Part shown: positions 1-27,306 of the stretch, piece by piece | Numbering within the stretch: position 1 is the stretch's first letter | How the letters are laid out: each line of letters opens with the position of its first letter | From: Patescibacteria group bacterium | GTDB lineage: Bacteria > Patescibacteriota > Minisyncoccia > Phycocordibacterales > PALSA-1337 | Direction of reading: 5' to 3' | NCBI GenBank assembly: GCA_028864955.1 | Contig: JAGWLE010000001.1 | Location: 1-27,306, forward strand | Length of the DNA stretch: 27,306 bases | Program-made: the position numbers and the translations under genes | The notes under the pieces: generated by a model | Database searches by the model: none | Told to the model about the DNA's origin: nothing | The model's input: only the letters and a program-made list of their open reading frames with translations

Positions 1-518
1 AGGACGACGATCAGGATAAACGAGAGCAAGCCGCCAAAGAGCACGCTGGCTGTCTTAAAGACACCGGCCGACGTACCGACGATCATAGTCTGCAGGCCGT
101 TGACCAAATCCGTTACCGAAACAGTGTGCGAGGAAAGTGATGAGGACATGGATGGCCCGAGATTGAAACCGACGGAAGAGATCGGGCTCCAGACGTCCTC
201 GAGCGAGATCTGCTGCGGCAAGGAATTGAGAAAACCAACGGCGTCGTTGGCGATCAATGGCACGATGAAAATCATCAAACCGGCTAGAACGAGCGCCATC
301 AAAATATAGAGAACGATGACGCTGATGACTCGATGAATGCCGTGGCGCTTGAGTCGCCTGATAACCGGTTCGGCTGCCGAGGCGATGATGACCGAAGCCA
401 GGATCACCAGCACGATATCGAACATGTACCAGAGCGCCAGCAAGAGGACGACGATCACCAGGAAGCGCACGATCGTACCCGTACTGATCGAAATTGGACT
501 ATGAGGCATATCCGACAT
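1..518 (-). CDS. AI-2E family (PerM/UPF0118) transporter, 3' part outside window
   Basis: Not in the ORF track because it is open at the edge. Manual translation from ATG at 518: MSDMPHSPISISTGTIVRFLVIVVLLLALWYMFDIVLVILASVIIASAAEPVIRRLKRHGIHRVISVIVLYILMALVLAGLMIFIVPLIANDAVGFLNSLP... The hydrophobic helices and the 'ASAAEPVIRRL..GI.R' pattern are typical of AI-2E proteins. An extended -10 (TGATATACT) lies 6 nt upstream. Confidence 0.85.
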   Translation of the reverse strand, partial: MSDMPHSPISISTGTIVRFLVIVVLLLALWYMFDIVLVILASVIIASAAEPVIRRLKRHGIHRVISVIVLYILMALVLAGLMIFIVPLIANDAVGFLNSLPQQISLEDVWSPISSVGFNLGPSMSSSLSSHTVSVTDLVNGLQTMIVGTSAGVFKTASVLFGGLLSFILIVV

Positions 519-530
519 GCACAGAGTATA

Positions 531-1802
531 TCACTTAAAATGGAAATAATCCTTGAAAGGCTCTCCATCCTTGTATCTGCCGATCAGCGCCATGTTGAGA
601 CCATCTTCTCTGAATATCTCCGCTGCTAAATTTCTGACATCCGCCGACGTCACGGCGCTGATGCGTTGGAGGAGTTGCTCGGGCGATTCGACTGCGTGTT
701 TCTCTGTCTCTTGGTAGCCGCAAAATTCGGCGCGGGCATCCGACGTTTCAAGTTCGAGGAGAGTCGTGCCCGAGAGATAATCCTTGGCCTTTTGAAGCTC
801 GGCCTCTGACACCGGTTCTGTCATGAGCCGGCGACATTCGCCGAGAATTCCTCTGACGCCTTCTTCGACTCGGCTATTGTCGAGGCCGGCGGCGATCGAC
901 AGGAATCCGTGGTCGCCGAAAGGGTTGTGATCGGTCCGGATGTAATAGCAAATACCGAGTTCATCGCGCATTTTGGCGAACAGACGCGAGCTCATGCCTC
1001 GTCCCAGGATAGTCGACAGCACATGCATAGCCGGAATCCGCGGATCAAAGATCGAGAACGTCCGTACGCCGATCACCAAATGAGTCTGGTCCGTCTCTTT
1101 GAGTTCAACCTTGATCCGCGGCTCCGTCTGCGATTCCTTTACGGCCAACTTGCCGTCCTTGGCTTCCGTTCTAATGTCCTTGAATGCCTTAGCTACGACC
1201 TCAGTCACGTTTTTCTGATCAAAGGAGCCGCTGACGATGACCGTCGTTGCCGAGGCGACATAATGCGCCGCCCGGTACGAGATAAGATCCTGCCGGCTGA
1301 ATGATCTGACGTTGCTTTCCGTGCCGGCGATGTTCCAGCCGGCGGGCTGATCGCCGTAGAGCAGCTCAGTGAACATGTCGCCGACATGGCTTTGCGGCAG
1401 GTCGCGATACATGCGAATTTCCTCTACGATCACGCCTTTTTCCTTTTCGATCTCCTTCTCATCGAAGAGCGGGTGCTGATACATGTCGGAAATGACATCT
1501 AAAATCTTGCCGAAGTGCCGGGCATCGGCTTTGGCATAGTAGCCGGTATATTCCTGCGCGGTAAACGCGTTGTAGTGCGCACCGATAGAGTCGAGCTCGC
1601 GGGAAATATCGACCGCCTTTGGCCGACGGGAAGTGCCCTTGAAAACCATGTGCTCAAGGAAATGAGATAGGCCGTTCTGCCGCCTGCTTTCGTATTTTGA
1701 GCCAGCTTCAACCATGACCAATACCGTGACCGAAGGATTGTCCGGCATCGGCACGGCGATCAGACGAAGGCCGCTCGGCAGAATTGTTTTGGTAAATTTC
1801 AT
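531..1802 (-). CDS. M16 (pitrilysin/insulinase-like) zinc peptidase
   Basis: Inverted zinc motif HxxEH (GLSHFLEHMVFKGT), NAFT, EKGVIVEEI and SSRLF..MRDELGICY. SD-like TAAGGAG overlaps the glyQS stop. Confidence 0.95.
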   Translation of the reverse strand: MKFTKTILPSGLRLIAVPMPDNPSVTVLVMVEAGSKYESRRQNGLSHFLEHMVFKGTSRRPKAVDISRELDSIGAHYNAFTAQEYTGYYAKADARHFGKILDVISDMYQHPLFDEKEIEKEKGVIVEEIRMYRDLPQSHVGDMFTELLYGDQPAGWNIAGTESNVRSFSRQDLISYRAAHYVASATTVIVSGSFDQKNVTEVVAKAFKDIRTEAKDGKLAVKESQTEPRIKVELKETDQTHLVIGVRTFSIFDPRIPAMHVLSTILGRGMSSRLFAKMRDELGICYYIRTDHNPFGDHGFLSIAAGLDNSRVEEGVRGILGECRRLMTEPVSEAELQKAKDYLSGTTLLELETSDARAEFCGYQETEKHAVESPEQLLQRISAVTSADVRNLAAEIFREDGLNMALIGRYKDGEPFKDYFHFK

Positions 1803-1817
1803 GTGATAAACCGCTCC

Positions 1818-3167
1818 TTAGCTGACTGTCCGGACACCGGATAATTTCAAGAGGTGGTCGATAAGTTCCGTTTCCTTCACGCGCTCCTGCCGCCCGCTGT
1901 CTCGATCGCGCAGGGTCACGCCCGAACCTTTCTCGACAGTCTCGAAATCGACCGTGAGACAGAACGGTGTGCCTATTTCATCTTGCCGGCGATAGCGTTT
2001 GCCGATATTGCCGTTGTCATCGAAGATGATCGCCGGAATGGCCTTCCTGATGGACCTGAATATTTCTTCGGCTTTGGCTACGAGTTGCGGCTTATTGCGC
2101 AACAAAGGAAAGACGGCGACCTTGTAGGGCGCCACAGCCGGAACCAGCTTCAAATACGCTCTCTTTTCGCCCCCCAGGTCATCTTCTCGATAGGCGTCGC
2201 AGAGAATAGCCAGAATGGTCCTGTCCAGGCCAAATGACGGCTCGATCACGTGCGGAATGAATCTTTCTTTGGTCTCTTCATCGTAGTACGACAGATCAGC
2301 CTTGCTCGATGAAGCATGCTGTGTGAGATCAAAGTCGGTACGATACGCCAAACCATACAGCTCCTTGCGGCCGAACGGCCAATCGAACTCAAAATCGATG
2401 GTGCGTTTCGAGTAATGTGCGCGATCCCCGTCCGGCACTTCCAACTCGTGAACCTTTCCGGAATCTAGACCAACATCCTTGATAAATGCCTGAACTTCGG
2501 AAACGAAGTGCTCAAATATCTTCCGCCATTCGGCCGGTTTAACGAAATATTCTATCTCCATCTGCTCGAATTCGCGGGCGCGAAAGAGAAAGTCTCTCGG
2601 CGCAATTTCATTCCTGAATGCTTTGCCTATCTGCGCCAGTCCAAATGGAAGCTTTGGATGCTGCGAATCCAGAATATTCTTGAAATTGACGAACATGCCT
2701 TGGGCAGTCTCGGGACGGAGATACGAAACGGATGAATCATCCTGGACGGCACCGACATGTGTCTGAAACATCATATTGAACTGTTTGACGTCACCGAGCG
2801 AGCCGCCGCAATCAGGGCACTTTTGTTGATCCGTGAGCTGATCCGCACGGAAACGGTGATGGCACTTTTTGCACTCGACGAGCGGATCGGAAAAACCGCC
2901 GACATGGCCGCTCGCCTTCCAGACGTTCTGATTCATGAGTATAGCGGCATCAACGCCGAACATATCGTCACGATTTTCGACAAACCTCTTCCACCAGAGG
3001 CTTTTGACGTTATTCTTGAGCGCCACGCCGAGCGGCCCGTAATCCCACGTTCCGGCTAGACCTCCGTAGATCTCTGATCCTTGGAAAATAAAACCGCGAC
3101 GTTTGGCCAGAGAGATGATGGCATCCATGACGTCATTGCCCGCCTGTTCGCCTTGATCATGAGCCAT
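1818..3167 (-). CDS. glyQS: Glycine--tRNA ligase, homodimeric alpha2 (archaeal/eukaryote-like) type
   Basis: Motifs LAKRRGF, YGPLG, LRPETAQG, GKAFRNEI, FEQMEIEYF and VIEPSFGLDR; C-terminal anticodon domain IGKRYRRQDEIGTPF; CxxC...CxxC zinc ribbon. Confidence 0.97.
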   Translation of the reverse strand: MAHDQGEQAGNDVMDAIISLAKRRGFIFQGSEIYGGLAGTWDYGPLGVALKNNVKSLWWKRFVENRDDMFGVDAAILMNQNVWKASGHVGGFSDPLVECKKCHHRFRADQLTDQQKCPDCGGSLGDVKQFNMMFQTHVGAVQDDSSVSYLRPETAQGMFVNFKNILDSQHPKLPFGLAQIGKAFRNEIAPRDFLFRAREFEQMEIEYFVKPAEWRKIFEHFVSEVQAFIKDVGLDSGKVHELEVPDGDRAHYSKRTIDFEFDWPFGRKELYGLAYRTDFDLTQHASSSKADLSYYDEETKERFIPHVIEPSFGLDRTILAILCDAYREDDLGGEKRAYLKLVPAVAPYKVAVFPLLRNKPQLVAKAEEIFRSIRKAIPAIIFDDNGNIGKRYRRQDEIGTPFCLTVDFETVEKGSGVTLRDRDSGRQERVKETELIDHLLKLSGVRTVS

Positions 3168-3192
3168 AATGAACGATTGTATACAAAAGTCC

Positions 3193-5136
3193 TTATTTTG
3201 TCACTGTTTCCTGCCCTTGGGCATACTGCGGATCCGTACTGAATCGCGTGGTCAAAGGCGCTTGGGTGCTCTGGAGGGTCGTATTCGTAAAGGTGTCTGT
3301 GCCGCTGAGCGTCGCTTGATTGACTAGTGTCGGGATCGAACCTGCTTGAGTGACCGAGGGCGTATACGATATCTGGAAAGCGACCTCGCGCCGGCGCATT
3401 GAATCGAGCGTATACGTGCCGACATTGCCCACCTGCCAAGTAACTGTGCCGGTATTCGGGTCATAATTGACCTGTTCATTCGGCGGACTGACCTGTCCCA
3501 GCCACTTCACATATGTCGGCAAAGTTGCCGTCATGACGCCGTTAGTCACCGGATTGGCGGTATTGTCGACATCCCAGATAACCGTGTACGTTGTCGGCTG
3601 TTCGACTTTTGGCGGCACGAGACCGGTGTTTGCAAACGGACCGATGCTCCTGACGACGCGGCCGGATAGCACGAGGTTGCTGGCGATCTTGGTCGTACGG
3701 GTTACGGCGTCCGTCACGCTTTGCGGCACGTTGGCCTCCTGCGCGCGATTGCCGCTGACATTCACGTTGAAGACCAGCGTCGGATTGACCAGAGGCTGCG
3801 AAGCCGTGCCGAGATCCCTGGGCGTGATTGAAAATGTCAGGTGCCCGCTCGCGCCGGCGGCCGCGGTGCCAAGTTCCGGATTTGTTTGCGTGTTCCACGT
3901 AATGGTATTCGCGCCGGAATCAAAAAATCCCTGGTCCGGTTGGACAGTCGTCTTGTCGTAGGCCGTGCCGGAAAGATTGGCAGTGATGACCATATTGGAT
4001 ACGGCCACCGACAGATTATTGAACCAGTCAATCTCCACCTTCTCGCTGTTATCAAACGAACCGACATGGTCGCCGCTGCCGGTATCATTATCGATATTGA
4101 CGTTCAAGGAAACAAAAGGCTTCTGGATCGTCATATCCTGTTCGACATTCATGTATTCGGAACCGATAGTCGAAGGACTGCCGGGATTCTGCGTGCCGAC
4201 ACTGAAATGGAAGACGCGCAGGTCGGTATCTTCACCGGTCAAACGGCCATGTAGGACGATCTTGCGTTCTCCGCCAGGCGGAATATCGCCGATATTCCAG
4301 GTCGACGTGTCAGTGTATGTCGGCAAACTCGATGACAGCAGAGTGTAACCGAACGGATAGGTTCCTTTGACGAGGATATTGTGAAGCGTCTGGGCGGAAT
4401 TCGATTTGAGATCGACTGTCAGATCAAATTCCTGTCCGGACGTGATCTGATTATACGAAGATACTGTCACATTAAGCGGCGACGAGTTAATAAGCACGTC
4501 GTATGATTGCGTCTTTGTAAACACCGCCGATGACCCTTTGACGCTGTATGTCAACGTAACATTTATCTCCTTTTGCAGATTTTCCTCGCCGAATATGATG
4601 GCACTAACCGTCTGGTGGACACTGCCGCCGGCCGGGATCGTGCCGAGCACTTTGTCGATGTTTTGAAGGGGCGTGCCGGAATTGCTGGGATCGGCGCTAC
4701 CCTGCGGGAAAGCGATTGCCATGTCGGTCAGTTCAAGATCGACGTTATTTTTGTTCTGAACGGTGATATTGAACGTCTCCGGCACGCCGGCTGGAATAGA
4801 TACTGGCCCGCTGATCTGGATATCGATATTGTTAGCGGAGATAAGGTTGCCGCCGTTGAAGAATATGTACGCGCCAACGCCGACCGCCAAAATGCAGAAG
4901 ATGGCGGACATGATGAGAAATTTGGCGGCAAATGACATGGGGCGTCGGTCTTCGTACGCTTGGTTGAGCTCCTTGGGACGAACATCGTCCTCGGCCGGAT
5001 GCTCCCAGTCAGACTTGAGACTGGTCTCTTCGTTGCTATAACGAAGCTTCCGGCGTGATCGGATATCCGGAGCGTTTCGGGAATAGAGCGATGTATTGAG
5101 CTCCTCGATGCGGCTTTTGTCCTCTTCAGATGGCAC
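3193..5136 (-). CDS. Single-pass membrane protein with tandem extracellular Ig-like (DUF11/CARDB-like) beta-sandwich domains
   Basis: 647 aa: charged N-terminal tail, one TM helix (FLIMSAIFCILAVGVGAYIFF), then Thr/Ser/Asn-rich beta repeats such as TTYTVIWDVDNTAN. GTG start 7 nt after TGGTATACT. Confidence 0.75.
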   Translation of the reverse strand: MPSEEDKSRIEELNTSLYSRNAPDIRSRRKLRYSNEETSLKSDWEHPAEDDVRPKELNQAYEDRRPMSFAAKFLIMSAIFCILAVGVGAYIFFNGGNLISANNIDIQISGPVSIPAGVPETFNITVQNKNNVDLELTDMAIAFPQGSADPSNSGTPLQNIDKVLGTIPAGGSVHQTVSAIIFGEENLQKEINVTLTYSVKGSSAVFTKTQSYDVLINSSPLNVTVSSYNQITSGQEFDLTVDLKSNSAQTLHNILVKGTYPFGYTLLSSSLPTYTDTSTWNIGDIPPGGERKIVLHGRLTGEDTDLRVFHFSVGTQNPGSPSTIGSEYMNVEQDMTIQKPFVSLNVNIDNDTGSGDHVGSFDNSEKVEIDWFNNLSVAVSNMVITANLSGTAYDKTTVQPDQGFFDSGANTITWNTQTNPELGTAAAGASGHLTFSITPRDLGTASQPLVNPTLVFNVNVSGNRAQEANVPQSVTDAVTRTTKIASNLVLSGRVVRSIGPFANTGLVPPKVEQPTTYTVIWDVDNTANPVTNGVMTATLPTYVKWLGQVSPPNEQVNYDPNTGTVTWQVGNVGTYTLDSMRRREVAFQISYTPSVTQAGSIPTLVNQATLSGTDTFTNTTLQSTQAPLTTRFSTDPQYAQGQETVTK

Positions 5137-5160
5137 GAACTACAGTATACCACAAGCGTT

Positions 5161-5829
5161 TCATAGCTGTGATTCGCGCAAGGCCTTATTTATATGCACA
5201 TTCATACGCATTCTCTCTGGCGCCAACTCGGCCAAAAAACCCGGCGTAAGCGGCTCCGTCCGGAAGCGCGCCTCGATCAGCCTGTCATTGCCAATGTAAC
5301 CGAGAGCATCAAGGATGCGCAGAACGATGACGGATTCCAGCGCTTTGAATTGATCAGCCGTAAGCGCGCGTTCTCTCTGGAGAAAATCGCGCGCCGATTC
5401 GATGGCCATGAATAGCCGCGGCTGTGATTCCTCGCCGTGAAGCAGCCGCCGCAAGAGCACGGCGATTCGCCCGATCAATTCCTGTGCCATTCTACTTTCA
5501 ATTCTATATTCGCCATTCTGTATTCTTTCATTTTTGTCTTCTTCTATTACTTTATTCTCGACTCCTCTATTCTCGACTGTTCCTATACCCTCGCTCTTGC
5601 TATCCTCCGCATGTGTCAGCCGCCAAAATTCTTTTCCGCGTACAAAGGAAAACACGCCGAAGGCGTACTCCTGCGTATGATAACGCAGCTTTGATTTTTC
5701 GAGGCGTATGCCCTGCGCCGTGGCGAGCACCAGACCAAAATCGCGCGTGAATATCGAAAGCATCTTGCCCGCTTCGCCGTATGGATGCGAATCGATGACG
5801 AATCCGGGAGTTGTGTGGATATGATGCAT
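5161..5829 (-). CDS. recO: DNA repair protein RecO (OB-fold plus helical part, no Cys4 zinc finger) with a low-complexity insertion
   Basis: N-terminal T.GFVI...YGEAGK.LSIFTRDFGLVLA.AQGIR..KSKLR matches the RecO OB-fold. Lies near glyQS, a common linkage. Confidence 0.85.
   Translation of the reverse strand: MHHIHTTPGFVIDSHPYGEAGKMLSIFTRDFGLVLATAQGIRLEKSKLRYHTQEYAFGVFSFVRGKEFWRLTHAEDSKSEGIGTVENRGVENKVIEEDKNERIQNGEYRIESRMAQELIGRIAVLLRRLLHGEESQPRLFMAIESARDFLQRERALTADQFKALESVIVLRILDALGYIGNDRLIEARFRTEPLTPGFLAELAPERMRMNVHINKALRESQL
5490..5603 (-). repeat. Decayed AGAATAN-type heptamer insertion in recO
   Basis: ATTC recurs at 7-nt spacing (5501, 5508, 5515, 5522). Direct repeat TATTCTCGACT at 5553-5563 and 5568-5578. 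Encodes SKSEGIGTVENRGVENKVIEEDKNERIQNGEYRIES. Confidence 0.6.
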
Positions 5830-5883
5830 GGCGGCATTGTACGCCGATTCGCGGCAACAAAATAATCCTGCGAGATCCGTTGC

Positions 5884-8800
5884 TTAGGCTGCGAGCCCTA
5901 GCGTCGCCCCCTCTTCGATAGACGTCAGATTCGTCGCCTTTTTTATTTCTGCCTCAAATTTATTCACAAGTGACTTCAATTCGGCCGGAACGACAAGCAC
6001 GGCTATGTCACTAACCTTGAGGCCTTTCTCCTTGCGCAGATCCTGAATCTTGCGCAAAAGCTCGCGAAGATCACCTTCTTCCTTGAGAGCCGCTGAAATG
6101 TCCGTATCAAGCTTGTCTTCGGTTGCGCCAAATACGATCTCCTTGACATTAAGCTCATCTTTGATGATTTCGCCAAGACTGATCACGGCTGAAGTGGTTG
6201 AGAATGAAGCGAGCGGCTGGCGCACATTGATCTTGGCCGCATTGCGCGCTTCGAGTCCTTTGGAGGAAATCTGCCGCGCGATTTCCATTTCTTTGAGAAG
6301 TTTTTCGTCGACGGCACCGGCTGCCGGCCACTCTGTCAGGTGCACAGACTCCAGCTCTCCGCCGACTTCCTTGTAGGCGTATTCGGAAAAGAACGGCGTA
6401 AATGGCGCCATGACTTTGGCGAGAGTAAGGAGAATCCAACGTGTTGTATTCAGAGCCGACTGCTTGTCCGCTTCATCATCTCCCTTGAATCGGTCGCGCG
6501 AACGGCGCAGATACCACTGCGATAGGTCTGCCACAAAATCGCGAATGGCGCGCGTCGGCTCGAGGAAAACGTAGGCATCCATGCCTTTCGTGACGGCTTC
6601 GATCAGCTGATTCATTCGCGAAACGATCCAGCGATCAAGCACATTCTGCGATTCTGGTTGCACCGTGTCACTTGTGACTTTTGACTTCTGACTTTTGACT
6701 TTTGACTTCTGACTTGGCTCTTGTGACTTGTGACTTTCAACCTTCGGCCTATGTTCATAAATCTTGTAGAAACTTGTCACATTCAATGCGAGATTGAAGA
6801 CTTTCTTGACGACTTCATCAACGGTCTTCTCGTCAAAATTCTTTGATTCTCCCGGCTGATTGACACTGTACATCCAGAAGCGCAGCGCATCAGCACCATA
6901 CTTGTCCATCATCTCGAATGGATTGACGACGTTGCCCAACGACTTGGACATCTTTTTGCCATCGGCGTCGAGGATGTGGCCGAGGCAGATGACATTCTTG
7001 TACGCCTTGCCCATACCCATGAGCGTGCCGACCGCGTGCAAGGTGTAAAACCAGCCGCGTGTCTGGTCGATGGCTTCAGAGATAAAGTCCGCCGGATATG
7101 CCAGTTTCTGCTCATGACCGAAGATCTTGCTGAGCAATCCGTGTGACTCTTGATTTTCGACTTTCGACTCAAATGGATAGTGATCCTGCGCAAATGGCAT
7201 GGCGCCGCTGTCGAACCAGACATCCATGACTTCCTTGACCCGCTTCATGTCGCCGCCGCAGCTACAGGCGAGCTTCGTGTCATCGATATACGGCCGATGG
7301 AGATCGAGCTCATATTCCGGGTTATGCGGCACGATCCTGAAGTCGACCTTCTTGTAATGGCCTTTCTGAATATAGTTGTTGAGTTCATAGGCGATGGTTT
7401 GCTCCCTATCCCAGCCGTGCGCGGCTGCGATAAGCATCATCGTCGGACTGCCGTGTGAAACGATCAGGATCTTCTTGCCAGAATACTTTGATTCGATGTC
7501 ATAGAGGAAATCACCCATGCGCTTCTTCACCTCGGCGTATGTTTCAACGCCGACCGGCGATTTGCTAAATCGGTAGATGTCCATGGGAAATTCCTTCATG
7601 AATCCCTCGAGAGGCTTGCCGTTCCATTTGCCGAGAGCCATCTCCTGCAGACGATCGTCTGTTATAAATTGTTCATCAGCAAGCCCGAACATTTTCTGTA
7701 CGATACGAGCCGATTCCTGCGTGCGCATAAACGGCGAAGCGAAGATGAGATCTATGCCTTCACCTTTGAGCGGCGCCAGATGTTCGGCGATCTTTTGTTT
7801 GCCGACTTCAGTCAGATGATTCGAGACGTTTGCATCGGAATTGAGCAGGCCTTTCGCATTGAATTCGGCCTCACCGTGTCGCATGATCCAGTACTCATTC
7901 TTGGGCTTGCGCGCGATCTCTTCGACGGAACCGACAACACGGCGCACGCCGCACTTTTCGCACAACCACACAGGCAACGGCGTACCCCAATAGCGCTCTC
8001 GTGAAATGGCCCAATCCTTGACCTCGCGCAACCACTCGCCAAAGCGGCCTTCTTTGATATGTTCAGGCTCCCAGTGGATGCCTTCGTTTTCCCTGACCAG
8101 CTTGTCGCGAAGTTTGGACATGGCGATGTACCAGCTGTCGCGAGCGAAATAGATGAGCGGCGTATGACAGCGCCAACAGAACGGATACGTATGCTCATAT
8201 TTTTCCTTGTAGAACAGGAGTCCACGATACGCCAGATCTTTGATGATCTCCACCGCCACCGCCTCGTCATCCTTCACGAACTTCCCCGCCAAGAATCCAG
8301 CTTCTTTCTTGAATGTGCCGTCGTCGTTCACCAGGTGATACTTTGGCAAGCCGACGCGCGTGCCGAGCTCGAAGTCGTCCTGACCATACATCGGCGCCAT
8401 ATGCACGATGCCCGTGCCATCTTCTGTGGTCACGAAATCACCGGCATAGACTTTGAATGCATTCGTGAGTTTTTCTTTTTCTGCACCACTCACATTGTCT
8501 TTCAAGAATGGGTAGAGAGGCTCGTATTCGGTACCAATCAGGTCTTTGCCCTTGAATGTTTCAACAATTGATGGATTCTTGAAATGACCTCTAACAGATT
8601 CAAATCTGTCTTTAGCAAGAATATAGAATTGAGACATCGTCTCAGAAACATTAGGTGTCAATCCATTTAACTCCTCCTTTACAGGCTCACCAATAAACAA
8701 ATCTTTAATTTTGACATACTCAATCTTTTCATTGACGGCCAAACCGACATTTCCAGGCAATGTCCACGGCGTCGTCGTCCACGCAAGGAGATACGTGTCG

Positions 8801-9492
8801 CCAGGTTTTTCACTTTCGACTTTTGACTTTTGGCTTTTGACTTTTAACTTCACATACACCGACAAATCCTTGACCGTCTCATACCCCTGTGCCAATTCAT
8901 GCGACGACAACGCCGTACCGCAGCGCGGGCACCAGGGCACGACTTTATAGTCCTTATAGAGGAGCTTCTCGTGATCGACGTGCTTGACGATGTTCCAGAC
9001 TGATTCGATGAAGTTTGGCTTATATGTGACATAGGCATTCTTCAAATCAACCCAAAATGCCATACGTTCGGTGAGTTCTTCCCATTCGCGTACATACGTC
9101 CAAACAATCTCTTTGCACTTGGAATTAAACTCCTCGATACCGTATGCGTCAATTTCTTTTTTTGACCTAATGCCAAGCTCCTTCTCTGCCTGGAGTTCGA
9201 CGGGTAATCCGTGAGTATCCCAGCCTCCGCGACGACGTACGCGATAGCCGCGCATGGTCTTATAGCGCGGAATAGCATCCTTGAAGGCGCGCGATTCAAA
9301 ATGACCGATATGCGGCCGCCCATTAGCGCCTGGCGGTCCCTCGTAAAAAACAAACTCGCCCTTTGGCGCGGGCTTATTCAGGGACTTTTCAAAAATGCCC
9401 TGCTCTTTCCAAAATGCAAGAATAGACTCCTCACGTTCTGCATGAGGAGATTTTGGATGTTCTGTCTTTTTCGAGTCAGCCTGATCTGCCAT
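5884..9492 (-). CDS. ileS: Isoleucine--tRNA ligase, type 2 (IleRS2), with inserted histidine phosphatase domain
   Basis: GPPGANGRPHIGH, GWDTHGLPVE, WTTTPWTLPGN, GTGIVHMAP, DWAISRERYWGTP, VMDVWFDSG, EAIDQTRGWFY and KMSKS. C-terminal EG.LRELLRKIQDLRKEKGL.VSD is characteristic of type 2. Confidence 0.97.
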   Translation of the reverse strand: MADQADSKKTEHPKSPHAEREESILAFWKEQGIFEKSLNKPAPKGEFVFYEGPPGANGRPHIGHFESRAFKDAIPRYKTMRGYRVRRRGGWDTHGLPVELQAEKELGIRSKKEIDAYGIEEFNSKCKEIVWTYVREWEELTERMAFWVDLKNAYVTYKPNFIESVWNIVKHVDHEKLLYKDYKVVPWCPRCGTALSSHELAQGYETVKDLSVYVKLKVKSQKSKVESEKPGDTYLLAWTTTPWTLPGNVGLAVNEKIEYVKIKDLFIGEPVKEELNGLTPNVSETMSQFYILAKDRFESVRGHFKNPSIVETFKGKDLIGTEYEPLYPFLKDNVSGAEKEKLTNAFKVYAGDFVTTEDGTGIVHMAPMYGQDDFELGTRVGLPKYHLVNDDGTFKKEAGFLAGKFVKDDEAVAVEIIKDLAYRGLLFYKEKYEHTYPFCWRCHTPLIYFARDSWYIAMSKLRDKLVRENEGIHWEPEHIKEGRFGEWLREVKDWAISRERYWGTPLPVWLCEKCGVRRVVGSVEEIARKPKNEYWIMRHGEAEFNAKGLLNSDANVSNHLTEVGKQKIAEHLAPLKGEGIDLIFASPFMRTQESARIVQKMFGLADEQFITDDRLQEMALGKWNGKPLEGFMKEFPMDIYRFSKSPVGVETYAEVKKRMGDFLYDIESKYSGKKILIVSHGSPTMMLIAAAHGWDREQTIAYELNNYIQKGHYKKVDFRIVPHNPEYELDLHRPYIDDTKLACSCGGDMKRVKEVMDVWFDSGAMPFAQDHYPFESKVENQESHGLLSKIFGHEQKLAYPADFISEAIDQTRGWFYTLHAVGTLMGMGKAYKNVICLGHILDADGKKMSKSLGNVVNPFEMMDKYGADALRFWMYSVNQPGESKNFDEKTVDEVVKKVFNLALNVTSFYKIYEHRPKVESHKSQEPSQKSKVKSQKSKVTSDTVQPESQNVLDRWIVSRMNQLIEAVTKGMDAYVFLEPTRAIRDFVADLSQWYLRRSRDRFKGDDEADKQSALNTTRWILLTLAKVMAPFTPFFSEYAYKEVGGELESVHLTEWPAAGAVDEKLLKEMEIARQISSKGLEARNAAKINVRQPLASFSTTSAVISLGEIIKDELNVKEIVFGATEDKLDTDISAALKEEGDLRELLRKIQDLRKEKGLKVSDIAVLVVPAELKSLVNKFEAEIKKATNLTSIEEGATLGLAA
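6668..6737. repeat. In-frame heptamer tandem array (TGACTTt/c/g x10 on plus strand) inside ileS
   Basis: tcacttg tgacttt tgacttc tgacttt tgacttt tgacttc tgacttg gctcttg tgacttg tgacttt; encodes KVESHKSQEPSQKSKVKSQKSKVTSD. Confidence 0.95.
7144..7171. repeat. Short in-frame heptamer array (4 units) inside ileS
   Basis: tgactct tgatttt cgacttt cgactca; encodes ESKVENQESH. Confidence 0.7.
7340..7900 (-). other. Histidine phosphatase (phosphoglycerate-mutase-like) domain inserted in IleRS (approximate boundaries)
   Basis: YWIMRHGEAEFN (RHG), ASPFMRTQESA, DDRLQEMALGKWNG, ETYAEVKKR and ILIVSHGS. Lies between IleRS segments CEKC..GSVEEI and DLHRPYID..CSCGG. Confidence 0.92.
8810..8851. repeat. In-frame heptamer tandem array (6 units, 42 nt) inside ileS
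   Basis: tcacttt cgacttt tgacttt tggcttt tgacttt taacttc; encodes KLKVKSQKSKVESE. Confidence 0.92.
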
Positions 9493-9532
9493 ACGTGTAA
9501 AAGTAAGGCTATTCTAGCACTTTTCGGCTGAT

Positions 9533-11320
9533 TTACATCCTCTTTGGCACCGTGATCCCGAGCAACCATAGGCCGTCTGTCATGACATTCGTGAATGCGC
9601 GCGTCAGAGCGACGCGATATGGCGAGAGTGGATCATGTTCGTCGATGATAGTCTGCGACGCATAGAAGCTGTTGAACTCGCCGGCAAGCGACACCAGATA
9701 ATTGGCCACCAGCTGCGGCGCATATTCCGCCTGAGCGCGCTCGACGACGTCGGCAAATCGCGAAAGCAATTTTTCCAGAGAGCCAACCTTGTCCGGCAGC
9801 TTGATTTCTGAAACACCTGATTCGTCTCCGACAAGATCCAACATGTCACCTGCCACTTTTGACGTGTGACTTTCGCCTTGTGACTTGTTACTTGTAACGT
9901 GTGCCTTCTCTAAAACTGAATTTGCGCGCACCACGGAGTATTGCAGATATGGCCCCGAATCGCCTTCGAAGGAGATCGACGCTGCCGAATCAAAGATGAT
10001 ATCACTGCCGATCGACGTGCGCAGGATCGAGTACTTGATGGCGCCGATAGCGATCGCGTCCGAAATCTCCGTCGCCTCCTCCGGTTCGAATTTCCGATCG
10101 GCTATTTTCTGTTTGACCATCTCCTTGATGTCTGAAATGAGCGACTCGGCCGTGACAACATTGCCCGTTCGGCTCGACATTTTGCCTGAAGCAAATCGCA
10201 TCATGCCATGGCCGATGTGCATGGTCTTTGCGCCGACATTTTGATCGATGAGCGATAGGGCTTTGACGAGAACTCTGAAATAGTCGTTCTGTTCGCTGGC
10301 CGTAACGATGATCGAACGTTCAAGATCAGGGTGGCTCTGGAACTTGCTCGTATTCAGGCCGATTTCCTTGGCCTCATAGGTCGGCAGTCCCAAAGCGTTC
10401 ACGAACACGCGCGTATGCAAGCCGTAGTCTTCGCCTCTAAAGACGACCGCGCCCTCGCTCATTTGGAAGACATTCTTCGTCAGGAATTCCTTGACGATCG
10501 ACAGACCGACCGGCGCCATGTCGCTCTCGAACAGAGTTTCGTCGAATTTCGTGCCGAGTCGGGCGTAGAGCATGTCGAAATGATCGAGGCTCCATTTCCT
10601 GCCCTTCTCATACAGCGCGTTTACATCCTTGCTCGATCGCTCATACAGCAGGCGATTCAAGACTTCGATGTCATCCTTGGCGGCAGGATCTTCTTCATAG
10701 GCTTTCGTGCCTTCGACGTACATTTTGCCCAGAAAATCTGTCCTCTCGGCGATCGGCGCGGCATCGCGCGGCATTTCGTCCCGGTGTTTTTGGATCGCCC
10801 AGACCGCTTTGGCGATATGCAAACCGATATCCGAGGTATAGCACATGCGGATCGTCTCGGCCCCGGAATATTCGATCAGCCGTGAGAGGGACTCTCCTAT
10901 GGCATTCGACATCAGATGTCCGATGTGGAAGACCTTGAACGTGTTTGGATCGGTGTATTCGATGATGATCTTTCGAGCCAGCGAATTTCTGGCCGCCGAG
11001 CGCGAATGAAGAGCAGCAGGCGCGCGCATCCGAATGACTGTACGGGCAAAAGCCTCGTCTCTGACTGAAAAATTGATAAAACCCGGACCGGCTATGAAAA
11101 CTTTGGCAACGGCAGGCGGCATAGATCGGCCGAACTCGGCAACGATCTTCCCGGCCAATGACTGCGGCGACATGCCGAGCTTCCGGGCGCCAACCATCGC
11201 TATGTTCGTTGAAAAATCCCCGTGCGCCGGATTATCCGGATATGCCAGCCGTATGCCTTGTTCGTCGAGGCCGAGCTTTTGGGCGATCTCCTTGAGGCGT
11301 TCCAATATCTCCGCTTTCAT
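9533..11320 (-). CDS. argS: Arginine--tRNA ligase
   Basis: HGDFSTN, GPGFINF, EYTDPN..K.FHIGHL, KMSSRTG, FEGDSGPYLQYS.VRA.SVL and C-terminal GL.LLGI.VPKRM. Start moved from 11368 to the ATG at 11320, 7 nt after TGCTAGAAT. Confidence 0.97.
   Translation of the reverse strand: MKAEILERLKEIAQKLGLDEQGIRLAYPDNPAHGDFSTNIAMVGARKLGMSPQSLAGKIVAEFGRSMPPAVAKVFIAGPGFINFSVRDEAFARTVIRMRAPAALHSRSAARNSLARKIIIEYTDPNTFKVFHIGHLMSNAIGESLSRLIEYSGAETIRMCYTSDIGLHIAKAVWAIQKHRDEMPRDAAPIAERTDFLGKMYVEGTKAYEEDPAAKDDIEVLNRLLYERSSKDVNALYEKGRKWSLDHFDMLYARLGTKFDETLFESDMAPVGLSIVKEFLTKNVFQMSEGAVVFRGEDYGLHTRVFVNALGLPTYEAKEIGLNTSKFQSHPDLERSIIVTASEQNDYFRVLVKALSLIDQNVGAKTMHIGHGMMRFASGKMSSRTGNVVTAESLISDIKEMVKQKIADRKFEPEEATEISDAIAIGAIKYSILRTSIGSDIIFDSAASISFEGDSGPYLQYSVVRANSVLEKAHVTSNKSQGESHTSKVAGDMLDLVGDESGVSEIKLPDKVGSLEKLLSRFADVVERAQAEYAPQLVANYLVSLAGEFNSFYASQTIIDEHDPLSPYRVALTRAFTNVMTDGLWLLGITVPKRM
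9846..9908. repeat. In-frame degenerate heptamer array (9 units, 63 nt) inside argS
   Basis: tcacctg ccacttt tgacgtg tgacttt cgccttg tgacttg ttacttg taacgtg tgccttc; encodes EKAHVTSNKSQGESHTSKVAGD. Confidence 0.85.
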
Positions 11321-11361
11321 GCGGCCTATTCTAGCAAAATACCGCCATATAGACGATTGAT

Positions 11362-11390
11362 TTGACAAAGATATCGATTGGATGTATAAA
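11362..11390 (+). promoter_or_regulatory. Sigma70-type promoter TTGACA-N17-TATAAA
   Basis: TTGACA at 11362-11367, 17-nt spacer, TATAAA at 11385-11390; divergent from argS. Confidence 0.85.
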
Positions 11391-11395
11391 GATAC

Positions 11396-11630
11396 AAGCT
11401 CAAGCAGCGCACTTTCTGGAGATGCACGCTTCCTTTACGGCGGCTTGTGATGGTGGTTTAGACCAGCTGGCGGGCACTGGAATTCGCTCGTCAAACATTG
11501 CTCCGTCACGGGTAATCTCCCGTTTCGCTGATCGCCGCATACTTACTCGAGAGTACAGTCGTGTTATCGCGAAGCGCACGAGGCGCAGCCGCCGGTCACA
11601 GGAACACCCGGTAGCTGCGCCTTATTTTTT
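11396..11630 (+). ncRNA. Candidate non-coding RNA (~235 nt), family unidentified
   Basis: Bounded by the near-consensus promoter and an intrinsic terminator. No credible enclosed ORF; several local hairpins. Confidence 0.5.
11581..11630 (+). terminator. Intrinsic terminator
   Basis: Stem AGGCGCAGCCGCCGG / CCGGTAGCTGCGCCT (15 positions, one mismatch, one G-U), 12-nt loop, then TATTTTTT. Confidence 0.85.
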
Positions 11631-11649
11631 ACGCCAAAATCCGAAATTT

Positions 11650-12882
11650 CTACTTTGCCTGGCGCAAAATCCTGTCGATCATGCCGGCGATCCTTTCCAT
11701 GTCTTTTTCCTTGCCACCCCTGGTCGTCTCCGCCGCCGTGCCCAAACGAATACCTGAAGGATCGGCAGGAGGTCGCGTATCGAACGGAATAGCGTTCTTA
11801 TTGACAATGATGCCCTTTTGCTCGAGCCGCCGGCTGGCCTCGGCGCCGGCTATGCCGCCAACCCCCCGATCATTATTGCGGCCGTCGTTCCAGGTATCGA
11901 CAAGCACGAGATGCGAATCGGTGCCGCCGGAGATCAGCCGCCAACCGCGGTCTTGAAGCGTTTCCGCCAGCGCTTTTGCATTCTTCACGACTTGAGCGGC
12001 GTACTTTTTGAAAGTTGGGCTGGCCGCTTCACGGAGCGCCACCGCCACCGCCGCAATCTGATTTTCGTGCGGACCGCCCTGCAGACCGGGAAAAACCGCT
12101 TTGTCGATCTTCTTCCATAGCTCTCGCGAGTCTTTGCGTGAAAATATGAGCGCCGAGCGCGGCCCCCGCAGAGTCTTGTGCGTCGTGGTAGTCACGACAT
12201 CGGCATAATCAAAAGGCGACGGATACGCCCCACCGGCCACCAAGCCGGCGATATGAGACATGTCGACCATCATCAGCGACTCGGCTGACGTCGCCACTTC
12301 CTTGCACCTCTGCCAGTCGATGACGCGCGGGTAGGCCGTGTAGCCAAAAACGATGATCGTCGGCCGCTCTTTCATGGCTTGTTCGCGCAAAATATCGTAG
12401 TTCAACATCTCTGTCGTTTGATCGAGGCCATAGGGCACTTGCGTCCAGAATTTGCCCGAGGCCGAGACTTTTTGACCGTGCGTCAGATGTCCGCCCTGAT
12501 CGAGCGCCATGCCCATGATCTTGCCGGCAGGCGTCGGCCGACCATCGGCCGCGGCGCCGGCGCGTGGCACCAGCGCCATATACACGGCCGTATTCGCCGG
12601 CGAGCCGGAGAGCGGCTGTACATTGACATGCCACTCGGCCGGATTGAGCCCGAAGAGTTTGAGGGCGCGCACCTGACAGAGCTTCTCGAGCTTATCAACA
12701 ATCTGATTGCCGCCATAATAGCGCTTATCGGGATAGCCTTCGGAATATTTGTTGGTAAATTCGGAGCCTAAAGCTTCCAGCACATCGCTGGATACGTAAT
12801 TTTCCGAAGCAATCAGATTGACGACTTTTTTCTGGCGCCTCTTTTCAGCTTCGATAAGTTTTTTGACTTGAATATCTTTCAT
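11650..12882 (-). CDS. glyA: Serine hydroxymethyltransferase
   Basis: LIASENY, NKYSEGYP.KRYYGG, VQPLSGSPAN, GGHLTHG, PLP-lysine motif TTTTHKTLRGPR, FPGLQGGPH and SGIRLGT. Confidence 0.98.
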   Translation of the reverse strand: MKDIQVKKLIEAEKRRQKKVVNLIASENYVSSDVLEALGSEFTNKYSEGYPDKRYYGGNQIVDKLEKLCQVRALKLFGLNPAEWHVNVQPLSGSPANTAVYMALVPRAGAAADGRPTPAGKIMGMALDQGGHLTHGQKVSASGKFWTQVPYGLDQTTEMLNYDILREQAMKERPTIIVFGYTAYPRVIDWQRCKEVATSAESLMMVDMSHIAGLVAGGAYPSPFDYADVVTTTTHKTLRGPRSALIFSRKDSRELWKKIDKAVFPGLQGGPHENQIAAVAVALREAASPTFKKYAAQVVKNAKALAETLQDRGWRLISGGTDSHLVLVDTWNDGRNNDRGVGGIAGAEASRRLEQKGIIVNKNAIPFDTRPPADPSGIRLGTAAETTRGGKEKDMERIAGMIDRILRQAK

Positions 12883-12915
12883 GGTAGCGAAATGTTTACC
12901 GAATGCGTGTCTTAA

Positions 12916-13899
12916 TTATTTCCTGTCCTTCTCATCGAAGCCGCCAGCCACCGTCATTTTTGCCTTGAGGACCGGATGAGGATCATAATCCTCGAGTTTG
13001 ACCATGTCTGGCCGGAAGCTGGCCAAGTCTTTGACCTCATCGGACAAGACGAGCCGGGGAAACGGCTTGGGAATACGCCTGATCTGTTCCCTGACCTGCG
13101 GAATATGATCTTCGTATATGTGCGCGTCGCCAAGCGTGTGGATGAATTCGCCTGGTTCGTAACCGCAGATCTTGGCCACGATCATGGTTAGTGCCGCGTA
13201 ACTGGCGATATTGAAGGGCACGCCCAGGAACATGTCGCAGGAACGCTGATACAAGAGGCAGGATAATTTGTTGCCGGCAACGTTGAAATGGAAGAGGATA
13301 TGGCAGAGTGGGAACGACAATGCCTCACCCGGCTTGGCCATGGCATAGAGGTATTGCGGATTCCAGGCGGACAAGATCGCGTGTTTGCGTTCCGGGAAAT
13401 TCTTGAGCGTATCCACGACCCAGGCCAACTGGTCAATCTTGCGGCCGTCGGCGGCCGGCCAGGCACGCCACTGTTCGCCGTAAATGCGCGGCAATTCGCC
13501 GTGAGCCGCGGCAAAATCGGTGTCTGTGCGGATCTTTTCCACGAATTCCTCGAGAGTGAGCGGCGGCAATTCGCCTGTATCAGCCTTCTTTTTATAGATC
13601 TTGTAGGGATAATCGTTCCAAATAGGCACCTTATGGTCGACGAGATATTTGATATTGGTCTGACCTGACATGAACCAGTAGAGTTCATGCATGATGCTGT
13701 TCCATGGCACTTTTTTGGTGGTGAGCAGCGGGAATCCTTGGGAAAGATCAAATCTCATCTGTCTGCCAAAGACGCTGGTCAGTCCGGTGCCGGTATTATG
13801 ATCATGCTTCAAAACGCCGTGATCGAGAATATCCCGCAGAAGATCAAGGTACTGGTACTCCGGATGCGAACGGCCCGTGTTATTGTGTGTCTTGTTCAT
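12916..13899 (-). CDS. thyA: Thymidylate synthase (ThyA family), divergent phosphate-binding residues
   Basis: FGRQMRFDLSQGFPLLTTKK, HELYWF, YGEQWR, SAWNP, catalytic PLCH, YQRSCDMFLGVPFNIASY and GDAHIY. Confidence 0.95.
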   Translation of the reverse strand: MNKTHNNTGRSHPEYQYLDLLRDILDHGVLKHDHNTGTGLTSVFGRQMRFDLSQGFPLLTTKKVPWNSIMHELYWFMSGQTNIKYLVDHKVPIWNDYPYKIYKKKADTGELPPLTLEEFVEKIRTDTDFAAAHGELPRIYGEQWRAWPAADGRKIDQLAWVVDTLKNFPERKHAILSAWNPQYLYAMAKPGEALSFPLCHILFHFNVAGNKLSCLLYQRSCDMFLGVPFNIASYAALTMIVAKICGYEPGEFIHTLGDAHIYEDHIPQVREQIRRIPKPFPRLVLSDEVKDLASFRPDMVKLEDYDPHPVLKAKMTVAGGFDEKDRK

Positions 13900-13964
13900 G
13901 AAGATAACGAGTTAGCTGATACGTATCCAAACACTCCGTGCGATGAGATCAGGCCATGGCGGGA

Positions 13965-14567
13965 TTATTTCTTGCGGCTGGATGACTTATGGGACATTTT
14001 GACGGCGCCGGTACGTCTGGTTTCCTCTTCCTTTGGATCGACGAAATGCTGCCAGTCGCGATCATGGTAGCGGCCAGTGACCTTGTAGTCTTTTTGCGGC
14101 ACATCTGATAATTCGGAAAAAAGAATCTGCCCGATGCGCATGCCCGGCCGCAAAATGATGGGAATATGGTTGAGATTGGCGAGCTCGAACGTGATATTCA
14201 AAAAATGGCCCGGATTGATGATGCCGGCAGTGTTGTGAATAATGAGGCCCAGCCGGGCCAAACTGCTCTTGCCGGACAGATGCACGAGGTATTTATCTGA
14301 GCCGAAATAGTCGATAGATGTGCCGAGCACGCTGACTCCCGGATGAAGGACAAACCTGCCGCCTTCGGGAATGATGATCTCCTTGGTCTCCGGAAAAATC
14401 TTCATAACCGGATCTATAGCGGTCGTGGATTCGGTATTGCTGATGATGAATTTGTGACCAAGGAGGATATCGTAACTGGCCGGTTGTAGACGATCCTCGT
14501 CGAATGAGTGGATGACGATGTCACCTTTTTCCAAAGCTTTCTTAATATCGCGATCGACGAGATACAT
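13965..14567 (-). CDS. dcd: dCTP deaminase
   Basis: LQPASYDILLG, FVLHPG, GKSSLARLGLIIHNTAG, TFELAN (catalytic Glu), PGMRIGQ and Y...GRY. Confidence 0.93.
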   Translation of the reverse strand: MYLVDRDIKKALEKGDIVIHSFDEDRLQPASYDILLGHKFIISNTESTTAIDPVMKIFPETKEIIIPEGGRFVLHPGVSVLGTSIDYFGSDKYLVHLSGKSSLARLGLIIHNTAGIINPGHFLNITFELANLNHIPIILRPGMRIGQILFSELSDVPQKDYKVTGRYHDRDWQHFVDPKEEETRRTGAVKMSHKSSSRKK

Positions 14568-14583
14568 GGCGGTGATGATGCTG

Positions 14584-15264
14584 TTATTCTATAGTAAACG
14601 TCTTCTCCGTTCCATAGTACTCCTGCCAATGGGAATTGTAATGGGCGAACATCCTTTCCAGGCGATCTTGCGGCAATTCAGACAGGCCAAGAACATTCAT
14701 GACGTTCGCGAGTTCCCGCCTGATATCATCCAGTCTGCTCTGATCCTCGGTCACGCGCTCGAATTCCGCCAGATATCCGTAACCGGCATTGCGGTCGATG
14801 CAGACGTGCATGTCCTCGGCCGCATACTCCTGCCGCTCGCGCGACCACTTGGCTTGATATGTGCAACCGGCGTCGAGCAACACCGTATCGAGTTCGTCCA
14901 GTGTTTTTTCAACGGGCACCTCGAATTCCATGCGCTTGACGCCGTTTGAACTGGTATCGTCCCCGACAGAGGCCTTCATAACCAACAGAACCTGGTTGTC
15001 GGTCTGGCGAGACCGGAGCGAAATCTTGGTGCCGCGAGTCACGATCTCTTCACACCGAGATCTCTGATCGGCCGGAATAATGTCCGCCAAGGCTCGGCGT
15101 AGAGGCTCCAGATCCGCCGGCAAATTGAAATAATGATTGAGCTGCCGGCCCGCGCTGATCATCTTGATGCCGGGAAATCGCTTGGAGAGATCGCGCTTGA
15201 GCTTCTCGGCGTTCTTCTTGGAGCCAAGCAGCGTCTTGATTTCAACCTCATACGAGTGCTTCAT
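14584..15264 (-). CDS. CYTH / triphosphate tunnel metalloenzyme family protein
   Basis: ExExK motif (YEVEIK), QLNHYF, LRSR, KRMEFE, KWSRERQEY, ID...GYGYLAEFE. Start moved to the ATG at 15264 (AAAGGA upstream) because the longer ORF overlaps the divergent folA. Confidence 0.85.
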   Translation of the reverse strand: MKHSYEVEIKTLLGSKKNAEKLKRDLSKRFPGIKMISAGRQLNHYFNLPADLEPLRRALADIIPADQRSRCEEIVTRGTKISLRSRQTDNQVLLVMKASVGDDTSSNGVKRMEFEVPVEKTLDELDTVLLDAGCTYQAKWSRERQEYAAEDMHVCIDRNAGYGYLAEFERVTEDQSRLDDIRRELANVMNVLGLSELPQDRLERMFAHYNSHWQEYYGTEKTFTIE

Positions 15265-15289
15265 GAAGGTATCCTTTACAGGTCTATGA

Positions 15290-15317
15290 AGTATAATGTT
15301 CCTACAGTCGTTTACAA
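15290..15317 (-). promoter_or_regulatory. Promoter TTGTAA-N16-TATACT for CYTH-dcd-thyA-glyA, overlapping a plus-strand TATAAT facing folA
   Basis: Minus -35 at 15312-15317 and -10 at 15290-15295; plus-strand TATAAT at 15292-15297. Confidence 0.6.
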
Positions 15318-15342
15318 GGATGACAGATAACTGATTTCTATT

Positions 15343-15885
15343 ATGAAATGTTTCATTATCGCCGCCCTGACCGCCGACGGCTATATCGCCAAGGATGAGC
15401 GCCATCCGGCGTTCTGGAGCAGTAAAGAAGACAAGAAGCGTTTTGTGGAACTGACCAAGCGAGCCGGCGTCGTGGTCATGGGCTCGACGACATTCGCTAC
15501 CCTGCCGCGACCGCTCAAGGAACGCGTCAACATCGTCTATTCGCGGACAAAGACGTTTGAGGGCGCGGAGTCGACAGAGAAGGATCCAAAGGCGCTCCTG
15601 GCGGATCTGGAAATCCGCGGTTTCAAGGAAGTCGCTATCTGCGGCGGCGCCCAGGTATACACCATGTTCATGAAGGCCGGCGTTGTCGACCAGCTGTACC
15701 TCACCGTCGAGCCGCTGGTATTCGGCAGCGGCGTGCGATTATTCAATGACGACATGCTTTACCAACTCAAACTCATGAATTCGAGCGTCACCGAGAATGG
15801 CTCGGTCATGCTCGAATACGCGGTGCATCACGGACCGCAAAAAACCGAGTCAAGCGGCGTGCTCGTCGAGGAGAGAACTATATAG
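15343..15885 (+). CDS. folA: Dihydrofolate reductase
   Basis: IAALTADGYIA, W...ED...F, VVMGSTTF..LPRPL..RVNIVYSR, ICGGAQVY..F and LYLTV. Confidence 0.93.
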   Translation: MKCFIIAALTADGYIAKDERHPAFWSSKEDKKRFVELTKRAGVVVMGSTTFATLPRPLKERVNIVYSRTKTFEGAESTEKDPKALLADLEIRGFKEVAICGGAQVYTMFMKAGVVDQLYLTVEPLVFGSGVRLFNDDMLYQLKLMNSSVTENGSVMLEYAVHHGPQKTESSGVLVEERTI

Positions 15886-15895
15886 ATACGACGGA

Positions 15896-16318
15896 TTATT
15901 TCACGTCGACACCCATCTGTCTGGCCGTGCCGGCAATGATGCGTGAGGCGGCATCGAGGTCGTTGGCATTGAGATCTTGCATCTTCTTTTCGGCGATCTC
16001 TCTGATCTGAGCCTTGGTGATCGTGCCGACTTTCGAGGTATTCGGCTTGCCGGAACCCTTCTCTTTCTTGATAGCCTTGAGAATCAGGCTCGAAGCCGGC
16101 GGCGTCTTGAGTTTGAAATCATACGTACGGTCCTCGTAGACGGAGATGACGACCGGGATCATGTCGCCGATCTTGTCCTTGGTGGCGTCATTGAACTTCT
16201 TGGTGAAGTCGCCGATATTGACGCCGGCCTGGCCCAATGTCGGGCCCAAAGGCGGCGCCGGCGTAGCTTTGCCCGCAGGAGCGATGACTTTTACTTTTTT
16301 GACGACTTTCTTAGCCAT
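15896..16318 (-). CDS. rplK: 50S ribosomal protein uL11
   Basis: [49 protein letters not shown] and IAGTARQMG. Confidence 0.99.
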
Positions 16319-16335
16319 GGAATTGATGTGTGGTG

Positions 16336-16364
16336 ATAGTACTGTATGTTGGACTAATTATCAA
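16336..16364 (-). promoter_or_regulatory. Internal sigma70-type promoter for rplK, TTGATA-N17-TACTAT
   Basis: -35 at 16359-16364 and -10 at 16336-16341, in the nusG-rplK gap. Confidence 0.6.
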
Positions 16365-16373
16365 GAAAGAAGT

Positions 16374-16919
16374 CTATACTTTCTTGACCTGCAAGAAATC
16401 GAGCTCGACGGGAGTTTCGCGGCCGAACATGGAGACGAGAACCTTGATCTTACCGCGCTGAGTATCGACTTCAGCGACCTTGCCCTCGAAATCCTTGAAT
16501 GGGCCGTCGGAAACCTTGATCAGGTCACCTGCCGAAAGATTGATAGCGTGTTCGGTCTCGCCCTTCTGCATGCGGGCAAAGAGGGATTCGACCTCTTTTT
16601 GATCCAGCGGCACCGGCGAGACGCCGGCACCGACAAAACCGGTCACGCGCGGCGTGTTACGCACCACGTACCAGCTGTCATCTGTCACGATCATGTCGAC
16701 AAGCACGTAACCGGGGTAGATTTTCTCCTCTTCCTCGACGCGCTTGCCCCCTTTGACCTTGATCTTCTTCTCGGTCGGCACGATAACCGCGAAGATCTTA
16801 TCCTCCATGCCCAAGGATTCGATGCGCTGTTTCAAATTGCGCGCGACCGCGTTTTCATAACCCGCGTACGTATGTATCGCGTACCAATTGCGCTCGCCGG
16901 TTGTATGCTGTTTGGTCAT
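16374..16919 (-). CDS. nusG: Transcription termination/antitermination factor NusG
   Basis: WYAIHTYAGYE..V, KIYPGYVLVDM, VRNTPRVTGFVG, KOW motif GPFKDFEG.V.EV and VSMFGRETPVEL. Start set at ATG 16919; the longer ORF begins inside the repeat hairpin. Confidence 0.98.
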   Translation of the reverse strand: MTKQHTTGERNWYAIHTYAGYENAVARNLKQRIESLGMEDKIFAVIVPTEKKIKVKGGKRVEEEEKIYPGYVLVDMIVTDDSWYVVRNTPRVTGFVGAGVSPVPLDQKEVESLFARMQKGETEHAINLSAGDLIKVSDGPFKDFEGKVAEVDTQRGKIKVLVSMFGRETPVELDFLQVKKV

Positions 16920-16928
16920 GGATGGTGG

Positions 16929-16977
16929 CAAGTTGCAGGTCACAAGTCAGACGTTGTCACTTGTTACCTGCGACGTG
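16929..16977. repeat. Inverted heptamer array forming a hairpin between secE and nusG
   Basis: caagttg caggtca caagtca gacgttg tcacttg ttacctg cgacgtg. Arms GCAGGTCACAAGT (16935-16947) and ACTTGTTACCTGC (16959-16971) pair at 12 of 13 positions. Confidence 0.85.
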
Positions 16978-16980
16978 CTA

Positions 16981-17160
16981 CTAAAATAGAAGAGTCAGAA
17001 GTTTAGAGAAGACAAAATCAGAAAGTCCGAGGAGGGCGGCCGTAGCCAGCGACACCAGGATGACCAACGTCGTAAAGCGCACCGTCTGTTCGCGCGACGG
17101 CCAATTGACGTGTGTAAGTTCGGTCCTCGTCTCTTTGATATAATCGCTAACTGAAGCCAT
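16981..17160 (-). CDS. secE: Preprotein translocase subunit SecE
   Basis: Below the ORF-track cutoff. Manual translation: MASVSDYIKETRTELTHVNWPSREQTVRFTTLVILVSLATAALLGLSDFVFSKLLTLLF (59 aa), with the EL..V.WP motif and one TM helix. SD AAAGGA; upstream of nusG. Confidence 0.97.
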   Translation of the reverse strand: MASVSDYIKETRTELTHVNWPSREQTVRFTTLVILVSLATAALLGLSDFVFSKLLTLLF

Positions 17161-17180
17161 ATATAATCCTTTGTTTTATT

Positions 17181-17201
17181 AAAAAACCCCGACCGGGGAT
17201 T
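17181..17201 (-). terminator. Terminator-like hairpin in the secE leader
   Basis: Minus strand AATCCCC-GGTC-GGGG-TTTTTT, between the predicted promoter and the secE SD. Confidence 0.5.
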
Positions 17202-17213
17202 CACTGTGATTAC

Positions 17214-17242
17214 ACCATATACCCTTTCTCGTTAGAAGTCAA
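17214..17242 (-). promoter_or_regulatory. Sigma70-type promoter TTGACT-N17-TATGGT for secE-nusG
   Basis: -35 at 17237-17242 and -10 at 17214-17219. Confidence 0.6.
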
Positions 17243-17302
17243 TGGCTGTCCGGCAGCACTGAAACTCCGCGACCTCACGGTCGGGGGTATATGAGCGCGA
17301 CT

Positions 17303-17336
17303 AAAAGAAAAAGGCGCAGCCGCAAAGGCTGCGCCT
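17303..17336 (-). terminator. Intrinsic terminator downstream of ORF 17366..17902
   Basis: Perfect 10-bp stem AGGCGCAGCC / GGCTGCGCCT, 5-nt loop, followed on the minus strand by TTTTCTTTT. Confidence 0.85.
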
Positions 17337-17365
17337 GTGTACAGAGGCAGAAGCTTCAGAAACGC

Positions 17366-17902
17366 CTAGTGGAACTCATACCTTTCGGCATACGTGTTCG
17401 GCCGGCAGGCCGGCGTTGACGCCCTGTGGAAATAGTGTCTCTGCAGAGAGTCGGCCACGGCCAAGGCATAGCCCCGCGGACTGAAATTCTCCCGTAGAAA
17501 ATACATGTATTCCGTGACACACTGGTTGCGATCGGCGACCAGCTCGATTGGATTCTCGGCCGGCGAGAAAACATGATAGAGGAAAACAGCAAGCGGCAGA
17601 CGAATGCCAGCCGACAGCCGCGATGGTCGCACGTCCAGGCGCAAACGGGGGTGGAAACGATCAACGTCGGCGATAACCAAGGCTACCGCCGTGCCATCGT
17701 TGACCCATTCATGGCCGGCCTGGCCAGAAATCAAGCCGGGATACGGTTCAACAGCTTCTATCGTGAAGCCGCTGATCGACATGAGCCTCCCGTCATCGCT
17801 GCCGGAAAGCTCGCGTTGAAGTATGCCGAGAAATTCACCGATCTGCCCGGCTCCGTTACCTGCCGTCGTAGCGCCGGCATATACATATAGTTTTTTTCTC
17901 AT
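17366..17902 (-). CDS. Hypothetical protein (178 aa)
   Basis: ORF bracketed by its own promoter and terminator. No recognisable family; faint nucleoside-deoxyribosyltransferase-like topology only. Confidence 0.6.
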   Translation of the reverse strand: MRKKLYVYAGATTAGNGAGQIGEFLGILQRELSGSDDGRLMSISGFTIEAVEPYPGLISGQAGHEWVNDGTAVALVIADVDRFHPRLRLDVRPSRLSAGIRLPLAVFLYHVFSPAENPIELVADRNQCVTEYMYFLRENFSPRGYALAVADSLQRHYFHRASTPACRPNTYAERYEFH

Positions 17903-17922
17903 AATTCAGTTGTCCGCAGACG

Positions 17923-17951
17923 ACTATACCTGAAGGCGCCGCCGCGATCAA
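17923..17951 (-). promoter_or_regulatory. Sigma70-type promoter TTGATC-N17-TATAGT
   Basis: -35 at 17946-17951 and -10 at 17923-17928, 20 nt before the ATG at 17902. Confidence 0.65.
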
Positions 17952-18000
17952 GCATGACCAGGGCGCTTTACATTGGCCGGCGGGACCAAGAGTTTCCCGC

Positions 18001-18792
18001 CTACCGGATCTCGTAGGTGATCTCCACGTTGTCGGTAACTTTCTGTTCACCGGTGCTGATATCCGGTGCCGGCGCGGCCGTCGGCGCGGAGGCGGCACTC
18101 ATGCTGTTCAAACCGTAAACGACCGGCGCGCGTACGCCGTTATTTTCCGAGAATGACACCACGCTGCCCAAACTGACGCCAAGTTCTTTGGCCAATTCAT
18201 CAGCCTTGGATTGAGCGTTGGCAATCGCTTTAGATCGCGCCTCGGCGTTGACCGTCTCCGGATTGTCAACAGAAAATGATAAACCGTTGACGTTTTGGAC
18301 CCCGAGCGCGCCGATCGCCGAGAATAAGGTGCCTGCCTGAGACAGATCCCGGACTTTGATTTCGGTCGTCTGACTGACATCATAGCCGGTGAGCACAGAT
18401 TTTCCAGGAGGACAGAAGCCGTTCATCTGACAGGTTGCTGTCTGATATTCATAATGCGGGTTGATGGAATATGAGGTTGTCTGGATGTCCGTATCTGCCA
18501 CGCCGGCGTCCTTCATAGCTTTGATAGCCGCGTTATTCTTGGCGGTAGCGGCCGATTGGGCATCCGCCACGGTTTTAGCCGTCTCAGTCACAGTGAAGGA
18601 AAAGGTAGCCACGTCGGGAATTGCCACGGCGTCGCCACTGCCGTCGACGGTAATAGTATTCGTGACGTTCGGATTTGCGCCAACATAGCCGATCGACTTG
18701 ATCTCTTTGACGATATATACGACAGCCAAAACCGTAAGCACGCCGATGAGGCCCATCAGGGCATTCCAGAAACGTTGAGGAGTTGAAGTCAT
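18001..18792 (-). CDS. SIMPL domain (DUF541/BP26-like) membrane-anchored protein
   Basis: N-terminal TM helix, ITVDGSG.AVAIPDVATFSF.V, IQTTSYSINP.Y, GY.VSQT..IKVRDL, AR.KAIANAQSKA.ELA..LGV.LG.VVS.SE and GEQKVT.NV.ITYEI. Confidence 0.92.
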   Translation of the reverse strand: MTSTPQRFWNALMGLIGVLTVLAVVYIVKEIKSIGYVGANPNVTNTITVDGSGDAVAIPDVATFSFTVTETAKTVADAQSAATAKNNAAIKAMKDAGVADTDIQTTSYSINPHYEYQTATCQMNGFCPPGKSVLTGYDVSQTTEIKVRDLSQAGTLFSAIGALGVQNVNGLSFSVDNPETVNAEARSKAIANAQSKADELAKELGVSLGSVVSFSENNGVRAPVVYGLNSMSAASAPTAAPAPDISTGEQKVTDNVEITYEIR

Positions 18793-18841
18793 GTTATATA
18801 GATAAGATTATATTGTAATGCCTTGATTGTAGCGCACATAG

Positions 18842-19702
18842 CTAGAGATACAAATCCAGCAAATTCTCGAAAAGAGACACGACCGTCATGGGTCCAACGC
18901 CGCCAGGCACCGGCGTGATGGCAGCCACGATGTTCCTGACTGCCTCAAAATCAACATCACCGACAAGTTTCCTGCCCTCGATCTCGTCATCAAGCTTGTC
19001 GCCTAAAACGGTATTTATGCCGACATCGATGATGGTTTGTCCGGTCCGAACATGCTCTTTGCCAACCAAGCCCGGCTTGCCGGCGGCAGCGATAACGATA
19101 TCCGCGGCGGCAGTGATCCTCGACAAATCGGGCGTCTGACTATGACAGACTGTGACTGTGGCATTCTCGGCGAGGCACATCGCCATGATCGGCTTGCCGA
19201 CGAGCATGGAGCGGCCGATGACGGCGGCTTTTGCGCCGGAGAGCGGTATGCCATTTTGAGCGAGCAGCGTACGGATGCCGCGGGCCGTCGCCGGCATGAT
19301 GGCTCCCCTTTTTCCCTCGAGCCATTCCTTGACGCGTCTCGAGGTCAAAGCATCGACATCTTTCCGCGGATCGATCGCCTCGATCATCGCCGTCCGATCG
19401 ATGCCCGGCGGCAACGGCAATTGCACGATCAGCCCGTGAATAGCTTCATCGGCATTGCATGCCTCGATCACCGTCCGGAGGTCGGCTTGGCTGATCGTCT
19501 CGCTGACGTGGATATGCTTCACAGCCACGCCTATCTTGGCCGCGCATGATTTCTTGGCCTTGATGAAAGCAGTCGAATCAGGCCGATCGCCGGCCTGGAT
19601 GATCGCCAGCACTGGCGGTCGCGAAAGCGCCTTGACGCGTTCAGCCAACGTCGGCATGAGCGCGTCGCGGAGAGCGCGACCATCGATAATATGCGCATTC
19701 AT
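18842..19702 (-). CDS. folD: Bifunctional methylenetetrahydrofolate dehydrogenase/cyclohydrolase
   Basis: IIDGRAL, HGLIVQLPLP, IDPRKDVD, PATARGI..LL, VIGRSMLVGKP, VIDVG-like IIDVGIN, LVGDVDF and ITPVPGGVGPMTV. Confidence 0.96.
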   Translation of the reverse strand: MNAHIIDGRALRDALMPTLAERVKALSRPPVLAIIQAGDRPDSTAFIKAKKSCAAKIGVAVKHIHVSETISQADLRTVIEACNADEAIHGLIVQLPLPPGIDRTAMIEAIDPRKDVDALTSRRVKEWLEGKRGAIMPATARGIRTLLAQNGIPLSGAKAAVIGRSMLVGKPIMAMCLAENATVTVCHSQTPDLSRITAAADIVIAAAGKPGLVGKEHVRTGQTIIDVGINTVLGDKLDDEIEGRKLVGDVDFEAVRNIVAAITPVPGGVGPMTVVSLFENLLDLYL

Positions 19703-19734
19703 AGGATGGATGAGATTTTACCATAGCACGCATT

Positions 19735-19763
19735 TTGACATTTTGCATGTGCAGCGTTAGGCT
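19735..19763 (+). promoter_or_regulatory. Sigma70-type promoter TTGACA-N17-TAGGCT, divergent from folD
   Basis: TTGACA at 19735-19740 and TAGGCT at 19758-19763. Confidence 0.6.
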
Positions 19764-19781
19764 GTGGCAAGAATTTTGTTT

Positions 19782-20318
19782 ATGGACAACTCATCGAAGC
19801 ACGTCCGTCATATCCGCTTGCGAGAACGCAGGCACGGATACATGTATCTCACGCCGCACAGGCTCGTGCCTGATCCTGCATTCTTGGGCGAACTTGAACT
19901 CCGTCACAGAGACAGCTTTGTTCGCCTGTATTTCGATCTCTTTGAATCAGCTGCACCCTTCCGTTATACAGTCCGCACGTATCTCGACGAAGGCCGGACA
20001 TGCCTACGCCTGCAAGCCTTGATCGACTACGGATCGGGCTGCATAGAAGTAACCGGTCCTGTAGACGAAAAATTGACGCCGCGTGAAGTGCTGTATCTCC
20101 GCATCTTTCACACGCTCGCTTCCCTGGCTATCTTCGACGAACGACAGCCGTGGCAACGATACTGTCCGGAGGAGAAAAAAGCCAAGGTCTACATTATCCG
20201 AGAATGGACGCTTGAATCCTTCGCCAGCGCGATTCCCTTGAAGCAGGGGCTCTCATCCATCAATGGACGCTTCAAGATGGGGCTTCTGGTCCTTTTACTT
20301 AAGCCGCTCCTCGGCTAG
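19782..20318 (+). CDS. Hypothetical protein (178 aa)
   Basis: Fills the folD-methyltransferase gap and has an upstream promoter. Start moved to ATG 19782 because GTG 19764 abuts the -10 box. No recognisable motif. Confidence 0.55.
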   Translation: MDNSSKHVRHIRLRERRHGYMYLTPHRLVPDPAFLGELELRHRDSFVRLYFDLFESAAPFRYTVRTYLDEGRTCLRLQALIDYGSGCIEVTGPVDEKLTPREVLYLRIFHTLASLAIFDERQPWQRYCPEEKKAKVYIIREWTLESFASAIPLKQGLSSINGRFKMGLLVLLLKPLLG

Positions 20319-20340
20319 CCCGGACGGCCATTCCCCGCAT

Positions 20341-21198
20341 TTACGTTCGCGCCCAACGTGCGCATATACCCGCCGGCAATAGACGTCCGGCGGCTTTTTC
20401 TTTGATGGCCAGCTCCGCCGTCTCGATCGTGCCGGCATATGTATCCTGAAGAGGTAAAATGGCATTGCCATAGGCGGTAGCCGAGTATCCCGCAGCATAA
20501 CCGTTAACGAGGAAGAACAGCGGCTTCGGCACGAGTATCTTCAAACACTCGTCTATGAGCGGCAAGAGATGCTGCTCGATTTTCCAAAGCTCATTTTTTG
20601 GACCATGACCGAAAGCCGGCGGATCCATGATGATGCCGTCATACTGCCGGCCGCGTTTGATTTCGCGTTTGACGAATGTGTAGGCATCGTCAAGTATCCA
20701 GCGGATAGGCTTGGCCGCCAGCCCGGAAAGTTCGGCATTATCGCGCGCCCAGGCGATGGCGGCCTTCGAACCGTCGACGTGGACGACTTTGGCGCCGGCC
20801 TTGGCGCAAGAGAGCGTCGCGCCGCCGGTGTAACCAAATAAATTGAGAACTTCCACCGAGCGACGCCCGATCTTATCTTCAAGCCACCGCCAATTGGCGG
20901 CTTGTTCGGGAAAAATTCCTACATGTTTGAACGACGACGGCCGTATCCAGAATTTGAGACCGCTGTACGATAGTGGCCAGCGCTCGGGAATATCCTTGGC
21001 CAGCGACCAGCCGCTGCCAAAATGGCCGTCTGCCTTTTTCCATTCGGCCGGCGGCAATGTTTTGCGCCAGAGCGCCTGTGGATCGGGCCGAGACAGGATC
21101 CGCGCGCCAAACCGTTCGAGCTTTTGACTCTCGCCGCTATCGATGAGTTCATAGTCGGCGCTGGCTTCGGCCGCGAGGATTGATAAAGTCTTAGACAT
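20341..21198 (-). CDS. Class I SAM-dependent methyltransferase (RlmI/RlmK C-terminal-like, no PUA domain)
   Basis: YELIDSG...KLERFG...LSRPDPQA.W, KHVGIFPEQ, VLNLFGYTGGAT, HVDGSK.AI.WA and YDGIIMDPPAFG. SD GGAGGT 5 nt before ATG 21198; overlaps the VKOR stop. Confidence 0.9.
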   Translation of the reverse strand: MSKTLSILAAEASADYELIDSGESQKLERFGARILSRPDPQALWRKTLPPAEWKKADGHFGSGWSLAKDIPERWPLSYSGLKFWIRPSSFKHVGIFPEQAANWRWLEDKIGRRSVEVLNLFGYTGGATLSCAKAGAKVVHVDGSKAAIAWARDNAELSGLAAKPIRWILDDAYTFVKREIKRGRQYDGIIMDPPAFGHGPKNELWKIEQHLLPLIDECLKILVPKPLFFLVNGYAAGYSATAYGNAILPLQDTYAGTIETAELAIKEKAAGRLLPAGICARWART

Positions 21199-21715
21199 GA
21201 TTGACCTCCGAAGATGCTCCGCCGGGTCCATGTATCGCGTCGTCAGATGCGCCTTGTCCTGAATACTTCGAAAGAATGATAACTGTCAAAATAAAAAGTA
21301 TGGTCGTCATCGCGGCTGATCCCAGACAATAGGTACAGTAGGAATGGATGACGAAAGCCTGCAAGCAGAAGAACCAGAGCGATACCAGAAAGCCGATCAT
21401 AACCAGGGCGCAGGAAAGCCGGAACGGAGCGTCTTTTTTGCTTTCCAGATAGGCGAAAGCTCCTGCGGCCACCAGGAAATAGTATGCGGCGCCGAGAAGC
21501 GCGACCGGTATGCCGAGAACTGTGGCGTAAGCGCTGGTCAGGACCAGTTCACAGCCGCCCGTGATCGAACATGGCGGAATCGCATTTTTATAGTGTTCGA
21601 TGGTCAAGTATCCGGCGTCGGCGAAACCGACAACCGCGATGACGAGGAAAATCACGATCAGGCTACTGTGAACTTGACGAAGCGGCCGCGTCAATGAGCG
21701 CTTTAAATTGATCAT
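21191..21715 (-). CDS. Vitamin K epoxide reductase (VKOR) family protein
   Basis: Loop cysteines CSITGGCELVL.S.YA..LGIP, four hydrophobic helices and active-site CTYC. Confidence 0.93.
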   Translation of the reverse strand: MINLKRSLTRPLRQVHSSLIVIFLVIAVVGFADAGYLTIEHYKNAIPPCSITGGCELVLTSAYATVLGIPVALLGAAYYFLVAAGAFAYLESKKDAPFRLSCALVMIGFLVSLWFFCLQAFVIHSYCTYCLGSAAMTTILFILTVIILSKYSGQGASDDAIHGPGGASSEVNHV

Positions 21716-22313
21716 ACGATGGAGGATTAGTGATAACTTTGCCGTTCACGAAGAATGTCGGCGTCTGATCTATGCCGATGGCGATGCCGCCATCCTGATC
21801 GCTGGTGATAACGTCCCGCAACGTGCTCGATCCAATATCAGACGTGTACTCGGTCATATTGAGTCCGAGTTGCGCGGCGTAGCCGGCAAAAATACTGGAG
21901 GGATCATTCAGGTTGCTCCAAGCATCTTGGTTTTGATAGAGCAGGCTATACATCTCCCAGAATTTTCCCTGGACAGCCGCCGCCTCGGATGTCATAGCGG
22001 CAGCCATGGCGTTCTGGTGCTGCGATAACGGGAAGTGGCGAAAGACCAAGCGCATCGTCGACGATGATTCGGCGATCAGACGCTCAACTGTCGGATAGTA
22101 GTAACCGCAGGCCGGACACTGGAAATCGCCGTATTCGATGATGGTGACAGGCGCGTTTTGATTGCCGATAACATGATCGGCGGCCGTGACTGGCGGCGGC
22201 GCCGTGAGCTCGGCACCCGGACCCGGCTTGTTGAAAGCGGCGATCAGTCCCCAAACTATCAGACCGAGTATAATGACGAACCCGGCCCAAAAAATGATGC
22301 GTTTTGAATTCAT
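21663..22313 (-). CDS. Membrane-anchored DsbA-like thioredoxin-fold oxidoreductase
   Basis: N-terminal TM helix, IIEYGDFQCPACG (CxxC), VFRHFPL..H..A, GKFWEM...LY and cis-Pro loop QTPTFFVNG. Start set at ATG 22313, 7 nt after TACAAT. Confidence 0.93.
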   Translation of the reverse strand: MNSKRIIFWAGFVIILGLIVWGLIAAFNKPGPGAELTAPPPVTAADHVIGNQNAPVTIIEYGDFQCPACGYYYPTVERLIAESSSTMRLVFRHFPLSQHQNAMAAAMTSEAAAVQGKFWEMYSLLYQNQDAWSNLNDPSSIFAGYAAQLGLNMTEYTSDIGSSTLRDVITSDQDGGIAIGIDQTPTFFVNGKVITNPPSYDQFKALIDAAASSSSQ

Positions 22314-22398
22314 GTGCATGATTGTACAGAAGCGAACCAAAACGATCAAGTCGTTCGTATATCTAGCTTTCCCCGATAAATACCGAGGAAAAATCAAC

Positions 22399-22426
22399 TG
22401 TAATGTCTTATCCGCTAAGTCGTCTA
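22399..22426 (+). promoter_or_regulatory. Putative ECF-type autoregulatory promoter TGTAAT-N16-CGTCTA
   Basis: Resembles ECF promoter consensus (TGTAAC-like -35, CGTC-containing -10); ends 5 nt before the sigma ATG. Confidence 0.55.
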
Positions 22427-22431
22427 TCACC

Positions 22432-22944
22432 ATGGGATCAAAGCAAAAACAACTCGAAGAGGCTTATCGCGAACATGCAGACGCGCTGTTCAGATTCTGC
22501 TTGTTCAAGATCAGCGACCGCGAGCAGGCAAAGGATCTTCTGCAAGAGACATTTACCCGAGCCTGGCAATTCCTGTCGCGTGACGGCGCCGTGGATAACT
22601 TCAAGGCATTCCTCTATAAGATCATGAGCAATCTGGTCATAGACGAGTACCGCAAGCGCAAACCCGTCGATTCGTTGGAGATCCTGCACGAGGACGGCTT
22701 TGACCCCTCGTTCGATGATACGGACCGCTGGATAGACGCGATCGATGGCACAAAAGCCGTTCGATTGCTTGGCAAAATTCCTCCTCCATACGGTGAGGCG
22801 GTCTTCATGCGATATGTCCAGGAATTGTCGCTCGGAGAAATTTCTGCTATAACTGGGGAACGTGAGAATACCATCGCCGTACACATACACCGCGGCCTGG
22901 AAAAACTCAAAACCCTCTTCCGCAATGAACCACAACCATCATAA
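22432..22944 (+). CDS. ECF-type RNA polymerase sigma factor
   Basis: Region 2: AY.EHAD.LFRFC..KISDRE.AKDLLQETF.RAW and FLYKI..NLVID.YRK. Region 4: AVFMRYVQELSLGEIS.ITG..ENTIAVHIHRGL.KL. Start at ATG 22432; the longer ORF overlaps the divergent dsbA. Confidence 0.95.
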   Translation: MGSKQKQLEEAYREHADALFRFCLFKISDREQAKDLLQETFTRAWQFLSRDGAVDNFKAFLYKIMSNLVIDEYRKRKPVDSLEILHEDGFDPSFDDTDRWIDAIDGTKAVRLLGKIPPPYGEAVFMRYVQELSLGEISAITGERENTIAVHIHRGLEKLKTLFRNEPQPS

Positions 22945-23146
22945 TGGCATAGGCGAACAAAAAATCGATCGCGTTTTTGAAAAGGCACGTGAAGTATCTT
23001 TGAATTCCCAAGAAAAGAAAACTCTCTGGAAGCGGATCCTTGCCGAGATAAGCGGCCAATCGACCGGCCAGGCCGCGCTCGGACCAATAGACGGACCCGG
23101 CACCAACAGTCAATCGAGTCCTTGGGTCAGCGATACGATCTTGTAG
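22925..23146 (+). pseudogene. Short ORF (73 aa) coupled to the ECF sigma; probable truncated anti-sigma remnant
   Basis: Starts 20 nt inside the sigma 3' end. N-terminal helix KAREVSLNSQEKKTLWKRIL, no TM helix, runs 37 nt into the convergent deacetylase gene. Confidence 0.45.
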
Positions 23147-23883
23147 CCCTTGGCTTCGATGGTTGTGAATACATCATCGAGAACCTGGCCAGTCAGATTG
23201 TCTCCAAAATGCATGAGGTAGATGTTGCCCGGCGCCAATGTATCGAGAATATTGTGCCGGACCTGGTCGGCGGTTTCGCCGTTCGGTTCCATCCAATCCT
23301 TGGCGTCATATGTCCAATAGACAGATTCGTAACCTTCGCCGTAGGCGTCGGCCAGGACGCGCGCGTCACGTTCGCCGTATGGTGGCCGGAAGAAAGGCCG
23401 CGGCGAGACGCCCGCGACCCGCATGAGCACGGACTCGGTTTGTCGAAGCTCGTTCTTGATCTGTTGGTCAGTGAGCGTGGGTAAATGAGGATGGTCGTAG
23501 GTATGGCTGAATATTTCGTCGCCGTCGGCGACGAATGTTTTGACAAGTTCCGGATTGGCTTCGATGAATTTACCCGTCAAGAAGAACGTGCCCTTAACAT
23601 GATGCTTGGCCAGCGTCGCCAAGATCGCCTGTGCCGATTCCGCGCCACCACCGCCGTCAAAAGTGAATATGACCTGCTTCTTTGAGGCGTCGCCATGGAC
23701 GATCTCCGTCCGCGACGGCGGTCTTCGCGCGGGTACCACCGTCACGGCCGGCGGCATCATCTGCATCTGCCGCTCATTCCCGAGAAGGGTGACGACGGCT
23801 ATAATGGCGAAAAGCAGCGTCAACATGACCGCGCCGCGGGTCTGCGGCGTGATCGCGGAAAATCTCCAGGGTCCGGCATCCAT
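23110..23883 (-). CDS. Membrane-anchored polysaccharide deacetylase (NodB homology, CE4)
   Basis: VIFTFDGG (motif 1 variant), FFLTG, HTYDHP, FRPPYG, DAKDW and IYLMH. N-terminal TM helix; ATG 7 nt after TGGTATAAT. Confidence 0.92.
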   Translation of the reverse strand: MDAGPWRFSAITPQTRGAVMLTLLFAIIAVVTLLGNERQMQMMPPAVTVVPARRPPSRTEIVHGDASKKQVIFTFDGGGGAESAQAILATLAKHHVKGTFFLTGKFIEANPELVKTFVADGDEIFSHTYDHPHLPTLTDQQIKNELRQTESVLMRVAGVSPRPFFRPPYGERDARVLADAYGEGYESVYWTYDAKDWMEPNGETADQVRHNILDTLAPGNIYLMHFGDNLTGQVLDDVFTTIEAKGYKIVSLTQGLD

Positions 23884-25074
23884 CTACGGCATTATACCAG
23901 TCGATGTCGAAACTTCGTATAGCCCGGGCACGCCCCACCAGATCGTGAGAAAGAGTTTGTGCGAGACCGGTTCATAGAGAATTTCATTCAACTCGGGAGG
24001 CAAGGCCGATGTCGTCGAACTTTCCCTGATGCCGGTCACCTTGTATCGCCTGAGCGATCCGAGATTCATGCCAGGGAAAACATCCAGATAGCCGTCCATG
24101 CCGCAATTGTATAGATCGGAACCGTAGACAAACAGGCCGAGAGAGTCTCCGGGTAGCGTGAATCTGGTCACCGACATGTCGACGCCGTTTATGCGGAAGC
24201 CGTACGGCGCCCCTTCACAGCCGACATAGACATACCCGCCGAAAGCCGGCATATCGTCACTCGGATGGCATGTGCCCAGATCAACAGCTGCGCTCACGGA
24301 TAAAGTGGCAGCGTCAACTTTTTCGATTACATCGCTGGTATTGCTGCCGAAATAGAGGAAGGTCGAACTACCTTCGGTCATGAGCGCGGCTGAATGTCCA
24401 TGTGGTATGTGGCCGTTGGCATTGTAGGAGAGTCTGCCGTCTCTCAAACTGACCTTGAAAACTTCGGCCGGCGTCGTGTTGGTGATACCGTAGACATACG
24501 CCCCGTCGGTGACGATGGCCGGCTTGTCCCCGGCATCGATAGCGCTGGTGCTGGCGATCGAGCGCTCGATCAGCGTATAGGGGTCTATGCTGTATATATG
24601 CAGGCCGTGCGATTCGGAAATCAGAAAATCGACCGTGCGACGGGTATCATCGTAGGCCATGGTTTCAATACTGCCCCGACGCGGCACGCTGATCAAAGAG
24701 TACGCGCCGAGATGCGCCGGGTCGTAGAAGACGGCCAAATGTCCGTCAGCTGTCTGGCTGTCTTCCGAACCAATGAACAGACGCTCATCGGCCACCAGCG
24801 TACCATGCGCGTAATTGAATACGGCCGACGATGAGGCCACCACCGGGGCCAGACCATACGATATCTGAGTTACAGCCGTCGGAAATGACGGCAGAGCATT
24901 CGGAACACGCGATGTAGTCGAAGTCGCCTGCTCGACTGGAACAGGTATGATATGCGCTATGGGAGCGACCGGCCCGGATGCATGAGTGTTCAACCAGACG
25001 CGAACTGCCACATACAGCGCCAAACCACACACAGAGAGGAGCGCGGCGATTATCACCTCTTTGCCATGATTCAT
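23884..25074 (-). CDS. Membrane-anchored hypothetical protein, probable beta-propeller
   Basis: N-terminal hydrophobic helix, Pro/Thr linker, then repeated blade-like units (GAYVYGIT...EVFKVSL; GYVYVGCE; SDLYNCG). Start moved to ATG 25074, 8 nt after TATAAT. Confidence 0.65.
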   Translation of the reverse strand: MNHGKEVIIAALLSVCGLALYVAVRVWLNTHASGPVAPIAHIIPVPVEQATSTTSRVPNALPSFPTAVTQISYGLAPVVASSSAVFNYAHGTLVADERLFIGSEDSQTADGHLAVFYDPAHLGAYSLISVPRRGSIETMAYDDTRRTVDFLISESHGLHIYSIDPYTLIERSIASTSAIDAGDKPAIVTDGAYVYGITNTTPAEVFKVSLRDGRLSYNANGHIPHGHSAALMTEGSSTFLYFGSNTSDVIEKVDAATLSVSAAVDLGTCHPSDDMPAFGGYVYVGCEGAPYGFRINGVDMSVTRFTLPGDSLGLFVYGSDLYNCGMDGYLDVFPGMNLGSLRRYKVTGIRESSTTSALPPELNEILYEPVSHKLFLTIWWGVPGLYEVSTSTGIMP

Positions 25075-25138
25075 AAGGCTCAATTATAATCAATCTGTCC
25101 CCTATATCCTACTGCTATCTTACGGCGCCCGTCCGGCC

Positions 25139-25678
25139 TCACTCGCCGTCGAATTCCGTCTCGGTGTCATCGCCAATCGCCGACTCATATATGCCCTGTT
25201 CGCCGAGGCCGCGGAGTTTTTCTAGGGCTTCCTGCTCCTCAACCAAGTTCTGCTGCAAAAGATCGCGGACATCATTGAAACCAAGAAGTTCCGCCCAGGA
25301 AATGGCCGTCTCGTACGTCGCCATCTCATACTGCTCCACCTGACAGCCGGCGGCTACGAGGGCCGCGTCGCGCGCCGCCAGATCGGAAACGTTTCTGATC
25401 AGCCAATCGACATCTTCAGCCATGCCGCGTATTGCCATGACTTGGAGTTTGGCCGGCTTCTTGTCCAGTAGGCTGAATATTTCCGAAAGACGCTCGGCTT
25501 GAGTTTTAGTCTCATTGAGGTGCAGGCTGAAGGCTTCGGCTAATGCGTTATCGGTGGCATGCTTCACCAGTCTTGGCAGCGCCTTGATAAGCTCGCTCTC
25601 GACGTCGTTCAACGACTGCAGTTTCACCAGCAGAAGATCCTGCAAATACATCGGCGTTATTTTTTTGGCTGCTATCAT
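25139..25678 (-). CDS. DUF892 / YciF-like ferritin-like protein
   Basis: VESELIKALPRL..HA...L..AF..HL.ET..Q.ERL..IF..L, RDAALVAAG.QVEQYEMA.Y and LLQQNLVEE. Confidence 0.88.
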   Translation of the reverse strand: MIAAKKITPMYLQDLLLVKLQSLNDVESELIKALPRLVKHATDNALAEAFSLHLNETKTQAERLSEIFSLLDKKPAKLQVMAIRGMAEDVDWLIRNVSDLAARDAALVAAGCQVEQYEMATYETAISWAELLGFNDVRDLLQQNLVEEQEALEKLRGLGEQGIYESAIGDDTETEFDGE

Positions 25679-25688
25679 GTGTGGCTAT

Positions 25689-25753
25689 GGGATAGGTTAC
25701 GGCTGATATACATATTGGGACGTCGGCTTCCAGATCCAGATTACACCTATCCC
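25689..25753. repeat. Inverted repeat GGGATAGGT / ACCTATCCC flanking the putative DUF892 promoter
   Basis: Perfect 9-bp arms at 25689-25697 and 25745-25753, 47 nt apart. Confidence 0.7.
25717..25745 (-). promoter_or_regulatory. Putative ECF-type promoter TGTAAT-N17-CGTCCC upstream of the DUF892 gene
   Basis: Same TGTAAT...CGTC architecture as upstream of the ECF sigma gene. Confidence 0.45.
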
Positions 25754-25760
25754 GGGACGC

Positions 25761-27306
25761 CTAATGAGCCACTGTGATATCGACGGACTTCCGGGCGATC
25801 ACATTTCCCGAAGCGTCCTTGGCGATGAACGTCACCGCATACGGCCCGTCGCCATTGCCGCCCCACCACGACCACGGTGATACATCAACCAGCGATTCCT
25901 TGTGCGGCACAGTGGCAGTATTATCTGCCATGACATTCAGCTGACCGCCATCAACCTGCCAGTACATGCTGTATGCGGTCGCCGCCGTGCCTTCGATCAA
26001 ACCCTTGAATGGTTGGATGCCCGAAACGGCTGCGCCGTCAGCCGGCCACCAGACATCCATGACAACCGGTCCGGCGGAACCAGTCGAGCCGCCGCTATTC
26101 TGTCCGCCGGCGCCGTCGGCCGTACCATTCAGCGTCACATCCGTCACATCATCGTCCCAGAAGAAATTCTTTGACCAATCGGAACTGAAGACTCCGACTT
26201 TCAGACGGTATGCGCCCGCCTGTGGCGGCGTCCATGAAAGTTTGTACGATCCGGGGCTGCCTGAACTTATATTTTGGCCGCCAAAGAACTGCTGGAATAT
26301 TTTGGTATTTGAGGAATTATAGATCTCAATATCGGCAATAACGTTGGACGCCTGACCGGTCGAATTGAGGTTGATCTGTATATTTTGGGACTGGCCGACC
26401 GAGTACGCTGAGGCGGTGGCGCTGACGTTAAAGTTGCCGCTGACCATGCTCGGCGTAGTATTTGAGCCACCACCAATGCCGCCAGTGCCGCCGGTGCCTT
26501 GGCCGGTTGTACCGCCCGTACTTCCCCCGCCGCCGAACCAGCGTGTGACAACTGCCAAGGCCGGCTTATTATTGGCGGTATAATCAGTATTTCCCGGACC
26601 GCCGTAATTTGGATCGACATTCCAATCCCACAGGTCGACGCCGGCCATATATGAGGAATTGTTCCAGTATTCGAACAAGGCTTCGTAGTCATTGGCCTGC
26701 TCCTGTGCGTCATACGGTCCGGGTCCAGTGCAGCAGGGTGAATTGTGGGCACCCGTGACGCTGCGGTAGCCGACTTCCGTAAAAAGAAGAGGTTTGTTGA
26801 ATTCGCTGTGAATAATACTGATCTGATTGCTATCCCAATATGCCCAGGAACCGACCATGGCGGCGACCGACGGCGCGTTCTGGCCGCTGGCCAGCGGATA
26901 GTAAGCGGACAGTCCGACGTAGTCGAGAGACGACCAAAATCCAATATGGAAAACTTCATCTTCGAACTGCGTGCTTTGCGGACCGGCCCAACTCCAGTTG
27001 GCATCGTATGTCAGATAGCCCGGAAAATGCGTACGCAGATCGGCGATCATCTTTTGCCAACGTTCCGTGTTATCGGAGTTCTGCGTGTAAGCGGCCATGC
27101 TGATGAGTTCGGCGCCCATGGTAATGCCTTCGAGGTGATGCACTTTGCCGATATCGCCCAAATGATCGAGGATGGAGCCGTAGTTGGCATACCAAGCGTC
27201 GCGGTTGCTGGCATTGATGTAGGCGCGCCACGACTGGCCGTCCTCAGATTCCAGGTGCACTTTGACCATGGCGTGCATGCCGAGCGAGTGCACATAGTCG
27301 ATGCCG
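25761..27306 (-). CDS. GH113-like (TIM-barrel) glycoside hydrolase with two C-terminal beta-sandwich domains; 5' end outside window
   Basis: Frame stays open to the edge (GIDYVHSLGMHAMVKVHL). Motifs GAEL (acid/base Glu), LTYDANW, LDYVGLSAYYPL, KPLLFTEVGYRS (nucleophile Glu), EQANDYEALF and GVDLWDW; Gly/Thr linkers separate two C-terminal domains. Confidence 0.85.
   Translation of the reverse strand, partial: GIDYVHSLGMHAMVKVHLESEDGQSWRAYINASNRDAWYANYGSILDHLGDIGKVHHLEGITMGAELISMAAYTQNSDNTERWQKMIADLRTHFPGYLTYDANWSWAGPQSTQFEDEVFHIGFWSSLDYVGLSAYYPLASGQNAPSVAAMVGSWAYWDSNQISIIHSEFNKPLLFTEVGYRSVTGAHNSPCCTGPGPYDAQEQANDYEALFEYWNNSSYMAGVDLWDWNVDPNYGGPGNTDYTANNKPALAVVTRWFGGGGSTGGTTGQGTGGTGGIGGGSNTTPSMVSGNFNVSATASAYSVGQSQNIQINLNSTGQASNVIADIEIYNSSNTKIFQQFFGGQNISSGSPGSYKLSWTPPQAGAYRLKVGVFSSDWSKNFFWDDDVTDVTLNGTADGAGGQNSGGSTGSAGPVVMDVWWPADGAAVSGIQPFKGLIEGTAATAYSMYWQVDGGQLNVMADNTATVPHKESLVDVSPWSWWGGNGDGPYAVTFIAKDASGNVIARKSVDITVAH

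What the first reader, a model, noticed from the sequence alone, without database searches (positions are those of the whole stretch)
6668..9908. Strand-biased in-frame heptamer (AAAGTCA) expansions in two essential aaRS genes
Seen: four arrays of one 7-mer family, with 10 units (6668-6737), 4 units (7144-7171) and 6 units (8810-8851) in ileS and 9 units (9846-9908) in argS. All read (A/C)AAGTCA on the coding strand and encode K/S/Q/V-rich peptides such as KVKSQKSKV. A 7-mer cycles through all three frames, so the opposite orientation (TGACTTT) would put TGA in frame within three units; this alone can explain the strand bias. Known: heptamer STRR repeats occur in cyanobacteria, and in-frame tandem repeats can create disordered loops. 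Inference: an active repeat-seeding process, possibly with its own enzyme elsewhere in the genome, writes disordered basic loops into housekeeping enzymes. These could be neutral, contingency loci or RNA-contacting patches.
Basis: partly seen in the sequence, partly recalled or inferred. Interest (0 to 1): 0.75.

Follow-up and report, generated by a model that had tools for sequence, protein, structure and literature searches.

The report
In-frame heptamer repeats inside aaRS genes
Short runs of a 7-base repeat (AAAGTCA) really are built into and translated as floppy surface loops of two essential tRNA-charging enzymes, and the same repeat also forms the two inverted arms around this genome's only "rRNA intervening-sequence protein" gene, which gives a testable lead on where such repeats come from.

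Summary
Three AAAGTCA-type period-7 tracts lie in ileS and one degenerate tract in argS. All are in frame, are reproduced by independent assemblies, and occur far above chance (14 period-7 arrays against 0.1 in shuffles).

They are insertions at length-variable loops that AlphaFold2 predicts as disordered. The family is genome-wide. It also sits in polA (twice), transketolase, rpsE and trmD, always with AAAGTCA on the sense strand.

Relatives carry period-7 tracts at the same protein sites, spelled with other units, and each genome reuses its own unit at many sites. In this genome the unit is also the inverted arms of the single PF05635 (four-helix-bundle, 23S-IVS-protein) gene cassette, wedged between the two transketolase subunit genes.

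Across relatives, in-gene units match cassette arms of the same genome nine times more often than arms of other genomes. In relative G021, 59% of 180 arrays belong to three cassette-arm families.

The stop-codon account of strand bias is right here but incomplete, because stop-free units are also purine-rich on the sense strand. No unit-number variation, reverse transcriptase or movement was seen.

This scan has reported the same phenomenon in other genomes. I found no published description.

The parts
5884..9492 (-). ileS (IleRS, 1202 aa), host of three heptamer tracts. It also carries a His_Phos_1 domain inserted at aa 535-706.
   Evidence: ORF list and translation. Pfam tRNA-synt_1 at 1e-111, Anticodon_1 and His_Phos_1. 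1ILE matches at 2e-225.
9533..11368 (-). argS (ArgRS, 611 aa), host of one degenerate heptamer tract.
   Evidence: Translation. Pfam tRNA-synt_1d, DALR_1 and Arg_tRNA_synt_N. PDB ArgRS matches.
6666..6737 (-). Tract at IleS site 3: about 10 AAAGTCA-type units, aa 919-943, between the KMSKS region and the anticodon-binding domain. It has an internal 21-nt (3-unit, in-frame) duplication.
   Evidence: TRF gives period 7 score 79 and period 21 score 92. It is about 21 aa longer than 1ILE and most orthologues. pLDDT is below 50 over 916-942.
7144..7171 (-). Decayed tract at IleS site 2: about 4 units, 2 of them perfect, aa 775-784, after DVWFDSGAMPFA.
   Evidence: TRF score 30. About 15 aa extra relative to 1ILE. 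pLDDT is below 50 over 773-796. G021 has a 105-nt composite heptamer element at the same site.
8807..8851 (-). Tract at IleS site 1: about 6 units, aa 215-229, forming the loop of the beta-hairpin just before the WTTTPWTL editing-domain motif.
   Evidence: TRF score 60. The loop varies in length across orthologues, several of which carry other heptamers here. Mean pLDDT is 52 for aa 221-230, between strands 204-218 and 233-239.
9846..9908 (-). Degenerate tract in ArgS: about 7.6 units at 67% matches, aa 488-508, in the linker between the catalytic core and the DALR domain.
   Evidence: TRF score 43. About 14 aa extra relative to 2ZUE. Relatives carry other heptamers at this linker. pLDDT is below 50 over 497-518.

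Best explanation
The four tracts belong to one dispersed heptanucleotide repeat family (unit AAAGTCA) of a small Patescibacteria-type genome. They are non-essential DNA carried inside essential genes and translated as disordered, hydrophilic K/S/Q/V loops at a few insertion-tolerant surface sites. The sites are long-lived: the same loops of IleRS, ArgRS, PolA and TrmD carry period-7 tracts in many relatives. The content, however, is genome-specific, and each genome writes its own unit or units into many sites. Those units are the ones that form the inverted tandem-repeat arms of that genome's PF05635 (23S-rRNA-IVS-protein, four-helix-bundle, Avd-like) gene cassettes. The most likely origin is therefore block-wise copying of pre-formed repeat tracts from other arrays or cassette arms, by template switching, gene conversion or an element-encoded activity. 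Independent birth of the same heptamer by slippage at each site is less likely. Selection then keeps only copies whose length is a multiple of 3, whose sense strand has no stop (TGACTTT places TGA in every frame within three units) and which encode hydrophilic residues in a permissive loop. Fixed tracts then decay by point substitution (argS is the most decayed) and occasionally change by 21-nt, three-unit steps. Shown: reality of the tracts, in-frame insertion at loops, the genome-wide family, the orientation rule, the same-site/different-unit pattern, and units shared with cassette arms. Inferred: block copying, the direction from cassette arms to genes, neutrality, and any role for the PF05635 protein.
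For: Reality and enrichment. Insertions at variable loops. Disordered loops. The same unit lies in nine in-gene tracts in seven genes: ileS x3, argS, polA x2, transketolase-C and rpsE, with trmD carrying the related unit AAAAGCC. All have AAAGTCA on the sense strand. It also lies 3' of a tRNA and in a hairpin inside a 23S group I intron. Same site with different unit across genomes, and same unit at different sites within a genome: (for example G011 AGATTCA in IleS and twice in ArgS, and G020 AAGGCGC at two IleS sites). The only PF05635 gene of the genome (C54 2552-2914, E 1.8e-24) is bracketed by inverted AAAGTCA arrays of 10 and 4 units that pair in the RNA fold. It is an insertion between the tktN and tktC genes, and the site is empty (1-19 nt) in G007, G008, G015 and G017. 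In relatives, 28 of 46 PF05635 genes have inverted tandem arms, against 27 of 2010 control pairs. Arms match in-gene arrays of the same genome in 9 of 47 pairs, against 30 of 1410 pairs across genomes. Presence of arrays in IleS/ArgS tracks presence of PF05635 (odds ratio 10, p 0.019). (CAGGGTA)x3 occurs 49 times in G021 and once in G017, the two genomes with AGGGTA-type cassette arms, and nowhere else among the 61 genomes searched. In 672 kb of G021, 107 of 180 period-7 arrays belong to three families that form the arms of three of its six cassettes. Block copying is shown directly in G021, where a roughly 105-nt composite of (AGGGTAC)4, (AAGTCAA)4 and (ACCCTGA)4 recurs nearly identically inside ileS, parB and secA, and in a truncated form lacking the right arm in polA. 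Single-unit slippage intermediates would be frameshifts in essential genes. The period-21 structure of the site-3 tract shows growth in three-unit steps.
Against: The cassette link is statistical, not absolute. G011 has 15 AGATTCA hits, yet neither of its two detected cassettes has such arms. G020 has arrays but no PF05635 hit. Only 9 of 47 same-genome pairs match. The relatives are kin, so the p-values overstate significance. G000 is 87% complete and fragmented. No target-site duplication, empty/filled polymorphism of an in-gene tract, unit-number variation or candidate polymerase/recombinase was seen, and no RT was found. Four in-gene sites are shared by G000 and G021 (IleS sites 1 and 2, PolA, TrmD). 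This fits inheritance plus rewriting as well as re-insertion, and I cannot explain how G021's arms came to flank an AAAGTCA core at sites where G000 has the core alone. Neutrality of the loops is untested.
Confidence: 0.55

Rival explanations
1. The cassette is a bystander. A genome-wide repeat-generating or homogenising process (slippage plus ectopic gene conversion) fills every tolerant place, including the flanks of PF05635 genes. Shared units then reflect common exposure and not a source-product relation.
For: Arrays exist without a detected matching cassette in G011 and G020. G000 holds other heptamer families (AGATTTA, CTATTCT) with no cassette in the assembled part. No mobilising activity was found.
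Against: Arm units are co-inherited with the PF05635 protein lineage across genomes. Pairs with at least 50% protein identity share arms in 20 of 106 cases, against 17 of 899 for less similar pairs. A family such as CAGGGTA is abundant only in the genome that has the matching cassette.
Confidence: 0.25
2. Each tract arose where it lies. Lysine-rich loop codons (AAA GTC AAA ...) seeded a microsatellite that grew by replication slippage, independently in every gene.
For: Heptamers are the over-represented long simple-sequence-repeat class in some prokaryotes (Mrazek et al. 2007, as summarised in PMC4679880). The site-3 tract contains an internal 21-nt duplication.
Against: The same unit recurs at 9 or more sites in one genome, while orthologous sites in relatives use other units. 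One-unit intermediates would be frameshifts in essential genes. The G021 composite element is copied as a block into four genes.
Confidence: 0.1
3. The tracts are selected for function. One version is that they add basic, flexible tRNA- or RNA-contacting loops to the synthetases. Another is that their mRNA copies, (AAAGUCA)n, pair with the (UUUUGAC)n 3' arm of the cassette transcript to form a post-transcriptional network.
For: The IleS site-3 and ArgS tracts, and a ValS/LeuS-like tract in G021, all lie at the junction to the anticodon-binding domain. The cassette carries the complementary arm. MacGregor proposed a regulatory role for TAACTGA repeats (PMC4679880).
Against: The same peptide occurs in transketolase, PolA, S5 and TrmD, and in G021 in RecJ, ParB and SecA. 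Many orthologues lack any insert at these sites. The argS tract is decaying at 67% matches. The loops are predicted to be disordered and are spelled differently in each genome.
Confidence: 0.08
4. The tracts are contingency (phase-variable) loci that switch the genes on and off by unit-number slippage.
For: A 7-nt unit shifts the frame. Heptamer phase variation is known elsewhere, and Coxiella IVS heptamers vary in number between strains (PMC4990558).
Against: The hosts are essential single-copy housekeeping genes. The tracts are interrupted. No length variant appears in four runs or in a second assembly, although depth was only 4-7x and only contigs were available.
Confidence: 0.02

Closest known systems
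Heptanucleotide long simple sequence repeats: cyanobacterial STRR, Xanthomonas/Nostoc GGGNATC (Rehm et al. 2015, PMC4692102), Beggiatoaceae TAACTGA (MacGregor 2015, PMC4679880)
   Same: These are dispersed tandem arrays of one 7-nt unit, a few to about 10 copies long, with lineage-specific units and a patchy distribution. The argument that the orientation tolerated in ORFs is set by stop codons in the unit was already made for TAACTGA.
   Different: The published families are mainly intergenic and under-represented in coding DNA. Here most copies are translated inside essential enzymes. Orthologous protein sites carry differently spelled arrays in different genomes, and the unit equals the arms of a PF05635 cassette.
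ORF-bearing 23S rRNA intervening sequences (Coxiella burnetii, Leptospira; S23p ORF; Warrier et al. 2016, PMC4990558)
   Same: A PF05635 four-helix-bundle gene is enclosed by terminal inverted repeats that form a long stem, with tandem heptamers directly before the start codon. The cassette on C54 has this build.
   Different: The cassette sits between two transketolase subunit genes, not in helix 45 of 23S rRNA. The IVS literature does not describe its arm unit being dispersed as solo in-frame tracts in housekeeping genes.
Rickettsia palindromic elements (RPE) inserted in frame in conserved genes
   Same: Selfish repeats survive inside essential genes by preserving the frame and lying in surface loops. 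The G021 composite hairpin behaves this way.
   Different: The G000 tracts are one-orientation tandem heptamers, not palindromes of about 100-150 bp. RPE have no associated four-helix-bundle gene (from my own knowledge, not tested here).

Membership tests
Heptanucleotide SSR / STRR-type dispersed repeats | Head-to-tail tandem copies of a 7-nt unit, more frequent than chance | tested here: met
   TRF results. 14 arrays against 0.1 in shuffles at score >=40.
Heptanucleotide SSR / STRR-type dispersed repeats | The same unit dispersed at many loci of one genome | tested here: met
   AAAGTCA-type arrays lie on contigs C18, C23, C25, C54, C62 and C75, with the variant unit AAAAGCC on C16. There are 17 pattern hits in G000 and 0 for the reversed control.
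Heptanucleotide SSR / STRR-type dispersed repeats | Predominantly intergenic location | tested here: not met
   9 of about 13 AAAGTCA-type loci lie inside ORFs of housekeeping genes.
IVS-like PF05635 cassette (applies to the partner element on contig C54, not to the in-gene tracts) | Gene of the 23S_rRNA_IVP / four-helix-bundle family | tested here: met
   PF05635 at E 1.8e-24 and 86 bits, against a cut-off of 33.8.
IVS-like PF05635 cassette | Terminal inverted repeats that pair into a stem and are built of tandem heptamers next to the start and stop codons | tested here: met
   Arms at C54 2941-3028 and 2515-2542. The arms pair in the minimum-free-energy fold, z -2.2. 28 of 46 relatives' copies are built likewise.
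IVS-like PF05635 cassette | Location in 23S rRNA and excision by RNase III | tested here: not met
   The cassette lies between Transketolase_N and Transketolase_pyr/C genes. RNase III processing cannot be tested with these tools.
Phase-variable contingency locus | Unit-number variation among reads, strains or assemblies | tested here: not met
   0 gaps in contigs of 4 runs. The sequence is identical in a second assembly. Power is low: contigs only, at 4-7x depth.
Phase-variable contingency locus | Host gene dispensable or surface/antigen-related | tested here: not met
   Hosts are IleRS, ArgRS, PolA, transketolase, S5 and TrmD.
Diversity-generating retroelement (Avd + RT) | Reverse transcriptase gene in the genome or next to the Avd-like gene | tested here: not met
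   PF00078 was not found in G000, which is 87% complete. The neighbours of the cassette are transketolase genes.
In-frame palindromic elements (RPE-like) | Palindromic or hairpin element inserted in frame in conserved genes | tested here: inconclusive
   Not met for the one-orientation G000 tracts. Met for the G021 composite element at IleS site 2, ParB and SecA.

The most novel reading that the evidence does not exclude
The PF05635 four-helix-bundle protein, or its cassette RNA, is the specificity factor of a repeat-writing or repeat-maintaining system. Each protein lineage recognises its own heptamer, and the in-frame tracts in housekeeping genes are trans products or footprints of that activity. 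If so, it would explain both the origin of bacterial heptamer repeats and the function of the long-orphan rRNA-IVS protein family.
Probability: 0.2. Interest if true: 0.85.

Novelty: new variant of a known kind. Interest (0 to 1): 0.62.

Why it matters
Heptanucleotide repeats (STRR and related families) and the 23S-IVS 'S23p' four-helix-bundle proteins have each lacked an explanation for some 30 years. Here the two are tied together in one small genome. The same 7-nt word forms the arms of the single cassette and the translated loops of at least six essential proteins, and across relatives the word changes together with the cassette lineage. That gives concrete experiments, such as protein-repeat binding assays and gain/loss mapping. 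The finding also shows that essential enzymes of ultra-small bacteria tolerate and keep repeat-encoded disordered loops at fixed sites. This matters for annotation, for alignment-based phylogenies of aaRS genes and for assembly, since contigs break or fold back at these repeats.

Tried and rejected
- **Assembly artefact:** rejected. Independent Logan contigs and a second assembly reproduce the tracts.
- **Unit-number variation:** none seen, but only low-depth contigs were available and the single read-laying run is spent.
- **Reverse transcriptase or DGR link:** PF00078 was not found.
- **Rfam over the repeat-bearing contigs:** only LSU rRNA, 5S rRNA and tRNA matched, plus a sub-threshold group I intron. 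No RNA family covers the arrays.
- **Literature:** searches for heptamer repeats together with four-helix-bundle/PF05635, or in CPR coding regions, found no description beyond the Coxiella IVS paper.
- **CAGGGTA arms around the G000 tracts, as in G021:** 0 hits in G000.
- **A common target motif or duplication at tract borders:** orthologues are too diverged (about 65-70% protein identity) for a DNA-level empty-site comparison, so this was not pursued.
- **Small GTNAC palindromes inside the tracts:** the reverse complement of the GTGAC core differs from it by one base, so I judged them uninformative.
- **An altered genetic code as the cause of the orientation bias:** not needed, since every gene reads through under table 11.


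Full report
**1. Observation**

The window is contig C23 of a 643-kb, 97-contig, 87%-complete assembly. Matching sequence occurs in runs labelled mine-drainage and soil metagenome.

ileS (5884-9492, minus strand, 1202 aa) and argS (9533-11368, minus strand, 611 aa) are intact.

Tandem Repeats Finder reports period-7 arrays at:
- 6666-6736: 10.1 copies, 81% matches
- 8807-8850: 6.3 copies, 83% matches
- 9855-9907: 7.6 copies, 67% matches

On the coding strand all read (A/C/G)AAGTCA. They encode K/S/Q/V-rich peptides at IleS 919-943, 775-784 and 215-229, and at ArgS 488-508.

Genome-wide, period-7 arrays with score >=40 number 14, against 0.1 in codon-block shuffles. Periods 8, 10 and 11 are at shuffle level.

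Contigs assembled independently from four runs cover all four tracts without gaps. Fragments of the same IleRS from another assembly are identical through the tracts.

**2. The tracts are insertions at disordered, length-variable loops**

I aligned 29 IleRS and 30 ArgRS orthologues from the same genus and order. The tracts fall in three IleRS loops and one ArgRS linker that vary in length, and many orthologues have no insert there.

Against T. thermophilus IleRS (1ILE), site 2 adds about 15 residues and site 3 about 21. Site 1 replaces the loop of the hairpin preceding WTTTPWTL. Against P. horikoshii ArgRS (2ZUE), the linker before the anticodon-binding domain is about 14 residues longer.

The AlphaFold2 models are confident overall (mean pLDDT 87.8 for ArgRS and 84.8 for IleRS). 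They give pLDDT below 50 at ArgRS 497-518 and at IleRS 773-796 and 916-942. IleRS 221-230 averages about 52.

**3. A genome-wide family with a strict orientation rule**

The same unit occurs in frame in:
- PolA, twice
- the C-terminal transketolase subunit
- the C-terminal tail of ribosomal protein S5
- TrmD, as a variant unit

All nine in-gene tracts have AAAGTCA on the sense strand. Non-coding copies lie directly 3' of a tRNA gene, in a hairpin at the 5' edge of a sub-threshold group I intron in 23S rRNA, and as both arms of a gene cassette described in section 5.

The same argument is in print for TAACTGA repeats (PMC4679880).

Relative G021 supplies a natural control. AAAGTCA arrays in long ORFs are 17:1 sense. 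The unit CAGGGTA, which is stop-free on both strands, occurs in ORFs in both orientations (18:12) and usually as hairpin pairs.

Stops are not the whole story, however. Among 29 period-7 arrays in IleRS/ArgRS of relatives, 15 have a stop-free reverse complement. All 15 are still purine-rich on the sense strand, and 14 encode the more hydrophilic peptide (p about 0.001). Selection for hydrophilic loops, or a strand-specific mutational bias, is needed as well.

**4. Same sites with different words, and same genome with the same word**

TRF on the orthologous coding sequences shows period-7 tracts at the same three IleRS sites, at two further IleRS sites, at the ArgRS linker and at a second ArgRS site in many relatives. 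The units differ from genome to genome:
- CAAAAGG and AAATCAA in G014
- AAAAGGC in G002
- AAGTGCA in G006
- AAGGCGC in G020
- AGATTCA in G011
- GAAGCAG in G001, and others

Within a genome the unit recurs at different sites. G011 has AGATTCA in IleRS and twice in ArgRS, and G020 has AAGGCGC at two IleRS sites with a related unit, CGCAAGA, at a third.

(TGACTTT)x3 with at most one mismatch occurs 17 times in G000 and 20 times in G021, once or twice in three other genomes, and not at all in 56 others. The reversed control gives zero hits.

G000 and G021 share at least four in-gene sites: IleRS sites 1 and 2, PolA after GTIVEQ, and TrmD.

**5. Link to the PF05635 cassette**

Reading the non-coding AAAGTCA arrays led me to a 120-aa ORF on contig C54 (2552-2914, minus strand). 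It is a 23S_rRNA_IVP / four-helix-bundle protein (PF05635, E 1.8e-24) and the only one in the assembly.

Ten AAAGTCA/AAGGTCA units lie just upstream of its start codon. Four inverted units follow its stop codon. In the RNA fold the two arms pair and enclose the ORF.

The end of contig C84 overlaps the end of C54. This places the cassette exactly between the Transketolase_N gene, whose stop codon abuts the first unit, and the transketolase C-terminal subunit gene. In G007, G008, G015 and G017 the same junction is only 1-19 nt long, so the cassette is an insertion.

Evidence from relatives:
- 34 of 61 genomes have PF05635 genes, with up to 8 copies each.
- 28 of 46 copies have inverted tandem-repeat arms of period 7, sometimes 8 or 9, abutting the ORF, against 27 of 2010 control pairings.
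- Arm units are co-inherited with the protein lineage. Cross-genome pairs with at least 50% protein identity share arms in 20 of 106 cases, against 17 of 899 for less similar pairs.
- G000's protein is closest to a G021 copy whose arms are also AAAGTCA-type.
- In-gene arrays match cassette arms of the same genome in 9 of 47 pairs (longest common substring >=10), against 30 of 1410 pairs across genomes. By eye, G001 (GAAGCAG) and G019 (GCAAAAA) match as well.
- Presence of arrays in IleRS/ArgRS tracks presence of PF05635 (9, 2, 4, 9; odds ratio 10; p 0.019).
- (CAGGGTA)x3 occurs 49 times in G021 and once in G017, the two genomes with AGGGTA-type arms, and in none of the other 59 genomes.
- In 672 kb of G021, 107 of 180 period-7 arrays belong to the three families that form the arms of three of its six cassettes.

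The relatives are kin, so these tests overstate significance.

There are also exceptions. G011 has 15 AGATTCA hits but no such arms on its two detected cassettes. G020 has arrays but no PF05635 hit.

**6. Block copying**

In G021 a roughly 105-nt composite recurs nearly identically, in frame, inside ileS (site 2), parB and secA. It consists of (AGGGTAC)4, then (AAGTCAA)4, then (ACCCTGA)4. This is a hairpin of one cassette-arm family around a core of another. A fourth copy, in polA, has the left arm and the core but lacks the right arm.

Such copies cannot arise by local slippage. In essential genes a one-unit step would also be a frameshift.

The IleRS site-3 tract scores higher at period 21 than at period 7 (92 against 79). 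This indicates a three-unit, in-frame duplication.

I therefore favour copying of pre-formed tracts into a small set of tolerant, long-lived sites, followed by selection on frame, stops and hydrophilicity, and then by decay.

What performs the copying is unknown. No reverse transcriptase was found, and no target duplication or polymorphic insertion was seen. I also cannot explain why G021 has arms around the AAAGTCA core at sites where G000 has the core alone.

**7. Comparison with what is known, and novelty**

The tracts are heptanucleotide simple-sequence repeats of the STRR/LSSR kind (PMC4679880, PMC4692102). Unlike the published families, they are mostly coding.

The partner cassette has the build of ORF-bearing 23S rRNA intervening sequences: an S23p ORF, a terminal inverted-repeat stem, and tandem heptamers before the start codon (PMC4990558). 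Unlike those, it lies in an operon.

I found no paper linking in-frame heptamer tracts in housekeeping genes to PF05635 cassette arms.

This scan has reported the same phenomenon on other DNA: e1-1304192, e1-2364707, e1-5252244, e1-1351816 and e1-2474491, among others. I reached the cassette independently before reading those notes. They supplied the Coxiella reference.

My classification is a new variant of a known kind. Contingency switching, an assembly artefact and a DGR are not supported.

Noticed in passing
window 7375-7890 (-), IleS aa 535-706: A complete His_Phos_1 (PF00300, E 4.6e-32) domain is inserted in IleRS between the residues matching 1ILE 478 and 487. All 29 orthologues of the order are of similar length (about 1105-1232 aa), so the insert appears conserved.
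   Followed up: partly
G000 contig C75 (L073) 149-526: The 23S rRNA gene carries a 378-nt insertion at LSU model position about 2619. Its 3' part is a sub-threshold group I intron (RF00028, 35 bits, E 1.7e-7). Its 5' part (157-260) is an imperfect hairpin of A-rich AAAGTCA-type heptamers paired to a T-rich array (fold z -2.0).
   Followed up: partly
G000 contigs C84 end / C54 end (L170, L070); loci L142-L161: The junction between the two transketolase subunit genes is an insertion hot spot. It is empty (1-19 nt) in four relatives and holds the PF05635 cassette in G000. Several relatives have a small hydrophobic ORF of about 100 aa there, G001 and G043 have what looks by eye like a toxin-antitoxin pair (not tested against protein families), and G002 has a short TAATTAG-type repeat hairpin.
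   Followed up: partly
G021 contig C1 end (L130 5389-5670 against 4680-4840) and C2 start: The ileS gene of relative G021 is broken over two contigs. The end of C1 is a fold-back (inverted) copy of the region holding the composite heptamer hairpin. This is probably an assembly artefact caused by the hairpin repeat.
   Followed up: no
G021 ArgS linker (L048) and PolA (L135): At the same loops that carry heptamers, G021 has a different insert, translated as ..VIPASRSEAKAQAGIQ..LDPRFRGDD in ArgS; in PolA the DNA reads ..GTCATTCCCGCGAAAGCGG... From memory it resembles a GC-rich palindromic repeat element often seen translated in spurious ORFs. This was not tested.
   Followed up: no
G000 contigs C8, C79 (AGATTTA) and C36, C62, C70, C76, C80 (CTATTCT): Two further heptamer families occur in G000, mostly just upstream of start codons or outside long ORFs. 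No matching cassette lies in the assembled part of the genome.
   Followed up: no
window 6760: All four Logan run assemblies and a second MAG read C where the window has A (IleS I911M). This is a fixed difference between this assembly and the others.
   Followed up: no
G003, G021, G024 (L094, L110, L089): PF05635 cassettes with AGATTCA arms sit at the same place in three genomes, directly after a gene ending ..DDWGAVPAFLRR that looks like an FtsZ C-terminus. Their proteins are 72-75% identical. This looks like an orthologous, long-retained cassette.
   Followed up: partly

Follow-up and report, generated by a model that had tools for sequence, protein, structure and literature searches.

The locus analysed here raises the question of what a histidine phosphatase is doing inside a tRNA synthetase. 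Few enzymes have been studied as thoroughly as the tRNA synthetases, and a phosphatase nested within them has been found conserved across a whole bacterial class and repeatedly gained by three synthetase families. The window, by which we mean the whole stretch of 27,306 nucleotides analysed, belongs to a 643-kb, 87%-complete genome of a member of the Patescibacteria. It encodes ileS (5884..9492, on the reverse strand like all features given below), a type-2 isoleucyl-tRNA synthetase (IleRS) of 1202 residues recognised from its open reading frame and translation and from the NCBIfam model TIGR00392 (879.7 bits against a cut-off of 621.4). The gene is situated between argS upstream (9533..11368; Pfam tRNA-synt_1d, DALR_1 and Arg_tRNA_synt_N) and recO downstream (5161..5829; Pfam RecO_N). 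Apart from the tRNA-synt_1, Anticodon_1 and DUF5915 domains, Pfam assigns His_Phos_1 (PF00300) to the protein, which on the evidence of its sequence has a two-enzyme design comprising a type-2 IleRS and a nested histidine phosphatase of predicted activity.

The synthetase body is a normal and presumably working type-2 enzyme, with its HIGH, KMSKS and editing motifs preserved. The HIGH signature (aa 61-64; 9301..9312) is intact and KMSKS (aa 847-851; 6940..6954) is present. The CP1 editing domain is matched by the 1WK8 chain over residues 203-437, and its motifs W236-T242 and G357-H362 vary hardly or not at all. When solved structures are searched with the sequence, the type-2 enzymes 1ILE (E 2e-225) and 8C8V (E 9e-221) are matched far more strongly than the type-1 structures 8C9E and 1FFY (about 1e-86 to 1e-88), and the protein is thus closer to the type-2, eukaryote-like IleRS than to type 1. 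The homology with the references from T. thermophilus (1ILE/1JZQ) and Priestia megaterium IleRS2 (8C8U-8C9D) extends over the whole body, at the same E-value of 2e-225 and with target-normalised Foldseek TM-scores of 0.74-0.85; HIGH, KMSKS, the editing domain and two cysteine knuckles are common to all of them. The protein is not a mupirocin-resistance IleRS of the MupA/MupB kind (730-734 bits against a cut-off of 1900 for these NCBIfam exceptions), nor does it belong to ileS_w_GNAT (NF040702; 291.6 bits against 1999, with GNAT absent in Pfam). Aminoacylation is probably retained despite the insert, because this is the sole IleRS found in a search of the 87%-complete genome and the corresponding protein is the sole IleRS found in relatives.

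The position of the insertion is evident from the alignment with 1ILE, in which residues 13-528 correspond to chain positions 8-478 and residues 728-1075 to 487-808. The window protein therefore has about 200 residues where the type-2 references have about nine. The inserted segment (aa 527-727; 7312..7914), delimited by this alignment gap, is made up of the histidine phosphatase domain and two linker strands and is modelled by AF2 with pLDDT values of 92-97 throughout. An earlier note on this DNA had placed an insert of about 185 residues between the motifs GSVEEI (aa 521-526) and DLHRPYID (aa 730-737); the length is nearer 200, and the span of 7340-7900 given there covers the core of the domain and falls short of the full insert. 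The same note had rightly seen that the insert splits a cysteine knuckle and had ascribed this knuckle to CP2. Its two halves, CEKC (aa 511-514; 7951..7962) and CSC (aa 743-745; 7258..7266), align to the CxxC and CxC of T. thermophilus IleRS, and by the nomenclature of PMC7191050 and PMC7955072 the host of the insertion is the CP3 subdomain, in the hairpin of its zinc knuckle. CP3 is catalogued as the 'cysteine-rich zinc finger' insertion module of class Ia synthetases (PMC7191050). The knuckle cysteines are conserved in about 71% (CEKC) and 70% (CSC) of 113 orthologues.

Just upstream of the insertion lies the CP2-CP3 linker DWAISRERYWG (aa 493-503; 7984..8016). It matches the yeast IleRS linker ARDWNVSRNRYWG, which helps to build the reveromycin A pocket where the tRNA binds (PMC7955072). 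The C-terminal linker of the insert carries a clade-specific PHN motif (aa 722-724; 7321..7329) that is 97-98% conserved in the 113 orthologues and absent from the other nested clades. At 1-kb resolution the base composition of the insert does not distinguish it from the flanking sequence. A precedent for nesting a hydrolytic domain within the Rossmann fold is offered by the CP1 editing domain (PMC10810186, PMC7191050). That domain, whose site of action is the 3' end of the tRNA, occurs in all IleRS, ValRS and LeuRS, whereas the present insert is lineage-specific and of an unrelated fold.

The core of the inserted domain (aa 535-706; 7375..7890) is assigned to PF00300 with an E-value of 4.6e-32 and 111.7 bits (cut-off 21.7) over profile positions 2-173 of 194, the outcome of a profile check that the earlier note had proposed; the family search of the genome itself recovers the same region (C23:7375-7890, 115.7 bits). 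The catalytic set is complete. It comprises RHG (aa 538-540; 7873..7881) with R538, the presumed nucleophile H539 and G540 conserved in 100, 99 and 100% of the 113 orthologues; SPFMRT (aa 586-591; 7720..7737), in which S586 and the second phosphate-binding arginine, R590, are both 100% conserved; LQE (aa 615-617; 7642..7650) with E617, the presumed proton donor, at 100%; and SHG (aa 679-681; 7450..7458) with the second catalytic histidine, H680, also at 100%. Together with N545 of the pattern RHGxxxxN these residues (R538, H539, G540, R590, E617 and H680) are 99-100% conserved. This bears out the view of the earlier note that the phosphatase is intact, and indicates that its catalysis is maintained by selection. 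All the motifs named in that note, namely RHG, SPFMRT, LQE, SHG, GSVEEI, DLHRPYID, CEKC and CSC, have been located in the translation. SHG as a retained motif holds for its histidine and not for its glycine, G681 being variable among the orthologues with Glu as the commonest residue (32%). The insert evolves faster than the catalytic core of the synthetase, with a column entropy of 1.81 against about 1.1-1.2 bits and a median identity to the window protein of 44% against 51%.

The insert is a histidine phosphatase of the short form and of PhoE/PspA/CobC type, complete and predicted to be active, in branch 1 of the superfamily. Its closest solved relatives are PspA (4IJ5, E 1.6e-13), PhoE (1H2E/1EBB) and CobC (6E4B, 6NRU), with E-values from 1.6e-13 to 2e-6. 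The PspA of H. thermophilus, the PhoE of B. stearothermophilus and CobC share its length class and catalytic set, but are free-standing proteins. As an equivalog in NCBIfam the insert is neither CobC (81.6 bits against 162.9), nor PspA (57.1 against 350), nor SixA (34.7 against 74.5). It falls below every NCBIfam equivalog cut-off, and the substrate can therefore not be transferred from the PspA, PhoE or CobC relatives. Fusion of His_Phos_1 to a nucleic-acid enzyme is represented by the bifunctional RNase H/acid phosphatase (NF005567) of the Rv2228c type; the two domains are joined there end to end and not nested as in the window IleRS, and the insert scores 78 bits against its cut-off of 326. 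The phosphatase of that fusion, too, is not known to have a settled role.

The fusion is genuine. The same architecture is present in more than 120 proteins among 456 matches, from independent assemblies, and both junctions are spanned by Logan contigs, drawn from four metagenomic runs of two studies; one contig of 1184 bases is identical to 6926-8109 with zero mismatches. An assembly chimera, which the earlier note had raised as a possible refutation, is ruled out by these assemblies and contigs. A survey suggested in the same place shows that the fusion occurs widely among CPR bacteria; no function has been assigned to it. Full-text literature searches gave no account of it. It has one printed mention, a single sentence of Kantor et al. 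2013 on an IleRS of SR1/ACD80 with a Nudix and two phosphoglycerate mutase domains. Like the window IleRS, that protein is a CPR enzyme interrupted by domains of the phosphoglycerate-mutase family (His_Phos_1). The window IleRS differs in having one such domain, in having no Nudix and in its lineage, its relatives being Paceibacteria/Parcubacteria, and the mention gives no site, residue analysis or function. A second, presumably active enzyme nested in the catalytic body of a synthetase is essentially undescribed.

Related His_Phos_1 domains occupy the corresponding CP3 site of ValRS, a position within AlaRS and a second IleRS site. In the genomes sampled, all the hosts of internal copies that were classified are tRNA synthetases (IleRS at two sites, ValRS and AlaRS), and usually one synthetase per genome bears the domain. 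A domain tree indicates at least three origins for the IleRS-CP3 copies and at least two for those of ValRS; the AlaRS copies and those of the second IleRS site form one well-supported clade each. Nearly all of the nested IleRS, ValRS and AlaRS copies examined, both tandem copies of family f20 among them, retain the catalytic residues. The Arg and His of RHG are kept in every copy examined, the position of G540 is Ala in several, and a small ValRS subclade of two copies has Asp at the Glu position and Ser at the second His. Of 401 sampled genomes of the phylum, 128 have no His_Phos_1 at E<=1e-8, among them one complete genome of the same class.

The gene order in the window is argS-ileS(HP)-recO, HP being the phosphatase. 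In the sister family f16 (loci L012-L014) it is argS-HP-(variable genes)-ileS-recO with the phosphatase as a free gene, and recO is again found downstream of ileS in L013. Free copies adjoin ileS or argS in two lineages, and one such copy is sister, with a support of 100, to the nested copy of another family. We infer from this synteny that the source of the domain, or its partner in exchange, is a free gene of the kind situated between argS and ileS in the sister family.

Other enzymes have also been identified in the loops of CPR synthetases. The LeuRS of the same genome has Nudix and serine/alpha-beta hydrolase domains, and the IleRS of a relative (G147, locus L025) has a GNAT domain in a third loop together with His_Phos_1 at the second site. 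This IleRS and the family NF040702 are, like the window protein, CPR-type IleRS in which a loop harbours a small enzyme. The phosphatase of G147 differs in position, as it precedes the anticodon-binding domain, whereas that of the window lies in CP3. The GNAT of G147 gives weak matches to solved structures (best E 0.005). The IleRS of another relative contains an in-frame match to an IS200-like transposase, and both ileS and argS of the window have in-frame heptamer-repeat expansions with pLDDT below 50 in the AF2 model.

We tentatively prefer the explanation that the phosphatase has a small soluble phosphomonoester as its substrate, works independently of charging, and is kept for its own activity and not for tRNA(Ile). 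By the standard two-step chemistry of the family, H539 would attack the phosphomonoester and become phosphorylated, with R538, N545, R590 and H680 holding the phosphate; E617 would protonate the leaving group, and water would then free the phosphate. The domain would ride in an insertion-tolerant loop of an essential and steadily expressed gene, and could be retained in the manner of a neutral ratchet. Several observations are consistent with this, among them the identity and catalytic residues of the domain, the intact and sole IleRS and the gene order shared with f16. The nearest solved relatives are small-molecule phosphatases. The nested domains are not basic, with a median pI of 6.6 in IleRS and 5.55 in ValRS (weak evidence against an RNA-binding surface), and the insert evolves faster than the core. 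His_Phos_1 is dispensable in the phylum, being absent from the 128 genomes mentioned. The heptamer expansions, the Nudix and hydrolase domains of LeuRS, the GNAT of G147 and the IS200-like match point to tolerance of insertions rather than to a single shared substrate. If the phosphatase is indeed an independent passenger, it would be a clear case of extreme genome reduction building multi-enzyme proteins by means of domains nested in the tolerant loops of essential genes.

Against this stand the observations that would be expected if the phosphatase were coupled to charging, stripping phosphate from something that the synthetase handles while the synthetase body supplies the substrate binding. 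Such a role is possible and only a little less likely. The phosphate in question might block the CCA end of the tRNA, as a 2'/3'-phosphate or pyrophosphate; it might belong to a nucleotide by-product; or it might be carried by a mimic or poison directed at the active site. Nesting that arose repeatedly and independently in three synthetase families (IleRS at two sites, ValRS and AlaRS) would be expected under selection for a functional link, and it counts against an independent passenger, as do the free copies adjoining ileS or argS in two lineages; the free gene, placed as in an operon between argS and ileS, favours the coupling. The insertion also follows directly the linker which in yeast IleRS lines the tRNA binding pocket (PMC7955072), the catalytic residues persist in nearly every nested copy including both of the f20 tandem, and the housekeeping roles as phosphoglycerate mutase and pyrophosphatase discussed below are unsupported; these too weigh for the coupling, and the pocket and the failing housekeeping roles weigh against the passenger. 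Two reports (10.1101/2021.04.30.441581, 10.1101/2024.07.05.602228) describe toxins that pyrophosphorylate the CCA end and can be tRNA-specific, and the combination of a Nudix with two such domains in one IleRS (Kantor et al. 2013) fits the same idea. The neutral to acidic character of the domains argues against coupling, as does their presence in typically one synthetase per genome, a pattern hardly expected of a general function in tRNA repair. Unrelated enzymes, namely GNAT, Nudix, esterase and even a transposase, also occupy synthetase loops. The RelA/SpoT synthetase domain was searched for and not found in the 87%-complete genome, which speaks against an antidote to an endogenous tRNA-pyrophosphorylating toxin and concerns endogenous toxins only. 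In an unlikely and more specific form of the coupling, CPR synthetases would possess built-in 'sanitising' enzymes, the phosphatase freeing the CCA end of a bound tRNA from a blocking 2'/3'-phosphate or pyrophosphate ahead of its charging, where the damage might come from tRNA-pyrophosphorylating toxins of a competitor, host or phage; elsewhere it would do so jointly with the Nudix, HD, esterase and GNAT domains of sister synthetases. An editing synthetase would then bear a third catalytic site. Should the phosphatase act on tRNA ends, charging by-products or poisons, it would represent a new quality-control or defence step in translation.

The remaining explanations are weaker. That the domain is an inactive spacer with a structural role, or the product of a chimeric assembly, is hardly credible, given catalytic residues invariant over deep divergence, the fusion in hundreds of independent assemblies and the contigs of several runs across both junctions. 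Some branch-1 histidine phosphatases, such as SixA, Sts-1 and PGAM5, act on proteins, and the domain might accordingly be a built-in antidote that reverses the phosphorylation of the synthetase or another translation factor by a kinase toxin of the Hip or Doc type. We consider this improbable. SixA is among the weak NCBIfam matches (34.7 bits, cut-off 74.5), and a weak Fic/Doc match of 19.4 bits is given by a gene that separates the free phosphatase from ileS in a genome of f16, but this match is below the cut-off and is confined to that genome, no kinase toxin partner has been identified and the nearest relatives act on small molecules. A role as substitute for a missing pyrophosphatase is unsupported: a search of the genome for a soluble PPase found none, but a membrane H+-PPase is present.

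It is very improbable that the domain is the cofactor-dependent phosphoglycerate mutase (dPGM) of the cell. Kantor et al. do speak of 'phosphoglycerate mutase domains', the top NCBIfam match is dPGM_arch (87.8 bits), and the 87%-complete genome has an enolase while a Metalloenzyme-family mutase was not found in it. The score of dPGM_arch is, however, far below its cut-off of 225, as is that of pgm_1 (17.8 against 81.7), and the genome encodes two further, free His_Phos_1 genes. E617 is followed by M-A-L-G, where the mutases have R-H-Y-G. A glycolytic role is rejected on these scores and on the relatives that have only the nested copy: all five complete genomes of the same class in which it is the sole His_Phos_1 possess a separate gene of 406-548 residues of the Metalloenzyme family, the type of the cofactor-independent mutase. 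In one of the five this gene directly follows enolase.

The ileS gene (window 5884-9492, minus strand) is located in the order argS, ileS with the insert, recO and, as translated from its open reading frame, encodes a type-2 isoleucyl-tRNA synthetase (IleRS) of 1202 residues. Pfam assigns tRNA-synt_1, Anticodon_1 and DUF5915 to the synthetase body, which matches the NCBIfam model for isoleucine--tRNA ligase with 879.7 bits (cut-off 621.4). The type-2 enzymes of Thermus thermophilus (1ILE) and Priestia megaterium (8C8V) are its top solved relatives both in sequence and in the fold of an AlphaFold2 model of the full protein (mean pLDDT 87.8, pTM 0.80). No second IleRS has been found in the own genome (643 kb, 97 contigs, 87% completeness).

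A His_Phos_1 domain (PF00300; residues 535-706, minus strand; E-value 4.6e-32, 111.7 bits) separates one half of the catalytic domain from the other. In the alignment with 1ILE, residues 13-528 correspond to positions 8-478 of the chain and residues 728-1075 to positions 487-808, and about 200 residues (527-727, window 7312-7914) stand in place of a loop of about 9 residues. The domain assignment and this alignment bear out the earlier note, which had proposed a phosphatase nested in the catalytic body of IleRS, and the motifs quoted in it are all present at their places. The nested phosphatase is thus confirmed, with the host subdomain corrected from CP2 to CP3: in published IleRS structures CP3 is the module that follows the CP2-CP3 linker, and in T. 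thermophilus it carries the zinc motif (PMC7191050).

The insert splits the CP3 zinc knuckle on the minus strand, with CxxC (residues 511-514, window 7951-7962) before it and CxC (residues 743-745, window 7258-7266) after it, all four cysteines being present. These cysteines are only about 71% conserved in 113 full-length orthologues; about 29% of the insert-bearing orthologues are without them, so the domain can be hosted without zinc binding. In a catalogue of the insertion modules of synthetases, CP3 is entered as a cysteine-rich zinc finger to which no function is ascribed (PMC10810186). Immediately ahead of the insertion, DWAISRERYWG (residues 493-503) is the counterpart of the yeast IleRS linker ARDWNVSRNRYWG, which helps to form the pocket for reveromycin A at the tRNA binding site (PMC7955072).

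Residues R538, H539, G540, N545, R590, E617, E650, R658 and H680 are 99-100% conserved in the 113 orthologues. The relaxed selection on RHG and SHG that the earlier note had named as counting against its reading is not seen for RHG and the second His; the Gly of 'SHG' is variable. The column entropy of the insert is 1.81 bits, near the value of the C-terminal domain, compared with about 1.1-1.2 bits in the catalytic core, and the insert changes somewhat faster than the core. The protein is an intact synthetase carrying an intact phosphatase fold with its catalytic set. By analogy with the family, catalysis would proceed via phospho-His539 with Glu617 as the acid.

The nearest solved relatives of the insert are PspA, PhoE and CobC, and the insert scores below the cut-off of every NCBIfam equivalog model, those of CobC, PspA and SixA included; the general chemistry can hence be transferred but the substrate cannot. 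A cofactor-dependent phosphoglycerate mutase is rejected. The top NCBIfam model, dPGM_arch, reaches only 87.8 bits where the cut-off is 225, and E617 is followed by M-A-L-G and not by the mutase-type motif. All five complete genomes of the same class in which the sole His_Phos_1 domain is nested have a separate mutase-size gene of the Metalloenzyme family, in one of them directly after enolase. The domain is also not needed as a pyrophosphatase, since the own genome has a membrane H+-PPase.

A search with the insert region matched 456 proteins. All 120 matches listed have both synthetase and His_Phos_1 domains; they stem from numerous independent assemblies and go under the names Parcubacteria, Paceibacteria or Patescibacteria. 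Both junctions are covered by Logan contigs of four runs on metagenomes of mine drainage and soil (two of these runs may represent a single data set), and one contig spans window 6926-8109 with no mismatch. On the junction-spanning contigs and the independent assemblies of the same architecture, a chimeric assembly, which the earlier note had considered, is rejected. Two short contig joints (6411 to 7279 and 8784 to 8923, the second beside a heptamer array) are supported by only about 21-23 bases on each side and are probably repeat artefacts.

As the earlier note had supposed for CPR synthetases, the fusion recurs, and in the 400 sampled genomes of the phylum searched with the insert it is found in IleRS, ValRS and AlaRS. 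About 60 of the 400 have a long open frame that contains a related domain, the host classes being assigned partly from fetched loci and for the remainder by frame length and kinship only. These include all seven genomes of the same order and 12 of 16 of the same class. In three further members of the class, those of family f16, a free gene of 191-213 residues takes the place of the nested domain, and one member has no related domain. In f16, argS is followed on a single strand by the phosphatase gene, then by one to three variable genes, an ileS lacking the insert, and recO. Family f81 combines a nested copy with a free one immediately upstream of ileS, the CP3 site of family f20 contains two copies in tandem, and the own genome encodes two further free His_Phos_1 genes.

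The domain is present at the equivalent CP3 position of ValRS in at least 10 genomes. Nine of these hosts were run against family models and match valS (eight in NCBIfam, one in Pfam only; seven NCBIfam matches exceed both valS cut-offs and that of G116 only one), and the tenth (G221) is assigned by BLAST only. In AlaRS of family f56 (L030, L031, L057, L058; 775-800 residues) it lies inside the class-II catalytic domain, at about position 205-215 of the profile. A second IleRS site, at the start of or just before the anticodon-binding domain, is used in family f90. There the IleRS of G147 (L025:6138-10490, minus) also has a GNAT acetyltransferase in a third loop, after the HFPF motif, and that of G314 (L026:1156-5400, minus) an in-frame IS200-like (Y1_Tnp) match at residues 299-375; G314 has the domain in both IleRS and ValRS. 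Catalytic residues are kept in all nested copies examined except two ValRS copies of family f102, in which D replaces the Glu and S the second His. End-to-end fusions have also been identified, C-terminal on D-2-hydroxyacid dehydrogenase (L050-L053, 552-574 residues), which form a separate clade, and with a DedA/VTT membrane protein (L054, 442 residues).

The tree of 68 domains was built from about 200 columns by a quick maximum-likelihood search, so its starred statements alone are usable. The starred branches force at least three origins of the IleRS-CP3 copies and at least two of the ValRS copies. A supported clade (95) unites the window domain with 21 IleRS copies, the free genes of f16, two further free genes and a single ValRS copy. 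The AlaRS copies (support 99) and the second-site IleRS copies (support 97) each form one clade, and the nested copy of G271 is sister (support 100) to the f81 free copies adjoining ileS.

The phosphatase may be an independent passenger in the synthetase, a reading we hold tentatively. It is suggested by the many inserts accepted in the CP loops of class-I synthetases of these bacteria, by in-frame heptamer expansions in the same ileS and in argS, and by the Nudix, esterase, GNAT and even IS200-like transposase segments of other synthetases. The nested domains are not basic, and a third of the sampled genomes of the phylum have no member of the His_Phos_1 family. A coupling of the phosphatase to charging is somewhat less likely. 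In its favour, every nested host found is a synthetase, capture has taken place repeatedly and independently, free copies occur beside argS and ileS, the insertion directly follows the linker lining the tRNA pocket, and the two testable housekeeping roles, phosphoglycerate mutase and pyrophosphatase, fail. Toxins that are tRNA-specific and pyrophosphorylate the CCA end are known from two papers (10.1101/2021.04.30.441581; 10.1101/2024.07.05.602228), but no toxin-type (RelA/SpoT) synthetase domain has been found in the own genome, which is 87% complete. The interpretation of the earlier note as a whole, a tethered phosphatase serving the synthetase or its tRNA, is partly supported.

An IleRS with a Nudix domain and two domains of the phosphatase family has been mentioned in one sentence by Kantor et al. 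2013, beyond which our full-text literature search found no paper on the fusion. The window fusion belongs to a kind already noted in print yet not characterised; it is conserved and recurrent, has hardly been described and can easily be tested. In G172 (family f53) a free phosphatase gene from the clade of the window domain is followed directly downstream by a gene of 120 residues (L015:7585-7947) with a borderline NUDIX match (20.9 bits, cut-off 21.1), an arrangement that recalls the IleRS of Kantor et al. 2013.

Among the intervening f16 genes (L012-L014), a protein of 247-255 residues between the phosphatase and ileS has a weak alternative-oxidase-like (di-iron) match, and its gene overlaps that of the phosphatase by about 30 bases in two genomes. 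A protein of 386 residues has a sub-threshold Fic/Doc match and one of 485 residues has no match.

The own genome also encodes a LeuRS of 1309 residues (contig C85, L060:783-4712, minus) with a NUDIX domain (residues 264-363, 83.5 bits) and a serine/alpha-beta hydrolase (residues 417-533), both placed after the first Rossmann half and ahead of the editing domain; the ValRS of this genome (L061, 745 residues) has no insert. In-frame arrays of 7-base units are present in ileS (window 6666-6737, 7155-7169 and 8807-8850) and argS (9855-9907). They encode peptides rich in K, S, Q and V, such as KVKSQKSKV, for which the model gives pLDDT values below 50. Downstream of recO, an open reading frame of 647 residues (window 3193-5136, minus) has no Pfam match. 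A CYTH-domain protein of 273 residues (window 14584-15405, minus) adjoins the dCTP deaminase, thyA and glyA genes.

Follow-up and report, generated by a model that had tools for sequence, protein, structure and literature searches.

The interval between argS and glyA in an ultra-small Parcubacteria-type member of the Patescibacteria very probably holds a stand-alone gene for a non-coding RNA, transcribed from the strand opposite both neighbours. The RNA family to which this gene probably belongs is new, matching none described, and the member studied here is an atypical one. The explanation that fits best as a whole, and that we favour tentatively, is a genus-restricted, fast-evolving small RNA acting in trans.

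A stand-alone transcription unit between argS and glyA

The window, i.e. the whole stretch of 27,306 nucleotides analysed here, is contig C23 of a source assembly of 643 kb in 97 contigs that is 87% complete. Exploring the gap between argS and glyA (Table 1), we found a candidate RNA unit that is divergent from argS and tail to tail with glyA. A sequence-only reading had proposed that a promoter and a terminator enclose a unit with no credible ORF between these genes and on the opposite strand, and this enclosure was borne out, the transcript being predicted to start at about 11397 and to span about 233 nt. The promoter, TTGACA-N17-TATAAA, had been called the strongest in the window; it is real, but its score of 11/12 is only the joint best, tied with TTGCCA-N18-TATAAT at 25061-25090 (plus strand), the other 11/12 match in the window. 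Sites scoring at least 11 are expected 0.17 times per shuffled window. The terminator consists of a stem GGCGCAGC...GCTGCGCC with an inner stem CCGG/CCGG; its end is 20 nt away from the stop codon of glyA, and its T-run is confined to the plus strand. A consensus scan demanding T at position 6 of the -10 box and a loop no longer than 8 nt lists neither the promoter nor the terminator, which is due to the scan rules only.

The longest complete ORF within the transcript is 17 aa, and Pfam searches with two frames of the sRNA body gave no match. As the sequence-only reading had stated, a frame of 131 aa runs from the promoter through the terminator into glyA: it opens at the TTG of the -35 box, meets no stop before the terminator and ends at 11757.

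The neighbouring argS carries an extended -10 of its own, TGCTAGAAT, and a TGnTAnAAT box is found 6-8 nt upstream of the argS start in 60 of the 76 genus loci described below. From the position of this box, the argS mRNA is read as leaderless and driven by its own promoter, and the gap is therefore not an argS leader. A T-box or other minus-strand cis leader of argS is ruled out by the leaderless promoter, by the lack of a T-box match and by the presence of the T-run on the plus strand only. Some 26 bp separate the argS -10 box from the -35 of the sRNA promoter, which faces the other way. In relatives the extended -10 of argS is TGCTAnAAT, strongly conserved, and reads ATTGTAGCA on the plus strand.

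Further along the same strand as argS, the window encodes an IleRS (1202 aa; 5884-9492, minus) in which a complete histidine-phosphatase domain (PF00300, residues 535-706) is located within the catalytic domain. Using aragorn on the host genome, only two tRNA-Arg genes (GCG, TCT) and only one tRNA-Gly gene (CCC) were called, a set that may be incomplete at 87% genome completeness; tRNA-Ile genes with AAT and TAT anticodons were also called.

Table 1. Features of the argS-glyA interval and its flanks (positions counted from the first letter of the window)
Feature	Position	Strand	Basis
argS	9533-11320	minus	Pfam, three ArgRS domains
argS start and its own extended -10	-10 at 11336-11328, ATG 11320-11318	minus	box 7 nt before ATG
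sRNA promoter: -35 TTGACA 11362-11367, 17-nt spacer, -10 TATAAA 11385-11390	11362-11390	plus	11/12 matches
sRNA body, ~185 nt, non-coding	11397-11581	plus	no usable ORF, no Pfam or Rfam match
Predicted three-way junction	11444-11512	plus	MFE and centroid folds; inferred for the window copy
Pyrimidine-rich AUUGCUCC 11497-11504 and hairpin ACGGG-UAAUCU-CCCGU 11508-11523	11497-11523	plus	candidate degenerate motif counterparts
Penultimate 54-nt hairpin, CUCCC lead-in before, 4-nt linker after	11522-11575	plus	layout of the family 3' module
Two-tier terminator hairpin 11582-11621 and T-run TTATTTTTT 11622-11630	11582-11630	plus	sequence, folding
glyA (SHMT); stop codon 11650-11652	11650-12882	minus	Pfam, SHMT E 8e-151

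The unit is kept in place across the genus

Regions upstream of argS were taken from 75 other genomes of the same GTDB genus and oriented like the window, giving 76 loci with the window included. The genus is deep, with ArgS identities of only 36-66%. glyA adjoins argS in 70 of the 76 loci; the gap between them measures at least 120 nt in 65 of these, and there is almost no gap (under 120 nt) in 5. A unit was counted when a promoter matching at least 9 of 12 positions was accompanied by a terminator made of a hairpin and a T-run. By this measure the stand-alone unit recurs among the relatives: it was present in the orientation of the window in 47 of the 65 syntenic loci and only in inverted form in another 5, i.e. 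in either orientation in 52. The promoters of the relatives usually carry a perfect TTGACA and lie 40-110 nt from the argS start, with the terminator beside glyA. Loci from 29 further families of the order had, upstream of argS, neither a comparable promoter nor the sequence motif described below. We concluded that the unit is kept in place across the genus and, as sampled, is limited to it.

Orthologue transcripts range from 103 to 372 nt and cluster only as pairs and triples, beyond which they are unalignable. BLAST of the window RNA against 41 and then 93 genomes of the genus returned only chance matches of 20-24 nt in coding sequences of ribosomal protein S21-like proteins, and a metagenome scan using ArgS revealed no closer relative, the best being 60% identical. 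Among sequencing runs no RNA data set containing this sequence was listed, and four DNA runs yielded contigs with exactly the window's sequence, leaving no strain variation to use.

The positional series also bears on whether the transcript encodes a small protein. An ATG at 11422 with GGAG ahead of it opens the long (131-aa) frame, and in two relatives, G011 and G101, the slot holds an ORF of the 169-aa class. However, the long frame of the window has no stop before the terminator; 34 of the 35 orthologues of the first set are without an ORF, their longest ORFs being no longer than in shuffles; and the orthologues have no conserved ORF, several having none at all. In addition, the host genome shows no use of Shine-Dalgarno sequences, and its leaderless genes start at the 5' end of the transcript, where the sRNA has no start codon. 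Taken with the 17-aa limit on complete ORFs, these data make a small-protein mRNA very improbable.

Other contents of the slot were seen in individual relatives. In G011 (L037:3310-3950) and G101 (L107) the ~169-aa ORF is conserved, has a similar promoter and replaces the sRNA; the predicted products begin MKIKVIKLGTEC... and MQIRVIKLGTVC..., respectively. Seven relatives (L017, L018, L030, L041, L057, L106 and L115) carry on the glyA strand a structured CU-rich stretch with a terminator just before the argS promoter and with no evident promoter of its own; this stretch may be a version of the RNA derived from the glyA 3'-UTR. The terminator AAAGAAAAGCCGGAGGCTTGGTG is common to L030, L106 and L115.

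A short pyrimidine-rich motif marks the family

Searching the enlarged set of loci, we found (UC)GGUUCCUC or a one-base variant of it on the transcribed strand in 29 loci, inverted genes included. In the first set, GTTCCTC occurs in 12 of the 35 transcripts compared with 0.7 in shuffles and none on the antisense strand. The two bases that precede the core were not used in motif finding; they are U in 23 of 30 and C in 25 of 30 cases, and the six positions that follow the motif are poor in G. In the inverted copy L062 the motif is still on the transcribed strand, indicating that the RNA, and not divergent transcription itself, is conserved.

The motif lies 57-164 nt into the RNA (median 117). 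Its predicted probability of being unpaired is about 0.53 compared with 0.40 overall, and 14 of 30 local folds place it in a hairpin loop. The closing pairs of this hairpin differ (GG/CC, CGG/CCG, GGUU/AACC, UCG/CGA) and the loop ranges from 4 to 13 nt, with one subset presenting a 7-nt loop, UUCCUCA, closed by GG/CC. Several subfamilies have the motif hairpin at the head of a domain whose closing outer helix carries compensatory changes. Many relatives share a 3' module consisting of a CU-rich lead-in, a hairpin of 40-55 nt, a linker of 2-12 nt and the terminator.

The window RNA has no copy of (UC)GGUUCCUC, and in its own genome the octamer GGTTCCTC occurs only within long ORFs. G126, the nearest relative by ArgS (66% identity), bears the canonical motif. 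The corresponding candidate region of the window RNA, at RNA positions 101-127, lies inside the range over which the motif is found in relatives, and comparison by eye with the motif region of G126 gives 12 identities in 20 bases. Candidate counterparts of the motif, none of which is preferred, are AUUGCUCC, the hairpin ACGGG-UAAUCU-CCCGU and GGU-UUAG-ACC (11455-11464). The family 3' module is present in the window RNA in full, from the CUCCC lead-in to the terminator. Given that the window copy has no motif, no BLAST relative and no excess stability, its homology is argued from position, promoter and layout, which together make it likely that the window RNA is a positional orthologue of the genus family whose signature was lost or changed.

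Structural signal in the family and fold of the window RNA

To characterize structure apart from the terminators, 35 bodies without them were compared with dinucleotide shuffles, giving a mean z of -2.07 (t-test p = 3e-10); the sense strand was more stable than the antisense strand in 25 of the 35 (Wilcoxon p = 0.003). Given that the orthologues cluster only as pairs and triples, a pooled pairwise test took the place of family-wide covariation statistics. In this test the structure was predicted from one member of each of eight independent orthologue pairs (52-70% identity) and transferred through the alignment to its partner. Among body pairs changed on both sides, 51-54% stay pairable, the slid controls giving 40-41% (Fisher p = 0.048 with a single count per pair, 2e-4 with both directions counted), whereas pairs with one-sided changes were retained no better than controls (35% and 42%, respectively). 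For terminator pairs changed on both sides the values were 83% and 35% in slid controls. Alignment of one four-member subfamily with MAFFT and RNAalifold recovered the terminator and one short stem only. Together, the data indicate that the compensatory structural signal in the bodies of the family is real but modest, and many of the predicted body pairs are probably wrong.

The window copy behaves differently from the pooled bodies. The MFE of its whole transcript gave z = -2.05 on the plus strand compared with -0.75 on the minus strand, but this value is due to the terminator, as the body without it is no better than shuffles (z = 0.01). The sequence-only description of the RNA as structured thus fails for the window copy. 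Both the MFE and the centroid folds are multi-branched, with five hairpins plus the terminator and no stem joining the two ends. The predicted three-way junction has an outer helix in which CUUGUGAUGG (11444-11453) pairs with CCGUCACGGG (11503-11512), and as inner hairpins UGGU-UUAG-ACCA (11454-11465) and UGGCGGGC...GCUCGUCA (11468-11493). Among the local stems named earlier, ACGGG-TAATCT-CCCGT (11508-11523) and TACT-CGAG-AGTA are real, while the one in GCGCAC...GCACGC comes to 3 bp only. The suggested long-range pairing of CTTGTGATGG with TTATCGCGAAG was not recovered; folding instead pairs CTTGTGATGG with CCGTCACGGG.

These results can be set against the view that no functional RNA is made here at all, the terminator being shared with glyA and the promoter being either a by-product or an interference device acting on the argS promoter 26 bp away. 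The window copy, with neither excess fold stability nor conserved sequence, favours such a view, and a hairpin 20 nt from the glyA stop could also halt glyA transcription. Yet the T-run serves the plus strand only, and loci outside the genus have no such promoter. Moreover, the motif is conserved within the RNA in 29 relatives, an inverted unit retains it on the transcribed strand, and the stability and the compensatory signal extend over the family. We regard the absence of a functional RNA as quite unlikely.

Comparison with known RNA families

Rfam 15 matched nothing over the whole window at gathering score. At E<=10 the interval yielded only a chance snoRNA match (snoZ185, E 2), and at E<=1 the loci of 14 relatives gave noise only, such as mmgR at E 0.45. 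The genes for RNase P RNA and tmRNA sit elsewhere in the host genome. The lack of a match in the window and in the 14 relatives agrees with the undescribed family that the sequence-only reading had offered as one possibility. Searches of the open literature brought up no account of regulatory or housekeeping sRNAs from Patescibacteria.

The other possibility it had offered, a divergent 6S-like RNA, fared worse, each of the features examined having failed: the RF00013 match, a rod-like fold with a closing stem, and a steady size. Like 6S RNA, the transcript is non-coding, has a strong promoter and is found as a unit in most genomes of its clade. RF00013 is silent in the window, in the host genome and in 41 genomes of the genus, leaving the role unfilled, but the model finds 6S in only 5 of the named control genomes and its silence is accordingly weak evidence. 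In some orthologues the 5' end pairs with sequence ahead of the terminator (L015 and L019, for example, with compensatory changes), and two short members, L035 and L024, fold as rods. On the other hand, no Rfam 6S model matches even at E<=10, and the window RNA and most orthologues are multi-branched with no large central bubble. Their lengths vary widely (103-372 nt), the family conserves a short single-stranded sequence rather than a shape, and the unit is missing from the slot in several complete genomes (a gap below 120 nt in 5 loci). A functional analogue of 6S, or an Ms1-like RNA binding RNA polymerase, is on this evidence improbable.

The closest likeness is to a group of Hfq-independent sRNAs with exposed C- or CU-rich loops, namely RsaE/RoxS of Firmicutes, 6C RNA of Actinobacteria, and Cuckoo/CcsR and mmgR/alpha-r8 of Alphaproteobacteria, which measure 70-120 nt and act mainly on Shine-Dalgarno regions. 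Shared with them are a stand-alone gene, a promoter and an intrinsic terminator of the RNA's own, and hairpins that expose a short, invariant pyrimidine-rich element, UUCCUC in the present family, in an otherwise drifting sequence. The 3' end of one orthologue matches mmgR/suhB weakly (cmscan, 25.6 bits, E 0.45), reflecting this shared layout. Unlike these RNAs, the transcripts described here give no significant match to any of the models, are much longer (150-370 nt), occur in a lineage without Shine-Dalgarno regions and, in the window copy, are devoid of the motif. As regards the class of trans-encoded sRNAs, the window unit has its own promoter and intrinsic terminator and is non-coding; a conserved candidate seed, predicted to be mostly unpaired, is present in the family (29 loci) and absent in the window copy.

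A divergent signal recognition particle RNA, of the 4.5S or scRNA type and missed by the Rfam models, would account for the size of the transcript, which fits a long SRP RNA, and for the failure of RF00169 and RF01854 to match anything in the window, the host genome, 41 genomes of the genus or 41 families of the order. Its partner proteins are, however, missing. The Ffh M domain (PF02978) was found in none of the 41 genus genomes, and PF00448, the SRP54-type GTPase domain of Ffh and FtsY, yielded nothing beyond P-loop noise in 41 genomes each of the genus and the order, with 14 of 14 controls detected. The window RNA also has no GNRA-capped helix 8 motif. Given that the lineage has neither Ffh nor FtsY, an SRP RNA is practically excluded. 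Nelson and Stegen 2015 (PMC4508563) report having detected ffh and ffs in none of the Parcubacteria genomes; the absence of the particle in Parcubacteria is thus already published, and the present searches extend it to 80 more genomes and to FtsY.

Translation start signals and target searches

Because the sRNAs that resemble the family pair with Shine-Dalgarno regions, the start signals of the host bear on what a pyrimidine-rich loop could do. Analysis of 587 ORFs of the host genome revealed a peak of -10 hexamers 12 nt before the ATG, and no positional peak of GGAGG, AGGAG or GAGGA upstream of them, i.e. no Shine-Dalgarno enrichment. The host's own 16S rRNA is unassembled, and the anti-Shine-Dalgarno tail was read in four relatives, G074, G047, G004 and G010 (L069-L073), in which the 16S rRNA ends ...GCUGCUCGUGGAAUAUUUCAA, also written ...GGCACGGGUAGCGGAAGCUGCUCGUGGAAUAUUUCAA, and contains no CCUCC there. 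Translation in this lineage thus seems to begin independently of Shine-Dalgarno pairing, for the most part on leaderless mRNAs; no paper tying loss of the anti-Shine-Dalgarno to Patescibacteria turned up in a literature search. In the absence of both the CCUCC tail and a Shine-Dalgarno signal, a C/U-rich seed cannot be a classical blocker of ribosome-binding sites.

Searches for pairing partners were empty. Exact complements of the extended motif occurred at chance-level counts in the genomes of ten relatives; GTGAGGAACC, searched in five genomes, matched mainly the sRNA genes themselves; and the pattern TGRAGGAACC, which differs from the intended complement of the motif, was at control level. 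In the host genome, complements of its own degenerate motif and of GAGGAACC were found neither at gene starts nor in stable RNAs, and when the whole body was run against 1066 gene starts in RNAduplex, only long-range duplexes that are artefacts came out. With the target searches empty, we dropped the idea that the motif masks leaderless start codons through an anti-start CAU/CAC placed right after it. Pairing with 16S h45, with the 3' tail or with the sarcin-ricin loop, as judged by eye, was too weak. Mimicry of a T-loop or an anticodon loop was rejected on the grounds that the loop size is not constant and that the purine-57 and A58 positions of a T-loop are unmet.

The lack of a conserved complementary site is also a point in favour of an RNA that binds protein, as an RNP scaffold or a sponge, with the UCGGUUCCUC loop as the recognition site of, for example, a translation or RNA-processing factor or of ArgRS. 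A 10-nt element that hardly varies between genomes sharing only 50-66% identity in ArgS would suit such a site, as would the subset with the 7-nt loop UUCCUCA closed by GG/CC, and the gene stays beside argS in 70 of 76 loci. The varied closing pairs and a loop of 4-13 nt, however, suit a single-stranded seed better than a shaped site; adjacency to argS may be plain synteny, and the window copy is without the element. We consider protein binding unlikely on balance. There is a slim chance that the RNA is a lineage-specific housekeeping RNP component, and no ordinary regulator, whose UCGGUUCCUC loop is read by a core translation or transcription protein. If so, it might bind ArgRS by mimicking the anticodon loop of Arg(CCU), take the place of the missing 6S RNA or supply a CCUC element in trans, in a lineage that lost the SRP, the anti-Shine-Dalgarno tail and initiation led by Shine-Dalgarno sequences; the organism of the window would then have rewired or lost the interaction.

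Proposed mode of action

The preferred reading is a small RNA that acts in trans, and base pairing is a possible way for it to do so, with a chance that we put a little short of even. According to this model the sRNA would be transcribed alone, starting at a near-consensus sigma-70 promoter and stopping at an intrinsic terminator, and would display the nearly invariant, mostly unpaired (UC)GGUUCCUC element that is carried by about 30 members. Upstream of the 3' module, the element would often sit in the loop of a short hairpin, with its own GG pairing to a CC further downstream to close it. The exposed pyrimidine-rich loop could then pair in trans with purine-rich sites in other RNAs, and these sites would not be classical ribosome-binding sites. 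In the window copy the targets may have shifted or the constraint may have relaxed; taken alone, this copy is a real but atypical member to which no function is assigned.

For the lineage, the locus offers a concrete, testable example of an sRNA that can be tracked by position through about 50 genomes and that bears a 10-nt signature, in a host with unusual start signals, i.e. no anti-Shine-Dalgarno tail and leaderless mRNAs. The series of loci shows a rapid turnover of the sRNA by inversion, by loss, by replacement with an ORF and, in the genome of the window, by loss of the signature.

Follow-up and report, generated by a model that had tools for sequence, protein, structure and literature searches.

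The thyA locus of a Patescibacteria (Paceibacteria) genome, contained in a window of 27,306 nucleotides (the whole stretch of DNA analysed), can be read as a housekeeping dCTP-to-thymidylate operon of Dut-less Patescibacteria in which a triphosphate-tunnel metalloenzyme, CYTH, may act as a non-homologous dUTP (or dCTP) pyrophosphatase. We give this reading about even chances. The pairing of CYTH with thymidylate synthase in bacteria and phages is new here. A literature search found no paper describing such a module, in keeping with the initial annotation of this DNA, which knew of no described precedent. Patescibacteria are ultra-small bacteria, and the source genome is 643 kb (87% complete).

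Four genes run on the minus strand in the order CYTH (14584-15264), dcd(N) (13965-14567), thyA* (12916-13899), and glyA (11650-12882), and a DHFR-like reductase gene (15343-15885, plus strand) diverges from them across 78 bp. A folD gene (18842-19702, minus strand; PF02882 and PF00763), encoding a methylene-THF dehydrogenase/cyclohydrolase, lies ~3 kb from the operon. This arrangement had been proposed in the initial annotation, and the Pfam and NCBIfam matches agree with it. The last gene in the run, glyA, encodes a 410-aa serine hydroxymethyltransferase (PF00464, 503 bits; NF000586, 498 bits), the predicted supplier of 5,10-methylene-THF. The DHFR-like protein (180 aa, DHFR_1/RibD_C type) matches PF00186 at 67 bits (cutoff 25) over profile positions 4-114 of 159, scores equally against RibD_C (PF01872, 66 bits), and falls under every NCBIfam DHFR equivalog cutoff. 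On its sequence, it is a putative dihydrofolate reductase.

A divergent promoter region had also been claimed. The 78-bp intergenic region between CYTH and the DHFR-like gene does contain a promoter-like site upstream of CYTH (TTGTAA-N16-TATACT, 15317-15290, minus strand; a pattern match only, from a consensus scan), but the CYTH open reading frame listed at the time, which reaches 15405, overlaps folA and was rejected. The start is placed at the Met at 15264, just ahead of the ExExK motif (YEVEIK); at 226 aa, the resulting protein matches all homologs in length.

Dcd(N) is a dCTP deaminase-family protein of 200 aa (TIGR02274, 136 bits versus a cutoff of 92.8). It retains the deaminase residues Ser, Arg, and Glu, and the segments GKSSLARLG and FELAN align to the motifs of the E. 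coli and M. tuberculosis enzymes. The aspartate of the IDPG motif in this family is the equivalent of the water-activating aspartate of dUTPase. Dcd(N) reads HNTAGIINPGH, such that an asparagine (codon 14214-14216) replaces this aspartate; the INPGH motif thus bears out the substitution first noted from the sequence, and NPGH is found in all readable short Dcd copies adjoining CYTH. In M. tuberculosis Dut, the D83N variant binds its ligand intact while its efficiency falls to 0.0002 (PMC5519681). Because an asparagine occupies the water-activating position, Dcd(N) would stop at dUTP and, by this analogy, probably lacks the means of carrying it on to dUMP. The nearest solved structure is that of the bifunctional M. 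tuberculosis Dcd:Dut (2qxx, E 4e-31, against E 1e-19 for the monofunctional E. coli Dcd). Dcd(N) has the deaminase Ser, Arg, and Glu in common with the bifunctional enzymes (M. tuberculosis Rv0321, 2qxx; M. jannaschii DCD-DUT), but all CYTH-linked copies carry the asparagine in place of the catalytic aspartate, with a His after it (NPGH).

The first reading saw no dut among these genes, and this holds across the source genome (87% complete), in which the sole match to the dUTPase family is the dcd of the locus. MazG, ThyX, Tdk, and dCMP deaminase, as well as the kinases Tmk, Cmk, Gmk, and PyrH, were likewise not found in this 87% complete genome. Adk and Ndk are the only such kinases found, so that among dut, tmk, ndk, and tdk, all named for checking at the genome level, ndk alone was recovered. 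The single Tmk candidate proved to be an adenylate kinase.

Across compared lineages that are few and related, so that the distribution counts are non-independent samples, only one of 40 core-clade genomes (L034) yielded a clear Dut, and another (L037) has one intermediate dUTPase-family match at 51.8 bits. With the exception of L034, a clear Dut is absent from every searched genome bearing the CYTH subfamily, and Dut was found in none of the four CYTH-operon genomes of genus g13. In contrast, among the canonical-ThyA genomes of the same class, 16 of 33 have a Dut, which often lies in a dut-tmk-thyA cluster. ThyA* also occurs without CYTH (L035 and L041). Tmk was not found in about 33 of the 40 core genomes, whereas among the canonical-ThyA genomes of the class 32 of 33 have it. 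The Tmk-positive core genomes are scattered across the ThyA tree, which suggests repeated Tmk loss.

ThyA* (327 aa; TIGR03284, 372 bits, cutoff 108; PF00303, 336 bits, cutoff 24.3) appears to be a true thymidylate synthase in which the phosphate loop and the C-terminal lid have been rebuilt, with its substrates and products predicted accordingly. It is 43-50% identical to canonical ThyAs (E. coli and the long-form enzymes of L. casei and E. faecalis; PDB 1lca and 3uwl) and has the same fold, with a long-form insert that aligns to the one of the L. casei type; matches to thymidylate synthases in the PDB reach E 3e-87, and the AF2 model (pTM 0.85) shows a thymidylate synthase fold, in which confidence is low for the insert and tail. 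In the numbering of E. coli ThyA, ThyA* retains C146, H147, R166, S167, D169, N177, E58, Y94, H207, and Y209. When conservation is scored over 121 homologs, catalytic C146, R166-S167, D169, N177 (uracil specificity), E58, Y94, H207, and Y209 are found in 120-121 of them. Linkage of the DHFR-like, SHMT, and FolD genes to thyA* argues for dihydrofolate production, i.e., reductive methylation.

The changes are concentrated elsewhere: R21H, S125R, R126K, R127H, W83Y, and an AGGF plus basic tail, all shared by 120 of the 121 homologs, together with a 7-aa insert ahead of the catalytic cysteine. The phosphate loop consequently reads P-E-R-K-H-A instead of the canonical P-D-S-R-R. All four arginines of the clamp (R21, R126′, R127′, and R166) are present in each of the 35 canonical ThyAs used for comparison, whereas in ThyA* R166 alone is kept and a new R125 is added. 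The earlier claim that most of the phosphate clamp had been lost is correct for R21, R126, and R127 but overstated, since S125 has become an arginine in an R-K-H loop; the basic residues have been moved and not simply lost. The C-terminus is lengthened by at least 10 aa. Extensions of 10-52 residues starting with AGGF characterize the variant clade and are missing from 34 of 35 canonical ThyAs; such an extension would displace the terminal carboxylate that closes the canonical active site. In the ThyA tree, the stem branch leading to the ThyA* supergroup is very long. The VAAP-clade ThyA of Vibrio parahaemolyticus, with a natural R127′ to Gly change, is still an active dUMP-dependent synthase with raised Km (PMC6005164) and thus provides a precedent for a weakened clamp, although only one arginine is changed there, whereas ThyA* differs at three, shows a register shift, has gained a tail, and is linked to a CYTH partner.

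CYTH has a single profile match, PF01928 (42.9 bits, cutoff 23.2), and shares no homology with the known dUTPase families (PF00692/TIGR00576, dimeric/MazG-type); what is proposed is dUTPase-like working without dUTPase family membership. Foldseek searches with its AF2 model (pLDDT 85) return SaTTM (7ns9) and YpAC-IV (2fjt) as top matches (probability 1.0; E about 1e-11 to 1e-12), placing the model nearest to the CyaB/SaTTM branch, which binds nucleotides. The cyclase in that branch cuts the α-β bond and releases PPi, whereas most characterised TTM hydrolases cut at the γ phosphate. Like the CyaB-like TTMs (Yersinia pestis class IV adenylate cyclase, 2fjt and 3n0y; Sulfolobus SaTTM, 7ns9), CYTH forms an eight-stranded tunnel, and it shares their ExExK motif and the conserved basic and acidic residues of the tunnel. 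However, it is only 16-18% identical to them, has extra helices and a subfamily-specific, aromatic and His-rich helical extension at its C-terminus (RMFxHYNxHWxEYYGT), and is encoded in the context of thymidylate synthesis and not of signaling. Assignment as a class IV adenylate cyclase (CyaB) was rejected, the TIGR00318 score of 38.5 bits being under the 57.95 cutoff; the database label "adenylate cyclase class IV" on CYTH homologs is automatic.

About 36 of the 44 related genome loci share the order CYTH-dcd-thyA-glyA, which confirms the linkage on which the first reading depended; a divergent DHFR-like gene is at the same place in most related loci, and folD is at a similar distance in related loci. 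Together with the fixation of the ThyA* substitutions in 120 of 121 homologs, this recurrence argues against chance. Three settings place the CYTH subfamily beside a gene for thymidylate synthase. In Patescibacteria this is seen at 36 or more loci, and it is also seen on at least seven phage-like contigs; the third setting is a second family of Paceibacteria. Some operons are more elaborate. In L043 and L044, DHFR diverges from CYTH-dcd(N)-thyA-tmk-glyA; L014 has CYTH-dcd-thyA-orf-tmk-glyA; and in L023 and L032, Tmk is beside the operon. The ThyA pocket residues of L014, L023, and L032 are identical to those of ThyA*. Several operons hold all dCTP-to-dTDP steps but dUTPase, and CYTH is their sole unassigned gene. 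In the second family, L095 carries, in this order, CYTH (42% identical), a long Dcd, a fusion ThyA, Tmk, and a ThyX-like gene, and the fusion ThyA keeps the canonical S-R-R (Arg-Arg); the presence of CYTH does not depend on the rebuilt ThyA pocket. The partner deaminase in L094 is of the dCMP-deaminase type. Conversely, in L035 and L041 a ThyA* with H-Y-K-H occurs without CYTH, and its neighbors are Dcd and a paralog from the dUTPase superfamily. The L035 Dcd is canonical, and CYTH, Dut, and Tmk were not found in that genome. A sister clade has a NUDIX gene beside thyA.

In the phage-like contigs, CYTH is directly upstream of ThyA (L098, L103, and L107) or one to a few genes away (L099/L100, L101/L102, and L106); in L097, one small ORF lies between it and a ThyA homolog truncated at the end of the contig. 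CYTH-ThyA-DHFR is accompanied by class II RNR and cobalamin adenosyltransferase, and CYTH is found directly beside ThyA in contigs without Dcd. The divergent phage ThyAs beside CYTH have an R-K-[HS] loop and a GG[FY] tail in common with ThyA*. The slot taken by CYTH is the usual place of a phage dUTPase. Phage nucleotide modules are known from T4, which combines the gp56 dCTPase/dUTPase with Td and Frd; unlike these, the present operon is chromosomal and housekeeping and resides in a bacterium, and the role of its CYTH is a predicted one. A review of jumbo phages lists CYTH and MazG triphosphatases and notes that CYTH could act in a dUTPase-like manner (PMC7824862).

The substrates and products in the proposed pathway are those predicted for CYTH, Dcd(N), and ThyA* from the observed gene identities, residues, conservation, and distributions. 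Dcd(N) would deaminate dCTP to dUTP, and CYTH would cut dUTP, possibly also dCTP, at the α-β bond to yield dUMP and PPi, thereby replacing dUTPase both as dUMP supplier and as dUTP sanitiser. ThyA* would then methylate dUMP, drawing on methylene-THF supplied by GlyA and FolD, and the divergent DHFR-like enzyme would recycle the dihydrofolate. The role of CYTH as a dUTPase stand-in is suggested by operon logic and complementary distribution. This reading is favored because CYTH, deaminase, ThyA, and Tmk share operons in sister and independent lineages, because the CYTH subfamily also pairs with canonical Arg-Arg ThyA, because H-Y-K-H ThyA without CYTH is found beside a dUTPase-superfamily paralog, and because, L034 excepted, the searched CYTH-bearing genomes have no clear Dut, as against the 16 of 33 with canonical ThyA that have one. 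Several observations sit less well with it. A dTMP kinase would be required where Tmk is mostly missing, and the γ-phosphate preference of most characterised TTM hydrolases counts against an α-β cut. The strict conservation of H21, R125-K126-H127, and the GGF tail is left unexplained, as is the recurrence of an R-K-S loop with a GG[YF] tail in the divergent phage ThyAs beside CYTH.

Three routes had been proposed in the initial annotation; comparative genomics favors the one just described, and the two in which ThyA* accepts a more highly phosphorylated substrate are disfavored. In one, CYTH releases dUDP and Pi from dUTP, the ThyA* pocket (R125-K126-H127, H19/H21, and the basic tail) makes dTDP, and Ndk completes the path to dTTP; neither Dut nor Tmk would be needed. 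The Tmk distribution, the presence of Ndk, and the common γ-phosphate chemistry of TTMs speak for it, as do a pocket whose charge is rearranged into three consecutive basic residues and two histidines, the shared phage motifs, and the long stem branch. Nevertheless, the Tmk genes within or beside five CYTH operons, in three of which the linked ThyA has identical pocket residues, point the other way, as does CYTH pairing with Arg-Arg ThyA plus Tmk. Moreover, Tmk loss is non-specific, extending to Cmk, Gmk, and PyrH, ThyA* exists without CYTH, and dUDP would return to dUTP via Ndk. We know of no precedent for a dUDP-using ThyA, and the literature search found none. We consider this route improbable, and its fuller form, a module shared with phages in which dUDP-binding ThyA* and the γ-phosphatase CYTH bypass Dut and Tmk where Adk is the only NMP kinase, slightly more so. 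Direct conversion of dUTP to dTTP by ThyA*, with CYTH a mere sanitiser or unrelated, would account for the lack of both Dut and Tmk and suits L035. However, no role would remain for the conserved partner (CYTH, NUDIX, or DCD-like), several operons contain Tmk, and there is no precedent; a triphosphate would need far more room at the dimer interface, and R166, S167, and the remaining dUMP site are unchanged. Its likelihood is very small.

A further alternative, unlikely but less so, keeps ThyA* as an ordinary dTMP synthase with drifted residues and assigns dUMP formation to a still bifunctional Dcd(N) or another unrecognised hydrolase, with CYTH serving in tripolyphosphate/NTP clearing, as a dCTPase, or in regulation. 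The closer match of Dcd(N) to the bifunctional M. tuberculosis enzyme than to E. coli Dcd is in its favor, but the Asp-to-Asn change nearly abolishes Dut hydrolysis and the asparagine is fixed wherever CYTH is present. Another job for CYTH would suit the distant member in L104, which adjoins PolA and Fpg with ThyA not nearby, and the frequency of generic CYTH domains in the class (72 of 201 genomes), and a dCTP-to-dCMP activity would fit the deaminase of L094. Against this, phage CYTH lies directly beside ThyA on contigs without Dcd, and the subfamily is kept with thymidylate synthase across three ThyA types, which argues for a direct metabolic link.

The E. coli-type route from dCTP to dTTP employs Dcd, Dut, ThyA, FolA, Tmk, and Ndk. 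The overall flow of the operon is alike (dCTP deamination, thymidylate synthase, DHFR, and SHMT), and its clustering near thyA resembles that of the dut-tmk-thyA clusters of other Paceibacteria. It differs from the E. coli-type route in having no Dut and mostly no Tmk, with CYTH in the Dut slot, a Dcd without the conserved aspartate, and a ThyA with a rebuilt loop and tail.

The thymidylate locus lies on contig C23 (the window) of a 643-kb source assembly (97 contigs, 87% complete) and comprises four packed genes on the minus strand: CYTH (14584–15264), which heads the operon and encodes a triphosphate-tunnel metalloenzyme (TTM), dcd (13965–14567), thyA (12916–13899), and glyA (11650–12882). 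The spacers between them are 16, 65, and 33 bp, respectively. A DHFR-like gene (15343–15885, plus strand), which scores about equally as DHFR_1 and RibD_C, is divergently oriented, and folD is found at 18842–19702. The gene map of the initial annotation (CYTH, dcd, thyA, glyA, a divergent folA, and folD) is therefore correct. The mechanically called CYTH ORF reaches 15405 and overlaps folA; on sequence grounds, the start is assigned to the Met at 15264, in agreement with all 226-aa homologs, and this residue immediately precedes the CYTH ExExK motif (YEVEIK). With this start, the divergent CYTH/DHFR intergenic region is 78 bp and contains a promoter-like TTGTAA-N16-TATACT on the operon strand. 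Close homologs are found in Paceibacteria/Parcubacteria metagenome-assembled genomes (Taylorbacteria, Zambryskibacteria, and Nomurabacteria).

The feature is real and conserved. Among 44 genome loci with a ThyA at least 57% identical to that of the window, the order CYTH-dcd-thyA-glyA occurs in about 36, usually followed by argS and with the DHFR-like gene divergent, which bears out the expected CYTH-dcd-thyA linkage. Another metagenome contig additionally has FolC next to the DHFR gene. In line with the proposed association of this ThyA clade and CYTH with the absence of dut, a clear Dut was found in only one of approximately 40 core genomes (L034, on short contigs), alongside an intermediate dUTPase-family match in a second genome (L037, 51.8 bits, 241-aa frame). 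Both Paceibacterota genomes with a canonical ThyA in the locus set carry Dut. Tmk is found in about 7 of the 40 core genomes. Across 200 sampled genomes of the class, Tmk scores above cutoff in 147/201 genomes and in 32 of the 33 with a canonical ThyA, while Dut is present in 16 of these 33, often in dut-tmk-thyA clusters. Strong CYTH-subfamily scores in this sample are limited to three genomes of one genus and the window’s own genome, a rarity that does not support a class-level test of co-occurrence.

In the own genome, no dUTPase-family gene besides dcd is found at 87% completeness, and neither are MazG, Tdk, ThyX, or dCMP deaminase. Thus, of the genes that the initial annotation had singled out, dut, tdk, and tmk are not found in this assembly and ndk is present (contig C62, 4313–4834). 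A weak Tmk match (C62, 5724–6260) is an adenylate kinase in a secY-adk-map cluster, with scores of 79.7 bits for ADK versus 25.6 bits for Tmk. Cmk, Gmk, and PyrH were not found in the own genome either, and a Walker-A screen leaves Adk as its only NMP-kinase candidate. Cmk and Gmk are missing from nearly all of the 46 related genomes searched, including two with a canonical ThyA. A broad-specificity Adk may phosphorylate NMPs in these organisms, or nucleotides may enter at the NDP level through uptake or phosphorolysis. RNR of class I/II or class III was likewise not found in the own genome, which may reflect an assembly gap; the class I/II large subunit occurs in about half of the clade genomes. 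Single absences are soft because the assembly is 87% complete; nevertheless, the pattern recurs across relatives.

The window ThyA matches the thymidylate synthase equivalog at 372 bits and is 43–50% identical to ordinary bacterial ThyA enzymes. Mapped onto E. coli ThyA (from NC_000913, the numbering of which is used here), it retains E58, W80, Y94, C146, H147, R166, S167, D169, N177, H207, and Y209, and it is substituted at H21, Y83, K126, and H127. It also harbors a 7-residue insert ahead of the catalytic Cys and a C-terminal extension that starts with AGGF and ends in a basic tail. Of 121 database homologs, 120 or all 121 share each of these states. In the 35 canonical ThyAs compared, R21, R126, R127, R166, S167, and N177 are present in all, W83 is present in 34, and the extension is absent from 34. 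The phosphate clamp had been described as mostly lost. R21, R126, and R127 are indeed replaced, but position 125 is Arg instead of the canonical Ser (loop P-E-R-K-H-A versus P-D-S-R-R-I), and the R21 loop, longer by a one-residue insert, has the sequence K-H-D-H-N; in the alignment, the basic residues of the phosphate site have thus been moved and altered, not just lost. In canonical enzymes, R21 and W83 contact the C-terminal carboxylate upon closure of the synthase. H21, Y83, and the tail extension look like one coordinated rebuilding of the lid. The thymidylate synthase fold is predicted confidently by AF2 (pTM 0.85), the insert and the tail being the only low-confidence parts. The variant sequences are monophyletic in the ThyA tree, as a supergroup subtended by a very long stem. 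A weakened clamp alone does not imply a new substrate, since a natural ThyA in which Gly replaces R127′ remains active on dUMP, albeit with a higher Km (PMC6005164).

The window Dcd scores above the dCTP deaminase equivalog cutoff. The Asn that had been noted in place of the dUTPase-type Asp is confirmed (INPGH versus IDPG[FW] in relatives), and Asn-Pro-Gly-His is shared by every readable short Dcd adjoining this CYTH. The CYTH protein itself is modeled with a pLDDT of 85, with Sulfolobus SaTTM and the Yersinia class IV adenylate cyclase as the top structural matches; its score is under the cyaB equivalog cutoff. The models of CYTH and ThyA, computed as ligand-free, non-dimeric chains, confirm both folds. 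Class IV cyclases, which belong to the same structural branch, attack the α phosphate and release PPi, so by analogy a role of CYTH as a dUTP pyrophosphatase is plausible. CYTH additionally has a conserved C-terminal segment, RMFxHYNxHWxEYYGT. A profile search of 1.84 billion representatives recovers a compact subfamily of 371 clusters, 120 of which score below 1e-30. One member (L104) adjoins PolA and Fpg, with no ThyA nearby.

Variants of the operon differ in the genes that accompany CYTH and ThyA. In L043 and L044 (ThyA pocket T/A-Y-H-N), DHFR is divergent from CYTH-dcd(N)-thyA-tmk-glyA, where dcd(N) encodes the Asn-type Dcd. With an H-Y-K-H pocket, Tmk is located between thyA and glyA in L014, a member of the core clade, and beside the operon in L023 and L032. 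L046 (R-Y-K-N) has the arrangement tmk-tmk-DCD-like-thyA-NUDIX-orf-DHFR. In L035 and L041, an H-Y-K-H ThyA without CYTH adjoins a canonical-type Dcd and a second dUTPase-superfamily paralog. This paralog (DCD-like2, 179–180 aa; L035:7499–8038, L041:5410–5952, and L046:5407–5946) occurs beside variant ThyAs where CYTH is absent, replaces the IDPG Asp motif with V-[PAH]-P-G-Y, and ends in YRGQWQGGR. It was rejected as an obvious Dut, as neither the Asp nor the deaminase Glu is present and its best model, the archaeal-type dUTPase PRK02253, is matched at 82 bits, below the cutoff of 130.

A second, independent lineage is found in g13, a Paceibacteria genus from another family of the class, in which two operons are headed by a CYTH with 42% identity across its entire length. 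One (L095) encodes CYTH, a long Dcd, a three-domain archaeal-type ThyA, Tmk, and a ThyX-like protein, and the other (L094) encodes CYTH, a dCMP-deaminase-type enzyme, and a three-domain ThyA. The three-domain synthases (467–482 aa; L094:4044–5447, minus strand; L095:5659–7107, plus strand; L096:576–1979, minus strand) are downstream of the same CYTH subfamily and consist of an MtrA-like N-terminal domain, an archaeal-type synthase core, and a PterinBD-DUF4346 C-terminal domain. One g13 ThyA retains the canonical S-R-R. No Dut match was obtained in any of the four g13 genomes (90–100% complete). In L095, the genes 3′ of the three-domain ThyA are Tmk and the 451-aa ThyX-like gene.

Distant members of the CYTH subfamily occur in phage-like contigs with ThyA adjacent or nearby: CYTH-ThyA-DHFR (L098), CYTH-HD-ThyA (L099 and L100), CYTH-orf-orf-ThyA with ThyA split by a GIY-YIG endonuclease (L101 and L102), and PolA, class II RNR, cobalamin adenosyltransferase, CYTH, and ThyA (L103). 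CYTH also accompanies ThyA in two IMG/VR contigs of 111 and 127 kb (L106 and L107). The phage ThyAs are only 28–39% identical to that of the window. All CYTH-adjacent phage ThyAs compared have the loop P-[DEF]-R-K-S-[YF], and every one with its C-terminus present ends in V-G-G-[YF]. The ThyA tree separates into three deep groups (phage, CPR variant, and canonical) without fixing their branching order, so it does not distinguish shared ancestry of the R-K-[HS] loop and the GG[FY] tail from convergence. The interrupted phage ThyA of L101 (6596–8782) carries a GIY-YIG/NUMOD3 homing endonuclease gene, and L106 has a 651-aa ORF that includes an intein with a LAGLIDADG domain (285–2240) as well as a NUDIX gene directly 5′ of thyA.

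Several of these operons encode a cytosine-nucleotide deaminase, ThyA, Tmk, DHFR, and SHMT. CYTH is the sole gene without an assigned step, and the conversion of dUTP (or dCTP) to the monophosphate is the step without a gene. The partners of CYTH comprise deaminases of three types and ThyAs of three types, one of which retains the canonical Arg pair; CYTH alternates with NUDIX or the dUTPase-superfamily paralog and is found in genomes without Dut (L034 being the only one with a clear Dut). This combination is a classical signature of non-orthologous displacement and ranks first the reading that CYTH would fill the missing step in place of Dut as a non-homologous enzyme releasing the monophosphate, which, judged from gene content and context, has about an even chance of being correct. 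A dUTPase-like action of CYTH triphosphatases was suggested in a comparative study of jumbo phages (PMC7824862), and the existence of dUTP hydrolases that have escaped recognition was considered possible in a survey of prokaryotes without dut (PMC5122711). It is unlikely that the Asn-type Dcd is still bifunctional and that CYTH has another job. The closest solved structure to the window Dcd is the bifunctional M. tuberculosis Dcd:Dut, but the corresponding D83N change in M. tuberculosis Dut, while leaving substrate binding normal, lowers the efficiency to 0.0002 of wild type (PMC5519681).

If CYTH were instead a γ-phosphatase and the variant ThyA acted on dUDP, the absence of Tmk from approximately 80% of the core genomes would be accommodated, whereas dUMP production by CYTH leaves the dTMP kinase unaccounted for. 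The latter also does not explain the strict retention of H21, R125-K126-H127, and GGF or the same loop and tail states in CYTH-adjacent phage ThyAs, and a dUDP route would suit an organism that seemingly avoids nucleoside monophosphates altogether. However, Tmk is encoded within operons beside identical ThyA pockets, and variant-ThyA genomes without CYTH exist. The missing Tmk is also weakened as specific support, as Cmk and Gmk are gone from nearly all clade genomes and PyrH from the own genome. The dUDP route is thus rather improbable, and direct use of dUTP by the variant ThyA is very improbable indeed. With CYTH as the dUMP-forming enzyme, dTMP is possibly phosphorylated by a broad-specificity Adk in the core genomes without Tmk, because no other NMP kinase is present. 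The most likely mechanism is an established pathway in which one enzyme is new.

Few pathways are as conserved or as frequently targeted by drugs as thymidylate synthesis, and the four Arg residues that form the ThyA clamp are generally taken to be invariant. Here, an entire bacterial clade and a number of phages have a ThyA in which three of these residues are replaced and the C-terminus is displaced, and in genomes without dUTPase this ThyA is consistently accompanied by a triphosphate-tunnel enzyme. Full-text literature searches returned no description of this CYTH subfamily, of CYTH acting on dUTP, of ThyA using dUDP, dTDP, or dUTP, or of this thymidylate system in Patescibacteria, in line with the initial remark that no such route was known to be described. 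Were CYTH a dUTPase analog, a large orphan branch of its superfamily would gain both a substrate and a physiological function, and dUTP control would have a third solution, non-homologous to the others; such a possibility has been raised for dut-less prokaryotes (PMC5122711). A variant ThyA working on dUDP would instead provide a new route to dTTP. Either answer would improve metabolic reconstructions of Patescibacteria, which now seem unable to make dUMP or phosphorylate dTMP.

Beyond the operon, a 178-aa ORF between nusG and the SIMPL gene (17366–17902, minus strand) has no Pfam match, and a 286-aa ORF antisense to rplK and nusG (16146–17006, plus strand) has no family match and is probably not a gene. 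In the relative L093, a Ham1/RdgB-type non-canonical NTP pyrophosphatase (5171–5770) is flanked by rplK and folC, next to the divergently oriented DHFR and CYTH genes, and is absent from the equivalent position of the window. The window IleRS (5884–9492, minus strand, 1202 aa) has a complete His_Phos_1 domain (112 bits, residues 535–706) inserted in its catalytic domain, and L093 encodes the same IleRS and histidine-phosphatase architecture.

Follow-up and report, generated by a model that had tools for sequence, protein, structure and literature searches.

The 27,306-nt stretch that we analyzed (the window) carries a gene for a variant thymidylate synthase (TS), thyA*, on the reverse strand at 12916..13899, encoding 327 amino acids with the stop codon at 12916-12918. 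The gene lies in the string CYTH-dcd-thyA*-glyA-argS, in a housekeeping setting between nusG-rplK and argS. The first gene of this module (14584..15264, reverse strand) encodes a CYTH (triphosphate tunnel) enzyme, a candidate stand-in for dUTPase. It is followed by dcd (13965..14567, reverse strand), upstream of thyA*, whose product is a dCTP deaminase with an Asn in the IDPG motif and would be a monofunctional dUTP former. Immediately downstream of thyA* lies glyA (11650..12882, reverse strand), encoding the SHMT that regenerates methylene-THF, and a divergent DHFR-family gene (DHFR_1/RibD_C; 15343..15885, forward strand) could recycle the DHF of a true ThyA reaction. We refer to the genome that contains the window as G000 and use ThyA* for the variant ThyA subfamily to which the window's protein belongs. 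The 643-kb assembly of G000, which is 87% complete, contained one PF00303 match and no ThyX, leaving thyA* as its one detected thymidylate synthase; neither Dut nor Tmk was found in this assembled 87%.

The window's ThyA* matched PF00303 with 336.3 bits (cut-off 24.3) over profile positions 2-266 of 266 and TIGR03284 with 371.8 bits (cut-off 108). HMMER alignments to solved TS proteins gave 45-48% identity with the long-form enzymes of E. faecalis and L. casei. An AF2 model built from an input alignment of 74 sequences had a pLDDT of 94.1 and a pTM of 0.92, and Foldseek matched it to solved TS structures overall with E = 1e-39 and TM 0.84-0.95, the TM to the L. casei and E. faecalis enzymes being 0.84-0.87. 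Thus the protein has the full-length profile scores, the TS fold, and the catalytic and uracil/deoxyribose residues of ThyA, and it lacks the four-arginine clamp and a free C-terminal carboxylate after the last beta-strand. It is best filed as a ThyA family member by profile, fold and catalytic residues, and as a new structural variant within that family. The four-arginine clamp is a conserved trait of the canonical members and lies outside the profile definition.

The catalytic pair C199-H200 (E. coli C146-H147; 13300..13305, reverse strand) was invariant in the alignment and in 22/22 variant rows, as were E72 and Y140 (E. coli Glu58 and Tyr94), and the uracil/deoxyribose residues N230, D222, H260 and Y262 (Asn177, Asp169, His207 and Tyr209) were invariant in the subfamily. 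In 22 diverse variants, and likewise in 62 canonical sequences, K48, E58, I79, W80, Y94, C146, H147, R166, S167, D169, G173, F176, N177, H207 and Y209 were all unchanged. The canonical rows also had R126 in 62/62, R21 in 60/62 and R127 in 58/62 cases, and it was at these positions that the window's protein differed.

In the R21 loop, which binds phosphate, the window reads D33-H34-N35-T-G-T-G against the canonical D-R-T-G-T-G; by the HMMER and MAFFT alignments the His occupies the R21 position and the Asn of D33-H34-N35 (13795..13803, reverse strand) is inserted. Across the subfamily the R21 position is H, A, E, F or K. The segment R171-K172-H173 (13381..13389, reverse strand) aligns with E. 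coli S125-R126-R127, and P-E-R171-K172-H173-A matched P-D-S-R126-R127-I without gaps in the HMMER alignments to solved TS and in the MAFFT alignments with E. coli ThyA, which puts the basic pair one residue closer to the N-terminus. The clamp in the window's ThyA* has therefore kept only R166, as R219, with its partner Ser (R219-S220, E. coli R166-S167; 13240..13245, reverse strand), while His, Lys and His stand at positions 21, 126 and 127. A 7-residue insertion, K189-S195 (13315..13335, reverse strand; pLDDT 88-90), was aligned just before the catalytic Cys, and the Tyr185 that precedes it, at the E. coli D139 position, is invariant in ThyA*. At the other end of the chain, the extension A318-K327 (AGGFDEKDRK; 12919..12948, reverse strand) runs 10 residues beyond the canonical C-terminus and was modeled as a short helix with a pLDDT of 79-84; in the subfamily its GG pair is invariant and is followed by an aromatic residue (GG[FY]). 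In addition, the equivalent of L143 is Phe and that of W83 (L. casei-type W85) is Tyr. A preliminary description of this locus had already reported the loss of Arg21 with one extra residue, the change of Arg126 to Lys and Arg127 to His with a new Arg one position earlier, the retention of Arg166/Ser167, Cys146, Glu58, Tyr94, Asp169, Asn177 and His207/Tyr209, and a chain running past the usual terminus, and our alignments agreed with it on each of these points. Its proposal of intact chemistry with a remodeled phosphate pocket also fits an invariant catalytic set accompanied by changes at R21, R126, R127, L143 and the C-terminus. The pre-Cys insertion and the L143-to-Phe and W83-to-Tyr changes are additional to that description.

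All changes lie on a single face of the active site, namely at the R21 loop, R126/R127, L143, the pre-Cys segment, partly W83, and the C-terminus. The catalytic, uracil, deoxyribose and folate residues of ThyA* are all kept, and the phosphate/lid side alone is rebuilt. Canonical TS closes over its ligands by a latch made up of R21, W83 and the C-terminal carboxylate, R21 being in contact with the phosphate as well. Since these latch parts are replaced jointly, the alignments read as one coordinated rebuild, in which we infer that the place of the free C-terminal carboxylate in the latch has passed to the extension.

We found that the new motifs were not peculiar to the window. DHNTG, P[ED]RKHA, the pre-Cys insertion and MTVAGGF[DN]EKDR were nearly invariant among 120 close homologues; this near-invariance argues against chance, and the motifs are under strong purifying selection. 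Our sample of the same order comprised 401 genomes, in 38 of which ThyA had an identity of 55% or more to the window's ThyA*; a clean score gap separated the variant (at least 415 bits) from canonical ThyA (at most 337). Deeper branches were represented by the genomes G158, G342 and G358 and by the metagenomic representatives P0126, P0135, P0139 and P0159; these likewise combine a GG[FY] tail and the pre-Cys insertion with the loss of R126 and R127, and some of their members carry a segment 13 residues longer in place of the R21 loop. An alignment and tree of ThyA, which had been proposed earlier as the way to define the clade, did so: in an IQ-TREE tree built with the indel columns dropped, a branch with an SH-aLRT of 97 set 22/22 variant rows apart from the rest, making ThyA* monophyletic. 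Phylum-wide, ThyA* occurred in about 36 of 400 genomes, spread over many families and orders and a second class, or about 10% of the sampled Patescibacteria genomes (G553 is listed in this sample and was left out; no claim uses it). In a search of 1.84 billion representatives only about 10 clusters among the best 150 were of the variant type; the others of these 150 have the arginines, with no more than scattered substitutions of R127 alone. ThyX accompanied ThyA* in only 3/40 variant genomes, one of them being G156, where ThyX adjoins the variant locus; ThyA* is the sole TS in most. This, together with the company of DHFR and SHMT, argues for DHF-producing thymidylate synthesis by ThyA*.

The loss of R126'/R127' extends throughout the subfamily and that of R21 to most members, and the residues that have taken their places follow the subclades. 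R125-K126 followed by H or S is found in the window's subclade and in the deeper branches, while positions 125-127 read [A/C]-H-N or A-R-N in the sister subclade. An R or K three residues before the catalytic Cys was present in 11/16 members without R125-K126 compared with 2/25 members with it, and in the sister subclade of other orders R or K is often back at position 21. Judged by these alignments, the positive charges of the pocket are relocated and not merely removed, a pattern that would be expected if ThyA* still binds a phosphate.

The genes around thyA* bear on where its substrate comes from. In a relative of the window's genus, G249, the same locus holds a Dcd that is 78% identical to the window's and shares its Asp-to-Asn change, and after it the genes for true Dut, canonical ThyA and Tmk; G000 has CYTH-Dcd-ThyA* where G249 has Dcd-Dut, canonical ThyA and Tmk. 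Since the Asn-type Dcd of G249 stands beside a true Dut, the Asn-type enzyme is likely to be a deaminase that forms dUTP and depends on another enzyme for dUTP hydrolysis. CYTH of the window's type was present in 37/41 variant genomes, always adjacent, compared with 0/23 canonical genomes of the same order, these and the other counts of variant and canonical genomes being drawn from related genomes and not from independent samples. A true Dut was found in 16/20 canonical genomes but in only 2/38 core variant genomes, and in 2/36 variant genomes of other orders. Because CYTH travels with ThyA* and Dut is missing there, CYTH probably replaces dUTPase in ThyA* genomes by hydrolyzing dUTP, which would be a new role for CYTH enzymes; a literature search identified no paper linking CYTH with TS or dUTP. 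For most CYTH enzymes described so far, the target is the gamma-phosphate or PPPi, and this weakens the specific assignment of dUTP to dUMP conversion to CYTH. A further caution is that G468 has both CYTH and a Dut. In some genomes a Dcd-like paralogue, DutL, stands in for CYTH and lies directly upstream of thyA*. DutL has no deaminase Glu, and in four genomes belonging to other orders the dUTPase Asp is gone as well. Reading DutL of G156 and G254 as a dUTPase, and so as proof of dUMP supply, was dropped as strong evidence, since its orthologues in other orders lack both Asp and Glu and, in G156, ThyX is adjacent.

True Dut and Tmk were nevertheless found in operons with ThyA* in several lineages. 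G358, a genome without CYTH, has the operon Tmk (135 bits)-Dut (106 bits)-ThyA*-DHFR/FolD, G783 has Dut-ThyA*-FolA-GlyA, G468 has CYTH-ThyA*-Dut, G714 has Dcd-Tmk-CYTH-ThyA*, and the P0139 contig has dUTPase-DHFR-ThyA*; in G056, G140 and G158 the next gene downstream of thyA* is tmk. Strong Tmk matches were obtained in 18/41 variant genomes versus 36/39 canonical genomes of the same order, and in 17/36 variant genomes of other orders. Put the other way, about 55% of variant genomes and 8% of canonical ones lack Tmk, and the Tmk-less variants include genomes rated 96-100% complete in 3-10 contigs. Since presence and absence alternate within genera, tmk has been lost many times. With counts as mixed as 18/41 and 17/36, Tmk does not discriminate cleanly between substrates and decides nothing alone. 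Residues of ThyA* that track the presence of Tmk were not seen, the active-site motifs being the same in Tmk-positive and Tmk-negative genomes. A tblastn search with the Tmk proteins of five relatives found no tmk remnant in the G000 genome or in its argS-glyA gap, and a Walker-motif scan combined with Pfam found, as a candidate hidden kinase in G000, only an ADK-family protein next to ndk. By Pfam, the co-directional ORFs that occupy the tmk slots of Tmk-less relatives were HD/YfbR-like, Nudix or without a match, and none was a kinase.

We consider it most probable, at about 0.6, that ThyA* is a working folate-dependent TS which converts dUMP to dTMP with a rebuilt phosphate/lid side. That ThyA* takes dUMP is the simplest reading of the Dut and Tmk genes in its operons, of the exchange seen between G249 and G000, and of the position of CYTH in the Dut slot. 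In such an enzyme, the 5'-phosphate would be held by R166/S167 and by the relocated basic residues: R125-K126-H127 and the His at position 21 in the window's subclade, and in the sister subclade the K or R three residues before the Cys, often together with a K or R at position 21. The new tail would take over from the latch of R21 and the C-terminal carboxylate that closes canonical TS. As for supply, Dcd would deaminate dCTP to dUTP, its Asn variant being incapable of the dUTPase step, and the CYTH enzyme would then convert dUTP to dUMP in place of Dut, with the neighboring DHFR and SHMT closing the folate cycle. If dTMP is the product, the Tmk-less cells need an unrecognized dTMP kinase. The Tmk-less members thus have either such a kinase or a ThyA* that also handles a more phosphorylated substrate.

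The second of these options leads to an alternative that we regard as unlikely but worth weighing, in which ThyA* methylates dUDP and/or dUTP, alone or besides dUMP, giving dTDP or dTTP and bypassing both dUTPase and dTMP kinase. The dUDP could come from dUTP through CYTH or directly from NDP reductase, the additional phosphates would fit into the space left by the small residues at the arginine positions, and their binding could be aided by the tail (D-E-K-D-R-K). Removal of a gamma-phosphate is typical TTM chemistry, NDK is present in 38/38 core variant genomes, and {CYTH, ThyA*} stands in G000 exactly where {Dut, ThyA, Tmk} stands in G249; a substrate of this kind would also account for the repeated loss of tmk, even within genera, and for a true Dut almost never accompanying the core clade. 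On the other hand, Dut destroys dUTP and Tmk is pointless if the product is dTDP, so that the operons in which these genes accompany ThyA* argue against it. The basic residues around the site are fewer and not more, the motifs are indifferent to Tmk, and G156 lacks both Tmk and CYTH. The preliminary description had suggested a different phosphorylation state of the substrate, and for these reasons, and given the relocation of the charges, we do not favor that suggestion. Were it correct, ThyA* and CYTH together would provide a short-cut to dTDP/dTTP, and cells with it could do without dUTPase and dTMP kinase, which would explain the loss of tmk in about half, and the lack of dut in nearly all, of the ThyA* genomes.

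It is less probable still that ThyA* works only in a complex with CYTH or DutL, the partner delivering the nucleotide and providing phosphate contacts in trans, so that the pocket would have been remodeled for channeling and not for a new substrate. The near-obligate adjacency of CYTH (37/41) would fit such a complex, as would the fact that the partner in its absence is a catalytically doubtful Dcd-like protein encoded directly upstream of thyA*. The R21 loop, the tail and the pre-Cys insertion were modeled as ordered (pLDDT 79-90), and their canonical counterparts are near the surface of the TS protein. Yet in G358, G783 and the P0139 contig ThyA* occurs with only a normal Dut nearby and with neither CYTH nor DutL, and no fusion proteins were seen.

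Hydroxymethylases of this fold family that act on dCMP have Asp for Asn177, and the hydroxymethylase type makes no DHF, does not need DHFR and occurs in a phage or DNA-modification context; measured against the dCMP/dUMP enzymes of the T4 gp42 and SPO1 gp29 type, ThyA* has Asn177, an adjacent DHFR gene and a housekeeping locus. Three lost phosphate ligands would suit a phosphate-free substrate, but conversion of dU to dT, or another chemistry such as hydroxymethylation, is very improbable and we rejected the nucleoside in particular, since R166-S167 is invariant, no thymidine kinase was found in G000, the adjacent DHFR implies DHF production, N177, E58 and Y94 are kept, and the sole TS of most genomes must supply thymidylate.

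TS is among the most conserved and best-studied enzymes and is a drug target, with the C-terminal carboxylate latch and the four-arginine phosphate clamp as its textbook invariants. The host of the window is a tiny, symbiotic bacterium, which the names of close homologues assign to the Patescibacteria (Taylorbacteria/Zambryskibacteria-like). In ThyA*, a natural subfamily that usually provides the sole thymidylate route, two or three clamp arginines and the free C-terminus are missing, which makes it a natural experiment in rebuilding phosphate binding and active-site closure. It also raises the question of how dTDP is formed in the many members without dTMP kinase. Compared with the E. coli-type dcd-dut-thyA-tmk route, the ThyA* system likewise has Dcd, ThyA, DHFR, SHMT and NDK, and the complete classical set is found at the same locus in G249; unlike that route, no Dut or Tmk was found in the assembled 87% of G000, where CYTH sits in the Dut slot.

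The closest characterized relatives of ThyA* are the L. casei and E. faecalis TS (long-form ThyA, EC 2.1.1.45; PDB 4tms and 3uwl). ThyA* shares with them the fold, the ~50-residue small-domain insert, the equivalents of the Cys-His pair, R218/S219, the Asn, His/Tyr, Glu, Tyr, Lys48 and Trp80, and the genomic partners DHFR and SHMT. It differs from them in that the equivalents of R23, R178' and R179' are replaced, the phosphate loop is longer by one residue, 7 residues are inserted before the Cys, 10 residues follow the position of the C-terminal carboxylate, the L143 equivalent is Phe and, in the window's clade, the W85 equivalent is Tyr.

Changes at the same clamp positions have also been made by design. 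In the Morse/Kawase work of 2000, L. casei TS mutants at the clamp arginines were reportedly strongly impaired and bound dUMP much more weakly. Going by their structure titles, the engineered L. casei mutants comprise R23I, R178T, R179T and doubles (PDB 1bp0, 1bo8, 1bo7, 1bpj and 1bp6). They are altered at the same three positions as ThyA*, with R218 kept as in ThyA*, but they were made without compensating changes, whereas ThyA* has conserved relocated K, R and H residues, an insertion and a tail, from which compensating contacts are inferred. A literature search identified no paper describing the ThyA* subfamily, and a single report of a clamp arginine lost in nature, in the VAAP-clade ThyA. 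This enzyme, the Vibrio parahaemolyticus TS, has a natural R127' to Gly change and is a dUMP enzyme with a raised Km and weaker binding (PeerJ 2018, PMC6005164); its authors called it the first natural case (PMC6005164). The VAAP-clade ThyA has lost one arginine, while ThyA* has lost two or three and has two indels and a tail in addition.

The locus of the variant ThyA (ThyA*), which lacks three of the four canonical phosphate-clamp arginines, was compared between the window and G249, a genome of the same genus as that of the window (G000). We found that locus L070 of G249 (G249:C3:39000-54000) corresponds to positions 11650-15885 of the window. Here, between folA and glyA, G249 encodes Dcd-Dut and the dTMP kinase Tmk, together with a canonical ThyA that is read from the opposite strand, while the window carries CYTH (14584-15264, minus strand), the putative stand-in for Dut, and ThyA* (12916-13899, minus strand). 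The sets {CYTH, ThyA*} and {Dut, ThyA, Tmk} were therefore exchanged in situ, presumably through horizontal replacement. The Asn of the Dcd IDPG motif was invariant in every Dcd gene of the module within the order of G000 (window 13965-14567 and relatives' loci L044-L052), and it was also present in the Dcd of G249 (L070), which is followed by a true Dut. CYTH-adjacent Dcd proteins of other orders retained the Asp (HSTAGHIDPG).

In some variant genomes CYTH was replaced by a Dcd-like paralogue of 180-200 aa (PF22769, 82-94 bits), which we call DutL and which lies immediately upstream of thyA*. Examples were located at L073:5335-5940 (G254) and L072:7857-8423 (G156), with further copies at L105-L109 (G773, G511, G440 and G712) and L113 (G453). 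DutL lacked the deaminase Glu and retained the C-terminal arm YRGQ.QGGR; in four genomes the Asp of dUTPase motif 3 was additionally absent.

The dTMP kinase (PF02223) was present in 36 of the 39 genomes of the same order as G000 that encode canonical ThyA, and was missing from about 55% of the variant-ThyA genomes examined in this and other orders. The Tmk-less set included near-complete genomes of few contigs, and the loss recurred inside genera. We looked for a substituting kinase in G000 and in the tmk slots of its Tmk-less relatives, and identified none. In some of these relatives the thymidylate module contained ORFs for a YfbR-like 5'-deoxynucleotidase of the HD-domain type and for a Nudix hydrolase (L050:6111-6773 in G079 and L072:4494-5060 in G156). 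A nucleoside diphosphate kinase (NDK) of ~205 aa was found in 35 of 38 variant genomes; an insertion of ~35 residues divides its Pfam match into two parts (profile positions 1-49 and 56-135). The G000 copy, at G000:C62:4313-4834, adjoins the sole ADK-family kinase found there. A search of the whole 87%-complete G000 assembly detected neither a ribonucleotide reductase (class I/II or class III) nor a thymidine kinase, and a PF02867 reductase was present in 21 of the 38 variant genomes.

Many genomes of the order (e.g. G111, G091, G039, G003 and G035) encoded a third kind of ThyA homologue, 300-330 aa long, which differed from the canonical and variant types alike and was only 30-38% identical to the window ThyA*. 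A lone in-frame TGA interrupted the variant thyA of family f165 and a few others (G534, G587, G467, G513 and G598), suggesting that this stop codon is recoded in those lineages. Directly downstream of thyA* in G358 we noted a 442-aa fusion of DHFR with FolD dehydrogenase/cyclohydrolase domains (L069:5601-6926). The 1213-aa IleRS of a close relative (L043:14867-18508) contained a His_Phos_1 domain between its tRNA-synt_1 halves, in agreement with the preliminary description of the window ileS.

Follow-up and report, generated by a model that had tools for sequence, protein, structure and literature searches.

The window analysed here, a stretch of 27,306 nucleotides of contig JAGWLE010000001.1 from a Patescibacteria group bacterium (GCA_028864955.1), carries on its minus strand a gene coding for a long-form CYTH protein of 226 amino acids, which is followed head to tail by dcd, thyA, and glyA with gaps of 16, 65, and 33 nt. 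The open reading frame of the CYTH gene starts with the ATG at 15264 and ends with the TAA at 14586–14584, and the N-terminus of the protein reads MKHSYEVEIK. A longer version of the gene starting at ATG 15405 (273 aa) was rejected, as all homologues begin at the position of 15264 and as the extension overlaps the start of the divergently oriented gene folA; the intergenic region between folA and the CYTH gene is 78 bp long. The first-pass annotation had described the CYTH gene as the first gene of a thymidylate operon located 16 nt before dcd, and the coordinates of the open reading frames as well as direct reading of the sequence confirm this arrangement. The features of the locus are listed below. 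Conservation is given for an alignment of 31 orthologues (A1) and for an alignment of divergent members with 25–37% identity (A2).

14584..15264, minus strand: CYTH/TTM gene (226 aa, long form), identified by open reading frame, Pfam CYTH, AF2, and Foldseek; candidate dUTP phosphohydrolase
15290..15317, minus strand: promoter-like site TTGTAA-16 nt-TATACT, sigma-70-like, upstream of the CYTH start, from a consensus scan only
15235..15249, minus strand: ExExK motif (E6, E8, K10), metal and triphosphate site, invariant in A1 and A2
15031..15123, minus strand: two-helix insert, residues 48–78, between strands 2 and 3, with AF2 helices 53–60 and 65–77
14587..14679, minus strand: C-terminal plug-helix region and tail, residues 196–226, a family hallmark with invariant aromatic residues
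14568..14583, minus strand: spacer of 16 nt separating the CYTH stop from the start of dcd (ATG at 14567), read directly from the sequence
13965..14567, minus strand: dcd, N-type dCTP deaminase (TIGR02274, 136 bits, cut-off 92.8)
14214..14216, minus strand: Asn118 codon of Dcd at the position of the motif III aspartate (D119 of M. tuberculosis Dcd:dut, D128 of E. coli Dcd, D90/D83 of Dut)
12916..13899, minus strand: thyA, folate-dependent thymidylate synthase (Pfam E 1.4e-100; TIGR03284, 372 bits)
11650..12882, minus strand: glyA, serine hydroxymethyltransferase (Pfam E 7.6e-151)
15343..15885, plus strand: folA, divergent gene of the DHFR family (Pfam DHFR_1 E 1.8e-18, RibD_C E 6.1e-18)
18842..19702, minus strand: folD, about 3 kb away in the wider one-carbon neighbourhood (Pfam THF_DHG_CYH, THF_DHG_CYH_C)

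The product of folA matches DHFR_1 and RibD_C equally well, with E about 1e-18 in both cases, and stays far below all NCBIfam cut-offs for DHFR. Elsewhere in the window, a gene at 5884–9492 (minus strand) codes for a class-I aminoacyl-tRNA synthetase of 1202 aa (tRNA-synt_1 and Anticodon_1), which has a histidine-phosphatase domain (His_Phos_1, residues 535–706, E 5e-32) inserted into its catalytic core. Three further open reading frames, at 3193–5136 (minus strand, 647 aa), 17366–17902 (minus strand, 178 aa), and 19764–20318 (plus strand, 184 aa), had no match in the Pfam search.

Motifs and predicted structure of the CYTH protein

The protein matches the Pfam family CYTH (PF01928) with 43.9 bits at a cut-off of 23.2 (E 3e-11). 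It had been noted from the sequence that the TTM signature is complete; this is borne out by the 31 orthologues, in which the catalytic motifs E6-x-E8-x-K10, R84, K97, R111, E113, K139, R142, R144, D157, and E167-x-E169 are all present and invariant. R86 and E115 are nearly invariant in the same alignment, and further invariant positions are Q41, N43, H44, Y45, F46, D126, K139-W-S-R142, and N159-A-G-Y-G163. Even in the members with only 25–37% identity, the metal- and phosphate-binding residues are without exception conserved, and no stretch of this divergent alignment was conserved enough to scan collections with. When grouped at 50% identity, the family falls into 130 clusters (E<=1e-30), and its named members are Patescibacteria, that is, Paceibacterota, Taylorbacteria, Adlerbacteria, and Moraniibacteriota. 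Shorter CYTH genes coding for 177–189 aa form a different subfamily with variable neighbours and were kept apart from the long form.

The AF2 model, predicted with a multiple sequence alignment of the 31 orthologues, has eight strands (pLDDT 88.3, pTM 0.82). A Foldseek search of this predicted structure against the PDB yielded 99 matches at E<=1e-3 led by TTM proteins, the best being SaTTM, PH1819/PH1012, and the class IV adenylate cyclase (AC-IV) of Yersinia pestis. SaTTM (Saci_0718, PDB 7NS8-7NSF) and PH1819/PH1012 (2EEN, 2DC4) are CYTH triphosphatases of the archaeal type and are matched with E values of 8e-13 to 2e-11 and a target-normalised TM score of 0.70–0.79. The eight-stranded tunnel, the motifs ExExK, RxR, and ExE, and the C-terminal plug helix are common to all of them, although the sequence identity is only 18–20% (16–20% when the top PDB matches including the Yersinia cyclase are considered). 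In contrast to SaTTM and the Pyrococcus proteins, the CYTH protein has a helical insert of 30 residues, an N-H-Y version of the DxY motif in strand 2, and a strongly conserved aromatic plug helix with its tail. SaTTM itself prefers inorganic triphosphate (PPPi) and has no thymidylate context (PMC8233210).

The extra helical insert pointed out in the first-pass annotation is real: residues 48–166 of PH1819 align to residues 78–198 of the query, which leaves about 30 additional residues containing both predicted helices, and the insert is also absent from the alignment with the Yersinia cyclase. It is the least conserved segment of the protein and is about 10 residues shorter in two orthologues (L017, L026). 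Given this poor conservation, the insert is unlikely to carry the substrate specificity. Much better conserved is the C-terminal region with the pattern ELxQDRLERMFxxYNxxWxxYYGTxKTF, which had been overlooked before. Here E196, L197, Q199, R201, R204, M205, F206, Y209, N210, W213, Y216, Y217, T219, and F223 are invariant among the 31 orthologues; in the divergent members M205 stays invariant, with Y209 and W213 almost so. The model places helices at residues 199–211 and 213–217, followed by a tail of low confidence.

The Yersinia pestis enzyme CyaB (2FJT/3N0Y) has the same fold and is similar to the query at a comparable sequence level. Class IV adenylate cyclases are recognized by the extension HFxxxxExExK and by a small residue in place of the central arginine of the xRxR motif in strand 3, and thiamine triphosphatases (ThTPases) by the motif W/YxRxR, whose aromatic residue stacks on the thiazolium (Vogt et al. 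2021, PMC8233210). In the query only the five residues MKHSY precede E6 and the HF motif is missing, the N-termini of the orthologues being equally short. Moreover, R84 and R86 are both retained, and the score with the cyaB equivalog TIGR00318 (39.2 bits) falls short of the cut-off of 57.95. At the position of the aromatic residue the query has S82 (S-L-R-S-R), and the residue is small in all orthologues. Thus, by these criteria the protein is neither a class IV adenylate cyclase nor a thiamine triphosphatase, as the HF motif and the W/YxRxR aromatic are absent and the central arginine is kept. When compared with the dUTPase-family profiles PF00692 and PF22769 the CYTH protein gave no match; of all genes in the genome, dcd alone matches them.

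Gene neighbourhood of the long-form CYTH genes

Using the proteins of the window, we scored 13 loci on genome contigs, 19 loci from a phylum sample of 400 genomes, 80 metagenome loci, and 9 loci from an order sample, which comprises 121 genomes of the window's order from about 120 genera. A thyA or dcd gene lies within 2.5 kb of the CYTH gene at 12/13 genome-contig loci, 19/19 phylum loci, 67/71 metagenome loci, and 9/9 order loci. The phylum count becomes 18/18 if one locus (L034) from an unpublished genome (G154) is left out, which does not change the outcome. The five loci lacking both genes cover the upstream flank only, as the contig ends 2–125 nt past the CYTH gene. Altogether, at some 110 orthologous loci thyA and/or dcd adjoin the CYTH gene wherever the flank suffices.

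This linkage survives four gene orders. The clade of the window has the order folA<CYTH>dcd>thyA>glyA; in five other GTDB families the order is dcd>CYTH>thyA>folA, with stop/start overlaps of 1–4 nt, or CYTH>thyA. One protein (P0124) is an in-frame fusion of Dcd and CYTH. Three other candidates for fusions (P0121–P0123) were discarded, as their N-terminal 180–220 residues are junk resulting from over-extended reading frames called across the divergent folA region. Variable surroundings among the orthologues would have spoken against the (d)NTP substrate, most simply dUTP, suggested in the first-pass annotation; what we find instead is that the adjacency to thyA or dcd is preserved across rearrangements.

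Three metagenome loci are organized differently. At L079 (4702–6643), L092 (4688–7345), and L133 the CYTH gene is followed by a cytidylyltransferase-like gene, a gene for a CDA-family deaminase of 280–292 aa with an N-terminal extension, and a HIT gene, after which folA and thyA follow; Dcd is absent. The deaminase might use dCMP or dCTP as substrate.

Short-form CYTH genes are found in the gene clusters dCMP deaminase-kinase-CYTH-dut-thyA-folA (L037) and thyX-CYTH-tmk (L038). At a further locus (L040, 966–2028) a short-form gene adjoins the gene of a CobA/BtuR corrinoid adenosyltransferase. This type of enzyme releases inorganic triphosphate, and the neighbour fits a role of the short-form protein as a triphosphatase. 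The only relative on a viral contig (L189, 663–1337, IMG/VR) is full length and has 39% identity; it is located between genes for an HNH endonuclease and an AAA ATPase and close to genes for Fic, a T4-type RNA ligase, and a P-loop kinase, that is, in a context not related to thymidylate. A small P-loop kinase (AAA_17/AAA_18) recurs in the thymidylate clusters of several genomes (L037 743–1294, L143, L094, L142) and is possibly a deoxynucleoside or dNMP kinase.

Distribution of dUTPase and the motif III residue of Dcd

The genome of the window has a size of 643 kb and is 87% complete. Within this assembly dut, MazG, dimeric dUTPase, and dCMP deaminase were not found, nor was a ribonucleotide reductase (PF02867 or NRDD), and the genome has Ndk as well as a Tmk-like open reading frame that stays below the threshold (23 bits). 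In the order sample, where Dut was called with TIGR00576 at E<=1e-18, none of the 10 genomes with CYTH has a canonical Dut compared to 62 of the 111 other genomes (Fisher p=5e-4 with kinship ignored; since the genomes are related, this and the p-value given below overstate the case). The phylum sample yields the same picture: the dut cut-off is reached by 0/20 genomes with CYTH and by 136/381 others, and the weak hits in the former are their Dcd genes. When both samples are considered, canonical dut was not found in 29 of the 30 CYTH-bearing genomes, whereas roughly half of their relatives have none, and all 30 carry a Dcd-like gene. The exception, G068, combines in one cluster CYTH, thyA, and a gene for a Dut-like protein of 144 aa with a convergent D-type dcd.

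In the order sample the slot between nusG-rplK and glyA-argS is occupied by different gene sets. Ten genomes have folA<CYTH>dcd>thyA at this place, three have dcd-thyX-tmk-dut (G453, G481, G509), three have other variants containing Dut (G420, G479, G482), and one has dcd alone (G435). Among them G482 belongs to the window's own family; it has Dut, ThyA, dCMP deaminase, and DHFR and possesses neither Dcd nor CYTH. In the order sample CYTH coincides not only with the absence of Dut but also with the presence of ThyA and DHFR instead of ThyX. Thus, both signals are partly confounded, and G482 demonstrates that ThyA and DHFR can work without CYTH. An obligate accessory role of CYTH for ThyA was dismissed on the basis of this genome and 12 other genomes with ThyA and Dut and without CYTH.

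As the best PDB match of the window Dcd is the bifunctional enzyme of M. tuberculosis, Dcd itself could be thought to suffice as dUTPase; alignment at the level of single residues reversed this view. When aligned to Dcd:dut of M. tuberculosis and to Dcd of E. coli, the Dcd of the window retains the deaminase residues S101/S102, R105, and E128, and its motif III reads I-N-P-G, whereas both reference proteins have I-D-P-G. In dUTPases the aspartate of motif III positions the hydrolytic water. For Dut of M. tuberculosis it has been reported that the mutation D83N leaves 0.0002 of the catalytic efficiency while ligand binding is unchanged (PMC5519681). By analogy to this mutant we infer that the Dcd of the window clade would be unable to hydrolyse dUTP. 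The I-N-P-G motif is found in the clade at 13/13 genome-contig loci (the window among them), 9/9 loci of the order sample, and 67/67 loci from metagenomes; Asn118 thus stands in the window Dcd and in all members of its clade at the place of the aspartate expected for a bifunctional Dcd. It should be added that this argument on mono- or bifunctionality uses the motif III aspartate as its single marker.

The N-type Dcd occurs in 13 genomes of the order sample, accompanied by CYTH in 10 of them and by Dut in 3, and in no case is it without either (p=5e-5, again ignoring kinship). In 24 genomes of this sample a Dcd-like gene is present and both Dut and CYTH are lacking; the Dcd-like proteins of these genomes are of the D or Q type, and one D-type class directly beside thyA retains the aspartate and the glutamate, as would be expected for a bifunctional enzyme. 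Thus, Dut or CYTH always accompanies a Dcd for which no hydrolysis of dUTP is to be expected, and this is the pattern predicted by non-orthologous displacement. In the other CYTH clades Dcd keeps the aspartate, as does the monofunctional E. coli Dcd; for these clades the need for a separate hydrolase cannot therefore be argued from the sequence.

Two further groups of proteins were observed. Q-type Dcd-like proteins (F-M/V-Q-P-G) are encoded at L153, L166, and L186 (G402, G480, G503); two of the genomes have neither Dut nor a long CYTH, and one has Dut. About a dozen genomes of the order sample code for a dUTPase-like protein of 211–252 aa with the motif G-I-I-D-S-G-Y and lacking the deaminase glutamate, and its gene directly adjoins a lower-scoring gene of the ThyA family (170–186 bits; L155, L156, L162, L163, L169, L170, L177, L180, L181, L183–L185, L187). 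Together, these two proteins may be a thymidylate or hydroxymethylase pair of a second type.

Possible role in thymidylate synthesis

The first-pass annotation had suggested that the context points to a (d)NTP, most simply dUTP, as substrate of the CYTH protein. This suggestion is strengthened by the conserved linkage, the missing dut, the shared slot, and the asparagine of Dcd, from which we still infer rather than demonstrate the substrate. On the basis of the gene context, the phyletic distribution, and the residue found in the partner Dcd, it is somewhat more probable than not that the long-form CYTH protein hydrolyses dUTP and supplies dUMP for thymidylate synthesis. The chances appear about even for the wider proposal that it represents one more class of dUTP hydrolases, unrelated in structure and built on the TTM fold, which has displaced Dut in many lineages of Patescibacteria and which partners, and perhaps binds, a Dcd devoid of the hydrolytic aspartate. 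As a dCMP-type deaminase takes the place of Dcd at three CYTH loci, dUTP as the only substrate may be too narrow a view.

In the proposed pathway Dcd would convert dCTP to dUTP by deamination, the Dcd of the window clade having lost the aspartate with which the dUTPase fold would hydrolyse dUTP. The dUTP would be bound in the basic tunnel of the CYTH protein, with the deoxyuridine probably placed against the conserved aromatic end at the plug helix, and would be hydrolysed with the help of metals held by the glutamates of ExExK and ExE; dCTP is perhaps accepted too. The resulting dUMP would pass to ThyA, and the folate would be recycled by DHFR, GlyA, and FolD. The dUMP could arise by cleavage between the α and β phosphates with release of pyrophosphate or by stepwise loss of two phosphates. 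CyaB cleaves the α–β bond of its nucleotide, which is the bond to be broken for the formation of dUMP and pyrophosphate. Phosphatase-type TTM enzymes attack the γ phosphate, SaTTM for example turning ATP into ADP, and bind the organic moiety towards the plug helix (PMC8233210). By comparison with them, the conserved aromatic plug helix of the CYTH protein suggests the phosphatase-type orientation with dUDP as first product. As an attack at the γ phosphate gives dUDP, the formation of dUMP would then depend on another hydrolytic step or on binding in the orientation of the cyclases, water being the nucleophile.

The role proposed for the CYTH protein, removal of dUTP and supply of dUMP for thymidylate synthase, is the one known from trimeric Dut (PF00692) and from Dcd:dut, the bifunctional enzyme of M. 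tuberculosis and M. jannaschii. Dut shares the operon slot with CYTH and has a mutually exclusive distribution, which is a likeness of role and not of family membership, as fold and chemistry of both proteins are unrelated. Dut is a jelly-roll trimer in which the aspartate of motif III activates the water. Pyrimidine dNTPs are likewise cleared by enzymes other than Dut, namely by pyrophosphohydrolases of the MazG type and by phage dCTPase/dUTPases. Our literature search yielded no paper linking CYTH or TTM proteins to dUTP or to thymidylate operons; the nearest is a speculation of one line that CYTH triphosphatases of phages might have a dUTPase-like role (Iyer et al. 2021, PMC7824862). That remark on the CYTH genes of jumbo phages comes without a family, a context, or a test, whereas here a cellular family is fixed in a thymidylate operon.

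Other explanations have to be weighed against hydrolysis of dUTP. The protein could be a phosphohydrolase that acts on pyrimidine dNTPs, mainly on one other than dUTP, for example forming dCMP from dCTP to feed a dCMP deaminase or balancing the pools of dCTP, dUTP, and dTTP like the dCTPase-dUTPases of phages. The three loci with a CDA-family deaminase in place of Dcd, the short-form genes next to dCMP deaminase and dut or between thyX and tmk, and the combination of CYTH with a Dut-like gene in G068 would suit this explanation. We nevertheless regard it as unlikely, as every one of the 30 CYTH-bearing genomes has a Dcd-like gene and 29 do so without Dut, as the N-type Dcd still needs some enzyme removing dUTP, and as the search for a dCMP deaminase in the window's genome (87% complete) gave no hit. 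Slightly less probable still is a generic activity as inorganic triphosphatase, pyrophosphatase, or γ-phosphatase of NTPs, which would be part of the operon for removal of pyrophosphate or triphosphate or simply by inheritance, the dUMP then being provided by Dcd or by an unknown enzyme. The variable neighbours of the short-form relatives in the same phylum, one of which is a triphosphate-releasing corrinoid adenosyltransferase, speak for such an activity, as do the preference of SaTTM, the nearest solved relative, for PPPi (PMC8233210) and the apparent lack of a family-I pyrophosphatase in the genome of the window, which is 87% complete. In the order sample, however, this pyrophosphatase is present in 7/10 genomes with CYTH and in 74/111 others; this spread lacks any complementarity and implies that CYTH is not a substitute for it. 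Moreover, a generic activity fits poorly with a linkage kept through four gene orders and a fusion, and it leaves unexplained why Dut is excluded and why the N-type Dcd never occurs alone.

A physical association of the CYTH protein with its neighbours is suggested by the stop/start overlaps with dcd and thyA and by the Dcd-CYTH fusion, and the protein could accordingly be a partner that regulates Dcd or ThyA or lacks catalytic activity, such as a subunit sensing dTTP or dUTP. This is quite improbable, as the metal- and phosphate-binding residues are invariant down to 25–37% identity, which would be anticipated for an active enzyme. Least credible of all, and hardly to be reckoned with, is the assignment as class IV adenylate cyclase, which is made by several annotation sources (JGI names such as ‘adenylate cyclase class IV’) and agrees with the Yersinia enzyme being among the top structural matches; HFxxxxExExK is missing and the central arginine of RxR is kept when judged by the published criteria (PMC8233210), TIGR00318 reaches 39 of the 58 bits needed, and a search of the window's genome (87% complete) for cNMP-binding domains gave none.

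The need to remove dUTP and to supply dUMP is close to universal. Nevertheless, many prokaryotic genomes are without any known dUTPase (PMC5122711). If the long-form CYTH protein indeed hydrolyses dUTP, it would represent a new enzyme class in thymidylate metabolism and the first role of TTM enzymes in central DNA-precursor metabolism, and it would explain part of the puzzle of life without dUTPase. One of the many CYTH subfamilies automatically annotated as adenylate cyclase would thereby obtain a defined physiological substrate, and the replacement of Dut would be a clean case of non-orthologous gene displacement that is coupled to the disappearance of a catalytic residue from the partner enzyme. 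For the Patescibacteria, a very large and uncultured group, metabolic reconstructions would have to be corrected in this respect.
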